DNA of 64,000 bases. It comes from Takakia lepidozioides (lineage: Eukaryota; Plantae; Bryophyta). A model generated the notes under the pieces. The model did not search any database. It had not been told where the DNA came from and saw nothing but the letters and a program-made list of their open reading frames with translations. Each line of letters opens with the position of its first letter. The first letter of the stretch is position 1. The position numbers and the translations under genes are program-made. Below are positions 1 to 64,000 of the stretch, one piece after another. Where the stretch lies: positions 23,312,001 through 23,376,000 of the forward strand of contig CM060733.1 of assembly GCA_030704615.1 (NCBI GenBank). Direction: 5' to 3'.

Positions 1-240
1 TAATCTCCACCTTCACAAACATGAAGTGTCTCTGCAAGAGGTTGGAAGTGCGTAAGATAGATGGATCAAGGAAAGGACGTCGTAAAGCTGCTTATTACAG
101 ATCTTATAGTTCCACATGAAGGATCAGCCTATTAGTGATACTTGTAAGGTTGTTCTTCTCATTTCATGATCTTGAAAAGCTGAGCCTGTGCCATGACTAG
201 TTCTTGTGTGCTCAGACTCGATTCAAGGTACTACTAGCAG

Positions 241-3200
241 GTTTCAGGGGGAAAACCTACATTGCAGCTGAGGAAAGCCCAAATAGTTTATGGGACAAGA
301 ATCCAATTAGAAACAATGGAATATGGAAGGGCAAAATGGGTACTGCATAAACAGCAGCAGGCACGCGCCACGATAATGGTTATAGATATATTTCAGGATG
401 CTTGAGCTGAAAGACTAACGGTGGTTGACCAGAAGCCTCAAGCTAAAGTTTTGATATTCTTCAGTATACTGCATAGAAGATTGAAAGGAAGCGATGATTC
501 TGGTCTGAATCAACCACTATGATGCGGCTAGTTGCAACCTGCATTGCATTTGAGAGGACCTAACAGAAGTCAATCTGAGAAGTCCTTGGAACATTTGTTG
601 CACTAGTCAACTGCAAATTGCAGCACTCGTACACATAACCATGAGCATCAATATTTATTGCAGGATCTCGACATTGAACAACCCCAGCATAAAAATAAAA
701 TAGGTGGAGAAATAGCACAGCTGACAGACCAGGAAACCCAGAGATTGCGCCAGGAAGTCCGGCAACAAGAGTCTCTTATTCGAGGCTATCAGGTAGGTGG
801 ATACTATCTGGCTCTGAGCATATGGTCTGGATATTGTGGATTTCCTTCTAATAGCAGCCTTATTTTAACACATCACATACTACACTTACCTGGCAGTGTA
901 CATGGTCTAGACTGTTGGGGGGTAATGAAATGATTTCTGCAACACAGACTAAATTGAAAGGAATTTCCCAGCTCACTTAGACTAAGGATTCCTGAGAGCA
1001 TAACTGGTGGATGTATCTGGTTGATGGTCTGTGTGCTAGCGGTGGGGCTTCATTCCTAAGTCCTGATTGTGTTCTATATTATTTTCTTCAGAGTACAAAA
1101 CAAGATATTACAAGGAGATGTTGCACTGGTTCTAGGCATTGTTAAGTTTGTGGGCCATTCGTGCCATGAGTAGACCGAATAGGACAGACTTCGCATTGCA
1201 TGTGCTTGAACTATGCACCATGTGAACCATTCTAACAGATTCATGGAAAGTTTGACTATGTACACAGTTTTATGTGGTGGAACATTTCACTGCGGTGCCT
1301 TGTTGACGAACTTTGAATTGCCTTCTTGTACGGAATAGACTAGTTTACAGAGTAGTGGTAGACTGATAGCAACATGAAAGAGAGTCCATGTTAGACAAAA
1401 GGGTGACTTTCTCCCAAGAGTCAAGGCACATGATAACCATGGAAGTAGGTAGTTAAGAAAGATCTCAAATTGTATTAAAGGAAAGAGAGGCTAATGGAAC
1501 TACCATCTGTTGTGGATGGATGTGCAGCATGAGAATGAGAAAGCAGTTGGGAAACTAAAGGAAGTCCAGATGGAAGCCAAGGAGGGGGTGCGCATCATGG
1601 CTGAGGAAAATGCAGTGCTTGCGTCACAGCTAATGAATTTGCAACATACTGCTGGACGAAAAAATATGGGCTATGGACCTGGGTCACTTTTGATAAAGGA
1701 GGAACTGCTGGATGTGCTGGCTCATGAAGCCAAACTCAAGGATGAACTTGGCAAGGTCTGGTGATCCCTTCTAACCTTAAAGCTATCTTTGTCAACAAAC
1801 AATGAACTCCATGACACAGCTGGGATAACATGCCACGATATTTCACACTTAAGGCCAAGTGTTTTCTTCATTCCCCACTTGCGAACACCAACTGAGTAGC
1901 AAGAATAGAAGTGCTTATGTAATCAAATCGGTGGCTGGCAACGTTCAAATAGCCCTGGCCCTGGAAGAGTCTGGGCTCTGCCTACAGAAAAGAATTTCTA
2001 TGAAACACCCCAATGGGGCTGCAACAAAAGGTATGTCATGTATCTTGCAGTAAGGATGGACAGATATAAACTGCTGCTTCCACCCTGATTAAATCTCTTC
2101 TTGTGGGGATTAAATATGACTGTCATGTCGTAATAATTCACATTAGAGTTATCATATCCAACAACTTGGGATCTTGCAGTATTTGAAATGTCCAATCAAA
2201 ACTGAGACCTCAGATTGTTATTGCCCGGAAGATAACATCTACAGAGATACCTGTCAAGGTTGCATCAACCTTGATTTCTAAAGAGCATGCATGTTTGACC
2301 TTGACCCCTGTGACTCCAATTGCTTTTCTTGAATTGGGCACATTGGTGCAATTTCACAGATGAGGCAGCACGTGGAGTTTGAAAAGAGAGCTAGAGAAAG
2401 AGAGGCAAAGAAAGTGGCTTATCTGGAATCTGAGTTGACAGCCTTGAGAGTGACACTAGCAGAAGAGAGACAGCGTCATGCACACACAACTGTGTCAAGG
2501 GAGGGGAAAGTGCAGACAGTGTTGGAACAACACACGCTTTTGAGTGCACATCAGTCCACCATTGAAGAGCAGGTATGGCTAGATAGATGTTTTGTAGAAG
2601 GTTGTGTTGCACTTTGTTGATGTAAAATTGAGCTCATTGTCTAATGCAAAATTGCACTTGGCTTGCCTAAATGTAGCTTGACACCTAGTGTCTGGTGGGA
2701 TTGGGTTCCATGTGACCTTCAATGCAAAGATGAAAGGAGATTTATGACATTTTGTAAAAAGCTCTTTCAATATAAGAAAAATGAAGCACTAAAAGCATCC
2801 TTGGGTCTTGTTTTCCCTTGCCATTGCTTTGGGATTGATGTTTCTTTAGAGAAAATAGAAGAAGACATGAAAACTGAGGGAGGACACACCTCAGTAGCAA
2901 AGGATTCAAACACATCTTGCCTTGATTGGTGCAGGCAGCCCAGATTTTAGAGCTCACAAGCAGACTGGCAAATTGTGAGGGAGAGGGAGGAACTGGTAAA
3001 GAGAGTGAATGTCGTCCCCAGTTTCAAGAGCAGCAGAATGGTCCATATGAAAGAGCAGCAAGACGAATACAGGCACTGCAAAAACAGGTTGAAAACTGAC
3101 ATGTCTCAAAAAAGAGAGATCAAGCATCAATGCATGGAAGCTTTGTTATGGTCGAGCTATTTAGTCCATTATATCTCTATCCTCATATCTAACTATATAA

Positions 3201-6200
3201 AGGTCAGTTCAGATACACATGATGAAGTCACTTGATAACTTCAAAGATTACAAACGTCTCTTTGATTAGTCTATAGATCACTCTAGAGGACTTGGAGGAA
3301 TGAAGTGGTGGGAATTGATTGTTTGTATCAAGGTAAGTCCCACTACTAGAGTAAAGGCCCTCACAAAGGTAGTGTCTGGTCCCTCTTCTTCCTCCCAAAC
3401 TGGGCATGGGGTCTATCGCCACAAGCCTAGGGCAAACAACGTCTTATAAAGTACATCTCTTGCGTGGCAAAATACTAGAGCCCCAAAGGTGTCAATGTTT
3501 TTTACTTCTGCTTAAACACGCCATCTTGCCACAAAGCTGTGCACCTTGCACTTATAGGTAGAACCAGGAGTGGAATATTTTGACCCTGGATAATCCACTC
3601 TTTAATAAATGTAAATTCATATTTTGGTTGCCAGTGTTAAAATTGTTCTGACATTATCGATGATGTTCCTAGCATGCAAAATGTGCAGATAAAGAGGCTA
3701 GAGGCAGCTCTTAAGGTTGCTAAAAAGGAGCCAGGCGGTCTTCCTGCCCTTGCTCAGGTCATGAAAGGAGATGTTTGGATGCATTTTGCTCTTTTAACTC
3801 TTCAGGACATCTGCCATGAAAGATTTCCTCTCTATGGCTTTCCGTATCTACTTTGCATGGTCTTAAGAGGTTTTTGGTAGTGCTGTTGGCCAATAAAATA
3901 GGGACAACTCCAGCTAAGTATGTAACAGAAGACAGTTTGGTTGTTGGTTCTCAAACTTGGTATGAGACTGAATTGGGTCAAGGTATCCTGAAGTTCAAAA
4001 GAATGACGAACTATAAGTTCTTCACCCCCAAAAAGACTTTGCATGCCAAAAAGGTGAACTAATCGGCGCAGCAGGATTTCACATGCTGGCCAAAAGACTC
4101 CATGCTGGACTCATACAAAAATGCTTGTTGTGCACAGGTATCAAAGTCAGGATCAGAGGAGATTGACAAACTTCGGCGGCTTCAAGCAGAGCTGGTAACC
4201 TTGCAACGGCAGAAGGAGGACGAAACTAACAGGACCCTGCATCATATGAAGCAAGAACATGAAAAAATGAAGCATGAGTATACAGTACGCGTCCACAATC
4301 TAAAGCAACAACTGCAGGCCCAAGCCGAGGCTGGGCTCCCCTTGTGTGAAAGCGAGCAGGCTGCCTTAAACCGTGTCAAGGACCTGGAAAGACAGGTATA
4401 CCTCACATAAAAAGAGTCTCCAGATCTACATCTTTTGCGAAGGGAAGTGTAAGGCACTATCTTTCCACTGTCTATCGTAGCTTCAGCTGTTAGGAAGAGT
4501 TAACAACAGCCTGCAGCCTGCATGGTATCTACACTCCACAGAGCCAATTCATCGTGTTTCCAGGTGTGAATTATTGGTAAACCCTCCAGTAGACAGACTG
4601 TTTATGTAAGTGGTTTATTAACAAAGTGCACCTTGAGCAGGTGACAAACATGCGCATCCACTGTGTGAAGAAGGTGAAGGAACTCGGTGATAAACTAGAG
4701 GAGACAAGAAGCGAACATGCGAAAACCAAGCTAGTGGCAGAGGGGACAATGAGAAAGCACAGTGCTCAGCAGCCAGTGCAGGTATTTCGTCCTCTTACTT
4801 TCCCTTCTTTCTCTTTCACGCCCCTCATTCCCACCAAACAAAACGGTTATGACAAGCTTGACATTTACTGAATATGTCTGTGCCTTTGTGAAGATGATTA
4901 CAAAATGCAGAAGGCAAATGTAAGTTAACGATGTACATCAGAATATCACCTCGATTTTGGCTACTAATCTGACGAACTCCTGAACTTGTCCCGCGAAGTA
5001 GTTGCGAAGTCTTTCTTCTACTTTCCAAGCATTGCATTCCTGCAGCCAGAGAAGTGATGCTACCCAAGCTCGAGAGCATCATTGGCACTCAGAAAAGATA
5101 TGTACCAGCATGCGTAATGAAGTTCCTGTTAGTAGTGGGTCTACACATAAGCTAATTCACTACATTCTGCAGATCCTTGGAAGTCCATCATGCCAATATT
5201 GCTAAGCTGATTCTCCCTCGTGTAGCTGAACAAAAATCTTAGTGCTGCTAGGCTGGTAGTACTACAGCTTTGCTAGAGTCAGCTTTGTAAGTAAATGCTT
5301 CTTAGGGCAGTGAGGGCTGCGGCTCCCCTGCAGCAATCATGGCTGGAGTTATCACAGCGGTTCTCCCAGGTACCTCCAACTGATTTTTCTCTGGTTAGTG
5401 GGTGGGATCCAAAGCTGCCTCCACTCGTTCAGATATAAGAAGAGTCCAGCTTTGTACTTAGACACTGACTGGAAGCAAATAAAGTGGTTTAAAAATTAGT
5501 CAACTGTAGTAGGTGCTTTAGTAATGGTGATTTAGGGATTTTGTCCGCTTTTCCAGCAGTAAGCATTACAAACAGAAATATGCTTCCTTATGCTACTGCA
5601 AGATTTGAGTGTTTACACATGCGCCTTTCATGACATAAAAAATTGCATAATATTGGTCCTGAATTGCTGAAATAAAACTCTGCGCGTTTTCTCTATAATA
5701 CAGATCAAAGAGTTACAGGAGGCAAAGGAGCGCATAAACATCCTGGAAGACATAATAACCGAGAAAGATCTCACTATCAAAGCTCTCCATCACAAGATAC
5801 AAGACATGGAATCGGGGGGAAAAGGTATGGTTTTGTTCTCGCAAAATCGCCGGGTTGTGTGTGTGTGTAGATAACCATCACTAGGAACCTTCGTGCTCCC
5901 TCCATCTTGCAACACTGGAGGCTCTTTCCCCCTCATGTAAAGAGGGGAGAGACACACAGTGACCATGTGCCCTCATGGCTTTGCTTCAAATAAGAGGGTT
6001 TAATATTTGGGCACATTGTGTGCACTCAAATGGTGTGCAGTAAAACTGGGAGAACATAACAGGAGATACGAAGGGACGCATGCAGGGGCAATGGATGCAT
6101 GAGTAAGAGGGACAACGTGTTAAATGCAGGTGACTGTGTGAATGCTGCCACTGCCAGCAGCCTAACAAGTGCCATAATCACAGCCAAGCAGGTGGCTAAT

Positions 6201-8300
6201 GTTTCTAAGCCGAGAAACAAGCTTCAGACCACACTGTCTTCACCACATCTCGATCAACTTGAAGACAGGATTGAAGACTACGATACCTTGCCAATCACTG
6301 CACCAAACCTTGGACCCTTCAGCGACATTCCAGAACCAACCTCATCAGCTGATGAGAAAAGCAAGAGATTGAAGCGATTGAACTCATTGACCACTTCCAC
6401 ACAAGAAAGGAGGGCTGAGTCCCCCAATGGAGAAGAGGTATGTAACTCTTTGCACAAATGGAACAAGCGTTTTTTATCCATCACTTGCTTCGTGGCTAGA
6501 CATAGTTTCACACCTTTGATTGACATACAGTGCCTAATGGCCTATCGCACAGTCCACAAGTGGGGAATAGTTGAATTCCCTGTGAGGCACAAGTTAACTT
6601 CAATCAATTTAACCTATGAGCTCTGACTGTGGATCACACAGACTATTAAGTAACTGTGAAAATTGACTGGGGGGGGCGCATGGGTCAACTTAACATGCAG
6701 AAACACAAGGGCAATCTGTCCCCACATTCAATTAACAGGTATGGTAGGTGACAGTTGACCTGAGAAGTTAATACCTCGACACTGTAAGCTGCACACCTGG
6801 TAACTTGGTGCTTTCTGGTAGGGTAAAAAGGCCTACGACCACCCATCTTAGGGGCTTTCAGGGTCTAGAAAAATATAATATATTATACTATGGAATGGGT
6901 CCATCTTGGACCCCTTGACATAGGCTGTCTATGTTTCGATTCAAAAAATGACTTAGTGTATCTATGGTTATTAGGATCAGCACCTAAAACAAGAGGACTG
7001 AGCAGTATAGTGCCTATTACCATGTATAGACCTCATCAAAGCGAATGCTTCTATGCAATGGCCTATTCGAATGGTGAGGATCCTGCCAGGCTTAGAAAGC
7101 ACAAGGGTATTTGTACATGGTCATATTTGTGTAAATAACAAGTGTCATCCCCTTTTCAAAGATTCCAACACAACATGGGATTGCTCTGAACAAAGCCACA
7201 CAAGATTCAACAGCTTACAATGCTGCTGTACAAGAAGTAAGCAGTCATGGGGGGGTGGCGGGTGATAGGGCTCTTTACCCTAACCAACTGTGCAGGCTGT
7301 GCAAACAGTTAACTTTAACAGTTGTGCAAAGGGCCATAAGGACCCGCAGAACAAGAAGATAGAGAATGGTTTCTGAGGGAAGACATGAACATATCTGTAG
7401 AGCTGCGCGATGGGTCTCCTTTGCAGGGCCTAGGGTGATGAGGGCGGAATGCACTCACTTGGCAGTCGTTGCTGGTATTCCCACCCACTACTGGATTAAT
7501 AAGTAGCTAGCCAGTTTTGATCCTCAGTTGGACCAGGCAGAAACACCAGTGCATAGTCCCAATGCAAATCAAACACTGCAGATCATTCTCAAGGTACTGA
7601 AATGCAGTGCATTGAAGTATTAACATGGGTAGTAGCAACAATGAAGTCCTTCATGTAATAGATGAAACTTTGATATCTTTGTGAAAGGATAACCCTCCAT
7701 CAATTCATGGAATTGAGCACTCTGGCCAACCTAGGTGGTAGCCCTGCGCAAGCAGCTGGAGAAATCAGAGATGAGCAGAGAGATGCTGCAGGAGCAGTGC
7801 ATAGATGCAATGGAAAAGGCAGCACTGCTCTCTTTGCAACACCAGCAAGCCCTCCAGCACCTGCAGCAAGCCCACTCCAGGCACACTTCTGGTATCCACC
7901 ATCATCAGATAATATATCTTGAACTCCTCTTGGGTACTGTGAAACAAATAATTAGGGCATGCTCCCTGCAGGTGGTACCAAAATTATGTAGCTGCGCAGA
8001 GCAAAGTTTAGCTTTTGATGTTCCAGCTTCCGCCTGACTTTCACTGCTCAAGAATCTCACACAAATTGACCTGATCTCTAAGGATTGTCAAGGATTTGAG
8101 GCCTACATCCTTCCGTTATTGCCAAATTCATTTCATGTAATCTTAATCTTAATCTCGAAGTTGATATCAATTTGAAGACTTTGAACCATTTGTAGGAAGT
8201 ATGGACAGCAAAGGCGTTTCTGAGGGGCTTGGTTGGAGGACTAACAGGAATTCCTTGGAGATGGGGAACCGAACATTAGAGGCCAGGTGAGCTGCACTTC
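241..8300 (+). CDS. CEP162: Multi-exon coiled-coil protein, CEP162/QN1-like centriolar/ciliary protein (both ends uncertain)
   Basis: GT-AG exons at about 664-792, 1528-1755, 2360-2571, 3689-3757, 4138-4395, 4641-4781, 5704-5824, 6130-6437 and 7735-7930. Spliced peptides RLRQEVRQQESLIRGYQ|HENEKAVGKLKEVQ...MAEENAVL and IKRLEAALKVAKKEPGGLPALAQ resemble CEP162 motifs as recalled (QExLLxGYQxENE; LExxxK...PxxLPAL). Confidence 0.65.
3228..3460 (+). mobile_element. 5'-truncated LINE 3' end (family B) in an intron
   Basis: aaggtaagtcccactac...aaactgggcatggggtctatcgccacaagcctagggcaaacaacgtcttataaagtacatct is homologous to the reverse complement of the LINE 3' UTR at 57682-57815. Confidence 0.6.
6539..7334. 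mobile_element. Putative MITE (Harbinger/Tourist-like ends) in an intron
   Basis: Imperfect TIR: ggcctatcgcaca on the left, tgtgcaaagggcc on the right, with gttaac/cagtt subterminal motifs. No clean TSD. Confidence 0.3.
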
Positions 8301-8772
8301 AGAAAAACCTGGATCAAAACCCTTCAACTGGAAGTCAATAGGAGCAGATCATTCACAAGATTTTGCAGGCTACATGCTACTTGGGTTTTTCAAACCTTCA
8401 GCAGCAAAGCGCAACCAGTGGACATCTTTTTGGTGGTTGCTAATACTTTCATGCTAAAATTGTTGTGTTGATGAGGTTTATCAATGTAAAATGCAATAGT
8501 TCAAAGGAGATTGGGTGGGCTATGTGGCAGGCTAAAGGGCATGTCAGTGGAGTTGGAAGAGGCACAGGCCTATTGCCGGAAGCCTCAGGTACTAGCATCA
8601 CTGCCTAGTGTTGTTGTTGGGGGACAGTAAAAGATCCTGTTGCAAATTCTACTTATATTAGAAACTCCATAGAACCCAATCCCTGCTCAGCAATGAGAGC
8701 GGACCACAGTACATGACCAAAACATAAGGAGAATATCCTTACTTCCCTATACAAGCTAGTTTGGTGTACGTG

Positions 8773-9157
8773 AAATTGAAATGAACCAGAAAGAAATGGT
8801 ATGGTATGGTATGGTACTTTATAACGTCCTTGGAAAGCTCAAAGAGCTTATCGGATAAGAGAAAGAAAGAAAAGAAAGGGAGAGGGGCCCTCCACAAGCA
8901 GCCCAAAAGCAAGTATTGCTCAAGGGATTGTCTAAGAGTCAACGCCTCATGCAGGTAAGTGAGCTCTCAAGCACTCCTGATCTTGTAATGGAAGACCTCC
9001 ATGAAAGCACTGAAAAAAGTAACTTTATAACATCCGCAGGGGGCCACAAGGGCCCAGTGACATGGTAGAGCAAAGAAATGACAAGAGAAAGTGAGAGCTG
9101 TCAGTACAGCTGAACCTGTCTCCATTATAAAGTACCATTTCATTTCATTTCATTTCC
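8773..9157. repeat. Cluster of 5'-truncated non-LTR retroelement 3' ends (family A, (CATTT)n tail)
   Basis: gaaatg...tactttataacgtccttggaaagctcaaagagcttat...gattgtctaag...tgcaggtaag is shared with copies at 53221-53476, 57035-57560 and 59813-60160. An opposite-orientation tail lies at 9125-9157. Confidence 0.75.
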
Positions 9158-11514
9158 ATTAAAAATGAGCTAACATAATCTGGTGTGCTATATAAGTTAA
9201 GTTTCCACTAAGAGAACTTCACTGCTAAATTTATTTGCAGTCAAAACTTGAAACTAACCTTAGCTGCTGCTGGTGTTCACTGATCAAAACCTAATGAGGT
9301 AGGGGCAAGAGCACATTAGTGCCAGGTTAACAATGAGAATTGACAACAAAATTGGACAGGGAGAAAATCCTCATTGAAAAGCAGGGAGGTTCCTCTTTTT
9401 GACTACCTTTCCATTGCAATGAATCCAAGAATTGAATTACATCAATACAGTGAAAATCTGTCCACGAAAGTGATCTGGCATAATCCAGCGAGCTAGCTAG
9501 ATAACAATTTCAGCCACTACCAATTCACTGCTCATTTGGTTGAACTCAAAACGTGAAAAGATGCCATTGATGCTGGTGCACCACGTCAATAGGAAAAGAA
9601 GAGACTTGAGACAGGCTGTGATGTTTTTCCAATTGATGGACTCAGGGCTCATGTTTTTGTGATTGTTTTGGTCTTTTTCCATGTATGTTGTTAAATGGTT
9701 AATGATGAGGTTCGGACGAAATCTGTTCACTTATTGATCTACTTCTGAGTCAAACGAAAACCTGGGTTTCAGAGTGTGCAGTTGAAATATCTTTCATCCA
9801 AGAGCAATCACCTCCCCAATGACCGAAGGCCCTGTAATTGGAGAGAAGAGGTAGGCCCCAGGACAGCCTCTGGTATAACTAGATTACTACATGCTCATTC
9901 AGGGATCTTCTGGAAACCAAGGAAAGTAGCCAGAGATTGGAGGCTTGTAAAAAGTGGAGGATAATGCACTTATCTCCTCACATAGTCCCATGCACCCTTT
10001 CAAGAGAGCTTGCAGAAACTGCTCAGGGATGGACATGATAAACATATCCAGGAGATAGACTTTGGGCCACTGTCAACATCTGTAAAGGACATTGGACTAA
10101 ATGGATCCACTGGGAAGCCAAACCTGCATGATTCTCCATGAGAGAAAACATTTCATGCATCATAAAACATCATCAATAACTCCCAGCCCATGTAATCACA
10201 GGCACAGACCATTGGGTTTTGGTCCACAGTATCTCCAGTTAATTTCAACCCTCTTAAATACTGGATTGGGGGTGACTGTCTGATGCAGAGAAAACGGCCA
10301 CCAATCTTCAATGGGCGAGCTATGGAACACAACCCTTATAAACTTGGATTACCTGCCATCAAAGGTCATGCCTGGCTTGCACAGAAGGACACTCGGTATC
10401 TCAGTTCATGGGTTGGAGAAAGGGAGAGGGTGTACTAGTGCCAGTGAGGATGTGTAGTAGAAGCCACTGGTATGGAGAGTAATTGCATGGGCGAGAGATT
10501 TCATCAGCCATGCCTTACTTCCAAACACTTTGTACGTCACTCTCTCTGGGAGCTCATGGACACCAATGCTCATACAGACCTCAATTGGACCAAGACAGGA
10601 GCATTTCTCCTCTGCTCATGAGCAAGGAAGCCTGATACAACCATGACAACAGATTGAGACACTGCAGAATTCCTGCACTGGAAGGAGTTGAAAAAGCTTC
10701 CATTTGTGGTTCGGCCAGCTCCTGATCAGACTGTGACATGCAGATACGACCAGATGTATGATATGCTGGGTGGAAATTGCAAAGCTTGCTACAACATCAG
10801 GCTCTTACTTACTGAAAAGTAGCTTAGAGAGGGTCTTCGTACTCTTGGTGTGGTTCTTTTAACTGCACGCGGTGTTGCAGCATGCATATCCAAGCCCATG
10901 TCATTCATAACATGGGACTGTCCTTATTAGGAAATTGAGCTTGATGTGCTTTGATAACAGAGGTTATTGAACATTTTTTGAGCAATGCAGAAAAGACACT
11001 TCATTCCTTCCCTCAATATGTGGTAGCTTACACATGGTTGCCTTTGAAAGCAGCAGGTAAGTCAATGTGGGCCTCAGCCATTAGGCATCATTGGCATTGA
11101 GGTAGAGAAAAGCCATCAGCTATGGAGCAGTGTTTAGAGGTTCATTCTGCAAGGTGTACGCTTCGCCGGTCTCTGTTAAACGCGGTGATGGAGGGGAGGT
11201 CAAGAACAAGGATTCGGCTCATGTTGAGAACATGAAAGGGTTGCCAGTGATGTGTCTGCCTTGCATGTACTCTTGCATTTGTCAGTTGTCGTCGCAATCG
11301 TTTGAGTTTTCTCCCTTGGAGATGTGTCTGTTGGTTATGCCTATCCTGCAAACAATGGACTTTCTGCACGGTCGCATGCCCGTACCTCCCCTTATCGAGG
11401 GGCCGATGGAGCTTGGAAGGAACATTTTTTAAGGAGATCACCCGCATAGGACAGGCACAAACACCCAACCACTGGGGTGCCTGCGCCCGGGCAAAAGGTG
11501 AGTCCAGAAAAACA

Positions 11515-12795
11515 GACAACAAGATGCGTCGCAAAGCTTTCTTGGAAATTGTCTCCCCTCTCTCGCAAGCACATTTTATTCAGCATAGGAACTAGTGTGT
11601 GATAGGTAGGGTTGGGGTGTTTGCTAGAACAAATCTAGGCTGTTATTGTCAGCTGCCAGCAGCAAGGCGAGGATCTACACATGATTTCTGCAGAGGCAGG
11701 GATAGCTGAAGGAGCAGGGATGGAATGTGGGTCCAGATTCATCCAAGAGGGCCAGATCTCCAGCACAAGAATACCTATGATTCCCTGTGGATTGATAGAA
11801 GCTTAACTGGAAGCGGCGGCGGCGGCGGCGGCACAATTGATAAAATCAGGCAATTCTGTGAGTTAGCTTGGTGGGTGCATCTATGGTGGTTTGGAGTGCT
11901 TTTGACATGTTACTGCCGATGTGGCAGCAGGAAAGTATCCAAAAACAGATGACACAGACGAGGAGAAGCTTTGCAATTAATGAAGACCCCAGTCAATGGT
12001 CGGACAATCGAGGCAAAAAGGTGAATGCCTGTTGGATTACAAAGAACACGATGTATCGCAAAGCTTTCTTGGAAATTGCCATCCCCTCTCTCCCAAGGAC
12101 ATTTTTGAAGTCTTGGGAGCAATTAGCGCAGGAACTAGTGTGTGATAAATAGGGTTATGGTGTTTGCTATAACACATCTAGGATGTCATTGTCAACTGCT
12201 ACCAACAAGGCAAAGATCTAGTGATCAAGTTAGCTCATTGGGTGGATCTATGGTGGTTTGGAGTGATTCTGACATGTTACTACCAATGTGGCAACAGGAG
12301 AGTATCCAAAAACAGATAACAGAGACGTGGAGAAACTTTGGAATGAATATTTTTCCAACCTCACTTAATGGTGGGACAATTGAGGAAAAAAGGCGAATGC
12401 CTGTTAGATTGCAGAGAGAAGCAGACAACAAGATGCAACGCAAAGCTTCGTTGGAAAATTTCATCCTCTCTCTCCCTAGCACATTTTTAAAGTCTTGGGA
12501 GCAACTCCACATAGGAACTAGTTTGTAATGAGTAGGCTTGGGGTGTTTACTAGAACAAATCTAGGCTGTCGTTGTCAGCTGCCAGCAGCAAGGCGAGGAT
12601 CTATACATGATTTGTGCAGAGGCAGGGATAGCCGAAGGAGCAGGGATAGAGTGTGGGTCCAGATTCATCCAAGAGGCCCGGATTTCAAGCACAAAGTTAC
12701 ATATGAATCCCTGTGGATCGACAGCTACAAGAAACCTGCATGGATGGATGGTCAACTGGAAGCAGCAGCGGTGTCGGCACAGTTGATAAAATCAG
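11515..12795 (+). repeat. Degenerate tandem triplication upstream of and overlapping the PPR 5' end
   Basis: Motif (ag)atg...cgcaaagctt..ttggaaa.t...ctctctc...acatttt...ggaactagt recurs at about 11521, 12050 and 12431. Segment 11588-11850 is homologous to 12514-12797. Confidence 0.85.
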
Positions 12796-15284
12796 GCACC
12801 TCCACCATGACCACAACTTTCAAACGAGGACCAAGAGAGGGAGTCAACAATGCCTCTTCTGGCACTTCTGGGCATGTGAGGATGCTATGTGAGGCAGGGC
12901 GACTGAAAGAGGCTCTACAGGCTTTAAACCAAGGAGGCATTTCAGCAGATTCAGATACTTATGTCTGTCTCTTGCATGAGTGCATCAAGATGAAGGGCCT
13001 GGGAGCTGGAAAGCAGGTGCACGCTCACATTCTCCAAAGTGGATTCAAGCCAAACGTTTTTCTACACAACACCCTTGTCAACATGTATGTTAAGTGCGGG
13101 AGCATCGTGGATGCTCACCAAGTGTTCGACAGAATGCCCCAACGATGGTTGATCACGTGGAATATAATGATGGCAGGATTTACCAAGCATGGGTGTGGTA
13201 GGAATGCTTTGGAGACATATGAGCAAATGATGGAGGAAGGGGTGAAGCCCAACCACATCACGTTCATTTGCGTCTGCAATGCATGTGCGAGCCTGGCAGC
13301 GCTGGAAAAGGGTAAAGAGGTCCACAGTGATATCATCAAAGCTGGAATTGTGCCAGATGTCATTCTGAACACTGCCCTGGTGGACATGTATGCCAAATGC
13401 GGGAGCATTAAAGATGCAAGGATAGTGTTTGACCATATGGCTGAACTAAATGTGGTGTCATGGAACGCTATGATCACAGGATATGCACAGCAGAGGCGTG
13501 GGATGGAGGCTTTGGAGACCTATGAGCGTATGGTGGAGGAAGGGGTGAAGCCCAACCTCATCACATTTGTTTGTATTTGCAATGCATGTGCAGGCCTGGC
13601 AGCGCTAGAAAAGGGTAAAGAGGTCCATGGTGACATCATCAAAGCTGGAATTGTACCAGATGTTGTTCTGAACACTGCTCTGATGAACATGTATGCCAAA
13701 TGTGGGAGCATTAAGGATGCAAAGGGAGTGTTCGACCATATAACCAAACGAGATGTGGTGTCATGGAATGCAATGATTGCAGGATATGCTCAGCTTGGGT
13801 GCGGGATGGAGGCTTTGGAGACCTATGAGCAAATGATTCAGGAAGGGGTGATTCTGGACCGGGTCACGTTTGTTTGCATTTGCAATGCATGTGCGAGTCT
13901 GGCAGCCCTGGAAAAGGGCAAAGAGGTCCATGGTGACATCTGCAAAGCTGGAATTGTACCAGATGTTGTTCTGAACACTGCTCTGATGAACATGTATGCC
14001 AAATGTGGGAGCATCGAGGATGCAAAGAAAGTGTTCGACAATATGGCTGAACGAAACGTGGTGTCATGGAACACAATGATCGCAGGATATGCTCAGCATG
14101 GGTGCGGGAGGGAGGCTTTGGAGACCTATGAGCAAATGATGCGTGAGGGGGTGAAGCCCGACCACATCACATTTGTTTGTGTTTGCAATGCGTGTGCGAG
14201 CCTTGCAGCCCTGGAAAAGGGCAAAGAGGTGCATGGTGACATCATCAAAGCTGGAATTGTACCAGATGTCATTCTGAACACTGCCCTGGTGGACATGTAT
14301 GCCAAATGCGGCAACATTGAAGATGCAGAGGGAGTGTTCGACAATATGGCTGAACGAAATGTGGTGTCAGGAAACGTGATGATCGCCGGATATGCCCAGC
14401 ATGGTTATGATATTGAGGCCCTGCAACTATTGGAAGAATTGCAGGCGGAAGGCTTGAAGCTGAACAGTGTCACTTTTCTATGTGTTCTCTCTGCATGTAG
14501 CCATGCTGGCCTAGTGGATGAAGGCAATTACTACTTTGACTCCCTCAGTCAACATCATGGTGTCACTCCAGCACTGCAGCACTTTGGCTCCATGGTGGAC
14601 CTTCTTGGCCGTGCGGGGCGATTGGATGAGGCAGAAGACTTCATTAACAAAATGCCAATGAAACCAAATTCTGTGGTGTGGATGGCCTTGCTTGGTGCCT
14701 GCAGAATCCACGGCAATGTGGAGATAGCTGAACGTGCGGCAACATCTATTCTCAAGTGGGATGCAGAGGATGCTGCAACTTATGTGTTGCTCTCAAACAT
14801 CTATGCCGCAGCTGGAAAATGGGATGACAGTGCAAAGGTGAGAAAAATGATGAAGGTCAGAGGGGTTAGAAAGGATCCAGGTCGCTGTTGCATTGAGGTT
14901 GGCAACAAGGTGCACACCTTTGTTGTAGATGACAAATTTCATCCCAAAATTAAGGAAATCCATGCTAAGCTGAGAAGATTGTATGGGCAGATGAAAGAGG
15001 CAGGGTATGTGCCTGACACGCGCTTTGTATTGCATGATGAGGGGGAGGAGCAAAAGGAATTTTCTCTTTGCCACCACAGTGAGAAGCTGGCCATCGGTTT
15101 TGGGCTGATCAGCACGGCCCCTAGGACGCCTCTCCGTCTCATCAAGAATCTTCGGGTGTGTGGTGACTGCCACACCTCCATCAAGTTCATTTCAAAGATT
15201 GTTGGCCGAGCAATTGTTGTACGGGACGCAAACCGCTTTCACCACTTTGAAGATGGGGTTTGTTCTTGTGGGGATTACTGGTGA
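12528..15284 (+). CDS. PLS-class PPR protein with E1/E2/DYW domains (organellar C-to-U RNA editing factor), intronless
   Basis: 918-aa ORF with about 17 P/L/S motifs, a PG box (KDPGRCCIEV), deaminase motifs HSEKLA and LRVCGDCH, and the C-terminus CSCGDYW. The true start could be a later ATG (12741 or 12807). Confidence 0.97.
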   Translation: MSRLGVFTRTNLGCRCQLPAARRGSIHDLCRGRDSRRSRDRVWVQIHPRGPDFKHKVTYESLWIDSYKKPAWMDGQLEAAAVSAQLIKSGTSTMTTTFKRGPREGVNNASSGTSGHVRMLCEAGRLKEALQALNQGGISADSDTYVCLLHECIKMKGLGAGKQVHAHILQSGFKPNVFLHNTLVNMYVKCGSIVDAHQVFDRMPQRWLITWNIMMAGFTKHGCGRNALETYEQMMEEGVKPNHITFICVCNACASLAALEKGKEVHSDIIKAGIVPDVILNTALVDMYAKCGSIKDARIVFDHMAELNVVSWNAMITGYAQQRRGMEALETYERMVEEGVKPNLITFVCICNACAGLAALEKGKEVHGDIIKAGIVPDVVLNTALMNMYAKCGSIKDAKGVFDHITKRDVVSWNAMIAGYAQLGCGMEALETYEQMIQEGVILDRVTFVCICNACASLAALEKGKEVHGDICKAGIVPDVVLNTALMNMYAKCGSIEDAKKVFDNMAERNVVSWNTMIAGYAQHGCGREALETYEQMMREGVKPDHITFVCVCNACASLAALEKGKEVHGDIIKAGIVPDVILNTALVDMYAKCGNIEDAEGVFDNMAERNVVSGNVMIAGYAQHGYDIEALQLLEELQAEGLKLNSVTFLCVLSACSHAGLVDEGNYYFDSLSQHHGVTPALQHFGSMVDLLGRAGRLDEAEDFINKMPMKPNSVVWMALLGACRIHGNVEIAERAATSILKWDAEDAATYVLLSNIYAAAGKWDDSAKVRKMMKVRGVRKDPGRCCIEVGNKVHTFVVDDKFHPKIKEIHAKLRRLYGQMKEAGYVPDTRFVLHDEGEEQKEFSLCHHSEKLAIGFGLISTAPRTPLRLIKNLRVCGDCHTSIKFISKIVGRAIVVRDANRFHHFEDGVCSCGDYW

Positions 15285-16284
15285 AACCATGTTTTTCTGG
15301 AAAGGTGGGATTGTCTTGCTTCATTATTGATCTGTGTAGCTACTAAGTTCATCCACCATTTCCTGAGAATATAGACCTTGATGTACAGTTGAGGGCATTT
15401 CATGTGGCATAGCAGACCTTCCAATAGCTGGTAGGGGGGTCTACATAACATAGGTAGGAAGTCAGTCCATAATTGCAATTGACTGGAGCAGGTAGTGAGT
15501 GAAGGGCGGATTTTGACCGACTCCGGTGATAGTGGAAGGAAATCAGACTGCTGTCCTAATTCGGATGGTTGAGCTTCTTCGGATCTTAAATATGAAAGTT
15601 GATACGAAGATGATGATGTTCAAGATGATGATGTTGAACATCATCATACTCATCAACACAAATCAAACCGTCATCAATCATCAGATGTATGATGATGTAT
15701 TGACGAAAATCATCATCATACATCAATGGTCATATGTACGTTGAACATCATCATACTTGGCAATCCACGGAGTAATGGAGTGGTTTCAAATTTTACATTT
15801 GTTAGTGATAGTCACACATGCTGCTGCTACCCATTTTCTCAAAATTTGTTCACTCACACGAGTCAGTGGAAGCAAAGCAGCGTACTCTTTTGCCATCAAA
15901 GGAGCCCCCCCACATACCCAATTCACATTGCTCATGCACACCCATTCTGGTCACATACATCACACCAGGCCTCCCTGAGTCTCAACCATCTGAAACCTAG
16001 ATACTATAGTCTTCTGTGCCTACACCGTTCAGAAATAGACCCAATCAAAAGTACTTTGACCACAAATTATCAAACTACTTTTGGCAAACCACATCTACAA
16101 ATGATGCACAAATCATATCAACCAAACACTCGAATTCACATACGCTCCATACATGCTCCACCAATGTAAACATCTTTTGCCCACATATTATATTAGAGCA
16201 AGGTTGTGTCTGTGAGAAAGAGGGAATGGAGTATTTGGTTCACAACCTATAGACCAACCTATAGCTTGAATGTCTGATCAACAA

Positions 16285-16500
16285 GACAACCAGTGGTAAG
16301 GGCACGTACCCTCTCACGAGTGATTGTGGGTTCAATCCACCTGTTGGAAGTCATTGCAGTGTCCACCTTCTTGTGGGTTCAATCCACCTGTTGGAAGTCA
16401 TTGCAGTGTCCACCTTCCCACCGGAAGGCGGTAGCCCTATGGGGTCAAGTGACACCACAAGTTACGCTTGCTTCGGCACCGCATCCACCTTTTTCTTTTT
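16285..16500 (+). mobile_element. tRNA-derived SINE-like element with an internal 47-bp tandem duplication
   Basis: A-box-like accagtggtaa and B-box-like gggttcaatcc. Perfect 47-bp repeat at 16324-16370 and 16371-16417, followed by a T-rich tract near 16490. Confidence 0.45.
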
Positions 16501-17263
16501 TTTTTATCAACAACCCATTTCCTACCTGTTGGAGAGTGTGAGACCCATGGCAGCTCAGGCAGTGGCAGTCTTGTAAAATCCCTCCAGTATTCTCAAACAA
16601 GCTTTGATTAAAATGTCAATCCATCAAATGGAATTCAATGCTCATTTCCTTCTATGCTATTACTAAAGAAAATTTCGGTTACAGCTTGCAGCTGCATATT
16701 TGTGCTCCCGTTGTGTAGGTTTCTTTGAGCTGTAAAGACATCCCATGACATGCGTTTAACTCCAGACTCACTTAGAGCTGGTTGCATCAAGCACTAAATT
16801 AAAAAGCTCGAGCCCTGGATGGCCATGCACAATTTGAAAACTTCACAAGAACGTCCAAGAAATGGGCCACATCTTGAATGTCCTAGGCCTGAGACACTGC
16901 ACATTATCAGCAGATTTTCCCTGTGTTGCCCATGTTTCACCAAATACATGAACGCTCTCTCCCTCCCTCACTTGAGCCATAAGACAATGGGTTGAGACTT
17001 GCAGCATATTCTTCACTGGAATATCATTGACAGTTTGCCCAAATGCATGAGTTCCAGAATCTCTCTATATCTCTGAGTCAAGTCCTCCTCCTTAGCATAA
17101 CAGCAGTTCTGAAGTTCAAAATTCTGAGAACCGTGACGTCCTGCTGAAATCTTCCTAAAGCCTTGAGAGTATTGCTGGTGGAAGAGGCTGCAATTGGGGC
17201 TCACCTGCAAGAGAAAAGCTGGAAAACTGGTCTGAAAGAGAATGACATCAAGTCAACCTCCCG

Positions 17264-19337
17264 TCAAAAAGGGTCATCATCAAGTACATCAAGTACATCA
17301 AGCTCCCCAAACATCATGTCATCCCAATCCTCCATGTCAGCCTCCCACATCTCCTCATAGTCATCGTAATCATCACCCCAGTCTTCACCATCATCAGAGT
17401 CATCATCCATGACTTCCTCCCAGTCCATGGGTGAGTGAAGGACTCGCAATTTCTTCACCTGCTCACCGAGAGCCCCTTGGAATCTGAGATGCCAACACGC
17501 TTTCACATCCAGGACCTCAAGATTAGGACAGCCCTTGAAAATGGCAATCAAGCCCTCGTCGGTAAGCAGATTATATGCAATACTGAGGTGCGTAAGGTGA
17601 GGCATGTTGTGTGCGATAGCCAGGGCATCGTCATTGCATTCTGGCAGAAGGTACAAGCGTCTGCCCAGTGGCCCTGAGCTGCAATCCAGACGTTTCAGGC
17701 ACTGACAGTGTCGCCCAATTTCTCTTATTGCCCCTTGCTTTAGGTTCATGCAACAGCTGATGTCCAGGTGCACAAGCGCGGTCAGCTTCGGTGCCATGTC
17801 CATCATGCATGCCTCTGAGACCATACTCTTGGTTATGCACAGCTTCTGCAACACACCCTCCCCACTGCACCAGTGCCATAACACATGCGTCATATTCAAT
17901 ACTAATGATTATCAGATTACACTGTGCATGTATAGGTGTGTGTATATGTTGCATCCTGCTATCCTGAACACAGATGTGAGAGAAGTGGCCGTGGTGGTAC
18001 TGCCCGTTGGACAGAGGACATAAAAGAGACATGGAGGAAAAGGGAAGGAAAAAGGGCAGGGCTCTGGGAAAACCAGGGAGGATGATGTCCTACAAGACTA
18101 GACCATTGGGAGACGGAAGGTTAGAACAATCTCTGCAACCAACCAGGGATGCTGCTGGTCAGCCAATCCACTACACATCCTTTCGATTACACAGTGAAAA
18201 TGTCACAAAGGATGGGAGGAGTGACATTGACATAACTAGTACCAGGTGGAGCACACTCTCAAAAAGAGAGCTGGATGGAAATCTGAGATATTATAGAACA
18301 AAACTAACAGACCCACTATCCAAAAGTTGATGGCTCGGCCCATTTCCATAGATACTTCCCCCAAAACCAGGCTGCATTTCTCCACGTCAAGAATTAACAA
18401 AGAGATGGTGGAAATCAACTAGCTGCTACCATGGTGTTCACCCTACAGTGAAATCCTTCAAATCACAACCGTTCACGACTCTCACAGCTTGCGAAGGTTA
18501 AAAGGCTTCTGTAAACATCTCGCCCCACTACACGCAATGCCAATAAGAAGGGTGTCTGTACTTTACGGCTGTCTGTCAACATTGGCTTTGAGGCACCTTT
18601 GAGGGCGGCACCCTCCTTTCTGCATACTCATACTCCCACAGCCAGGGGCGAGGTTGTAAAATGACATTCACTGCGTATGTCATTCCACAGCCAAGAAAAG
18701 ATGCTTTCAGGAAATAAGTGCGAATGAAAGGCCAGCTTAACATCCACTTGAAAAAATGAAGCTGTTATCCCAGCTCTGCTGCTATAACCCTCTCCCTAAA
18801 TGTGCCACATGCGGCTGTTGTTGAACTGGCACACACGATGTAGAGAACAGATAGACTCATATTCAATAGATGAAGTCAGATTGGCAACAATGTGCAATGC
18901 AGGCTTGACACCAGAATCAAAGTCTGTACGTCCACAATCCCAAGCCTTACACCACACCTCACATGTCAGTTGGGGCTATTCGAATATGCCGTCATCTACA
19001 TCAATAAGCTGTGTCAAGGCCAGGAAAGGAAGTAGGTTGAGCAAGTCTCTGACCTTTCAGCCACAAGGCGAAGGGAAGCATCGGTACACAAGGTGCAAGA
19101 AAAGCGTAGCAAACGGCCTTCTGCGCGCGGAAGCAAGTAGCTCAGCATGCGCTCAACCTCGTCAGAGGTCTTGGCCACGCTCCAGGAACCTAGGTCCAGG
19201 GTACGCCAACAGGGAGCGCTACACGAGACGCGCTTCCATGCCTTGCACACCAGCGGAATTGTAACGAGCATATCCTTCAATGGCAGCCTCTCAAACACTC
19301 CGACCATTGCTTCCGGCAGCATGTCGGCCCAATCCAT
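17264..19337 (-). CDS. F-box/LRR protein (FBW2/SKIP-like), two coding exons (19337-19054 and 17864-17264)
   Basis: F-box MDWADMLPEAMVGVFERLPLKDMLVTIPLVCKAW. Cysteine-containing LRRs (MPHLTHLSIAYNLLTDEGLIAIFKGCPNLEVLDVKAC) and an acidic tail. The GT-AG join keeps frame (AES|GEGVLQKL). Confidence 0.9.
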
Positions 19338-21673
19338 CTTGACAATCAAGACTCCTCTCCAACCCCTCCTATCCAGAGATCGCCTCACCTTCCAAGCCTC
19401 CAATATCTTTTTGGATGCCTGCTACAATAGCGATCCGTAGCATCCTTGACATGAAGCCGCCCAATTCCCGTCACTCACAGCTCCAAATAAGCTAACCATG
19501 CAAGCATCTGATATAGAACGCATTCATAACTGGGCACCCAAAACTTCGAATTCAGAATACTCACCAATTCTCAAGCCCACCCTTGTAGTTCCTCAACCCA
19601 ATTCATGCTGTAGCCCAGCCTTCTTCCACCTTCCTCGCTGCCTTGCAAACCCCCATCTCTCCTCTGCGCAGAGCAGGTGCATCCCAAACGCACCAACAAT
19701 GCAGCCAAGTTAACGGACGGAACTCATCCACATGCTGCCTGCTTACCGAAGGTGGACACTTGGAACCCTAGATCACTAACTAACAAACCACAGCTACCTG
19801 CTCCAGTGTTATGCTTTCAATAGAGACTTGAGGAGCTCACATGAAGATGAGCAATATTGCACAAGGGCTTTAGATACTATGATTGGAGAGATCCAAAGAG
19901 GGGATGTGATTTAGTGCTTTGTTTTGCTCATCTCATGGACCTTCGGCTTACTATACATGTTAGGTTTTGTGTTTGGGTTTAACTTGGTTTCACTTGCATT
20001 TAAAACGGTTGTTAGGGAGTTTTTAGGGCCCATGTGGGAGATGCTCCATCCACTTGAGGAGGCTGAGAGGGAAGAAGCTTCTTGGTGGCCCTAGATGCAC
20101 TCAAGAAGCCTGCCGAAATCGAAAGGGCTAGCAAAAAAATCGAAGGTTTAGACCAATCGATCTATCTTCAGTACTCAAAACACAGCAATTTTGGCATGCA
20201 GAAACATGAGGATTTTTGGTTATGTACGACTTTCATTCATTGTGATGATCCAACTTCATATTTTTTGAGGGCTGTTGTATACATACACAAAACCTGCAAT
20301 CGTCGAGTTTGGACTCGGGGTTACAGTTACGTGTGTGACAATTGAACTAGGAGTTTGAAGCTCAAACCGGAAGTAGTCACCTGATAATGCTACCAGCAGA
20401 ATAATAAGAACTCAGGTAGACCACAATGGGCACTCCCCATCGTCCATCCTTAAAATCTGGAATTTGAATTTCAGCATGAGCATGAAACTGTGTCCCCCGA
20501 AGTTCAAGTATAGAAGCTGTGCAAGATTCTCAATTTTGTTTCACAAACCAAACTTAGCCATGCAAACTTGCACAAACTCTCCAGCAATGGAGCAAAAGCA
20601 AAAGCTTATAGGTATACAGCTCTCTTGCTAATTTGTGTCTGAGGCCATACATGAGAGGCAAAAGGTCAACTCATGTCAATATCGTACACAAGCACCACTT
20701 TTGAACATTAACCCAGAACCATCCATGCACAGATTAATGGACTATCAGAAATTAGCCTCAGTAGTTAGTTAGTGCCTCATGCAAGAGACAGGTCTCCCCT
20801 TTGCCTTACAAAAGCACTTTCAAGTGATTGACAATGATGAGATCTGACCTCAAACAGTAAACTGGTCAGGGATGTCTCCTTCATAGCCTACTTCACACAG
20901 TCCAATTCTACGGGAAACAGTACTTTAACCACCTGTATCCCAAGCCTGCTAAGGAGAAACCAGGCGCTCATAAGCCATAACCTCCATGTGTAGGAAAAAT
21001 GATGAATTGAACAAAGAAAGAATCATTGTTCACAAAGCTAAAAGGTAAACTTCAAAGCAGGTTCCCTCCTTTTCCTGAGGCTGAGCTCAACATGTGGTGA
21101 CAAATCAACGCTTCAAAAGAGGGGAGGCTTGGTCAAGCATCGGAGCGCCAACAAGAATTGCCCTTGTCAGCATGGGAGAATCTCTGCCTCTTGACTTCCT
21201 CTTCCTCCAGCATAAAGCTTTAAAGTCTCTGCAGAAAAAAAACCATTGCGTTATCCTGGGACTCATTACACTGACCACCTCCCAAAGCACTGCAGTTATT
21301 GTACTTTGGATCACCCAATTTAGCATGGTCCAGTGGGCTTGGCATGGTCACTTAGGCAACTTGATTCAAATCTATTAGATACGATCTCCCGTAGGTAATT
21401 TGAAAGCAGATATTGCACCAAGATATGTAGACCACATCCTGAGTAGTTCTCCACGTTTACAAACTCACTTGATGAACTTTCAGTTTGTTGTACCTAGATC
21501 TTTGAAAAAGGAATACAATTGAGACAAAAACAGAGAAAGATTCGGGTATATTGGGCACACCTACCAAAAAGAAGCTGGAGGAACAGCTTATACCTACCCT
21601 TTACAATGCTGGAGATTGAGGAGAATGCTCTGAAGCAATCATGAAGGTGAATACCTTGTGTGGTGAGGACAAT

Positions 21674-23914
21674 CTAGTGCTGCACAGGTTTCAACGGTTG
21701 TGCTCGCAGAGAGCTCAGATCCAGATTTGAGTCAAGCTCCTCGTCCAACTCTCCCACCACACCTCTACTCCCACCATATCCCCCCCCATTTTTTGTCAAG
21801 CAGCCAAAATGTGGATAAGGAGCAGAAGCAGTTACACTTTGGAAAGGCTTGCTGCAGATAGAGCCATGCAATATGTATGCTGCTTTTGTGATTATGCTAT
21901 GTGGCAAGGTGGGGTGCATACATGTTATCTCCCCGAATGATGTGCAACCCCAGTACGACTTGCTCCACACCAGCCTGCACAACGAAGTCCTTATTTCTTT
22001 CCCACCAGATCCTCCCAACCAAAACAAACACAAAGTGAATCTAACCAACATCAGGGAGCCCCTTCCATGCAGGCACCTGTGCTGCCTCTAGCCCTAGATT
22101 ACAATCTCTATTGTGGCCGACAGCATCAATCTTGTTGATTGTGTTTCACCCTCTGATCTCTATCAAGTTCTTATTCCTTCACATAAAAGAAAAGTACAAT
22201 AAGTGTCAATAAGAACTCGATTCCATCTCAAGCTACAAAAGGTTATGGAAAATTTGCAGAGGAGCTACAATAGGGTTGTCTTGCTTCTTACTGTCGATGT
22301 GGCATTTGAGCAAATACCAACAAAGCCTTTTTAGCATTACTCCTGTTGAGTCAGGTAGGACTACAAATGGAAAAGGGTCCAAAGGTAAGCACCCCATAAA
22401 AAAGAATGTGGATAAGGTAGAGTTAGGAGGATTTGAGTTAAGTACCTTGGTGGAGTATACACGCTCATGGGACTCATCCAGTATTAGATTGGTAGCCTGA
22501 TCAAAACCTCTTAGAACTCCCTGCAATTTGGTCACAGGACAGAGATGTATCAATGTGGCTTTTGACACACCGACAAATTGATAACTTCAATTAATATACA
22601 TCTAAACCAGACAGTGGTGCCTAACTATTTAAGGTGGCCTTCCATGCAGAACTGACCGACACATACCAAACCCCCAACATAGTGCCAGCAGTAGCACCAA
22701 TGCCAACTGAGGAAAGGTCCTCCCAGCTTCTACACTGCATGTCGCAGGAAATCAAGCGACACAAGAAAACAATCTGGTCTTGGCTCTAGATGGAATCGAT
22801 CGGATGTGCAAGCTTGCCCCAGCATATCCCTCCTCAATCATGCCCATTATCCTTTAGCCATTACCCAGCCCAGCAAAGAACATAAAAATGTGTATCACAC
22901 ATATCGCGTGTGTGACAATCCATACACTCCGTAGGTTGCTATGAGAAAAAAAGAAGCCATGTAACACCCGAGCAACTATTGGTCCTATTTATTCCAACAT
23001 GAGATCAGACACTGACTACTTCTGTAGCTGTCCACTTCCACAGAAAAACTGTGCATACTCGGATTGGCGCAAAAGCGTTTCTATGAGATCAAAGCTACAT
23101 CCACGCTACAGAAATTTGGCCTAAATAGCCAATCTAATCACGCAGGGCATGTCTCATATCTTCTAAAATCCAGCGAACTCCAACTATGGTTACAACAACC
23201 TACAGTGCAATGAAGGACTCACCTAAATGAAATCCACTGCTGTCACCTGATATTTACTAAAAGCTTATCCCCTACTTCAGACTCCCAATGCAATATACAA
23301 CGTGAAATCCCTAAAGAGATACCACTTACCAAACCTTAGATGTATCCATCGACTCCAAATCAAGAGCAAAAGTTACAGCCCGACAGTAACATCGAAATGG
23401 AGAACCAAGGCAGTTTTTATTCAGTAACTTCACAAAACCCGACTTGTAAGAGGAACTTGGTAATAGAAAAACTCACCACAATGTTGCGCCCGTCATTTGT
23501 AATCACAGATATGGTTTCTGCCAACCCCCAGCATCATCATGTGTCAAACAATCTTCCTTATGTAGATACTTACACAAACAAGATCGTGATCGGACTGCGA
23601 TCAGACCATGAGCTCAGAGATGCCCCTGCGTTCGCTGAAATGTGACGAGACTTTGCATATATGCATTCTTAAGGTCTCCTCCCTACCCTCAGGCCCCTCG
23701 TACTCTGGTAAAACAACACCGCCATTCGGGACCTCCCCGGATTGAGGATAAACTTACAGGCCCTCAGAGCCAATTGTGACCAAATCCAAGCAATCACATA
23801 GCTTCTCACAGATGTAAACATCCAAACCAGACTCAAGAAGCGGTCATGTCCAAGGCTAAAGGGCAGTAGATACACACGGTCGACCAAGGTTTCGAGGCCA
23901 GTATCGGTCGCCAT
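21674..23914 (-). CDS. LSM8: U6 snRNA-associated Sm-like protein LSm8, five exons
   Basis: Spliced product MATDTGLETLVD|QTISVITNDGRNIV|GVLRGFDQATNLILDESHERVYSTK|AGVEQVVLGLHIIRGDNI|GVVGELDEELDSNLDLSSLRAQPLKPVQH*, all GT-AG introns. Confidence 0.96.
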
Positions 23915-26267
23915 CGCTGCGCCCTTCTTGCCCCACACCGGAGGTGTTGCAAAATCCCTGCAGCCAGGCTCGCCTCTTTGAGTAAGACGCCTTCAACACT
24001 GAGCCTCTCTTCGTTAGATGACTTGCAGACCCAATTAGGGTTACGCCACACTTTTCCCCCTGAATTTAGGTTCAAAGCCTTTCATTGAACCATCATATCA
24101 ATTACACATTCATTCCTTTGAAACAGGAAACAGGACAGTCATGTAAGCCCCATCAGCTGTGGCCTGCTAATGCAGCAGCCATGGAAGAGATCAACAGAAC
24201 CCAAATAGATTGTAGCTCTATTTTGAATCCTTGGGACAAGAGCTTGCTTTCAGCACCTGATGCCTCTAGTTTTCAAAAGAATGGTTTTCCTCTTTCACAG
24301 GGGGATAACTTCACAGGGCAAGTGAGGTAAAGAAAACTTCTACTTCTAAAGAACACCGGTGCTTGGACAGAAAACTCTTGGGATCAGTATGTTTCCAGCA
24401 GTGAGTTCCAGTCTTCATGATCAAAGGTGCCAGGCTCTTAACATGACTGGTGCTTTGACAAGATGTTTACACCTGAGTACAAAGAATCCAGTCGTGAAGA
24501 GTTGAAGATTTAAAGTAGATTTGGTGCAGAGTTGTGAATACCAGCATAACCTCTGGTGGTTCCAAGAGTTCTTGAAACATATTTACATAAATGACCAACT
24601 TTAACATCCATGGTTGCGCAGAAATCCGAGTAACATATTTCTCATGTACAATTGGGTAGTGATCATGACATGATTTGTGTTTTCTTAGATTGAGGGCTAA
24701 GTTATTGGAGATTGATCCAAAACTTGGACCGCCCTTCTCACTACACTCAGCATCGTAAGCTCCCCCTGCCACCCACTATTATAGTCCCAGAGATTCCCTT
24801 CATGGCATCCACACTAGTAAACCATGAGTGAACTAATCATAAGGATTTCATAAGGAAAATAACGTAAGAATGGACTCTGCTCAACTTCAGGCATGTAAAC
24901 CTCCATACATCAGCACACTGAAATTTTGGTGCCACTTTAGATATGCAATCCCCAACCCTGTTTGCTCTTGAGGTATCAGACTCACTCTTTGCACAGATTA
25001 TGCTACATTACACAATCACTAACAGTGCACAGTGATCCTACAGTTAGAAGTGAATATAGAATGATCATAGATGTCTAAGATCCAGTGACAGAACAGAGTT
25101 TGCAGATTACCCTTATGTGTCAACAAAAAATATGGTGAAGGTTTGAAATTACTCCTCAAACTTGATAGTCTACTGATTTTGCCATGGGTGATTACACTTC
25201 TGTACTCCTGCTTGGGAGCCCCTTCACTTAAAATCATAACTGCGAGGAAAGAACTGAAATTGGGACGGACTACATCAATGCAAACTCTGTACTTACAAAT
25301 GAACTTTTCTCACCAAACATCGCTGGCCAAAAACTATATTCGCGCCAACTGGAAAATCTTTCAGTCTACAACAATCAACAGGTTGGGTCAGAATAGCAGC
25401 TCAAACTCTTTCGATGCACTGATGTTGAAATAGATGGTGAAATCTATGGTGCACACACATGAATTCACACGAGTTTGGAATAGAGACTTTACTGTACCAA
25501 AACTTGTTTGTCCATGGTACCGAGTGAATCTAGATACCCAGACTAGCACATATACAGTTTCTTTCCAAGAATATATGCGAACATTTATTAGGAAAAAATT
25601 ACCACCAAAGGAATAAGCATTGGAAGGGAAGTGGCCAATGACATGGGTGGCACTCTGTCACTTTCTAACCTGCTCTCACTATTTTGAGCCAAGCCTGTGA
25701 TTGTGATGATAGAAGACTGTAAACCAACTCTTTACCAGGTTCTACAATCATAATATAACACTCTACAGCTGTAGGATCCAATTCACAGGTGAATATCAGT
25801 TTAACTTCCCAAACAATATGGAGACGATAGACTGAGCGTAGAAAGCAATAGGAGCTGGGAGATAAACTGGGGATGGTTGGCGCTGATAGCAAGCAGGGAT
25901 CGATAGGTCATGTGAAATGATGCATCATATGACCAGAAACTGAGATTTGCTGGATGCTGGAACTCAAGTTCCCAAATCTGTAGACCTGTACATCTTTGTA
26001 ACTGTAAATCTTGCAGACAGCAGATACCATCTCTAGGGCATTTTCTTCCACTAAACCCAGAGTCAGCCCTCCTGCTTTGGTTCAGTGAAAGTGAAGCACA
26101 CTTACAGGACCTACTGATGCCCGCTGACTCAAGCGGCCATGCCCACGGAATTAGGGTGCAAAAGTAGGGGACAGGAAATTGCACCCACTCTCTCTCTCTC
26201 TCTTTCTCCTCATTCCTTCTCAAGCCACAATGAACAGTCCCCCAATAGGCACTAGTCTTATCACTTT

Positions 26268-27815
26268 TCACAGCTTGAGGCGATCACTGGGATAGATAAG
26301 ATCTGGGTTGGCGATTCCAGGATTGCTTTGGACCAGTTCCTGCCAACTAGATTTCCCGGCACGTCGGGAGATGAGGGACAAAGTATCCCCCTCTTTAACC
26401 TGGTACACTGGTGAGTTCGCCCTGATGCTTATTGCCACCAATGTGCCTACAAACACCACGACTCCTGCTACCACTGGCAACCATGGCAGGCCTCGCTTCC
26501 TGCCCCTCTCTTTATTCAACTTATCTTCTGGAGCCTTGCTTTGCTGCAATCTGTTCTGCGCATCTCTTCCTGAAGTCGTCTTTCTCTGTTCACTAACAGG
26601 AGCAGAGACTGTGCCTTGAGGTTCCCTTCCAAATGTTGTTCTAGGTGGGTCAGAGAGAGGTGTATAAATTTTGGAGGGTTTCCCGGCCGTGGCGGATCTT
26701 GTGCTTCTAGGCTCCTCTCTTGATGAAGATTTCGCCTTTTCATTCGGAGCCATAGGGATGCTTGAAGGTTCACTGACAAAGTCACGGCTCTTATCCAACT
26801 TGTCCTGCATCCTCCCAAGTTCCACCACAGCACTTTCAGGTTCGACAGTTGCCGCCTTTTCACTCTCTTCGGGAAGATTCACAGAGACCCCAGGGGGCTT
26901 GATTGGAGGACCCCCCAGCAAACCATTAACAACTTCAGCATTCTGTGCCCCATTTTGTGTCCCATTTCTCGCCAGACCTGTGCCTTGAGGCTGGGTTGCC
27001 GACGTGTGCACGGTCGCTTCAGGACTATGCGTGGAATTATCGGAAGGCTTACTGGGAGTGTCTTTATCACTAACAGGCCCGTCCCCAGATGCCTGCAAGC
27101 CATTGAGTACATCAGTATCGACTGCCTCGTCTTGTGGCCTCCCACTTTCTGGGACTGCACTTGCAAGCTGAGTTTCTGATGCCTCTTTACGCAGTTCAGC
27201 TATACTTGATGATGTCTCCTTACCCAGTTCCGCTAGATTCGTGTAAGACTTGGAAGAAGGCTTGCTGGCAGACTGTAGCAGGGACTCACGGAGACCACCG
27301 ACTAATTCATGAGGCATGGCATGCTTGTGCGTGGGCGTTGCCAGTGTGTGAGTAACATCATCAAAATCAGGTACTGGAAGCTGTTGCGCCCGAGCTTTTT
27401 TGGACAGCCGACGAATGCATACACATACTCTTCGTATATCCTTCTTTTCCACCGCATCAGGAGGAGTCAGAAGGTCCACGTCCCTCAAACCTACGTCCTT
27501 GCAAACCTTCAAAAAGGCCTCAATATTTGTGTACGGTACGTACCTGCTGCCTATCTTGCCTCTTATTCCAATGTCGGGAGATACAAGCTTTGGAGACGCT
27601 GTTTCATCGCCAAGTCTCCTCCGCATTAGCTCTTTCATGAGCTGTGCGACTCGATACAAAATGGCGCCATCCGCAAGCAAATCCACAAGACTGGCTCGCG
27701 AATCCATCATCTTTTCCCCAAGCGTGGCCTCCAACCATGTCCTAGCTTGCTTCTGAAGAAACTCATCATCTGAGTCTCTGAAGGACATGCTCGGCGACAG
27801 CCCTGTTTCAGCCAT
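26268..27815 (-). CDS. Intronless calponin-homology domain + disordered linker + single TM helix + C-terminal LysM protein
   Basis: 515-aa ORF. CH signature at about aa 18-143 (ARTWLEATLG..LVDLLADGAILYRVA..NIEAFLKVCKDVGLRDVDLLTPPDAVEKKDIRRVCVCIRRLS). Hydrophobic LPWLPVVAGVVVFVGTLVAISI at about aa 443-464. LysM YQVKEGDTLSLISRR..WQELVQSNPGIANPDLIYPSDRLKL at about aa 470-515. Confidence 0.92.
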   Translation of the reverse strand: MAETGLSPSMSFRDSDDEFLQKQARTWLEATLGEKMMDSRASLVDLLADGAILYRVAQLMKELMRRRLGDETASPKLVSPDIGIRGKIGSRYVPYTNIEAFLKVCKDVGLRDVDLLTPPDAVEKKDIRRVCVCIRRLSKKARAQQLPVPDFDDVTHTLATPTHKHAMPHELVGGLRESLLQSASKPSSKSYTNLAELGKETSSSIAELRKEASETQLASAVPESGRPQDEAVDTDVLNGLQASGDGPVSDKDTPSKPSDNSTHSPEATVHTSATQPQGTGLARNGTQNGAQNAEVVNGLLGGPPIKPPGVSVNLPEESEKAATVEPESAVVELGRMQDKLDKSRDFVSEPSSIPMAPNEKAKSSSREEPRSTRSATAGKPSKIYTPLSDPPRTTFGREPQGTVSAPVSEQRKTTSGRDAQNRLQQSKAPEDKLNKERGRKRGLPWLPVVAGVVVFVGTLVAISIRANSPVYQVKEGDTLSLISRRAGKSSWQELVQSNPGIANPDLIYPSDRLKL

Positions 27816-28453
27816 CCTGGCCTCCCCCTCTCTTTTCCACAGCAGCTACACACCTACTCAAGAAACCTCTGAACGCATTTTTTGGTACCTGAAGGCCCCC
27901 CTGTACCCCTTCTTTGACAGCCAAACCAAGTGCCTCAAACACAGTAGAACCTCGAATCAAGCTCACCGTGCCTGCTCGTCCCCAAATACCCTCAGACCTT
28001 CACACAACACTCCACCGGTATACTCGTACACTCTTCAACACTCCCTTCACTCCTTTCACAAAATCTGCACAAAAATGCAGCTGCTGCTCCTCTCACCTCA
28101 GCCTAACCGCCTGAACGTCAATGAAGCTGCAAGCAGAGCCCTAGAAGCAGAGCGAGCGAGGTTGCATAGCGGCCTGCAACAACACAAGCTGTTGACCACA
28201 AAAGGCAAATCCAATCCCGAGGAAGCTCCAGAGTGTGTGTGTCAGCGCAGAGCTATCAGGAGCGGGAGCAGCCCCTGTGCGACGGCGATGGCCCACCTTG
28301 CTCTGCTCTCCACTCCATCCCCGCCCGGGCAAGCCAGCACCAATAGAAACCCCGCTCTCGCCCTTCCCGCGCTTCAATACTTCCACTCTCTTGGACCTCC
28401 ATGCGGACAAACTACAGTACAATATAGATTATCCTGCAACGAAACTGGCACCA

Positions 28454-28524
28454 GTCGGTAGATCAGTTGGATGGAGCACTGAGTGCCACTCAGGTGGTTC
28501 TGGGATCAAATCCTTCTAACCGCT
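28454..28524 (+). other. Degenerate tRNA-like sequence (SINE head or tRNA pseudogene)
   Basis: A-box-like ggtagatcagttgg, stem ctgag-tgcca-ctcag and degenerate B box gggatcaaatcc. The acceptor stem is poor. Confidence 0.4.
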
Positions 28525-29436
28525 GGGCGCCTCATGGCGAGCTTACTATGAAGGAGGTTATTTTCTCCTCTCACTGTAATTAAGGGGCCTGATTTATGGG
28601 CGATCGCTCCCAGGTCTGTTTCCCTTTAAAATTTAAAATTTATAAAGATAAAAAACAAAAAAAACAAAACCGTGCAACCTGATGTACTTTCACGGAATTC
28701 AGGCAGCGTGGCCGGGCCCATACCAAATCCTTCTTATTACCTCGGATTGATTTTAAATACATCGGAATGCAAAGAGGTTGTCCAAAAGCAGAGAGTGAGT
28801 AGGCTAGTGAGTAAGGGGCCAGGTTGGAAAGGGGGGTGTGTGGGGATTAGAGAGTGGTCCAGGAATTATGAAGCGGGAGTTATAGTAAGGCCCCGGCCGC
28901 ACCTGGCTGCTAAGCTAGGTACCAGCCGTTAACGGCGTGGTGACGGCCGCACTTGCCCGTTACAACCCCCGCTAGTTAGCGGGCTCCTAGCTGCTGTTAA
29001 AGCTGACGGGGTTCTTCCGAAATTTAGCACGTCCTCCCCCAAGGTGGTAAATCGCGGTCACCGACTAAAAATCGGGCAGTCGGTCTTGCGCGCAACAGAG
29101 GTATGCAGCGACTCCCCTTCCCTGCGATCTCTCCCTTTCTCCGTCCCTGCCCCTCTTCCCTCTCTCTCTGCCTCCCTCTCTGCCTCCCTCTCTTTCATCA
29201 TCTCTCGCAATCCATCTCCTTCTATTCTTGTTCTTTCTTGTTTTTTGTTTTTGTTTTTGGTTGTTTGTGTATTCATGGGGTGGGTGACTGCACAGCAAGG
29301 AGCGCGGAGCGGGCGCGAGCAAGTCACCGGCGACCGCAGCTCAGTCAATGCAACCGTTCGCAATTCAGTGAGTGCCATTTACATAGTGCTTTGTGCTTTC
29401 CACATGGAGTGCTTTGTGGCTGGTGCAATGGGTTTA

Positions 29437-30000
29437 GGGGGTACAGGCACAATTCCCTTGATAGAATTGAAGAGAGTGTCTCTTTGGTGAGAGAACCCCG
29501 GACAGTGTATCAGAAAATGAATACTGTCTTCAGATTGCCCACACAACGGACAATTGCATTCTCTCTTTCCTCTCTGCTTCTGTTTGTTGTTCAAAGATAG
29601 GCTTCCTGCCCTGAGTTTAAATTTCAGTCTAGTGCCGAGAGTGGGTAGACCCTTGAGGTCATCCAAGATGTCCACCCCCATGTCACTGACTGGAAACAAG
29701 TTCAGGGAAGTTCTCTGCCTAACTTCATTTTCATCAGACAATCTCATGGCAACAGACATGGCTTCGGACACTACAGCCTCTAAGTCAGATTTATCCAGCA
29801 GGGTCAAGGCTTGCGGATCCAGGTCCAGGTCCTTGAGAATCTCTTCTACTCTCTTCTGCCAGGACTTAGCCTGTTTGACAGGGCGGTCCTGTTTCCAAGA
29901 TATGGAGTCGATTAACTTAGGATATCTGGTGTTGGGCATATGCTGCAGCTGACCCCACCATCTGACCTTGAATTCATCTAGTCGGGAGCTTAAGAGGTGC
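29437..30000 (-). pseudogene. LINE ORF2 C-terminal fragment (family B) inside the Harbinger
   Basis: DEFKVRWWGQLQHMPNTRYPK...[18 protein letters not shown] (CCHC), near-identical to 30753-31300 and 57963-58386. Confidence 0.88.
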
Positions 30001-30624
30001 AAGCATTATGAGCTCCCTCATCAATGTAGAGGGCTAGTTACCACAGATGTGATACGCAGTGATGTGGTCCTTTTCTGCAGTGCAGGGCCACAAATTGCCA
30101 GAAGATTTGAGCTGGGAAAAGACACATGTATTCATTGATCATCCCCTGCAAGTTTTGGCATAGTCCCCACAGGGTGTCAACCCCATTGGAGCCAGTTTGT
30201 AGCTACCAGGATCTGGAATTGCAGCCCGCCAAAGATATGGTGCTCGCACATCCAACAATGATCGGGATCCAGGGATTTAGAACTAAGGTGAAAAGCCAAT
30301 AGACATGATGTTGATTCCAGACATTGCTCTGGGCCCAATCCAACACAGATGCCACACGTGTGGCTGTGATTGCACTGCCTGACACACACTGCTTGAGAAA
30401 GGGCAGGGAAGAGCAGAGAGAGATAGCTCAACTGTAGACTTGATGGGAGGATACAACCCAGCATCCAGACCCAGGAGGGCCACAGCTTTCAGCATTGTCT
30501 CCAGCTTATATTAGTGAAGAAGTGTGTCGATGTTTGATTCTTTCAAAGACCTCTCCTTGAGCAGAGAACCAATTCCAATACATCAGAGCATATTTACCTC
30601 CCAAAGACCAGACCTGAGGCTCTT

Positions 30625-31750
30625 TTTCCAGATATCCTCTAGAAAACCCTTCACACAAGCATCAATCTGCTGTGTGTGATTTGCCCAAAAACTAGGCCTC
30701 AGGAGGGCCTGGGCCTTTGGCTCAGCCTCGAGATTTTCAAAGTTGGTAAACAGGGGTACAGGCACAATTCCCTTGATAGAATTGAAGAGAGCGTCTCTTT
30801 GGTGAGAGAACCCCGGACAGTGTATCAGAAAATGAATACTGTCTTCAGATTGCCCACACAGCGGACAATTGCACTCTCCCTTTCCTCTCTGCTTCTGTTT
30901 GTTATTCAAAGGTAGGCTTCCTGCCCTGAGTTTAAATTTCAGTCTAGTGCCGAGAGTGGGTAGACCCTTGAGGTCATCCAAGATGTCCACCCCTATGTCA
31001 CTGACTGGAAACAAGTTCAGGGAAGTTCTCTGCCTAATTTCATTTTCATCAGACAATCTCATGGCAACAGACATGGCTTCTGACACTACAGCCTCTAAGT
31101 CAGATTTATCCAGCAGGGTCAAGACTTGCGGATCCAGGTCCAGGTCCTTGAGAATCTTTTCTACTCTCTTCTGCCAGGACTTGACAGGGCGGTCCTGTTT
31201 CCAAGATATAGAGTCGATTAACTTAGGATATCTGGTGTTGGGCATATGTTGCAGCTGACCCCACCATCTGACCTTGAATTCATCTCGTCGGGAGCTTAAG
31301 GATTCTCCTCTGTCGTTGAATGCTACCACTGCACATTTGCTGACATTAGCCTCTAGCCCCCAAAGATCAAAGTATCTCTTCGCACAATCAATCAACTCCT
31401 GGAGATTGGTTGGAGTCTCCCCTATGCCTGCAAAGTCATCCGCAAACATAAGGGCTGGTATGGTGGTATCACCCACCCTTAACCCAAATCCTTCACTTTC
31501 CACATCCTCGAGGAGTTGATTGATGAAAACATTGAAGAGCAGAGGGGAGAGAGTACATCCTTGAGCTACACCTTGGTCTATGTCAAAGAAGTTGGACTTA
31601 TGTCCGTTAACAGTGACACAGCTTTTGGTGTGAGCATACAAGTTGTGGACAACTCTCCACATCTTTCCCTTGATCCCACAAGACCAGAGGCGGAACCATA
31701 GGCCATCTCTCCACACTGTGTCATAAGCCTTTTTGACATCCAGGAAAAAA
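30625..31750 (-). pseudogene. LINE reverse transcriptase + CCHC fragment (family B), internally deleted
   Basis: RT motifs FFLDVKKAYDTV, GVAQGCTLSPLLF and LMFADD. The sequence then jumps directly to the C-terminal region, with no YLG motif or thumb. Confidence 0.92.
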
Positions 31751-32718
31751 ACACATGAGTGTAAAAGAAACAGATGAGATGCATACATCAATTGGTCCTG
31801 GCCATACTGCCTCCTTTAAGTCATTGGGCCTACTGGAACAAACCCTCCAGAAGCTGTCATGGGTTTTTGACCCATAACAAAGCCCGAAATGGCCATAGCA
31901 ATAGCAGAGGCAGCCACTAACTACCAAGGATTCGGTCACAGTTGCCATAAGGGCTGGTGCAGCACCATAGCAGGAAGCTTGATGTTGACACCTAGAAAGA
32001 GACACATTAGACAAACATGCAACCACAGAGAGGGATTTATCTCTACCACCAGGCTGAGCTCTAGCCTGAAATCTCTATAGAACTTATGCAATCAACAACT
32101 ATTGGGTTGGGTTACATGGGAGTTAATAGTTGATGTAGGACTGGTGTGAAGATTATGTAGAAATGATGAGGCTCATTACAGCACCACTACTCTAGAACCC
32201 ATAATTTTCCACTCCCTGTCTCCAAGCAGTTGCAGGTTTGGCTTCTTAGGAGAATTTGGAATCTTTCAGCCTAATGCTCTTCAGGATTTCTATGGCATTA
32301 GTCTCATATTACACCAGGGCCACTCCACTAGCCACGACCCCAAAAACCAGTAAAGTTGATCTAGGGTCTCGCCCCTTCTTTTGTAGGACAGGGCAGAGGA
32401 TGGAGTGGAAGGCCGAGATGTCTAAAGTATTGGTGTGTTCTTGCTATGAAGTGCATTGAAGGTGGTGTAGTGGATAGATGTAGAGGTTGGTTAACAATTC
32501 TTTCCAGTGCATGAAGGTTGGAACTTCCTTGAATGAGCTGTCTGGCTGCAGGAATGCTGGAGGAGCTCCAGGAGCATGTGGAGTCCATTGGCATGGCAAA
32601 TGGTATACATGATTAAGTTTCCAAGGCCTCTTTGGCTCACGGTCTTTTGAACATCTATGTGAGGAGTATATGTTTGGAAGCTGAAAGTGGGGGGTTGGGG
32701 GGCGCAACAAAGTCCACC

Positions 32719-33702
32719 ATGTCTGCATCCACAACATCTAACAGCACCGGCAGTGGCCATGTGAGCTCCAAAAAGCGAGCCAGAGACAAGAACTGGACGG
32801 CTATGGAGGTACATGTGTTAGTTGTCGCAAAGCGCCATGAGTGGGAGGCTTGGAAGGCCTCCAATGCGCGTGGCAACATGATGTGCGACAAGGTAAAATG
32901 GGAGAGGGTAGTTGAAGTGTTGGAATCGCAGGGTGTGAGCGGGCGGGACGTTGCTGGGTGCACCACCAAGTGGCAGCATTTGTGCAAGCAGTACAAAGAC
33001 ATCCGGGGGCACCAACTCAATGCCACCGGCAACCAGGACTACTTCACAATGAGTTCTGATGAGCGCGTGGCGTTGGGACTTCCGAAGTCCTTTGCCAGGG
33101 ACCTCTTTGAGGACATGAACTTCCTGGCTGAGCGTGCGTGCAACGCTCCCAAACTGACATCAGTGAGCTTGAGGATAACACCAATTGTTGCTCCTTTGCC
33201 CCCTGTAGACATAGATACATCGTTGCCTCATATGGAAGAGGAAGTACTACCCTATGCTAATAATGAGGCTGCACCTGCTCTACCATCATTGGATGGGGTG
33301 GCCCATGTGCGGGTAGAGCATGATGAGGCGCCGATTCTTGCACGGGGTCGGCCTCCAGTGATGGGCCGGGAGAGGTATACCAACACCTCTCCCACACCCT
33401 TTACCAATTCGACAGGTAAGAAAAAGAAGGGAAGCACAACCAGTGCCGATCTACTCAAGGCCTTCAAGGAAGGGAATGAAGGTTTGTTAAAAAATATGGA
33501 GGAGGATAGGAAGGAGAGAATGGACAGGTTTGCCAAATCTTTTCAACTTCAAGATGACATCTTTAAATTTGAGGTTGAAAAAGCTAGAGCAACCTTAGCT
33601 ACAGAGCAGGCAGCTTCAGGTAACCAGCGCACCATGGTGTCGCATTTTGGAAAGCTCGTTGAGCATTTTGGAAAGCTAGTTGAGAAGAAAGATGACGCCT
33701 AG
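32719..33702 (+). CDS. Harbinger ORF1, Myb/SANT-like (trihelix) DNA-binding protein
   Basis: Open ORF with RARDKNWTAMEVHVLV...KWERVVEVLESQGVSGRDVAGCTTKWQHLCKQYKDI, NLS-like KKKK and a C-terminal coiled coil. It lies inside the Harbinger TIRs. Confidence 0.88.
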   Translation: MSASTTSNSTGSGHVSSKKRARDKNWTAMEVHVLVVAKRHEWEAWKASNARGNMMCDKVKWERVVEVLESQGVSGRDVAGCTTKWQHLCKQYKDIRGHQLNATGNQDYFTMSSDERVALGLPKSFARDLFEDMNFLAERACNAPKLTSVSLRITPIVAPLPPVDIDTSLPHMEEEVLPYANNEAAPALPSLDGVAHVRVEHDEAPILARGRPPVMGRERYTNTSPTPFTNSTGKKKKGSTTSADLLKAFKEGNEGLLKNMEEDRKERMDRFAKSFQLQDDIFKFEVEKARATLATEQAASGNQRTMVSHFGKLVEHFGKLVEKKDDA

Positions 33703-33989
33703 GGATATAGGGGATGACGCCTAGAAAGATACAGAATATGCAATCAAAGAACAGAACAAGCTGCATGTGACATATTCAAGTTGCTCTGTTTGTTTAAAGA
33801 GACAACTCTGACATTTTTGACAGATGTTTTTGTATCTCATACTTGTATTCATGCAACTGTACTTTGAAGTACTGGACCTGACTGCTATGTTTCCTCATTA
33901 GACCCTTTTGCAGTGGCTGTGGGTTGTGTATTGTGCCAGACGCTCCACTTAATACATGCCACCAACATGCGCGTGCAAAATGTGGTGGC

Positions 33990-34200
33990 GGGACTAAAAG
34001 TAAGCTCGCTTCGTGGAGGGTTATTTGGAATGATGTATGGCGTAAGGATAGGGCTGCAAAGATTATTGGATTTCCTTGGAGACTGGTTAATAGAATCCTT
34101 CCAGTTACCCACCTCTCATCTGACTCCCTTTCTACCTGCCAATTCTGCTCAGTGCTAACTAATGAAACGCTGGAGCACTTGTTTGTTTCCTGCCCAATCT
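33990..34200 (+). pseudogene. L1-type LINE zf-RVT fragment inside the Harbinger
   Basis: WRVIWNDVWRKDRAAKIIGFPWRLVNRILPV...CQFCSVLTNETLEHLFVSCP matches the pattern of the zinc-binding region downstream of plant L1 RT. Confidence 0.75.
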
Positions 34201-35242
34201 GCTCTTGCAGGCGAGGAGCCTGAGGTCAACTGGCGCCACAAGCGCAGCTGTACTAGGAAGGCTAGAGCAAAAACCCACCTCTCTTTTGAGCCTAACTTAG
34301 CATGAAAGTGTAGTGCTCCCTCGCTCGGTTTCTATTAGGATGCTCTCCTGAACGCTGGTTCTACCCAGGCAGTGGCTCTCCTCGCAGCTTCTTTCAGGAT
34401 CTCCCCCTGAGCTCTGGTTCGGAGCAGTGCCTCTTCTGGTGGTCTCTATGGCTTCCCCCGCATGGTTATTTTTTCTTTGCTTGTCCTCTTTTCAAACTAT
34501 CAGTGAAGTTATGAGGGCCTGTCCACTGTTTCTTTTTAAAAGGACCCATACGATAAGTAGGTTCTCTCCCTTTCGTTGGCTTGGACCAGAAGTCACTAGG
34601 GAACTTTACATTCGGGTTCCACCTGAGATGCCATGCCACAGGGAGCTTATCAAGTGACAGTTCCGTGACACAAGCTAAGCTTGAAGTGTCCCATCAAAGT
34701 TCAAACTGTCAGAGGGGTCTGGGTGAAGAATCAAGTTATATCTACCACCATCACTGTAGTGCGTGGCATAACCTTGCCCAATTGTACAACATCATTTCAC
34801 TGCACAATTCATGGTGTTGCTTGGAATACAAATTGTACAGAGCACAGCATTTACTACTTCTCAAGACAGGAGTTGTTCATGCCTGCAGACAGCTCTCTAA
34901 GGATGGACAATCCACCCTTCACAGAAATTCCACACCTGGAGGCAAACTCTAGCAAGTTGTACAAGGAGACAATCAAAACTCCATCCAACAGCTCCACTCA
35001 ACGAATCCCTACATCACCTTTACTAGCAATAAATCCTCACATTGATGAAGAGGCTGGTCCTTCAGTCTAGGCAGACCTGGAGGAAAATAAATTATTCAAT
35101 TACATCAAAGAAATGTCATCCTTAAATGACACCCTGACAAAAGGGTCTCATTCAGTGGGAAGCTCTCAATCAAAATTACCATAAGTGCGCGCAGAGCAAC
35201 CTAGGCACAAAACTAGACCCAAGTCTACAAAACTGGCTGATC

Positions 35243-35945
35243 TCAGTAACGGTAGTGGAAAGGTTTGTAGGGGCCCTCAACGGGCACACTGATGTAGGAG
35301 GCCTGATCAGGTGTCAACTTGGTGAGCTTGGCACCCAGTTTGTCCAGATGCAGGGCTGCCACCTTCTCGTCCAAATGCTTGGGCAGAACATACACTTTCT
35401 TCTCATACTTTCCAGTCTTACGCTCCTTCTACAACTCCAGCTGTGCAATCACCTGTGCCCAATCATTTAAACCCCATCCAAAGAAACTATGTTAGGCAAC
35501 ATAAAGAATAGCAACGGTTTGGTAGAGGCCACATAGGTAGGGCAGTCGATACACTAATTGAAACACTTTTGCATGTAAATGTCAGAAAATGGATCGCACC
35601 TGGTTAGTGAACGAGCAGGACATGACAAAGCTGGGGTGGCCAGTTGCACAACCAAGGTTCATGAGGCGACCCTCTGCCAAAATGATGACACCATGGCCAT
35701 CAGGGAACACCCAGCGATCAGTCTGGGGTTTGATTGTGATGCGCTTGATGCCAGGAAATGTCTCCAAGCCCAACATATCAATTTCATTGTCGAAGTGACC
35801 AATGTTGCACACAATGGCATTATTCTTCATCTTTTTCATGTCACCCACCATGATGATGTCCTTGTTACCAGTAGTGGTGACAAATATATCGGCCTCCCCA
35901 ACCACATCGACCAGTGTCAATACTTGATAGCCTTCCATCAAAGCT
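35243..35945 (-). pseudogene. SAHH: Captured 3' fragment of S-adenosyl-L-homocysteine hydrolase (two exons plus intron)
   Basis: [66 protein letters not shown], then a GT-AG intron (35599-35453), then [35 protein letters not shown]...[10 protein letters not shown]. Has a premature TAG and no 5' half. Confidence 0.95.
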
Positions 35946-35977
35946 TCACAAAAAGTAAGCCTGCATAGAGCACACAA

Positions 35978-37331
35978 TCATGTGTTGATGACGTGGTTGC
36001 ACAATATCGCCCTCAAATCAGCACCAACTGTATGGCCCCTATTGACAACTGGTTCTTGACTGTGGGCAACTCGATCACGCTCCATGATGGCTGCCATGGC
36101 ATCCATCTCATTGTAGATGCCCTCAAAGTCAACTTCCTTGAAATCAACCAAAAGATTATATAGGATGCAACAGGCATGAATAACCTGGGGCAAGAAATCA
36201 ATGTCGAGTTCGCTCCTCCAACCCACCTCTTTGAAGGTACCTTTCATTCGACCAAAGGCAATCTCCGAGAAAATTCTTGCCTTTGACAATTGGTGATTGA
36301 AGACGGTTTTGGCTCTGGAGAGGACTGGAGCATTGGGAGCTCTTTTGTAACTAGGGATGAGCCAGGGGAGGGCAGGGTAGACTGCATCACCAATAAGGAG
36401 TGGTGGGATCTCGTGTCCATTGTCAAGAATGACATTCTCACCACGCAAAAGAGTGCCCTGTGACGCAGGATAGAAAAGGGGGGAGTTCCGTAACACCCTA
36501 GAGTCGTTCATACTGCCGGGCTCTCCAACATAGATATCCACAAACTTTGCATCTGGATCCACGACCCCTTGTAGAACCATTGAATAGTAACCATTTCTGT
36601 TCCTGTAATCAAATTTGATGTCATTGTTGGGGGGCCTTGATTCTGATCTGTGTACAATCAATTGCACCGACAACATTCGGAATCCCTGATCTCTTCTCGT
36701 TTTCAAGCATCGATTTCTTGAGAGTCTCACCTCCTTGCCACTGTAGGTGGTGACCCAGGACAGAGATAATGGCAGGGACCACTTGTCGCAAAAGCTCATA
36801 CAGAGTTGAACGACCAATTCCAAAAGCCTCGGTAATTTCTATTGTTGTGGCTGCCCACAGTAGTTTATAAAGCACTGCCCCTACTCTCATCGGTACAGGT
36901 AAGCTCCTCCGGTACCTAGTATCCTGCATCTATATAACCGGTGCAAGGGCATTGCACAACCAATCGAATGTGCCTGCACTCATCTTCATAATCTGCAGCC
37001 ATCTCTCGTCATCATATTGCAAAAGAAAGTCCTCAAACCAAGCTCTCGATCTGTGCTTGACCCACATCCCTAAAGACACACCACCTCTTGGCTTGTAGTT
37101 CCTAATGGTCCAGAACTGGCGCTGCAAAAAACTCCTACATGCAAGGAGTAACATATCTAGATCGTCCTCCTTGGCTAGGTCAATATCATGACGAAGCAGA
37201 GTCGGTCGTGCCTCTTGTGGGCGTCTCATCCCAAACAACTCTGGAGCCTGATCGAGCATGAACTGTATAAAGACAAGAATCTCTCCCATGGCAATAGCCA
37301 ATTCGTTTGTCATATTGAAGTCTGAACTCAA
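35978..37331 (-). pseudogene. Harbinger DDE transposase (HARBI1/DDE_Tnp_4-like), disrupted
   Basis: HTH region (ITEAFGIGRST) and catalytic motifs VGAIDCT, LIGDAVYP and FSEIAFGRMKG, plus ACCILYN. In-frame TAG at 36930-36932 and a frameshift in the homopolymer run near 36629-36634. Confidence 0.93.
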
Positions 37332-37339
37332 GAACCAGC

Positions 37340-37415
37340 AACACCTCTACTAGGGCAGTATTTAGATTGGCATCTTCTATGACTCCAACTTTGACAATGA
37401 ACCCTGTAGATATGA
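37340..37415 (-). pseudogene. Short PLS-PPR fragment (L-S junction)
   Basis: GFIVKVGVIEDANLNTALVEV resembles HGDIIKAGIVPDVILNTALVDM of PLS PPR repeats. Confidence 0.5.
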
Positions 37416-37508
37416 GCATTCCAATGCTTGAGAACACATCTCAAGATGGATATCATACATCACTAACTTAGCTTGATCCACAGTATGGAGCATGAAAATG
37501 TAAATGAA

Positions 37509-37600
37509 AATGTAGTCTCATGGAGTATCATTATTGCAGGCTATGCTCAGCATGGGTGTGGTAGGGAGGACCTCCAACTATTTGAACAAACGCAATGGAT
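37509..37600 (+). pseudogene. Short PLS-PPR fragment (P motif)
   Basis: NVVSWSIIIAGYAQHGCGREDLQLFEQ. The DNA gcaggctatgctcagcatgggtgtggtagggagg is close to 14082-14115 of the PPR gene. Confidence 0.85.
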
Positions 37601-38524
37601 AAAACATAGAGTTTGGACAGATCAGAGTTGTCTGTAAAACAGTCTCTTCTGCAAAGGGCTTGTGTGCAGCAGCTGGTGGGCCCAGAAGGAGCTTGTGCAA
37701 TATCATTGTGTTCCCTCCACTGGACTCATAAGCATCATCAGACATTGAAAGACATTTCAAAAGGGATCGACCAGCCAAGCATGCCTGTCAAAACAGGGAG
37801 AAACCTGCATGGAGCAATTCCAGAAAAAATTCTCACCTTTGCGACTCAGGAAGGCCTTTTGCTGTCTTCTAGCATCAAATCGTTGTGAACTCTACAGGCA
37901 CCAAGCACCACAACTCCCTCTTCCCTGCAGCCTTTCGCACTTGGTGATCGCTTGTCACTGACAAAAAGATAGCACAAGTCTCTCAAACTGACCTTCCACT
38001 GAATAGCAGTCTGAACGCGGCAGGGCCTGGGTCGTCAAGCCACTCCCACGGGCTCCGTCCACCATAGCCGCGGGAAGACGGGCGGGCAGCCCGATTTTTA
38101 TTTTTTTTGCGCTCCTGCTAACAAACTGCCGCGCGACGGTTTGTTAGTAGCCAGGTGCGGCCGCCGTCGAGGTTCCTGCCAGACCTGCTAGCTAGCCGGC
38201 GCGCTAGCTGCGGCTAGTGGCCTGCTAGCTAACCGGCAGGTGCGGCCGGGGCCTAAGCTACAACAAGAGTTAATAACTATCATGTAAAGGGGGGAAAAAG
38301 GCAAGAAGGTAAGACCTATTAAATAGGGGATGGTTCATGGTTAGATTGGGGTAAATAGGTGCTGGTTTCTAGGAGTGATGTGTGTTAGGGCAGCCTTCTA
38401 GAAGGTCCCACCGCTTCAAGGGTAGTGGGCCTTCTAGAAGGGTCCCACAGGCCCCTGAGGGGATATAAAGAGAGCCGGGCTCTCTTCCCCTCCCTTGCAT
38501 CTTACTATCTTATTATATGCACTT

Positions 38525-38610
38525 GAGGAGGTAGCCCAATGGTTGGGTGTTTGTGCCTTGCCTGTGCATAACTTAGGTGATCCTGGGTTCAATCCTTCAA
38601 CATGTGCCTT
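38525..38610 (+). other. tRNA-like Pol III promoter remnant (SINE-like)
   Basis: A box ggtagcccaatggtt and B box gggttcaatcc, with no proper cloverleaf. Confidence 0.45.
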
Positions 38611-38847
38611 CAGACCATCCATTGGGCCCTTGATGGCCTCTGTGTTGAGCAGTAGGCTCTGTAAATTCATATCTATTCTTTCTACTTATTACTTACTACT
38701 TACTAGTACCTAGGGGGCTCTGCACACACGTAGGCCCCCAAAAAAAAGTGCAAACTATGGCACAATAAATAGAAGTAGAGGCAATGATGAATAGGGGCCA
38801 GACTAAAGAGATGGACGCATCGACAGCTAGGATTGATTATTGATGAG

Positions 38848-39214
38848 TGGCTAGTGTAACCTAGGCTAATGTGACCCCGGGGGTCTCTGTAACTAACTGC
38901 GGGTTGGTATAAGTCTAGCTAGTGGCACCCCAAGTCTTATGTAACTCCTCTTAGTCAGCCAAATTTGAGTCAAATACTTGGTCAAATTTGGACTTGAATT
39001 TAGTCAAAATTTCGAGGACTTACACTCCCCTGTAACTCGGTGTAACCCCAAGTGGAGTTTACACGCCCACCCCACTCAATGTAAATCACACTTTGGTCTC
39101 AGAATTTGACTTAAGTAGTCCAAATTTGGCTAAGCATAAAATGTACTAAAGAGAAGTTACACAAGCCAAAGGGGTTACACAAACCTGGGGTTAGACCTGG
39201 GGTCACACTAGCCA
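38848..39214. mobile_element. MITE-like fold-back element
   Basis: Left end tggctagtgtaacctaggctaatgtgacccc pairs with right end ggggtcacactagcca. Internal inverted pairs agccaaatttg/caaatttggct and gtaactcctct/agagaagttac. No clear TSD. Confidence 0.6.
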
Positions 39215-40109
39215 CCAATCAAAAATCAAACCCGACACCTCACTGTCTATATTGCCATCGCCTTACCAGTAGGCTCTACTCTCCACTGCTTGGCAACCTC
39301 CGGCACTCTAATAAATTTTTTAATACTGAATCTAAGGTAAAAGCAATAATCACTAGAATGATATAACGTCCTAAACCCTAAACCCTAAAATGATATATGA
39401 GTATTGTCGACATATGAGTGTATCTTTACACATGTATATATGTAGATTGTTGTGCATTGAAGTTTATATGTGAGAGGGTGGGGAAGATTTGATAGGGGCT
39501 TGTCGAAGCGCCTCAACGATGAAAGTCCTATCAGGTTGCATCCTATTGTATTGTTTTCCATTTAAGAATAGAATGGGATTTAGAAACAAAAATACGAATG
39601 CCAAAAATAATTAAGGGGAAGAACAACTTCCATTACAAAATGCTCAATTATCTTTCCGTGGATTTAGATTCCCGAATTTGTTCTAAATTCTTTATAACAA
39701 TTCGGCGTGCCAACTTGAGTAGATTAATCCCTAAACGCCTAGTGGGTTAGTTTGACTTTTTAGAAAAAAATGGCCCTTATGTAAAAGAAAAATCGGAATA
39801 ACTCCCTGAAAAAAACAAATCTACAAAAATTGATGGACAAATAATGCCTACCTACCTCTTGTGAAGGGCTCTGCAAATTTGCAAGCCAATCTGGTTACAT
39901 CCCTCAAAACGCCATTGGTGGGCCTGGCATGTTTTGGGCCCTTTGCAAGAGACCTATATATATATATATATATATTCATTTTGGATGATGGGATGAAGGG
40001 AGATGGACCTGTCACTTCAAGTCCTTCATCCCCACAGGATTTTGCATCAAACAAAACAGAAAAAATGGATAAAAACACATGGAGTGTCAGGTGGTCAACG
40101 TCTGGTCAG

Positions 40110-40149
<40 letters not shown>

Positions 40150-41774
40150 CATTTTTGGATTTTCTGGACACTTTACAAACAAGGTCCCAATTTGATCTAT
40201 GCATGATTGTGTTGCTTTGCAGGCCCAACAATATGTTATCTCTTTGTGAATGTGCCCCATTGACAGCCCCACACCCAACATCCCAGCCTATTTTGGAGTA
40301 CCTATACTCTACTTTCTAAGCAACGTGCCTACTTTCATTCTTCTCAGCTCCTAGTCTTGCATTACATTCCCAACATGTCCCAACTTATTAGGTAGTTTTT
40401 TTTATTGCCATTAGTATGTGCATCCCCAACTAAGCCCGAAGCTCTATCACAATTAAACAATACCACCACATACCTCCCTTTAGTGTGCCCCTATTGTTGA
40501 GGGTGCTTGCTTACATATTTGTCATCCTTACCACGCATCACATTACATCAAATGGCCAGGAAGATTAAAGAAGTCCATTGGAACAACATCATCAGGCAAA
40601 AAGTGGTTTGGTAATCCAAGGACAAGACCAATTAACCTTACCTTAGGCAATTTAGTGGCTTGAGAATTCCTCATATCATCCTTAAATATGAGATCAGTAG
40701 CAGATCAATCTTCCCATTTTTCGGGCAACTCATACAAATCAAGCTCATGGCGAGCATTACTCGTATCCTCACAGTAATTCCATATGTCTGGATTTTCTCT
40801 AGTGGATCATAGTCATCATCCCTGTCACTATCAATTTTTTCCAACTCAAATTTATCAAGCAATTCAGCATTAGGTCCAAGCCCCAACATTTCAATGACAG
40901 TGCATGACATACTAGCATCTTCCAGATTGACAGTCTCAGTTTTCAAACCCCCCCCCCCCCCCCCCCCAGAAAAGATACAAAATATACTTCGCATGTAGCC
41001 TGCACAATGTCCCAATTGGAATCTATGACAATGCCATATTTCAAGGACATTAGAGGATCCATGCATGACATCTTCCAAATACCCCATAACCTCTAGAAAA
41101 AATTGATGAGCTGGGACAGACTTGCACAAGTGAGAAATGCCATAAAAACTTTGCTTAAATCACAAACCATGACTTTCATAATGGATCCCAAAAGCCCATA
41201 AAATCGTCTTCACTTTAGTTGTGAGCAACCACATCCCTAACTGTGACACATTGGGAGTTGCGAAGAGAATAAGAAATAGGAACTGGTTCAGAACCCAGAG
41301 CTCTCAACTCTCCAAAATCAAAAGGACACATTGGTAATTGTACCCTGAAACCTTGTAAGGCTCTTCAGCCTCATTGTCACTAGAAAAGCTAGGCTAAAAG
41401 TCAGACCACCAGAGAAGCAAAGGAGATTACAATATCCCCCTGAAATTACTGTGCTCATTCAATTTAGTTGTTTAGTCAATGCCGAAGTTTTCAAAAGTAG
41501 CATATGGGCTTATAGCCTTTTTGTAGTAAAAGATTCCTAGGCACAACACGTAGGTATGATAACACGAAGCTGCCAATTGGTGAGGTTTTTGCTGCAACGA
41601 TTAAGAGGAAGAGGGTGTATGATATCTACAGGTTGAAGGGCTTTGTTGGCGGCAAGGTCTGCTACATTCTATACTTAGTCTAATATTGCGGAGAAAACCC
41701 CTATGAGTATGTAGTGAGTATGTCTTTCTATATACTCTTTGTGCCGGCTGGCTTCACATCTGTGGTCTGTCTAG

Positions 41775-42670
41775 AAGAGACAAATGACATACATACGTCT
41801 TGTCTTTTTTGTATGCTCTCTTCACTTCTCCATAAGAATTTTATGTGCTAGGCTTTTGTGGTTTTTTTATCCTCTTACCTCCCCCCCTCTTCTCTATCAC
41901 TGTGTTGAGCTTTGGGCAAAGTTGTGTTTGCTGGATTTGGTGTCTTTTATGTGGTTCATTCAGATTAGAATAGTTGACAACTTTAATGAGTTGATAAGTA
42001 CCTTAGATCAAGTCGTAATTTAAACAGGTTCAAGCCCCCTTAGATAATTTCCAGATACTAGGATCATCAGTTTTATTTTACAGTTAAGAGTTACTTTGAA
42101 ACATCCTCTGCAAATTGTCAAGCTCAAATCCATGCCAAAGTGATGAATAGGTGTCAACTTTTTATGCTGGAGAAATTTAAAATGTTGAAAGCTCTGCTAT
42201 GAAGATGGGAGAAACAGTGTGGAGGTAGTGCCATGAAAATTGATATAACTGGAAGAAGTAAGTGGCGTACATACATCTTGTCTTTTGTATGCTCTCTTTA
42301 CCTCTCCATAGATCAATGATATGTGCTGAGCTTATGTATTTTATTTATCCTCTTTGCCTTCTCCCCTCTTCGAGCGATCATTGTGTTGTCAAGCTTTGGG
42401 CAATTCTGTTTCCTGGATTTGGTGTCTTTTATGTGGTTCAGACAAAAATTTGTTAAGACAACTCTAATGAATTGATTAGTACTTTAGATCTAATTTAAAC
42501 ATAATATTCAAACTGCCTTAGATAATTTCCAGATATTGGGCCTAGTTTGATTTTATAGAGGTAGCAAATTGTTAAGCTCAAATCCATGCCAAAGTACTGA
42601 GTAGGTGTCAGACTTTTATGTTGGAGAGGCAGTGCAGTATAGAGGCAGTGCAGTGAAAATTGCAAAATGT
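41775..42670 (+). repeat. Diverged tandem duplication (unit about 480 bp)
   Basis: tacatac.tcttgtctttt..gtatgctctctt...ggatttggtgtcttttatgtggttca...ttagataatttccagata...aagctcaaatccatgccaaagt occurs at about 41790-42240 and 42267-42660. Confidence 0.85.
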
Positions 42671-43986
42671 GGATGTGGTAATTAAGTAGTTTGGGTAGAC
42701 CTTATATTGCAGTCATTATAGAATTTGGGTTTTTCCAACTATCAGATACAAAGGCTACAACCATTTTTATATCATGGGATCTCATAATACTAAAATATTA
42801 AGCCTTTCATTTCACAGAGGTAGTGTTTGTTGTCCCTTTCTTTGTTTTGCCCAAAGTGTGCACATGATCTATGGCTACACGACTATAGGCCGAAACGACT
42901 TCTTATCATGAATACATTGTCTCTTTGTAACTCTTCTCCGGTGCCATCCACACTCCAATGAACCATACACAATACATGGAGATTTGTGTGTGGGGATTTC
43001 TAGAGGAAATATGGAAAGCCACAACATTTTTTTCAGATATCATGGGAAGTCCTAGTACTAGAGTGCGCCCATCATAGAGGTATTGTGTGTTCTCTCTTCC
43101 CTTCGTTCTGCCCAAAATGCATATAAGGTGATCTATGGACACAAGACCACGACAAACAACTTCTTATGGGCACATTATCTCTTTTGTGACTTATGGTGGC
43201 AAGGACTAATGATTTTGTTATTGGTTTATAGAGCTACAATTCCATATTTGAATACTCTGACAATCTTTAAGGAAAGCTATTGAATCCAGAATTGGATTCT
43301 GAGGTCATACGCAAACTCATTTGGATAGGGTACGAGTTGGATTACAAACTCATTTGTCTTATATTGGCATATATAAATTGTTGTGGAAGATACTCCTACG
43401 ACATCTTTTTTTTTACTATGAATGTTGGATGTTAACTTGTATATGTTAAAGGCCAGAATGCTAGGGCATTTCATCTACATGCTCGCATCCAACGATTTGG
43501 AAGTCTCACAACCTGTTTCATCACAACCTTTATTATGTATTGTGACCAAGTTCCCCGGTCCCAAAACATGTGTCCAAAATGAAGAATGATCTAGAACGTG
43601 ATTTTTCGACTAGGCTAGGCTGTATGTGGTCAATCTTAAATTGCCTTAGAAAATCAAGAGATGAGGCAATGAGATTAATTCAAAGATGCTAAGAGGTGGA
43701 TATCATGGTAGTTGGGTATCCCCTCATCATTGGTGAGATTTCCTAGCGCCAGATTTTTCTTATAAATTCTCAAATCCATCCAATCTTGTCTCTATGTGGT
43801 TCTTTCCGGTTTGCACTAGACATAAGATGGGAGTTAAATGCACAATCCGAGAAAATACAGGTATTCATACCAGATTCATGTACCCAAGTTGCTCATACCT
43901 GTATAGATACCTATACCACCCTGGTATTAAAAAAGTGGTGGGACCCCTCATACCAGGACCAGTCTGGTATTAAAAATGGTACATAC

Positions 43987-44912
43987 CAGTGTTGTGCGGG
44001 TTCTGCCTTTTTAAGGAACCCGCCGGGTCCGGGTGCGGGTTGTTTTTCAGAGCCAAGTCCGGGTCCGGGTTTTTGAAATTTGGAAAATCTGGGTTCGGGT
44101 TCGGGTCCGGGTTTGTCAACACGGACTTGGGTTAGGGTGGTAGTTGTTGGGAAATATTAGCGGGTTCACGGGTTCGGATCCGGGTCCTAATTTATTGATT
44201 AAATAAATTAGAAAATTAAGATTAATTAGGGATAAATTTATTTTTGGCTTGAAAAAACTTTAAATCCTAATAATGAATTTTATTTTAAGAGACATTCCTT
44301 CAAAATATACCATGAATATGAATATGTATACCATGAATAAGAATTAAATTAAGTTTGAGTTCCATTTTCTATTTTTTAATATCAATTCTTTAAACATGTT
44401 AAGAATAGTAATATGCCTGGGGGTAGATCACTATAGCATGGATGTGTGGGATCTGGCATAATAATAATATATGACGCCTCCTTTGGGAGGTGTAAATTAT
44501 GGTCCCAGAGGGCACAACTTTGTGACACCACTCCAGGGATTGAACCCACAACCCCTTTTGAGGTGGTATGTGGGCATTACCACTGGGCTACAACGTGGTG
44601 GGGCTGGCTGCTGCGGCCTATTGCTGCTTGTCCCCTCCACACATATGACAAAACCTACCAGATCTAAGGTGGACCCGGTATGCCCCATCTAAATTTAAGA
44701 CCTGGACCCTGACCCGCTACAATGGCCAATGGGTAGCGGGTTTAAGGGATTCTGGACCCAGCAGGCGGGTCCGGTTCCGGATTCATTCTTAGAAGTGAAT
44801 CCGGGTTAGGGTCCGGGTTTTTTGTGATAGCACGGTCCTGGTGCGGGTCCGGGTAACCCTGATCCTAACCTGCCAGGTACTCGCCTTCAAAACCCGGACC
44901 CGCACAACACTG
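43987..44912. mobile_element. Non-autonomous hAT element (926 bp)
   Basis: 15-bp perfect TIR CAGTGTTGTGCGGGT and 8-bp TSD GTACATAC (43979-43986 and 44913-44920). Many subterminal ccgggt/gggtcc repeats around an AT-rich core. Confidence 0.95.
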
Positions 44913-46168
44913 GTACATACCAGCCAACACTGGAAATAACCCCTGCCAGAATTGGGGACCCTCATTATGGTCTTTGGTCATTTTGGTTATGCAAGGATAT
45001 CTTTCGCAAGATCACACACTGCAGCCAGGTGGGCACACTAAATAATTCCCCTTCATGGAATGTGGACCCACATGCGGTTGTGGGACACTGGTGAAATGAA
45101 GCCACATGGATGCAATCAATGGAATATAAGGATCTAACAACACAATTGGGAAATCCTGCCCTGGGTGGAATCTGTTGAATGGGCATTGCTGGACAGGACG
45201 GTACGCAAATTTACATGGGAAAATTTCAGCCAAGTTTCTAAGAAGACTAGGGTAGCCTGTGCCGTCAGCCCAAGTGCCCAATGTCATCTAAGTCATCTAA
45301 GTCATCTAAGTCTAATCATTTTTTTTTCACAGAGCCTACGTCCAGATTTGAACCGGAGACCTTTTCCTTGATATCTCTCCTGTCGAGGCTCCAATCATTG
45401 TCCCAAGAAAGCCCACTTTGCTATTTTTCATGAATGTCCAGCAACCAAAAGTACTTGAAATTCCACATCTCCCACACTGCAGGTCCAAAAACTATGAGAC
45501 CAAGCCAATGCACCCCTCCTCGTTGAGGGTTTTCCAACGGTACCCGGGCACCAACAGTGGGGCTCCACAGTTCATGACATCTCAACGTGACAAACAAAAC
45601 AAAACAAACAAACAAACAAACAGGCTTGCTTCATATATTGATAGGCTAATAATCCTTGCCAGCAAAGGAAAAAGTCTACATTACATTCACCAAAAAGAAG
45701 ACTAAATTGATGAATGATGCATAGGTAGTCCCTCCGAGACATTCTGACAGAGCCCAACTACGGGAAGAAAAAAGAGAGCCCTTCAACGCTCCTGCCAAGT
45801 GTTCTTTATTCAGAGTCAAAGACCAAATGATGTTGGAGCACAAGTGTGCACACAAGAGCCAAGAAGCCAAGTTCCCATTTCATAGGATTGACCCAGCATA
45901 CTTGTGAGTTGTCTTACATGTGTGTCTCGAGAGGTCCAAAATTCTGAAGTTGTAACCTTAGTGCCCGCGTCCCTGTGAAATCAACAATAATTTAATTTGA
46001 TGCCGTTCCCGTCTTAGCTTTGAGGAAGCTCGAGTACTCTGGTCTTTCAATTTCTCAATGTCAAAACAATAGTTTTATAGGTTGAAAAATGGCCACCGCA
46101 AATGAACCAATGCGTGAATTACTTTGTACAGATTAAGCTGGAGTTCCTATGACAACGAGGATGGCTTG

Positions 46169-49100
46169 TCACAGAATGCTCTCCTCCAGTTTAGGGCAAT
46201 GGCGGGCGTACAAGGCCCGCTCAACCTCTGGCCAGTCCCTTACTCTTGTAATCAATGGATGAGTGGGACCTTGAGCAGTCTTACTCCATGGATAGCTGCC
46301 ATCCAAGTCAAACAGCAGCACTTCAATGCCGTGCTCTGCACACTCCAGTGCATACTTTGGGTTGTCGTCGATCAATATCTCCACCCCTAGGGACCTGGGC
46401 AAAGTAGAGAGAACAGCTGTTAATATTCGACGAGTCCAGGAAATTCCAGAAAACACACAACAGACGGGATGGAGAGAGAAAAGCAGCACAAGCCAGTTTT
46501 CAGGACCAGAGTTCCCTGGACGCCCCCAATGGTTATGCTCTAAAGGCAACGGCATAACTGCTACAGTAAAGAATGAGAGGAAAGTAAAAGTATTTATTGT
46601 ATTCAAATGCCCAAAGATAGCCAGAGGAACACTAGAGAGAGAAGAAACTTATGACTTCCAGAGGTCCAGAGTGCACGGGATACAGACGAAAATCCAGAGA
46701 AAGAGAGAGGGAGTGTGAGTTTGTTTTAGAGCGAAACGATAAGAAGGAAGAAGCAACCAAAATGTGAAGACCCTACCAATAGATGATCAGATACACACAC
46801 AGACAGAGAGAGACCTGCAAATCTCTGACTTTGGACGAGCCTTGCCCTCCAGTGCAAAGTGGTTCCCAAAATGAACCCCCTTAAATATGCTGGGATAGTG
46901 CTGCTCTATCCACTCCAATGTTGGTTTTCTTATCACATGCTGTCGCGATCTGTCCCTCCAATAGAAAGAGGATTTCTCATTACAGGACGTGTCATCGACC
47001 ATTATGTGCCCTGATAATTGACTACAAATAGTACTTTTCTATGATGCAAAAGATGTGGAAAGATCACAAATCCAGAAACAAATAAATCTGGAGAATTTAC
47101 ACTAAAATAAAACACAGACAATTGAAGCAGCGCTACAGTACTTGCACTTATCCTGAATGTCTCTAGTTGGAGCAAGTGAGCAGATTGTGCAAGGGTTTGT
47201 ACTTACGTTACCACAACCAAGTGGCAGTACAACGCCAATCGCAGCAGAGTTGGATGAGCTCCAGGAATGGGCAGAATCCCATTGTTAAAGTGCTCTGACT
47301 CAAAGAATGCATGAACACGACTGTTGGCTGCATAAAACATACAAGATGCCAAACTCAATTGTCACAGAATAATCCCTGCAAGCGTAGATTACAGACTGTT
47401 GCAATGAAACTTAACTTTGTTGGAGAAAACCTCTCCGTTTCATCTAAAACTAGCCATCTTTACATCTCAATGGGCAAATGCCTGCTGAAATTGAACCCTG
47501 GACGGAAGGTGAGAAAACTGCCCGAGTCAACCCAATCAGCAATGTCTTTACTGTTTGAGCTACAGTCTCCATTAGAAGTTGGGGGAATTTAGGCTACAGT
47601 GTAACCAGGGCCTATCATTTCAATCAGCACCCACGTAGCATAATCTCCAACATAGAACACCATGGATCTAAGCAAAAGGACAACCTAGAGTGTGGCCACA
47701 GTGCCCTGACCTCTCACTTATCTGCTGGTAATTTGACAGCTAAAACAGTAAATAGGACAGATGAATTGATACTTAACTCACCCTAATCAACACCAACCTC
47801 AAAACCTTCAATAAGGCTAGTTGTAATACCTTCAGCTTGGGAGCATTTCCAGATCTGCAAAGAGACCCCCACAAATTTCATCCTTATTCTCTGGCCTGGA
47901 TTTACCACTACAGAGAGCTTCCATGGCCAGCTTTGACCCTCGACAGACAGCACATCAAACTGCAAAAGTTTTTCCAGCATACATTGCACTAAAGGCTGCA
48001 CATGTCAAGTTTATATAACGAAAATGGCATTTACAGGATTGAAGCTTGAGAAATTTTTACAGGGCAGCCCTTGAACCCAGTGAGTGCTTAAACCCTAGAT
48101 GTCACACTTTCTATCATCAAACAAGGTTTGTAAGCATCACCCACCTTCATGAAATCATAGACATGGTACTCAGACAGTTTGTGATGTAGCAGATACTCTT
48201 CAGCAATGAAGGTGTTCAATGTGGCAAGAAAGCTGCCAAGCACTGCAAGAACAAGACAGTGACTGAGAGTGATTGCAACATTTAACATAGGGGCCAGTCC
48301 CTGAGTGACTGACTTGAGCTGGATCCAAGAATAGTCTAGGGGAGATTAGCCCTTCGGGGGTAGTGACACCATAAGTTACACCTGCTTCTGGCAGGAGCCT
48401 TCCTCGAGGAGGGAATCTACAGTTGATCAAATGGACTGAGCCATGATTAAGACTTCCCTTACTCACTAGCCTATTTTTTGAACTATCCTCATATTAGTTT
48501 AAGCAGCCTTAAGTTTATTTGTTCAGAACTTAAAAAGTTTTACAGTGCCTAGGAGCTCCAAAAAGGTTGGGATCTCTGGTGGAAAATGTATATCAACAAT
48601 ATAAATCAATCCGCAAGCAGTGCTGCTCACACCCAGCTGCTCTTGGCAGAGAGAAAGAAAGAAGGAAGGACAGAAACTTCTAAACTTCTGCAGGAGGGCT
48701 AGCATCTCCCTCGGATCTCTACAGAGAGGACAGAGAAAGATACAGAGAGCTAAGGGCCAATGCACTTTAGGTGCTGACTTTACTCCCGAAGAGAATAAAT
48801 CTAGCAAAAGTTGTTCCCCAGCCTGTTTTGAACTGAAATAGTCAATTGGAAATCACTTGATTCTCAACCAAAACTAGCATGGAGGCTTATTACCACATAA
48901 AACTCTCCAGCAACAAGCTGATATTTCTTCTGCCGAGTTTTGACCTTTAGCATTTCAACAATCTGGGAAATACAGTTGATGGACAATTTTAGACGGAATA
49001 ATCGGCTAAGGAAGCAGAAAGAGGTAATGCCGATGCACACCTTCATCGACATCCACAGCCACGTGCAACAGCTTCGGTGAAACGTTGGACGAACCCGGCA

Positions 49101-49551
49101 ACACCAAACTCTGCTCATGACCGAGACACGTATCCTCATCATCTAAGACACTGCGAAGAGACCCCGATCCTTCAGAGGCTGTGATAAATGGTGCATCCTG
49201 TCGTCTTGATTGCTCCACTATTACTGCATTCTTATAACCCGCAGACGGCAGAGTCTCAATTACTCTGATCAAGTCATCTGAAAATCTTGCAGCTTCCAAC
49301 TTACTATGAAGTCGACGGCTGTTCTGATTGCAAGAACGTAAGACTCGAATTCGCAACTTGGAAAAATGATGTGGTAAATTATCTTTGCTTTTGGCATTTC
49401 CACTCGTTCGATGAGTAAAAATTCCGCTAGTGCCCCTCCACACTGCGCGCCTGGGCTTCGACGCTGTTGTCGACGCGTCGTTTCCACAAGAAAAACATAA
49501 CACAGATTTTGTAACAGGAAGTGATCCCGACACGGCTGCTTTAAAAGCCAT
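46169..49551 (-). CDS. HAD-superfamily 5'(3')-deoxyribonucleotidase-like protein with a probable organellar transit peptide, six exons
   Basis: Motif I HVAVDVDE|VLG, then YHVYDFMK|IWKCS, LVVVT|SRQ, HFGNHFAL and motif IV ILIDDNPKYA. Exons at about 49551-49042, 48243-48144, 47853-47830, 47330-47207, 46950-46815 and 46394-46169. S/R-rich N-terminus. Confidence 0.9.
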
Positions 49552-50201
49552 GCCAGCCACAATCAAGCAAACTACTTTCTTGCAATGGCTTCGCCCCGAG
49601 CTTGATTATCGAAAAAATAAAAAGAGTCCCGCTCTGATTTGAAGAATGTGTATTCAAGATCTTAAATCCAAGCACAAAGATCCGACCAAAGTTCATCAAC
49701 TTCACACTCCAGAGTCAGCTATATCGCCATGCAACCTTCCGATACATATCCGCAACTGTAAGCAGTCAAGACCGCCACGGCCCGTGCTGCTTTCCCCTCT
49801 GGCTCCACTACAAATCCCTGCTACGAACTCAAAAAATCGCAAGATCTTATTAGCAGCCTATCACATCATCACAGGTCCAGATACTCATGTACAGGAAAAC
49901 TACCGGTAGGCGTCACGAGGGGCACTTCTGGAATTTGATACTAGCGCTCTGCTTGCTTCCACTCACCACACACCGCAAATCACCTTCACCAGATTCCCGC
50001 GCACCATCGCTAGCCTCCTAAATCCGAAGCTAGATTCTCCTCCTCTCTTCCCCATCGCCTTGTTCCCGCGGCTCTTCTTCTCTCTTCTTCTTCTCTCTCT
50101 CTCTCATGCGGCAATACGCTGACGCTTCCTCGCGGTCACCCTAACCGGACCCACGCACCGGTACTCCGTTAAATGTTTTTTTTCTCTTATTTTTTAAATT
50201 T

Positions 50202-50803
50202 AAGTGTTTTCTTTTCTAGCGAAAAATCGCCAGATTTCGACCTGGAAAATGGGTAGGTACTTGTACAGAGGAATTATGGTGGGGTAAAACTCGAAAAATT
50301 CGCAAGAAAGCGCGCCAGTATTCAACTTGAGTATCAGAAATCCGACTTTGCCTACGTGGACCTGTTATAACATGCCACCTTTTATTTTTCTACTTTTCGA
50401 ACCTTTGCCACCTCGCTTTGTCGCCACATAGCGATTTTGGAAAAATAAAAAATAAAAAATAAAAAATAAAAAATAAAACACTGCAAGTCTGTCACAGCTA
50501 TATTAATTAATATTCATTTTTATTTAATCACATCACTAAGTGATTTTGTTTTCAGATTGGAAAATAACAGGAGTGGCTACTGAGTTTTGCAGGAAATAGC
50601 TATTTTCAATCCACTGAAATTTGGACAGAATCATCCTACTCTGTACTTTCATCCATGTATATCATCCATATTAGGCGAATTCATCCTCAGTTGAGAATTT
50701 TGGCGATTTCATCCATGAGAAAATAGGGAATTTACTACAGAATATTCGTTTTGTTTTATTGAGGTCGAAAAAGTGCGAAATTTCGCCAGAAATAAAAACA
50801 CTA
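50202..50803. mobile_element. Degenerate hAT-like MITE upstream of the nucleotidase gene
   Basis: About 41-bp imperfect TIR: left agtgttttcttttctagcgaaaaatcgccagatttcgacct versus right reverse complement agtgtttttatttctggcgaaatttcgcactttttcgacct. May be two joined elements. Confidence 0.6.
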
Positions 50804-51601
50804 AGATGATGATGGTCACTTACAGCTAATACAATCCCCCTGTTAAAAACAAAAAAACAAGAAAAAACAAATTAATATCATTATATACAGCTGGTAGCTG
50901 ATCTGTCTTTGCGTCAAACCCGGTAGATCGGGGATCAAATCCGGCTACCTGTGGCTTGGGATGGTCCTTGTATGCTTCAAGGGCTATTAAAGGGGGTTAG
51001 TTTTTCCCCCTCCTCTGTAAGGAGGGCCGGAGTTGTCGCTCGTTTTGAGAAAATAGAGAAAAGGGGAAAAAAAACCAAATACAGGTATCTAATGATGCAC
51101 TAAGTTAATTAACCATGGTTGGGGAGCAGGCCGGCCAAACGTCGGGTGGATTGCGGCGGCCCGGCCCGCTGCAACGGTCTCTTGCAAATGAAGCACGTTT
51201 TTCGTCCATGTCGGGAATCTGCGGTCGCATTTATCATCCACTCTATCCAAGATCTCTAGATACTGTTCGTTCATTTGGTAAGTAACCAATAATGAGAAGC
51301 CAGATGGCAGCTTTATTGGTTGCTTACAAATTCGGATTCGTTGCACCTGGACGTATGGTTAACTTATCGTGCTTGTCTCTCGCAGGGCCGCCATAGCATA
51401 CTTCCCGAGATTTGTGAGCTGTGAAGGTCTTTAGGGTCTGCAATCCTCACGAATGGAAGGACAGGGACGACCTAGATTAGAAAGCGTGGTGCTTTCTGAT
51501 GCAGTGATGCATCCATTGACATACTAAACCCACTGTGCTCAGGAATCTCCTGTAAGGTGGATCATGCAGAAGCGCAGTGGGTTAGACGAGTTCAATCAGC
51601 G

Positions 51602-51899
51602 TTTGTGAACCTCCATTTCTGAAACTAACAAACTAGCAAAGACAAGTTCACAGTTGTTGGTTGAGAACATGCGGGAGCAGGAGAAGCAAACCAAAGAATG
51701 TATGTAATCTCAATTTACCAAAATCTCATAATAGATAATATATGTACATCTTTGTGAACCTCCATTTCTGAAACTAACAAACTAGCAAAGACAAGTTCAC
51801 AGTTGTTGGTTGAGAACATGCGGGAGCAGGAGAAGCAAACCAAAGAATGTATGTAATCTCAATTTACCAAAATCTCATAATAGATAATATATGTACATC
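51602..51899. repeat. Perfect 149-bp tandem duplication downstream of the LKR/SDH stop codon
   Basis: 51602-51750 is identical to 51751-51899. Confidence 0.95.
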
Positions 51900-52067
51900 A
51901 TCGGTCATGCGCACCAATTCAGCTTTCTCAACAATGTCTCATGGGTCTCTTCTTACTTTTCACACTAAACTCAGTACACTAAGTACACCTGTGATTACTG
52001 AGCTTTCCTACGTTGTGCAAATTTATACAAAGCAGAGTACATCAGTGTCCCAGGCAGCACAAGGCAG

Positions 52068-55000
52068 TTAGAAATTCTCCACATGCTCCTCAAGCTGCAC
52101 GCCTAGGGCTGCCATTATCTCCAATGCTGCAAACCACACATCATATGAGTGTTATGATGGACCACATCAGCAAGCATCATGCTATCTGATCTGAAGTCAA
52201 TGCTTTGCAAACAAATTCTCTCTATCTACAGAAAGTATGATCCCCGATGTCTTCCACGGGAGCACATGTGAAAGATGATTTCCAATGGAAAAGTGTGTCA
52301 ACTCCATAATAACACAGAGTTTTGTACCCTGGTGCACATGTGAAACATATGAACCACCCTTTGAGGGCTAGTACTTGGCACCTACACACTAGATGGATCA
52401 AAAAGCCCAAAGATTGTTTTGTAACATGTGAAGAGATGATCCCCAGTTTGGAATGGTTGGTATCCTGTGTGCACCGTGCCCTTGTAGAGAAGCACAGCAC
52501 AGGCAATGTTCACAGGGCGAGGCCAATTAGTACCTATCTCCAGAGTGAAGAATGTGGGATGGCTCTGCACCTCTGGTACCCACGACAAGCAGAAACAAAA
52601 ACAAAGGCTAACTTTGGAAGGAAAGTACCTGGGCCATAGACCTCAGCAGCCAACGGCCGTAGAACACCTCGGGATTTCACTTCACCAAACAGTAACAACT
52701 GTGATCACACCACAGAGCAATAATAACTGTATGTAAGACTTGCTTTGAAGGGGCGCATATATGTATGTGCTGGTCTACCACTTTCACCTGCCCAGTTCAT
52801 TTCAGGGTAAAGATATGAATGTGTTAATTGATCCCTACTCTGCATGCAGCCTCAGCAGAGGGTCACAACATTATTATGACGCTCTGTCAGTGGAAGGAAA
52901 AGAACCTTGCAAGGTATCGGCACAAAAGGGATGAGAGAGAGGTAAAAACAAAGAATTTACTGTCTGTGGGAGGACCAAGGATGTCAGGCAGAGAGAGAGC
53001 TTACCTGAGCTGCAATGGCTGCTGGCAGGCCCACTGTTCGGGCCATTGCACTCTGTGGTCTTACTGGTGATGTCATTCCACACTCACAAGTTTCTCCAAG
53101 AGCAAGCAAAGTGGCAGTATGACGCTCACTGAGGCGACCATCATCATACACTACCTTCAGCTCATGGTGAAGCACCACCATATCCTGCTTGGCCAGTCCC
53201 CCTTCCCTCATTTAACTTCTCTCTCTGGACGTTATAAAGTTCCTTCTTCCTAGTGGTGCTTTGTTTGTTGTGTCCTTGTTCCAGAAGCTCTTTGAGCTTC
53301 CCAGGGATGTTATAAAGTATCATTTCTTTTCATTTCTTTTTCCTCTCTGGGTGAAGATTTCTGGTTTTATTTTGTTCCATGGGCCCTTGGGACTCCTGTG
53401 GATCTTGTAAAATTGCTTTTTCTTCCTTTCTCTGAGCTTTCTGCGGACGTTATAAAGCACCGTTTCATTTCATTCTCACACACAAAGGTGAGTCACACTA
53501 CTGAAAACTCTCCTCATGATAGTGCTCCACGCCCAAACTAAGGTTGCTACCAAATGGAGAGCCTTGTAGCTGGTAAGGGCCACAAAGCAACCGCATCTGT
53601 TCTGGAAGCACTGTGATCTTGAGTTTCCAGTAAGGTTATATCTACCTACTGACTTTGAAACAGACCATCTATACAATTTGATAACCTGTCCCAAAACAGA
53701 CGACATCAAAGAAACCATGTTGGGTACTGCTCTTGGCAACTTCTAGACCAGATTTTCACCGTAGAGTGGCATGTAAAACTCAAGTGCTACCTGCTCATTG
53801 GCAGCATATGTGAGTCTCTCTTCCATGCGATGACACAAAATGTCGAAAGGACTCTTGCAAGCTTCAGGAACATCCTCCTTCACATCAAGCCCCAGCCACC
53901 TACAGAAACCATGCATGCACTCCACTGATTTGGCTTGAATTGGTATAACATGCTTTGGACCCTTAGCTTACAACAGATAGCACACATTGGTTAGGGCACC
54001 CTTGCCACATAGTACATGGTCCTGCATTCAAGCTCAATTGTGGCCTACAACATAGGCCACTGACTGTATGTGGTCCACCCAGCTGCAAGTGGGCCACTTT
54101 CTCCAATGGGTCACCTCCAAGCTTTAAAGGCACGGAGATAAGGATCTAGCAAATCTATCCTGCTCACAAAGGCAAACAGACAAACAACAGACAGACTGTT
54201 GTTCACTATGGCTAGGATCAATTTTTCCTTTCTCATGCTGAAGGTCAACAACTCTGAACAGACCCAGAACTTGTAGCTATCAAAGTGACCATAATTGAAG
54301 ACAAGAGAACGACGGATGTTGTGCTTATCAGTTCATTTACCTGATGCAATTTGCAGCTCTCAAAGCAACACTGGGGTCCTTGCAACAGCCGAGGCTCGCC
54401 AGTTTCTCGGTAATGGCACATCTCAATGAGGTGTCATTTCTCTGTGTTGGAGTCCCAGCAGCTGTTGACTGCATTTTTTGCTCAGAAAGCTGACAAAGAA
54501 GGGCTTCTAGAACTGCTTTGTAAGTCGGCTGTCCTGAGCCTGAAGCATCCTTGGGCCAGTCAAGCATGGGGTGTGGTTCTGTGTTGAAAAATCCGAGCTC
54601 ACCCAAAGCTGCCATGACTTCACTAAAGCCTGCAAGGAACCAGTACTCCACAATATGACTATGATTGACCATTTCACTCTGTCACCCATGGTATTTGCCA
54701 TGGTATTGTTTGAATGACCCAGGGTGAGAAAGGGATGGAAGAAAGTGGAAACGACTTAATTTCCCAGACAGATGGAGATAATATGAAGGTAGAGCTCTGC
54801 AAAAGAGATCAGCTCAACTTCAAACGAAGCAGATAGAAAGAGAAAAGAAGAAGCAAATTTCCTATATCTACTGGCAGTTGATGAGCTGCCTGTGCAGATA
54901 AGCAAGAAACTTTATAATGTGCACCTGAAGCTCTGAGAGCTCATGGGATTAAAAGCCAGAACACCTTGAGTACTACCATTACTGGTCAGACAAACTGAGA

Positions 55001-58000
55001 ACAGCCTGACAGGTACTAGTCACTACCACCAATGTTCTGTGATTCCCAAAGCAGGAAGGCCCCACAAAAGAAAAAAAATCTTTGGCAGACCAAATAGGGC
55101 CCAACGAAAGGAGAAATCAAAACCCAAGTTGCAAGAAATCAGAGTGCCTCCTGCATGTAAGCACTTAGACGGTCTGACAGACTAACTGCTGTAAATTACC
55201 GGTTCACAGAGCATGCACCTTCATAACGGAGGGTAGCTCGGAAGATGGTGGATGCTTCATTGGCAATGCCATAGAGGTCACCATACTTCAAAGAATCTCG
55301 GTTGGGCAGCCTTTCCAGTGCGAATGCTGGCAAGTTTCGAAGCCGCACTGGCACTGCTGATGAGAAGAGATCTTCACCTGCATCCAGTCCTCTTCTTACT
55401 CAGTATTGGAAGGGATACAACAGACCCGAATCTACCAACATCAATATCTCAACCCCACATGTAGGAGCAAGAAAGGCACTAGGTCAGCCAACAGCATAAC
55501 TGCATCCTGCAGGACTTACTAGTAAATGATATTTGTCCTTCATGTGGACTTCTGCCTGTAGTATAAACTGTAAACCTGCATAGAATTGCTTGATTCTATG
55601 GTGTAAAGAGAATAAAATTGTGTGCCCATCTTGCAGCCACTCCAACAAAATTGGACTCTAACATGTCCCTGAGGATTGGTGTTGCTCTTATGATCCTGCC
55701 TGGGAATCAAACTATACATCTTAAATATACATACATTTGGGTTGGGCTCACCTGCAACTTCAATTTTGTCACCTCCATACAAGTAGACAGCCGGATTACG
55801 TCCAGCTTTGATTGCGCCTGAAGGATTCCAGCTGTGCCAGAGATGCCAGAGAAGAAATATCCACAGAGATCCCAGCGTCAAACAGTAGCTATATTATGTG
55901 AAGTAGTCAGCATTGACAGACAGCCTCTGGTTCAAGTAAACTTCTGGCACATGTTGGAAGCTCCACTATGCCTGGAGCAGTCATGCCATGCCCCACAAAT
56001 GTGGGCTGATTACTAGTAATGCAGGTGTCAAGTACATGTAATGCAATGAATGTCATGTACTCTGGTGACCCAGGCATGTTTATGAGGTAAGATTCCGCCG
56101 CTGACAAAATATGTTAGGTGATATAGAAAGCCATGCAGACCTGAACTTGTAGCCAAGAGGGTTGTTGGCTGCTGTAGGGGCAGGAAGCCCCCCACAAAAT
56201 GACACAAAAGACTGCACTCGCCCTCCTCTCAAATGTGCCAAGTCTATCATCTTCATTGCCATCATATGATCTGCACAAAGTAAAACGTAAATCCTCTAGG
56301 CCTTCATTGCCAATGTCACAGACATCTCAATTAAACTAGAAGCGAGAATGTATCATCTTCGGGAGATTTAGAGTTTGTCAATGTCCATTCTATGCTAAGA
56401 AAGCACAAGGAGTTTCACTAACATCACGATGAAAACACAGGGGCCAACCAACCTATGCCAGGATCCAGTCCCATTTCGCAAAGTAGTGATACACCAGCAT
56501 CTTTGGCCCTCTTATGTAACGCAGCCATCTCTGGGCTCACATAGCTTGCTGTCACCAAATGCTTCTTCAGCTGTCATGGACGCAACAATTGGAGTGAGAA
56601 AATCACTCTAACATGTCTCAAGAATCCAAAACACACCCAATGGCAATGTCCCCTCCCCAAAGCTAGGCTTCCTGGAGACAAATGACTCTATTTGTGCTGA
56701 TAGACTTAAAAGGAGGATTCATGGTCCAATTGATTTTTACCCATCCAACATATATTCAATTTCAAAGTTCCTGAAGCCCGCATGTGGAGATAGGCTTGCT
56801 ACAGGACATGATTTAGTGATCTGTATCTTCTGGCACTTGGGATGATGCTGATCACAGGTCCACAATACTTTCTTCTCACTCTTGGAAACCATAGCAGGGG
56901 CACAATGATAGAGTTGGTGAGGCCGGCACCTCGATGCACGCCACGGCCACAGGCACATGGCAGTCAGCAGGAAGCAAGCTTATCACCACCATTGCCTGCT
57001 TGCACACACCCATCAATTCGAAGGATAAATGAGAGAAATGAAATGAAATGAAATGGTGCTTTATGACGTCCGCGGAAAGCTCATAGAGCTTATGGGACAA
57101 AATGGAAAGAAAAACTTGAGAGAAAACAGGAAAACCAGAGAGATAAGAACTATTGTTCTAGTGATTGTCTAAGGGTGAATGCCTCGTGCAGGTAGGCTGC
57201 CAAGCATTTCTGATCTTCATAGTGATAGACCTCAGTGAGAGATTGGGTTCCACGGAATAGACAATAGAGAGAAAGAAGAACGAGAAAAGAGTCCTATAAC
57301 ATCTGCAGGGGCCCCAAAATCCCATGGGACCAGAAATGAAATAAGATCCAAACTTTATAATATCCATGGAGAGCCAGAAGGGCCTATGGGACAAGAAATG
57401 ACATGAAATGGTACTTTGTAATGTCTGCGGAAAGCTCAAAGAGCTTACGGGACAAAAGAAACAAGAAAGAGAGAGGGGCCCTCCATAAGCAGCCCAAAAG
57501 CAAGTATTGCTCAAGAAATGAAATGATACTTTATAAAGTCCACAGGGTCATGAGGAACAAACTAAGCACTACTTTAGAGTTCACTGAGTGTCTCCCAAAA
57601 ATGAAGTGCCTCAAAGTAGTTAGGCCATGAGGCACTTTGGATCTTTAAAGCTGAAGGCCTCAGCCAAAGATTGGGATGCTCTAAAGAGTGTACTCATAAG
57701 ACGTTGTTTGCCGTAGCCTTGTGGCCATTGACCCCGCGCCCAGTTTGAGCGGGAACAAAAGGAACATAACCTACCTCTGTCAGGGGCTGACGTTGGTAGT
57801 AAGACTTACCTTCATATAAAGAATTAATCCGGGTTTTCTAGATATCCTCTAGAAATCCCTTCACACAAGCATCAATCTGCTGTGTGTGATTTGCCCAAAA
57901 ACTAGGCCTTAGGAGGGCCTGGGCTTTTGGCTCAGCCTCGAGACTTTCAAAGTTGGTAAACAGGGGTACAGGCACAATTCCCTTGATAGAGTTGAAGAGA

Positions 58001-61000
58001 GCGTCTCTTTGGTGAGAGAACCCCGGACAGTGTATCAGAAAATGAATACTGTCTTCAGATTGCCCACACAACGGGCAATTGCACTCTCCCTTTCCTCTCT
58101 GCTTCTGTTTGCTGTTCAAAGGTAGGCTTCCTGCCCTGAGTTTAAATTTCAGTCTAGTGCCGAGAGTGGGTAGACCCTTGAGGTCATCCAAGATGTCCTC
58201 CCCCATGTCACTGACTGGAAACAAGTTAAGGGAAGTTTTCTGCCTAACTTCATTTTCATCAGACAATCTCATGGCAACAGACATGGCTTTGGACACTACA
58301 GCCTCTAAGTCAGATTTATCCAGCAGGGTCAAGACTTGCGGATCCAGGTCCAGGTCCTTGAGAATCTCTTCTACTCTCTTCTGCCAAAGATTGGGATGCT
58401 CTAAAGAATGTACTCATAAGACTTTGTTTGCCGCAGCCTTGCTGAGATGGAATGAAGTTCACCCTGGAAATGGCATTGCGCAATTCTGTGTTATTTGAAG
58501 AATCAAGCTGCATGGCCGTGGCATTGGGGATGCCTGCAATCGCCTGCATCCCATAAAGTGTTCAACATTTCAAAAAGCTGAGAAGAAAGAAGAAAAAGTA
58601 AATCATGGTGCCAGACCATTGCAATGACGATCACATGAATGAATGACCAAGCACCTTTCATCAAATTTGAAAGGTATCAAATTCAACAGAAAGAGCTTCA
58701 AAGTTTTGAGGGAGAAAACTGAAGAAAGAAGAACATCCACAGGAAGCACAGTGAGCTTATGGGACAAGAAACATAAAGATTTGAACCAGGCCTTAATTAT
58801 TTCAAGGAGTTGAAGTATCTCATGAAGTAAGCTACCAAGCATTTCTGGTTCTTAAGAATGTACTCAATTCTGGTCTTAAGAATGTACACATAAGACATTG
58901 TTCCCGTAGCCATTTCTGGTCTTACGAAACAGAGAGAGAGAGAGATGCACTTTTCAAGGTTTGATTGTTAGAACCTTGACTCCATTTACCCCACTGCTGT
59001 TTGAGGAGGAGTGGGACAGGAGGAGAGCAGAATAGAGCACGACTACTTGACTGGTTCAAATGAAACCGAAATTTATTTTTGACTTCCAGATTTTCTGAAG
59101 ACAGCCTTGCATAGAATTTGAAGCAAGCATTCCATGTAAGGCCCTCTCATGCAGACAAGTATCCACAATACATCAGAGAACGTCCAGTATGATTCCCACA
59201 ATCAGTCATGTGGTTCCTCTTCACCTCTTGGGTTGGGTTAGTACCTTCTGAGCATCTTCCAGGAACAAGGAAGCTACAACCACCCAAACACGTGCATCAC
59301 TTGGACCATTAACTGCAGGGCTTTTTCTCGCCACAAACTGACGACCATGCAAAGCCAGATATGTAATTGCAGGTTCGCACATTCGGCCAGCCCCCAGGAT
59401 GAGCACTTGGAGGCCTCCCTTGGGTTCGAGGTTCCCTCCACTTTGTGACGTAGTACAGGTCGTTTTTATCTCCAAAGCTTTATTTGGGCTGCTTTTTCCC
59501 ACACTATTGACTTGCCTGCTGGTACTGAGATCATCAGTATGAGTGGCAATGGCCGCCAATGCGTCAACAATGTTCGCAAGTTCTTCCTCACTGTCAGCTT
59601 CAACCTGTGGGCAGTATTTAGAACCATATGTCTGCTTAATATTTGGCCACAACAAGTGGAACAATGGAGGACTCTAAATATGCTGGAAATGCTGTATGAA
59701 AAGCTCTCAAAAATGCAGATGGACCATACCATTTGATGGAGGGCCTATGCGCAAAAGAAAGTTACAAATGAGATTGCCAACTCAGCCTTCACAGAGAGAA
59801 GAGAAGTGCAAAATGAAATGAAATGGATACTTTATAATGTCCGCAGGAAGCTCAAGAGCTTATGGGACAATGGAAAGCATGAAAGAAATGAAATGAAATA
59901 GTGCTTTATAACATCCGCGGAAAGCTCATAGAGCTTATGGGACAAAATGGAAGAAAACATGAGAGAGGAAACAAAACCGAGCCAAGAATTAAAACTATTG
60001 CTCGAGTGATTGTCTAAGGGTGAAGACCTCGTGCAGGTAAGCTGCCAAGCATTTCTGATCCTCATAGTGGAAGACTTCAGTGAGAGATTGGAATGAAATG
60101 AAATGAAATTATACTTTAGAACATTGTGGAAAGCTCAAAGAGCTTATGGGACGAGAGAAAGAAAAACTTTAAAACCTTTCTCAGACGAAAGCAGAATTTG
60201 CTTCAGGATGGAGGTGAAAGATGGAGATAAAGACATTTTATCATCCAGCGAATTTACAGAGCTTACTGCTCAACAGTGAAAGAAACGAAACGAAATGAAA
60301 TGAAATGACAAGAAAGAACAACGCTTACCAAAGCCATGGGGTAATATGGGTCTTGAGGGACAAGGTTGAGTTAGAAGGAAGTCTGACAAAGCAAAATACA
60401 CAGAACTGTTCAACAGTAGGTCTACCTCGAGGTCAGCATGGGAAATTTCCTCATCGGACTGCCCTAGCTTGCATGTGGCCAGATGAAACCGCCCACCAGC
60501 ATCACATATCACATCCAGGGCCTCGTTGATGAGGAATTGATCAAACAAATGACCATTGAGTGAAATCTGCCAACAACATCCCAAAGATAAGACCGTACTC
60601 CAGAGCCATAACCCACCCATGTGGATGATGACCTGCTGAACGACAAGGCACTGCTCACACAAATAGATATGCCCCTGGAGGGAAAACGTTTTGGGCCTTC
60701 CATGAATCGGGCACTATATGGAAGCTTCCAATCAAATTGCACAAATTTCATAAGAACTGGTTCCAGATCATGACATCATGTCAATTTCAAATGGAAGAAT
60801 AATAACATGGAGTGATTATGCATTGCCAAATCTGGCAGATCTTGTGTTTCTCAGTGTCGGTTCATGAAATTGCTTCTTAGGTTGCACCAGGGCCCAATGC
60901 TTGTTTCAAGAGACAGATTCCAGCAAAAAAGGTGATTCCATTGGTGGGTCTATGTCTGCCTACCAAATTAATATACAAGTATTGTACAGGTTGACCCATA

Positions 61001-64000
61001 CTAATTGTAAGGTGTAGGTTGCAAGGGCACTCTGTCTCTTTCCCTTCAAACAATGATCAACAGTAAAGGAATACAAATCTCCAATTTTAACACATTGTCC
61101 CTCAGATTTCAGAATTGGAGATAGCTCACAGAAAACCTACCAGTCTGGTAAACTGGCCACTCTTCTTGCCGTTTAGCTTTGCCGGTGACTGCATTTCCCT
61201 GCAAGGCAACCAAGAGTTCACCCTGAGGCTACATTCCTCTCCATCCTGTCACTGCATGTTTTCCTCTGCCCAAAGTGGCCCAGGTTTATGGTTACAAGGC
61301 TACGGCAAGCACAGAGAGAGTATATCTCTCTCTGCCTCCTGCGAACTTGATCAGAGAATCTTCTTATTTTTCTTCTGAATCACTAAGAAAAACAGATACC
61401 ATCACAAGATGTTGTAACAAAGTAACGCAGGTAGCAGGCCATCATTTTTGCTTACTTGACGTCAGATTGTCGCATACGCTGAATGTAGTCATAAAGTGGG
61501 GTGAGCTTTCCGTTGTGCGCAATGCACGCTTTTTTAACAGGGACTAGTGTATCCTCTGGAGTACTTGCATATGCCATACTGCTCAAAAACGGATATAATA
61601 CATCTCCAAAGTGCTTGGTTGACTGTGTTAACCCACAAATGCATGATAAAAATCAGAATAAGGTTAAGTGACATGTCCTTAAGAATGACAGTCGACATTC
61701 ATTTGAAGGTTTCTGTTCATAGGAGAGACCACAGCAGAGCTTCTCAATGTGCCTATTGACTGCAATACCATTTGTTTCTGTATCTTTCTAATTGCACTCA
61801 AGCTCCAACCATGTAAGCAGCTAGTAAAAAGTGCTGCAAATAACAAGAAAGATAAATTTCTTCTTTATGCTCGATACAGCAAGCCCAATGCAGCAACCTT
61901 TTGATTTGCAACATGAGATTGGTTTCTGCAGATGAAGGGCCCAACCTCCTTGGCAAGCTCTGCAGGCAAACAGTCAACTGCAAGAACTATGATGCCGTCT
62001 CCATCCATATCCTTATGATAGGTGCCTGATTCAGGATTATATCTGGCACAACAAACAACACTCAACAAACATCCAGAGCATACACACTTCTGCAGTATAC
62101 TGTATCATGAGAGGATGGAGATGGTCCCATCATACTTGGAGAATTTAGGTTCCTTAATCACAGGAGTCAGGAATAGCCGGGACCCCAAGGGCAGCAGCAT
62201 GATGGGAGCTGACTTACCAAATTTCTGTTGGTAAGTGTGCTGCATGCTATTCCACTGACTTGACAAAAGGGCCAAGATTAAGAATGTTTCAGAGCTCTAA
62301 CAAGATTGCCAATATAGGTTGAAGTCCCCTTTTCCAAGTAATGGCATAAACAGTTCAGATGACAGATGGAGAGAGGGACTGCTTGCTATGTTGGCTTGCA
62401 GCCACTGACCTCACTAAATTGTCAGATGGAGAGAAACGATGAAGGTAAGAAAGGAAAATGAAGAAAGACACTTCATAATGGCAATGGAGCTTATATAGGA
62501 CAAAGAACAGGAAGAAATTTGTTATATCCAACTGGAGTGGAAATGAGGAACAAGAACCTGAAGAAGGGACTCTCAATGGGGGTGATTTGATGGAGACACT
62601 CAATTGAACCCCGCACATCACAGGTAATGTCCGCCACCCCTAGCAGCCGAGGTTCAACCTTGCTGGTTAGCTCTTGCAACTGCATGTTGGTCAGAAGCCG
62701 CGGAAACCGTCTCTCCCAGTACATACAGTTCACTGCACAGACAGAATTAGACTAGTCAAATAGTGTGCTACTAAAATTCTTATCAGTTGCACCATACAGA
62801 GGGGACTGATTCACCAGCATTTTATCCGACTATGCTCACCTGACTAGCTTTGTGGTAAAGTGGATAACTGAGAGGCCCAGGAGAGTCTTGTTCAACAAAA
62901 ATCTCTTCTAAGTACTTTAATAGCAGAGAATATACACACTTACACAGTCTAACAATACTCTCAGAGATTTGAAAACGACTTACCAATTACAGAAGCATAG
63001 AGGGCGATAGTGTTATGGAACACAGAATGATATTGCTCAGGATGAGCATAGTAGTCAGCCTGCACACATTCAGCCAACATTGTGTTTGGGAAATCCTTGC
63101 CTCAACTGGATTGAAGCCTATATCCAACAGTGAGGCTTTCAGGCACCAACCTATACTTTAAGACATATCAAAGAGAAAACAAGGGAAAGAAAGAAACTAC
63201 CTGTCCACAGTGAGCCCCAGGGCCCGTGATAAAGTACAACAACACAAAACCACTTTTAAAGACACTGAACAAAAGAGACTGGCAAGAAGGAACACTGCAC
63301 AGGCTCTCCAGGAGGACTGGTATGCTGGAGGCTCCTGGCCAAGAAAGGAAGGCTAGGAGTCTTGTGTGGGAATTACTTTGCTATCTGTCTGGTTACATGT
63401 GCCTTTGGTGCTTATGGCCAGTGAGGCTTCACCATATGTCCTTTATGTCAAGAACTTATTTCTCATCATCATGTGATCCAAGCAGCTTCCTGTCACTTCC
63501 TCCTTAATGTTTCTTTTGCTGACATGTTTGGGCTTTTGGCTCTGGAGGTGGCTTGTCCTTCAAGAAAGAAGGACAAAACAGGCCAAGGCCCACAGGAGCA
63601 CTCAGAAAACAAGAAGCCTAAGCTTCTACAACAATCTTTTATGGCTTTTCTCGGCTTTGGTGAAGTTCAAGGCAGAGTTTTACTTCAGTGTGATCTGGGT
63701 TTTGCCCCTGTCCTCTTATGAAAAAGGGTGGGTGACACAGACCAACAACAACACTAGCAAGACTTGTTCATTACTCAAAGTGCAGCAGCAACAATTTGGC
63801 AATTTGGAAAGTAAGCTGGTAGAGGTGACTGGACCTTGTCAAAGGGCTTGGAGGGGTCATTGGGTGCCACCATGCTGTCTGCAGCGACCACGCAGCCATA
63901 AACTTTGAAATTAATATTTCCCACCCTTGCTCCTCTGCTAATGCTTGGCCTTGGTGTCTGCACATGTCCTCCCCTATTTTAAGGAATAAACAAAGAATCT
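52068..64000 (-). CDS. LKR/SDH: Bifunctional lysine-ketoglutarate reductase/saccharopine dehydrogenase (5' part outside the window)
   Basis: Exons encode [92 protein letters not shown]|[26 protein letters not shown]|SWNP, TLRYE|[30 protein letters not shown] and RGVLRP. Stop TAA at 52068-52070. Confidence 0.97.
53221..53476 (+). repeat. Stack of family A retroelement 3' ends in an LKR/SDH intron
   Basis: Three gga(c/t)gttataaag cores. Two are preceded by (aagctcttt)gagctt and followed by catttc tails. Confidence 0.75.
57035..57560 (-). repeat. Stack of family A retroelement 3' ends in an LKR/SDH intron
   Basis: Repeated (gaaat)n..ctttat(a/g)a..tcc..ggaaagctca.agagctta.gggacaa units. Confidence 0.8.
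57682..58386 (-). mobile_element. 5'-truncated LINE (family B) with intact 3' UTR and about 20-bp TSD in an LKR/SDH intron
   Basis: ORF2 end ([18 protein letters not shown]...KGFLEDI) and a 3' UTR ending ggctacggcaaacaacgtcttatgagtacactct. Flanked by ccaaagattgggatgctcta at about 57664 and 58384. Confidence 0.9.
59813..60160 (-). repeat. Three head-to-tail family A retroelement 3' ends
   Basis: Three units, each with a (gaaat)n tail and the aagctca(.)agagctt palindrome. Confidence 0.8.

What the first reader, a model, noticed from the sequence alone, without database searches (positions are those of the whole stretch)
26268..27815. CH-TM-LysM protein: candidate membrane-spanning tether between the cytoskeleton and peptidoglycan or chitin
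Seen: a single-exon 515-aa protein with an N-terminal calponin-homology domain, about 300 aa of S/P/T/E-rich linker, a basic patch (KERGRKRG) directly before one TM helix, and a terminal LysM ending NPDLIYPSDRLKL. It has no signal or transit peptide. Established: CH domains bind F-actin or microtubules; LysM binds GlcNAc polymers; the positive-inside rule puts CH in the cytosol and LysM across the membrane; moss plastids retain peptidoglycan between the envelope membranes; known plant LysM receptors have N-terminal LysMs with a kinase or GPI anchor, the opposite topology. Inference: this is a nesprin-like bridge. It could anchor the plastid peptidoglycan wall to actin for plastid positioning or division, or it could couple chitin/peptidoglycan recognition at the plasma membrane directly to actin without a kinase. 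I know of no characterised protein with this architecture.
Basis: partly seen in the sequence, partly recalled or inferred. Interest (0 to 1): 0.9.

Follow-up and report, generated by a model that had tools for sequence, protein, structure and literature searches.

The report
Tail-anchored actin-binding LysM membrane tether
This moss-like plant gene encodes a membrane protein with a probable actin-binding domain in the cytosol and a peptidoglycan/chitin-binding LysM domain across the membrane; it is the intact ancestral form of the flowering-plant OPAQUE10 family, and it may link chloroplast wall remnants to the cytoskeleton, though that is unproven.

Summary
An uninterrupted 515-aa ORF on the minus strand (26268-27815) encodes five parts:
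- a type-3 calponin-homology (CH) domain, seen by family profile and fold but not by Pfam on this sequence
- a ~250-aa disordered linker
- a basic patch
- one TM helix
- a Pfam-significant C-terminal LysM starting 5 residues after the membrane

It is not an orphan. The CH-TM-LysM family runs from Zygnematophyceae through liverworts, mosses, lycophytes and ferns to conifers; a Chlorokybus member has CH and a LysM-like end but no TM. Its angiosperm branch is OPAQUE10, whose only functional paper is retracted and noticed neither CH nor LysM.

On the angiosperm stem the LysM decayed into a basic ~50-aa tail that keeps only the last-strand motif (hhalign 95%).

The tether reading is partly supported. 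LysM retention tracks lineages with documented plastid peptidoglycan, and the angiosperm anchors look like organelle outer-membrane anchors. There are counter-examples:
- the LysM is degenerate or truncated in Physcomitrium and Ceratodon
- Asparagus lacks it
- some algal forms have a LysM with no TM

Localisation and ligands are untested. Plastid outer envelope about 0.35-0.4; ER, nuclear envelope or plasma membrane is nearly as likely.

The parts
26268..27815 (-). Complete single-exon CDS, 515 aa plus TGA stop (26268-26270)
   Evidence: Collinear from N- to C-terminus with homologs (alignments A1 and A3).
27381..27782 (-). Type-3 calponin-homology domain, aa 12-145, with a poorly conserved loop at aa 72-92. 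Family-invariant residues include Y92, P94, Y95, R128, C131, C133.
   Evidence: Mapping to GAS2 actin contacts and PMC12084551.
27267..27380 (-). Conserved post-CH segment, aa 146-183: the VPDFD motif and a helix at 169-183. Conserved from mosses to angiosperms.
26514..27266 (-). Disordered S/P/T/E-rich linker, aa 184-434, variable in length and sequence across the family. Contains a moss-conserved short motif, KETSSSIAELRK, at aa 199-210 (27186-27221).
26490..26513 (-). Basic juxtamembrane patch KERGRKRG, aa 435-442
   Evidence: A basic N-flank is present family-wide (median 4 K/R in the 10 aa before the TMD).
26424..26489 (-). Single transmembrane helix, aa 443-464
   Evidence: Kyte-Doolittle 19-mer maximum 2.55 and the only hydrophobic segment. 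AF2 helix at 446-466. Wimley-White mean about 0.33.
26271..26408 (-). C-terminal LysM domain, aa 470-515, starting 5 residues after the TM
   Evidence: Pfam PF01476. Family LysM alignment A4 has 61% mean column identity. The profile hits bacterial peptidoglycan-associated LysMs and Ecp6. AF2 helices at 479-486 and 491-497.

Best explanation
SHOWN. The gene encodes a tail-anchor-type, single-pass membrane protein with these parts:
- a GAS2/IQGAP-like single CH3 domain at the N-terminus
- about 250 aa of disordered linker
- a basic patch
- one TM helix
- a 46-aa LysM that starts 5 residues beyond the membrane

It is the bryophyte member of an ancient streptophyte family. The angiosperm branch of that family is OPAQUE10, where the LysM has decayed to a basic tail that keeps only the terminal YPxEKLK(F/L) motif.

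INFERRED. There is no signal peptide and the only TM lies 51 aa from the end. The CH domain and linker therefore stay in the cytosol and the LysM lies on the far side of the membrane. The protein would work as a trans-membrane tether: the CH domain holds F-actin and the LysM holds a GlcNAc-containing polymer pressed against the opposite membrane face.

MOST LIKELY TARGET (inference, not shown). The membrane is the plastid outer envelope and the ligand is the plastid peptidoglycan layer in the intermembrane space. The far side would then work like a bacterial outer-membrane-to-wall anchor (Pal/OmpA logic), fused to an actin handle for plastid anchoring, positioning or division.

The CH-TM core also has a function that does not need the LysM, because the LysM was lost several times while the core stayed conserved.

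The confidence given (0.38) is for the whole statement including the plastid target. For the architecture and family assignment alone it is about 0.9; for 'cytoskeleton-to-far-side tether' about 0.55.
For: Architecture.

Family and OPAQUE10 link:
- the CH-domain tree mirrors the species tree, with the window protein sister to all sampled mosses (99/88), conifers plus Taxus at 98/96 and angiosperms at 100/100
- TM-LysM profile against angiosperm TM-tail profile: hhalign 95%, E 3.9e-8, 72 collinear columns

Actin:
- the top sequence and fold matches are GAS2 CH3 bound to F-actin, and IQGAP1/Rng2
- GAS2 F108 and R144, whose mutation lowers F-actin affinity (PMC12084551), align with the family-invariant Y92 and R128

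LysM type and constraint:
- 61% mean column identity from Chlorokybus to conifers
- the best PDB matches are bacterial wall-associated LysMs (6ve2, SafA, LytE, Kbp, LytN, MltD) and Ecp6, with no plant receptor LysM at E<=0.01

Phyletic pattern:
- Pfam-significant LysM in Closterium, Mesotaenium, Netrium and Riccia
- intact by the family LysM profile or alignment in Spirogloea, Sphagnum, Selaginella, Diphasiastrum, Psilotum, Adiantum, Ceratopteris and Picea
- absent in Amborella and in the 10 other named angiosperm members scanned or inspected; 179 of the 280 family proteins collected score below 5 bits on the family LysM profile
- plastid peptidoglycan, or a functional pathway for it, is documented in Closterium (PMC3398972), moss, lycophytes and ferns (PMC9434261) and spruce (PMC12681378), while many angiosperms lack core genes including PBP (PMC12681378)

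Anchor features:
- angiosperm members have a weakly hydrophobic TMD (Wimley-White median 0.16), at least 3 K/R in the 10 aa after the TMD in 80%, tail net charge +7 and tails 39% K/R/S/T
- these match published criteria for chloroplast outer-membrane anchors (PMC8836251)
Against: - No localisation, topology or binding experiment exists for any LysM-bearing member.
- The only experimental report on a family member (maize O10, PMC4991801) placed it at ER-associated vesicles and protein bodies. That paper is retracted (PMC9668117), and its leaf images describe 'unknown spherical vesicles' near the nucleus.
- The LysM is degenerate in Physcomitrium (Pfam 17 bits, below cut-off; GDTL changed to ADTL), cut by a stop codon in Ceratodon, and cut by an in-frame stop in a related moss. 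Physcomitrium is the model for plastid peptidoglycan.
- Asparagus, reported to keep the full toolkit (PMC10784329), has a LysM-less member. If the angiosperm ancestor kept the pathway, LysM decay preceded peptidoglycan loss.
- Chlorokybus and the long Closterium forms carry the LysM with no adjacent TM, so there it would be cytosolic.
- LysM-bearing TMDs are borderline to ER-like (Kyte-Doolittle median 2.2, Wimley-White median 0.41), and only 40% have at least 3 K/R after the TMD.
- A 51-aa tail with a folded domain is longer than classical tail anchors.
- The phyletic correlation rests essentially on one loss event on the angiosperm stem.
Confidence: 0.38

Rival explanations
1. ER or nuclear-envelope resident linker. 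The protein inserts into the ER as a type II or tail-anchored protein, so the LysM faces the ER lumen or perinuclear space and the CH domain ties ER or nuclear membranes to actin. This is a KASH-like logic without a KASH motif. The LysM ligand would be an N-glycan chitobiose core or a luminal protein.
For: - Hydrophobic TMD in LysM-bearing members (Kyte-Doolittle median 2.2; window 2.55) with a strongly basic N-terminal flank, which favours type II orientation.
- With 51 aa after the TMD, late co-translational recognition is possible (inference).
- The maize O10 report of ER and protein-body association depending on the C-terminal TMD (PMC4991801).
- Repeated LysM loss shows that the CH-TM core works without a glycan-binding end.
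Against: - The O10 paper is retracted with missing primary data.
- No GlcNAc polymer is known in the ER lumen.
- This model gives no reason why a LysM held at 61% column identity from algae to conifers should decay specifically on the angiosperm stem.
- The C-terminus ends DRLKL, not the plant KASH-type xVPT or PPPx motif.
- Angiosperm tails are strongly basic (+7) with weakly hydrophobic TMDs, which is not typical of ER tail anchors (PMC8836251, PMC2854689).
Confidence: 0.27
2. Plasma-membrane sensor or anchor. After ER insertion the protein travels to the plasma membrane. The LysM then faces the apoplast and binds chitin or peptidoglycan fragments (or a wall glycan), while the CH domain couples that site directly to cortical actin with no kinase.
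For: - N-in/C-out topology and a TMD of 21-23 residues.
- The LysM profile also matches the chitin-binding fungal Ecp6.
- Tail-anchored proteins such as syntaxins reach the plasma membrane (general knowledge).
Against: - One LysM held 5 residues from the membrane is poorly placed to meet ligands beyond the cell wall, and single LysMs bind weakly (general knowledge).
- Chitin and peptidoglycan perception persists in angiosperms through LysM receptor kinases, so the angiosperm-stem decay is unexplained.
- The family is present in algae such as Mesotaenium and Closterium, and a Chlorokybus member has no TM.
- There is no signal peptide and none of the cysteine pairs typical of extracellular plant LysMs.
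Confidence: 0.1
3. The LysM is not a glycan receptor here. The essential unit would be CH plus a membrane anchor on some organelle, and the LysM, or just its terminal YPxEKLK(F/L) strand, is a protein-protein docking or targeting element.
For: - The terminal motif survives in 129 of 179 LysM-less members after the fold has decayed, and tail length stays near 50 aa.
- The LysM was lost independently in a fern paralog, in a moss subclade and in angiosperms.
- TM-less algal forms place the LysM in the cytosol.
Against: - Canonical LysM core residues (GDTL, I, N, NP, P) are invariant or nearly so across LysM-bearing members over very long evolutionary distances.
- Pfam scores are well above threshold, as expected for a folded, ligand-binding LysM.
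Confidence: 0.15

Closest known systems
OPAQUE10 (maize O10) and the angiosperm 'CH domain-containing / OPAQUE10-like' proteins
   Same: Homologous throughout:
- N-terminal CH domain and post-CH helix (47-50% identity in the CH region)
- basic patch, single C-terminal TM and a ~50-aa tail with the terminal YPxEKLK motif (hhalign 95%)
   Different: - The window protein keeps an intact LysM. Angiosperm members have none.
- It lacks the cereal-specific repeats.
- The O10 paper called the protein cereal-specific and its TMD of independent origin, and mentions neither CH nor LysM. That paper is retracted.
Nesprin / KASH-domain LINC-complex proteins
   Same: The layout and logic match: an actin-binding CH module, a long linker, one TM near the C-terminus, and a short far-side domain that grips a structure across the membrane.
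   Different: - A single type-3 CH instead of a CH1-CH2 pair.
- A disordered linker instead of spectrin repeats.
- The C-terminus is a LysM ending DRLKL, not a KASH peptide (PPPx, or plant xVPT).
- The partner would be a glycan, not a SUN protein.
- There is no sequence homology outside the CH fold.
CHUP1 (chloroplast unusual positioning 1)
   Same: The proposed role is the same: a plastid outer-envelope protein linking the organelle to actin.
   Different: CHUP1 is anchored by an N-terminal hydrophobic segment, binds actin through a non-CH region, and has no intermembrane-space domain. The window protein has no N-terminal hydrophobic segment.
Bacterial envelope-to-wall anchors (Pal, OmpA, Lpp; LysM proteins such as TsaP, MltD, LytE, SafA)
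   Same: A membrane-attached domain binds peptidoglycan lying directly under the membrane. The family LysM profile matches these LysMs best.
   Different: This is a eukaryotic nuclear gene, and the other end is a cytoskeletal CH domain on the opposite side of the membrane. Peptidoglycan binding is not shown.
Plant LysM receptors (CERK1/LYK, LYR, LYM/LYP, CEBiP)
   Same: They contain LysM and bind chitin or peptidoglycan.
   Different: - The receptors have a signal peptide, three N-terminal disulfide-linked LysMs, and a kinase or GPI anchor.
- Here there is one C-terminal LysM, no signal peptide and the opposite topology.
- No receptor LysM structure was matched at E<=0.01.
GAS2 / IQGAP / Rng2 single CH3 domains
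   Same: They are the best sequence and fold matches. Two experimentally important GAS2 actin-contact positions (F108, R144) correspond to the invariant Y92 and R128.
   Different: - No GAR, IQ or GAP domains.
- The GAS2 E133 equivalent is not conserved.
- The N-terminal 'hook' (ABD1) could not be aligned.
- Single CH3 domains do not all bind actin (PMC12084551).

Membership tests
Calponin-homology domain (PF00307), type 3 | Significant match to the Pfam CH model | tested here: not met
   No hit on the window protein, even for aa 1-170 at E<=10. 8 of 18 family N-termini hit at E<=0.1, best 1.7e-9; several algal members exceed the cut-off.
Calponin-homology domain (PF00307), type 3 | Sequence-profile and fold similarity to solved CH domains | tested here: met
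   Family profile against PDB: GAS2 CH3 1.5e-11, IQGAP1/Rng2 about 1e-6, calponin 2.5e-4. AF2 model with core pLDDT above 80; the top 12 Foldseek hits are all single CH domains.
Calponin-homology domain (PF00307), type 3 | Binds F-actin (or microtubules) | not testable with these tools
   Only indirect evidence: GAS2 F108 and R144 align with the invariant Y92 and R128, while E133 is not conserved (PMC12084551).
LysM domain (PF01476) | Pfam match above the gathering threshold | tested here: met
   35.5 bits on the whole protein and 40.4 bits on the tail alone, against a cut-off of 20.9.
LysM domain (PF01476) | beta-alpha-alpha-beta fold | tested here: inconclusive
   The AF2 full-length model shows two helices (479-486, 491-497) flanked by single beta-bridge residues, at pLDDT of only 60-70.
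LysM domain (PF01476) | Binds GlcNAc-containing glycans (peptidoglycan or chitin) | not testable with these tools
   The profile matches bacterial wall-binding LysMs and Ecp6. No binding data exist.
Tail-anchored membrane proteins | No signal peptide, and a single TMD at the extreme C-terminus (classically no more than about 30-40 residues after it) | tested here: inconclusive
   There is a single TMD at aa 443-464 and no other hydrophobic segment. The tail is 51 aa (family median 54), longer than the classical limit, so late co-translational insertion cannot be excluded.
OPAQUE10 family (angiosperm CH-TM proteins) | Homologous CH N-terminus plus homologous C-terminal TM and tail | tested here: met
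   tree; hhalign 95% over TM and tail.
OPAQUE10 family (angiosperm CH-TM proteins) | Cereal-specific central repeats of O10 proper | tested here: not met
   The linker is non-repetitive, disordered and not alignable to angiosperm linkers. The window protein is a pre-angiosperm relative, not O10 in the strict sense.
KASH / nesprin LINC proteins | C-terminal KASH peptide (PPPx, or plant xVPT) after the TM; a CH1-CH2 pair; spectrin repeats | tested here: not met
   The C-terminus is a LysM ending DRLKL. There is a single CH3 and a disordered linker.
Plant LysM receptor kinases / receptor proteins | Signal peptide, three N-terminal LysMs, and a TM plus kinase or a GPI anchor | tested here: not met
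   One C-terminal LysM, no kinase and no N-terminal hydrophobic segment.
Chloroplast outer-envelope tail- or signal-anchored proteins | Moderately hydrophobic TMD (Wimley-White below about 0.4), at least 3 basic residues after the TMD, and an RK/ST-rich tail in a subset (PMC8836251) | tested here: inconclusive
   Window protein: Wimley-White about 0.33, but only 2 K/R in the 10 aa after the TMD. LysM-bearing members: median 0.41, and 40% have at least 3 K/R. Angiosperm members: 0.16, 80% and a 39% K/R/S/T tail, so they fit. The scale was my own rough implementation.

The most novel reading that the evidence does not exclude
The CH-TM-LysM family is a eukaryote-invented tether that spans the plastid outer envelope. 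Its LysM grips the relict cyanobacterial peptidoglycan wall in the intermembrane space, and its CH domain grips cytosolic actin. This would be the first physical link between a host cytoskeleton and an organelle's bacterial wall. Its LysM decayed when flowering plants stopped depending on that wall, leaving the OPAQUE10-type anchor.
Probability: 0.33. Interest if true: 0.9.

Novelty: new variant of a known kind. Interest (0 to 1): 0.72.

Why it matters
Plastid peptidoglycan in streptophyte algae, bryophytes, ferns and conifers is established, but no host protein is known to recognise it from the cytosolic side, and it is unclear how the wall connects to division or positioning machinery.

This family offers a conserved, single-copy-like and easily testable candidate: one small intronless gene with two separable domains.

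Whatever the membrane turns out to be, two results stand:
- The angiosperm OPAQUE10 family is redefined as an ancient CH-domain, C-terminally anchored protein whose tail is a decayed LysM. That contradicts the retracted description of it as a newly evolved, cereal-specific chimera.
- A LysM kept at 61% column identity from Chlorokybus to conifers decays on the angiosperm stem, which gives a dated evolutionary event to explain.

Tried and rejected
- Pfam CH on the window protein and on aa 1-170: no hit. The CH call had to be made by profile and fold.
- Exact look-ups of the window protein and of the neighbouring PPR protein: not in the collection. The organism could not be named; the tree only says it is sister to the sampled mosses.
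- tRNA and Rfam scans of the window: nothing.
- Literature searches for calponin plus LysM, CH plus outer envelope, and CH plus tail-anchored in plants found nothing on this family. The CH/chloroplast hits concern the KIS1 kinesin.
- The maize O10 localisation data were considered but down-weighted, because the paper is retracted with primary data missing.
- KASH/nesprin, plant LysM receptor and CHUP1 membership: rejected on defining features.
- The positive-inside rule as the basis for topology: set aside, because both TM flanks are basic across the family. The topology argument now rests on the missing signal peptide and the C-terminal TM position.
- No dedicated TM, signal-peptide or localisation predictor was available. 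Hydropathy and charge were computed by script.
- No spliced model was needed (single exon), no contig looked human, and no protein read through a stop codon was passed to any tool. The two broken moss LysMs were read from the DNA only.
Full report
OBSERVATION

Pfam finds a LysM at aa 471-514, scoring 35.5 bits against a cut-off of 20.9, and 40.4 bits when the tail is scanned alone.

Pfam does not find a CH domain in this sequence, even at E<=10 on aa 1-170. The CH call is nevertheless correct:
- The protein matches the solved GAS2 CH3 domain by phmmer (E 4.5e-4).
- A profile of 18 family N-termini hits GAS2 CH3 at 1.5e-11, IQGAP1/Rng2 at about 1e-6 and calponin at 2.5e-4.
- 8 of 18 family N-termini hit Pfam CH at E<=0.1, best 1.7e-9.
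- An AlphaFold model of the domain (core pLDDT 80-93) retrieves GAS2-CH3 on F-actin, IQGAP1, Rng2, calponin and transgelin as its best PDB neighbours.

The rest of the protein:
- A conserved segment follows the CH domain, with a VPDFD motif and a helix at 169-183.
- The linker (aa 184-434) is 251 aa, 41% S/P/T/E, and modelled as disordered.
- The KERGRKRG patch is at aa 435-442.
- The only hydrophobic segment in the protein is aa 443-464 (Kyte-Doolittle 2.55), modelled as a helix.
- The LysM starts 5 residues after that helix.

Nothing about this is chance: homologs reach E 2.4e-97.

SURROUNDINGS

The window is a land-plant nuclear region. It holds a single-exon PPR-DYW gene, a reverse-transcriptase fragment, and Harbinger-type Myb and DDE ORFs. 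There are no tRNA or Rfam hits.

THE FAMILY

Word-index and exhaustive profile searches recover a collinear family. Named members:
- Streptophyte algae: Chlorokybus, Closterium, Mesotaenium, Netrium, Spirogloea
- Liverwort: Riccia
- Mosses: Sphagnum, Ceratodon, Physcomitrium
- Lycophytes: Selaginella, Diphasiastrum
- Ferns: Psilotum, Adiantum, Ceratopteris, Pteridium
- Gymnosperms: Picea, Taxus
- Angiosperms: several hundred sequences

A maximum-likelihood tree of the CH domain mirrors the species tree. The window protein is sister to all sampled mosses (99/88) with Riccia outside, so the source is probably an early-diverging moss lineage (inference). Conifer-type sequences group with Taxus (98/96). 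Angiosperms form one clade (100/100) with Amborella basal.

The Sphagnum ortholog is also intronless. Many members come from transcript-like contigs or transcriptomes, so the family is expressed.

LINK TO OPAQUE10

Angiosperm members are annotated 'protein OPAQUE10(-like)' or 'CH domain-containing'.

The one functional paper (PMC4991801) made these claims:
- Maize O10 is a newly evolved, cereal-specific protein.
- Its N-terminal third is conserved in plants.
- It carries cereal-specific repeats.
- Its C-terminal TMD is needed for ER and protein-body localisation.

That paper never mentions calponin or LysM, and it regards the TMD as of separate origin. It was retracted in 2022 for figure problems and missing data (PMC9668117), so I use it only as weak evidence.

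My data show instead that the whole CH / basic patch / TM / ~50-aa tail layout is ancestral. None of ten angiosperm proteins has a Pfam LysM at E<=1. Their tails nevertheless keep the length (median 50 aa) and end in YPxEKLK(F/L), which is the last strand of the LysM. A profile of TM-LysM modules aligns end to end with a profile of angiosperm TM-tails: hhalign 95%, E 3.9e-8, 72 columns.

- 94 have an intact LysM.
- 179 have none.
- 7 are intermediate.

Amborella already has only the vestige while Picea is intact, so the decay maps to the angiosperm stem.

HOW IT PROBABLY WORKS

Shown: the domain order and its strong conservation. Mean column identity is 50% for the CH domain and 61% for the LysM from Chlorokybus to conifers, while the linker is free to vary.

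Inferred topology: with no signal peptide and the sole TM 51 aa from the end, the large N-terminal part must stay cytosolic and the LysM must lie on the far side.

Inferred actin binding: the nearest relatives are single CH3 domains that bind F-actin. GAS2 F108 and R144, whose mutation lowers actin affinity (PMC12084551), align with the family-invariant Y92 and R128. E133 has no conserved counterpart, and the N-terminal hook could not be aligned.

Inferred glycan binding: the LysM profile matches bacterial wall-associated LysMs (the 6ve2 LysM protein, SafA, LytE, Kbp, LytN, MltD) and fungal Ecp6. It matches no plant receptor LysM at E<=0.01.

Together these make a trans-membrane tether the most economical reading.

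WHICH MEMBRANE?

For the plastid outer envelope with peptidoglycan as the ligand:
- The LysM is intact in the lineages where plastid peptidoglycan or its full pathway is documented: Closterium (PMC3398972), moss, lycophytes and ferns (PMC9434261), and spruce (PMC12681378). It decays in angiosperms, many of which lack core genes including PBP (PMC12681378).
- Angiosperm anchors have weakly hydrophobic TMDs (Wimley-White median 0.16), at least 3 K/R after the TMD in 80%, a net tail charge of +7 and K/R/S/T-rich tails. These are the published hallmarks of chloroplast outer-membrane anchors (PMC8836251).
- A LysM 5 residues from the membrane is well placed for a wall lying directly under the outer envelope, as in bacterial Pal/OmpA-type anchoring.

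Against it:
- The LysM is degenerate in Physcomitrium (Pfam 17 bits), cut by a stop codon in Ceratodon, and cut by an in-frame stop in a related moss whose downstream frame still shows the remnant.
- A fern paralog also lost it.
- Asparagus, reported to have the full toolkit (PMC10784329), has no LysM. This implies the decay preceded pathway loss.
- Chlorokybus and the long Closterium forms have the LysM with no adjacent TM.
- LysM-bearing TMDs are borderline to ER-like (Kyte-Doolittle 2.2, Wimley-White 0.41).
- The retracted O10 work reported ER association.
- The correlation rests on essentially one event.

I put the plastid model at about 0.35-0.4, ER/nuclear envelope at about 0.27, plasma membrane at about 0.1, and a non-glycan docking role for the tail at about 0.15.

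COMPARISON WITH KNOWN SYSTEMS

- It works like a nesprin/KASH bridge but fails every KASH-defining feature.
- It would do CHUP1's job with an unrelated, inverted architecture.
- It is not a plant LysM receptor.
- By homology it is a pre-angiosperm member of the OPAQUE10 family, with the ancestral LysM intact.

No paper in the library describes a CH-LysM protein. Databases only auto-label members as 'LysM domain-containing' or 'CH domain-containing'.

VERDICT

The protein is a new variant of known kinds of membrane-cytoskeleton tether, and an uncharacterised ancient family. It comes with a concrete, testable and potentially important hypothesis, plus a solid by-product: OPAQUE10's tail is a decayed LysM and its N-terminus is a CH domain.

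Noticed in passing
window 12528-15284 (+): Single-exon 918-aa PPR protein with E, E+ and DYW deaminase domains, i.e. a typical organellar RNA-editing factor. Its exact sequence is not in the indexed collections.
   Followed up: partly
window 30583-31791 (-), 32632-33702 (+), 35978-36823 (-): Transposon remnants just upstream of the gene: a reverse-transcriptase ORF, and a Harbinger-like pair made of a Myb/SANT DNA-binding ORF and a DDE_Tnp_4 transposase ORF.
   Followed up: partly
window 17264-17899 (-): A 211-aa ORF with leucine-rich repeats of the F-box/FBD-associated type. Probably one exon or a fragment of an F-box-LRR gene.
   Followed up: no
window 26188-26203: A (CT)8 / (GA)8 microsatellite about 65 nt downstream of the stop codon, in the likely 3' UTR.
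   Followed up: no
window 27186-27221 (-), aa 199-210: A short motif, KETSSSIAELRK, inside the otherwise variable linker. It is conserved among mosses (alignment A1) and could be a phosphorylation or docking site.
   Followed up: no
window 26001-30000: Local GC content is 0.51, against 0.38-0.48 in the rest of the window. An antisense 224-aa ORF (27787-28461, +) overlapping the 5' end has no Pfam match and is probably spurious.
   Followed up: partly
L004 3730-3750 (Ceratodon purpureus CM026438.1); L005 2985-3060: Independent lesions of the LysM in two mosses. In Ceratodon a stop codon comes right after ...QKSY. In a related species an in-frame TGA follows ...TWQEL, and the LysM remnant is still readable downstream. 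The Physcomitrium copy (P0200) is full length but substituted at core LysM positions.
   Followed up: yes
P0204 (1676 aa), P0142, P0177, P0187: Some angiosperm entries fuse a protein-kinase domain upstream of the OPAQUE10-like CH domain, or are named MAPKKK. These are probably merged neighbouring gene models rather than a real architecture.
   Followed up: partly
P0262 (Chlorokybus), P0255 and P0273 (Closterium): Deep-branching or long algal members carry the family LysM with no adjacent TM helix, and in Closterium only a partial CH match. Either the ancestral protein was soluble or these gene models are imperfect.
   Followed up: partly
P0015, P0023, P0076, P0077, P0079 (unnamed moss transcripts): One moss paralog clade has a 40-60-aa insert between the TM and the LysM that is basic at first and then Ser/Asp-rich. 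The insert lengthens the far-side tether.
   Followed up: no
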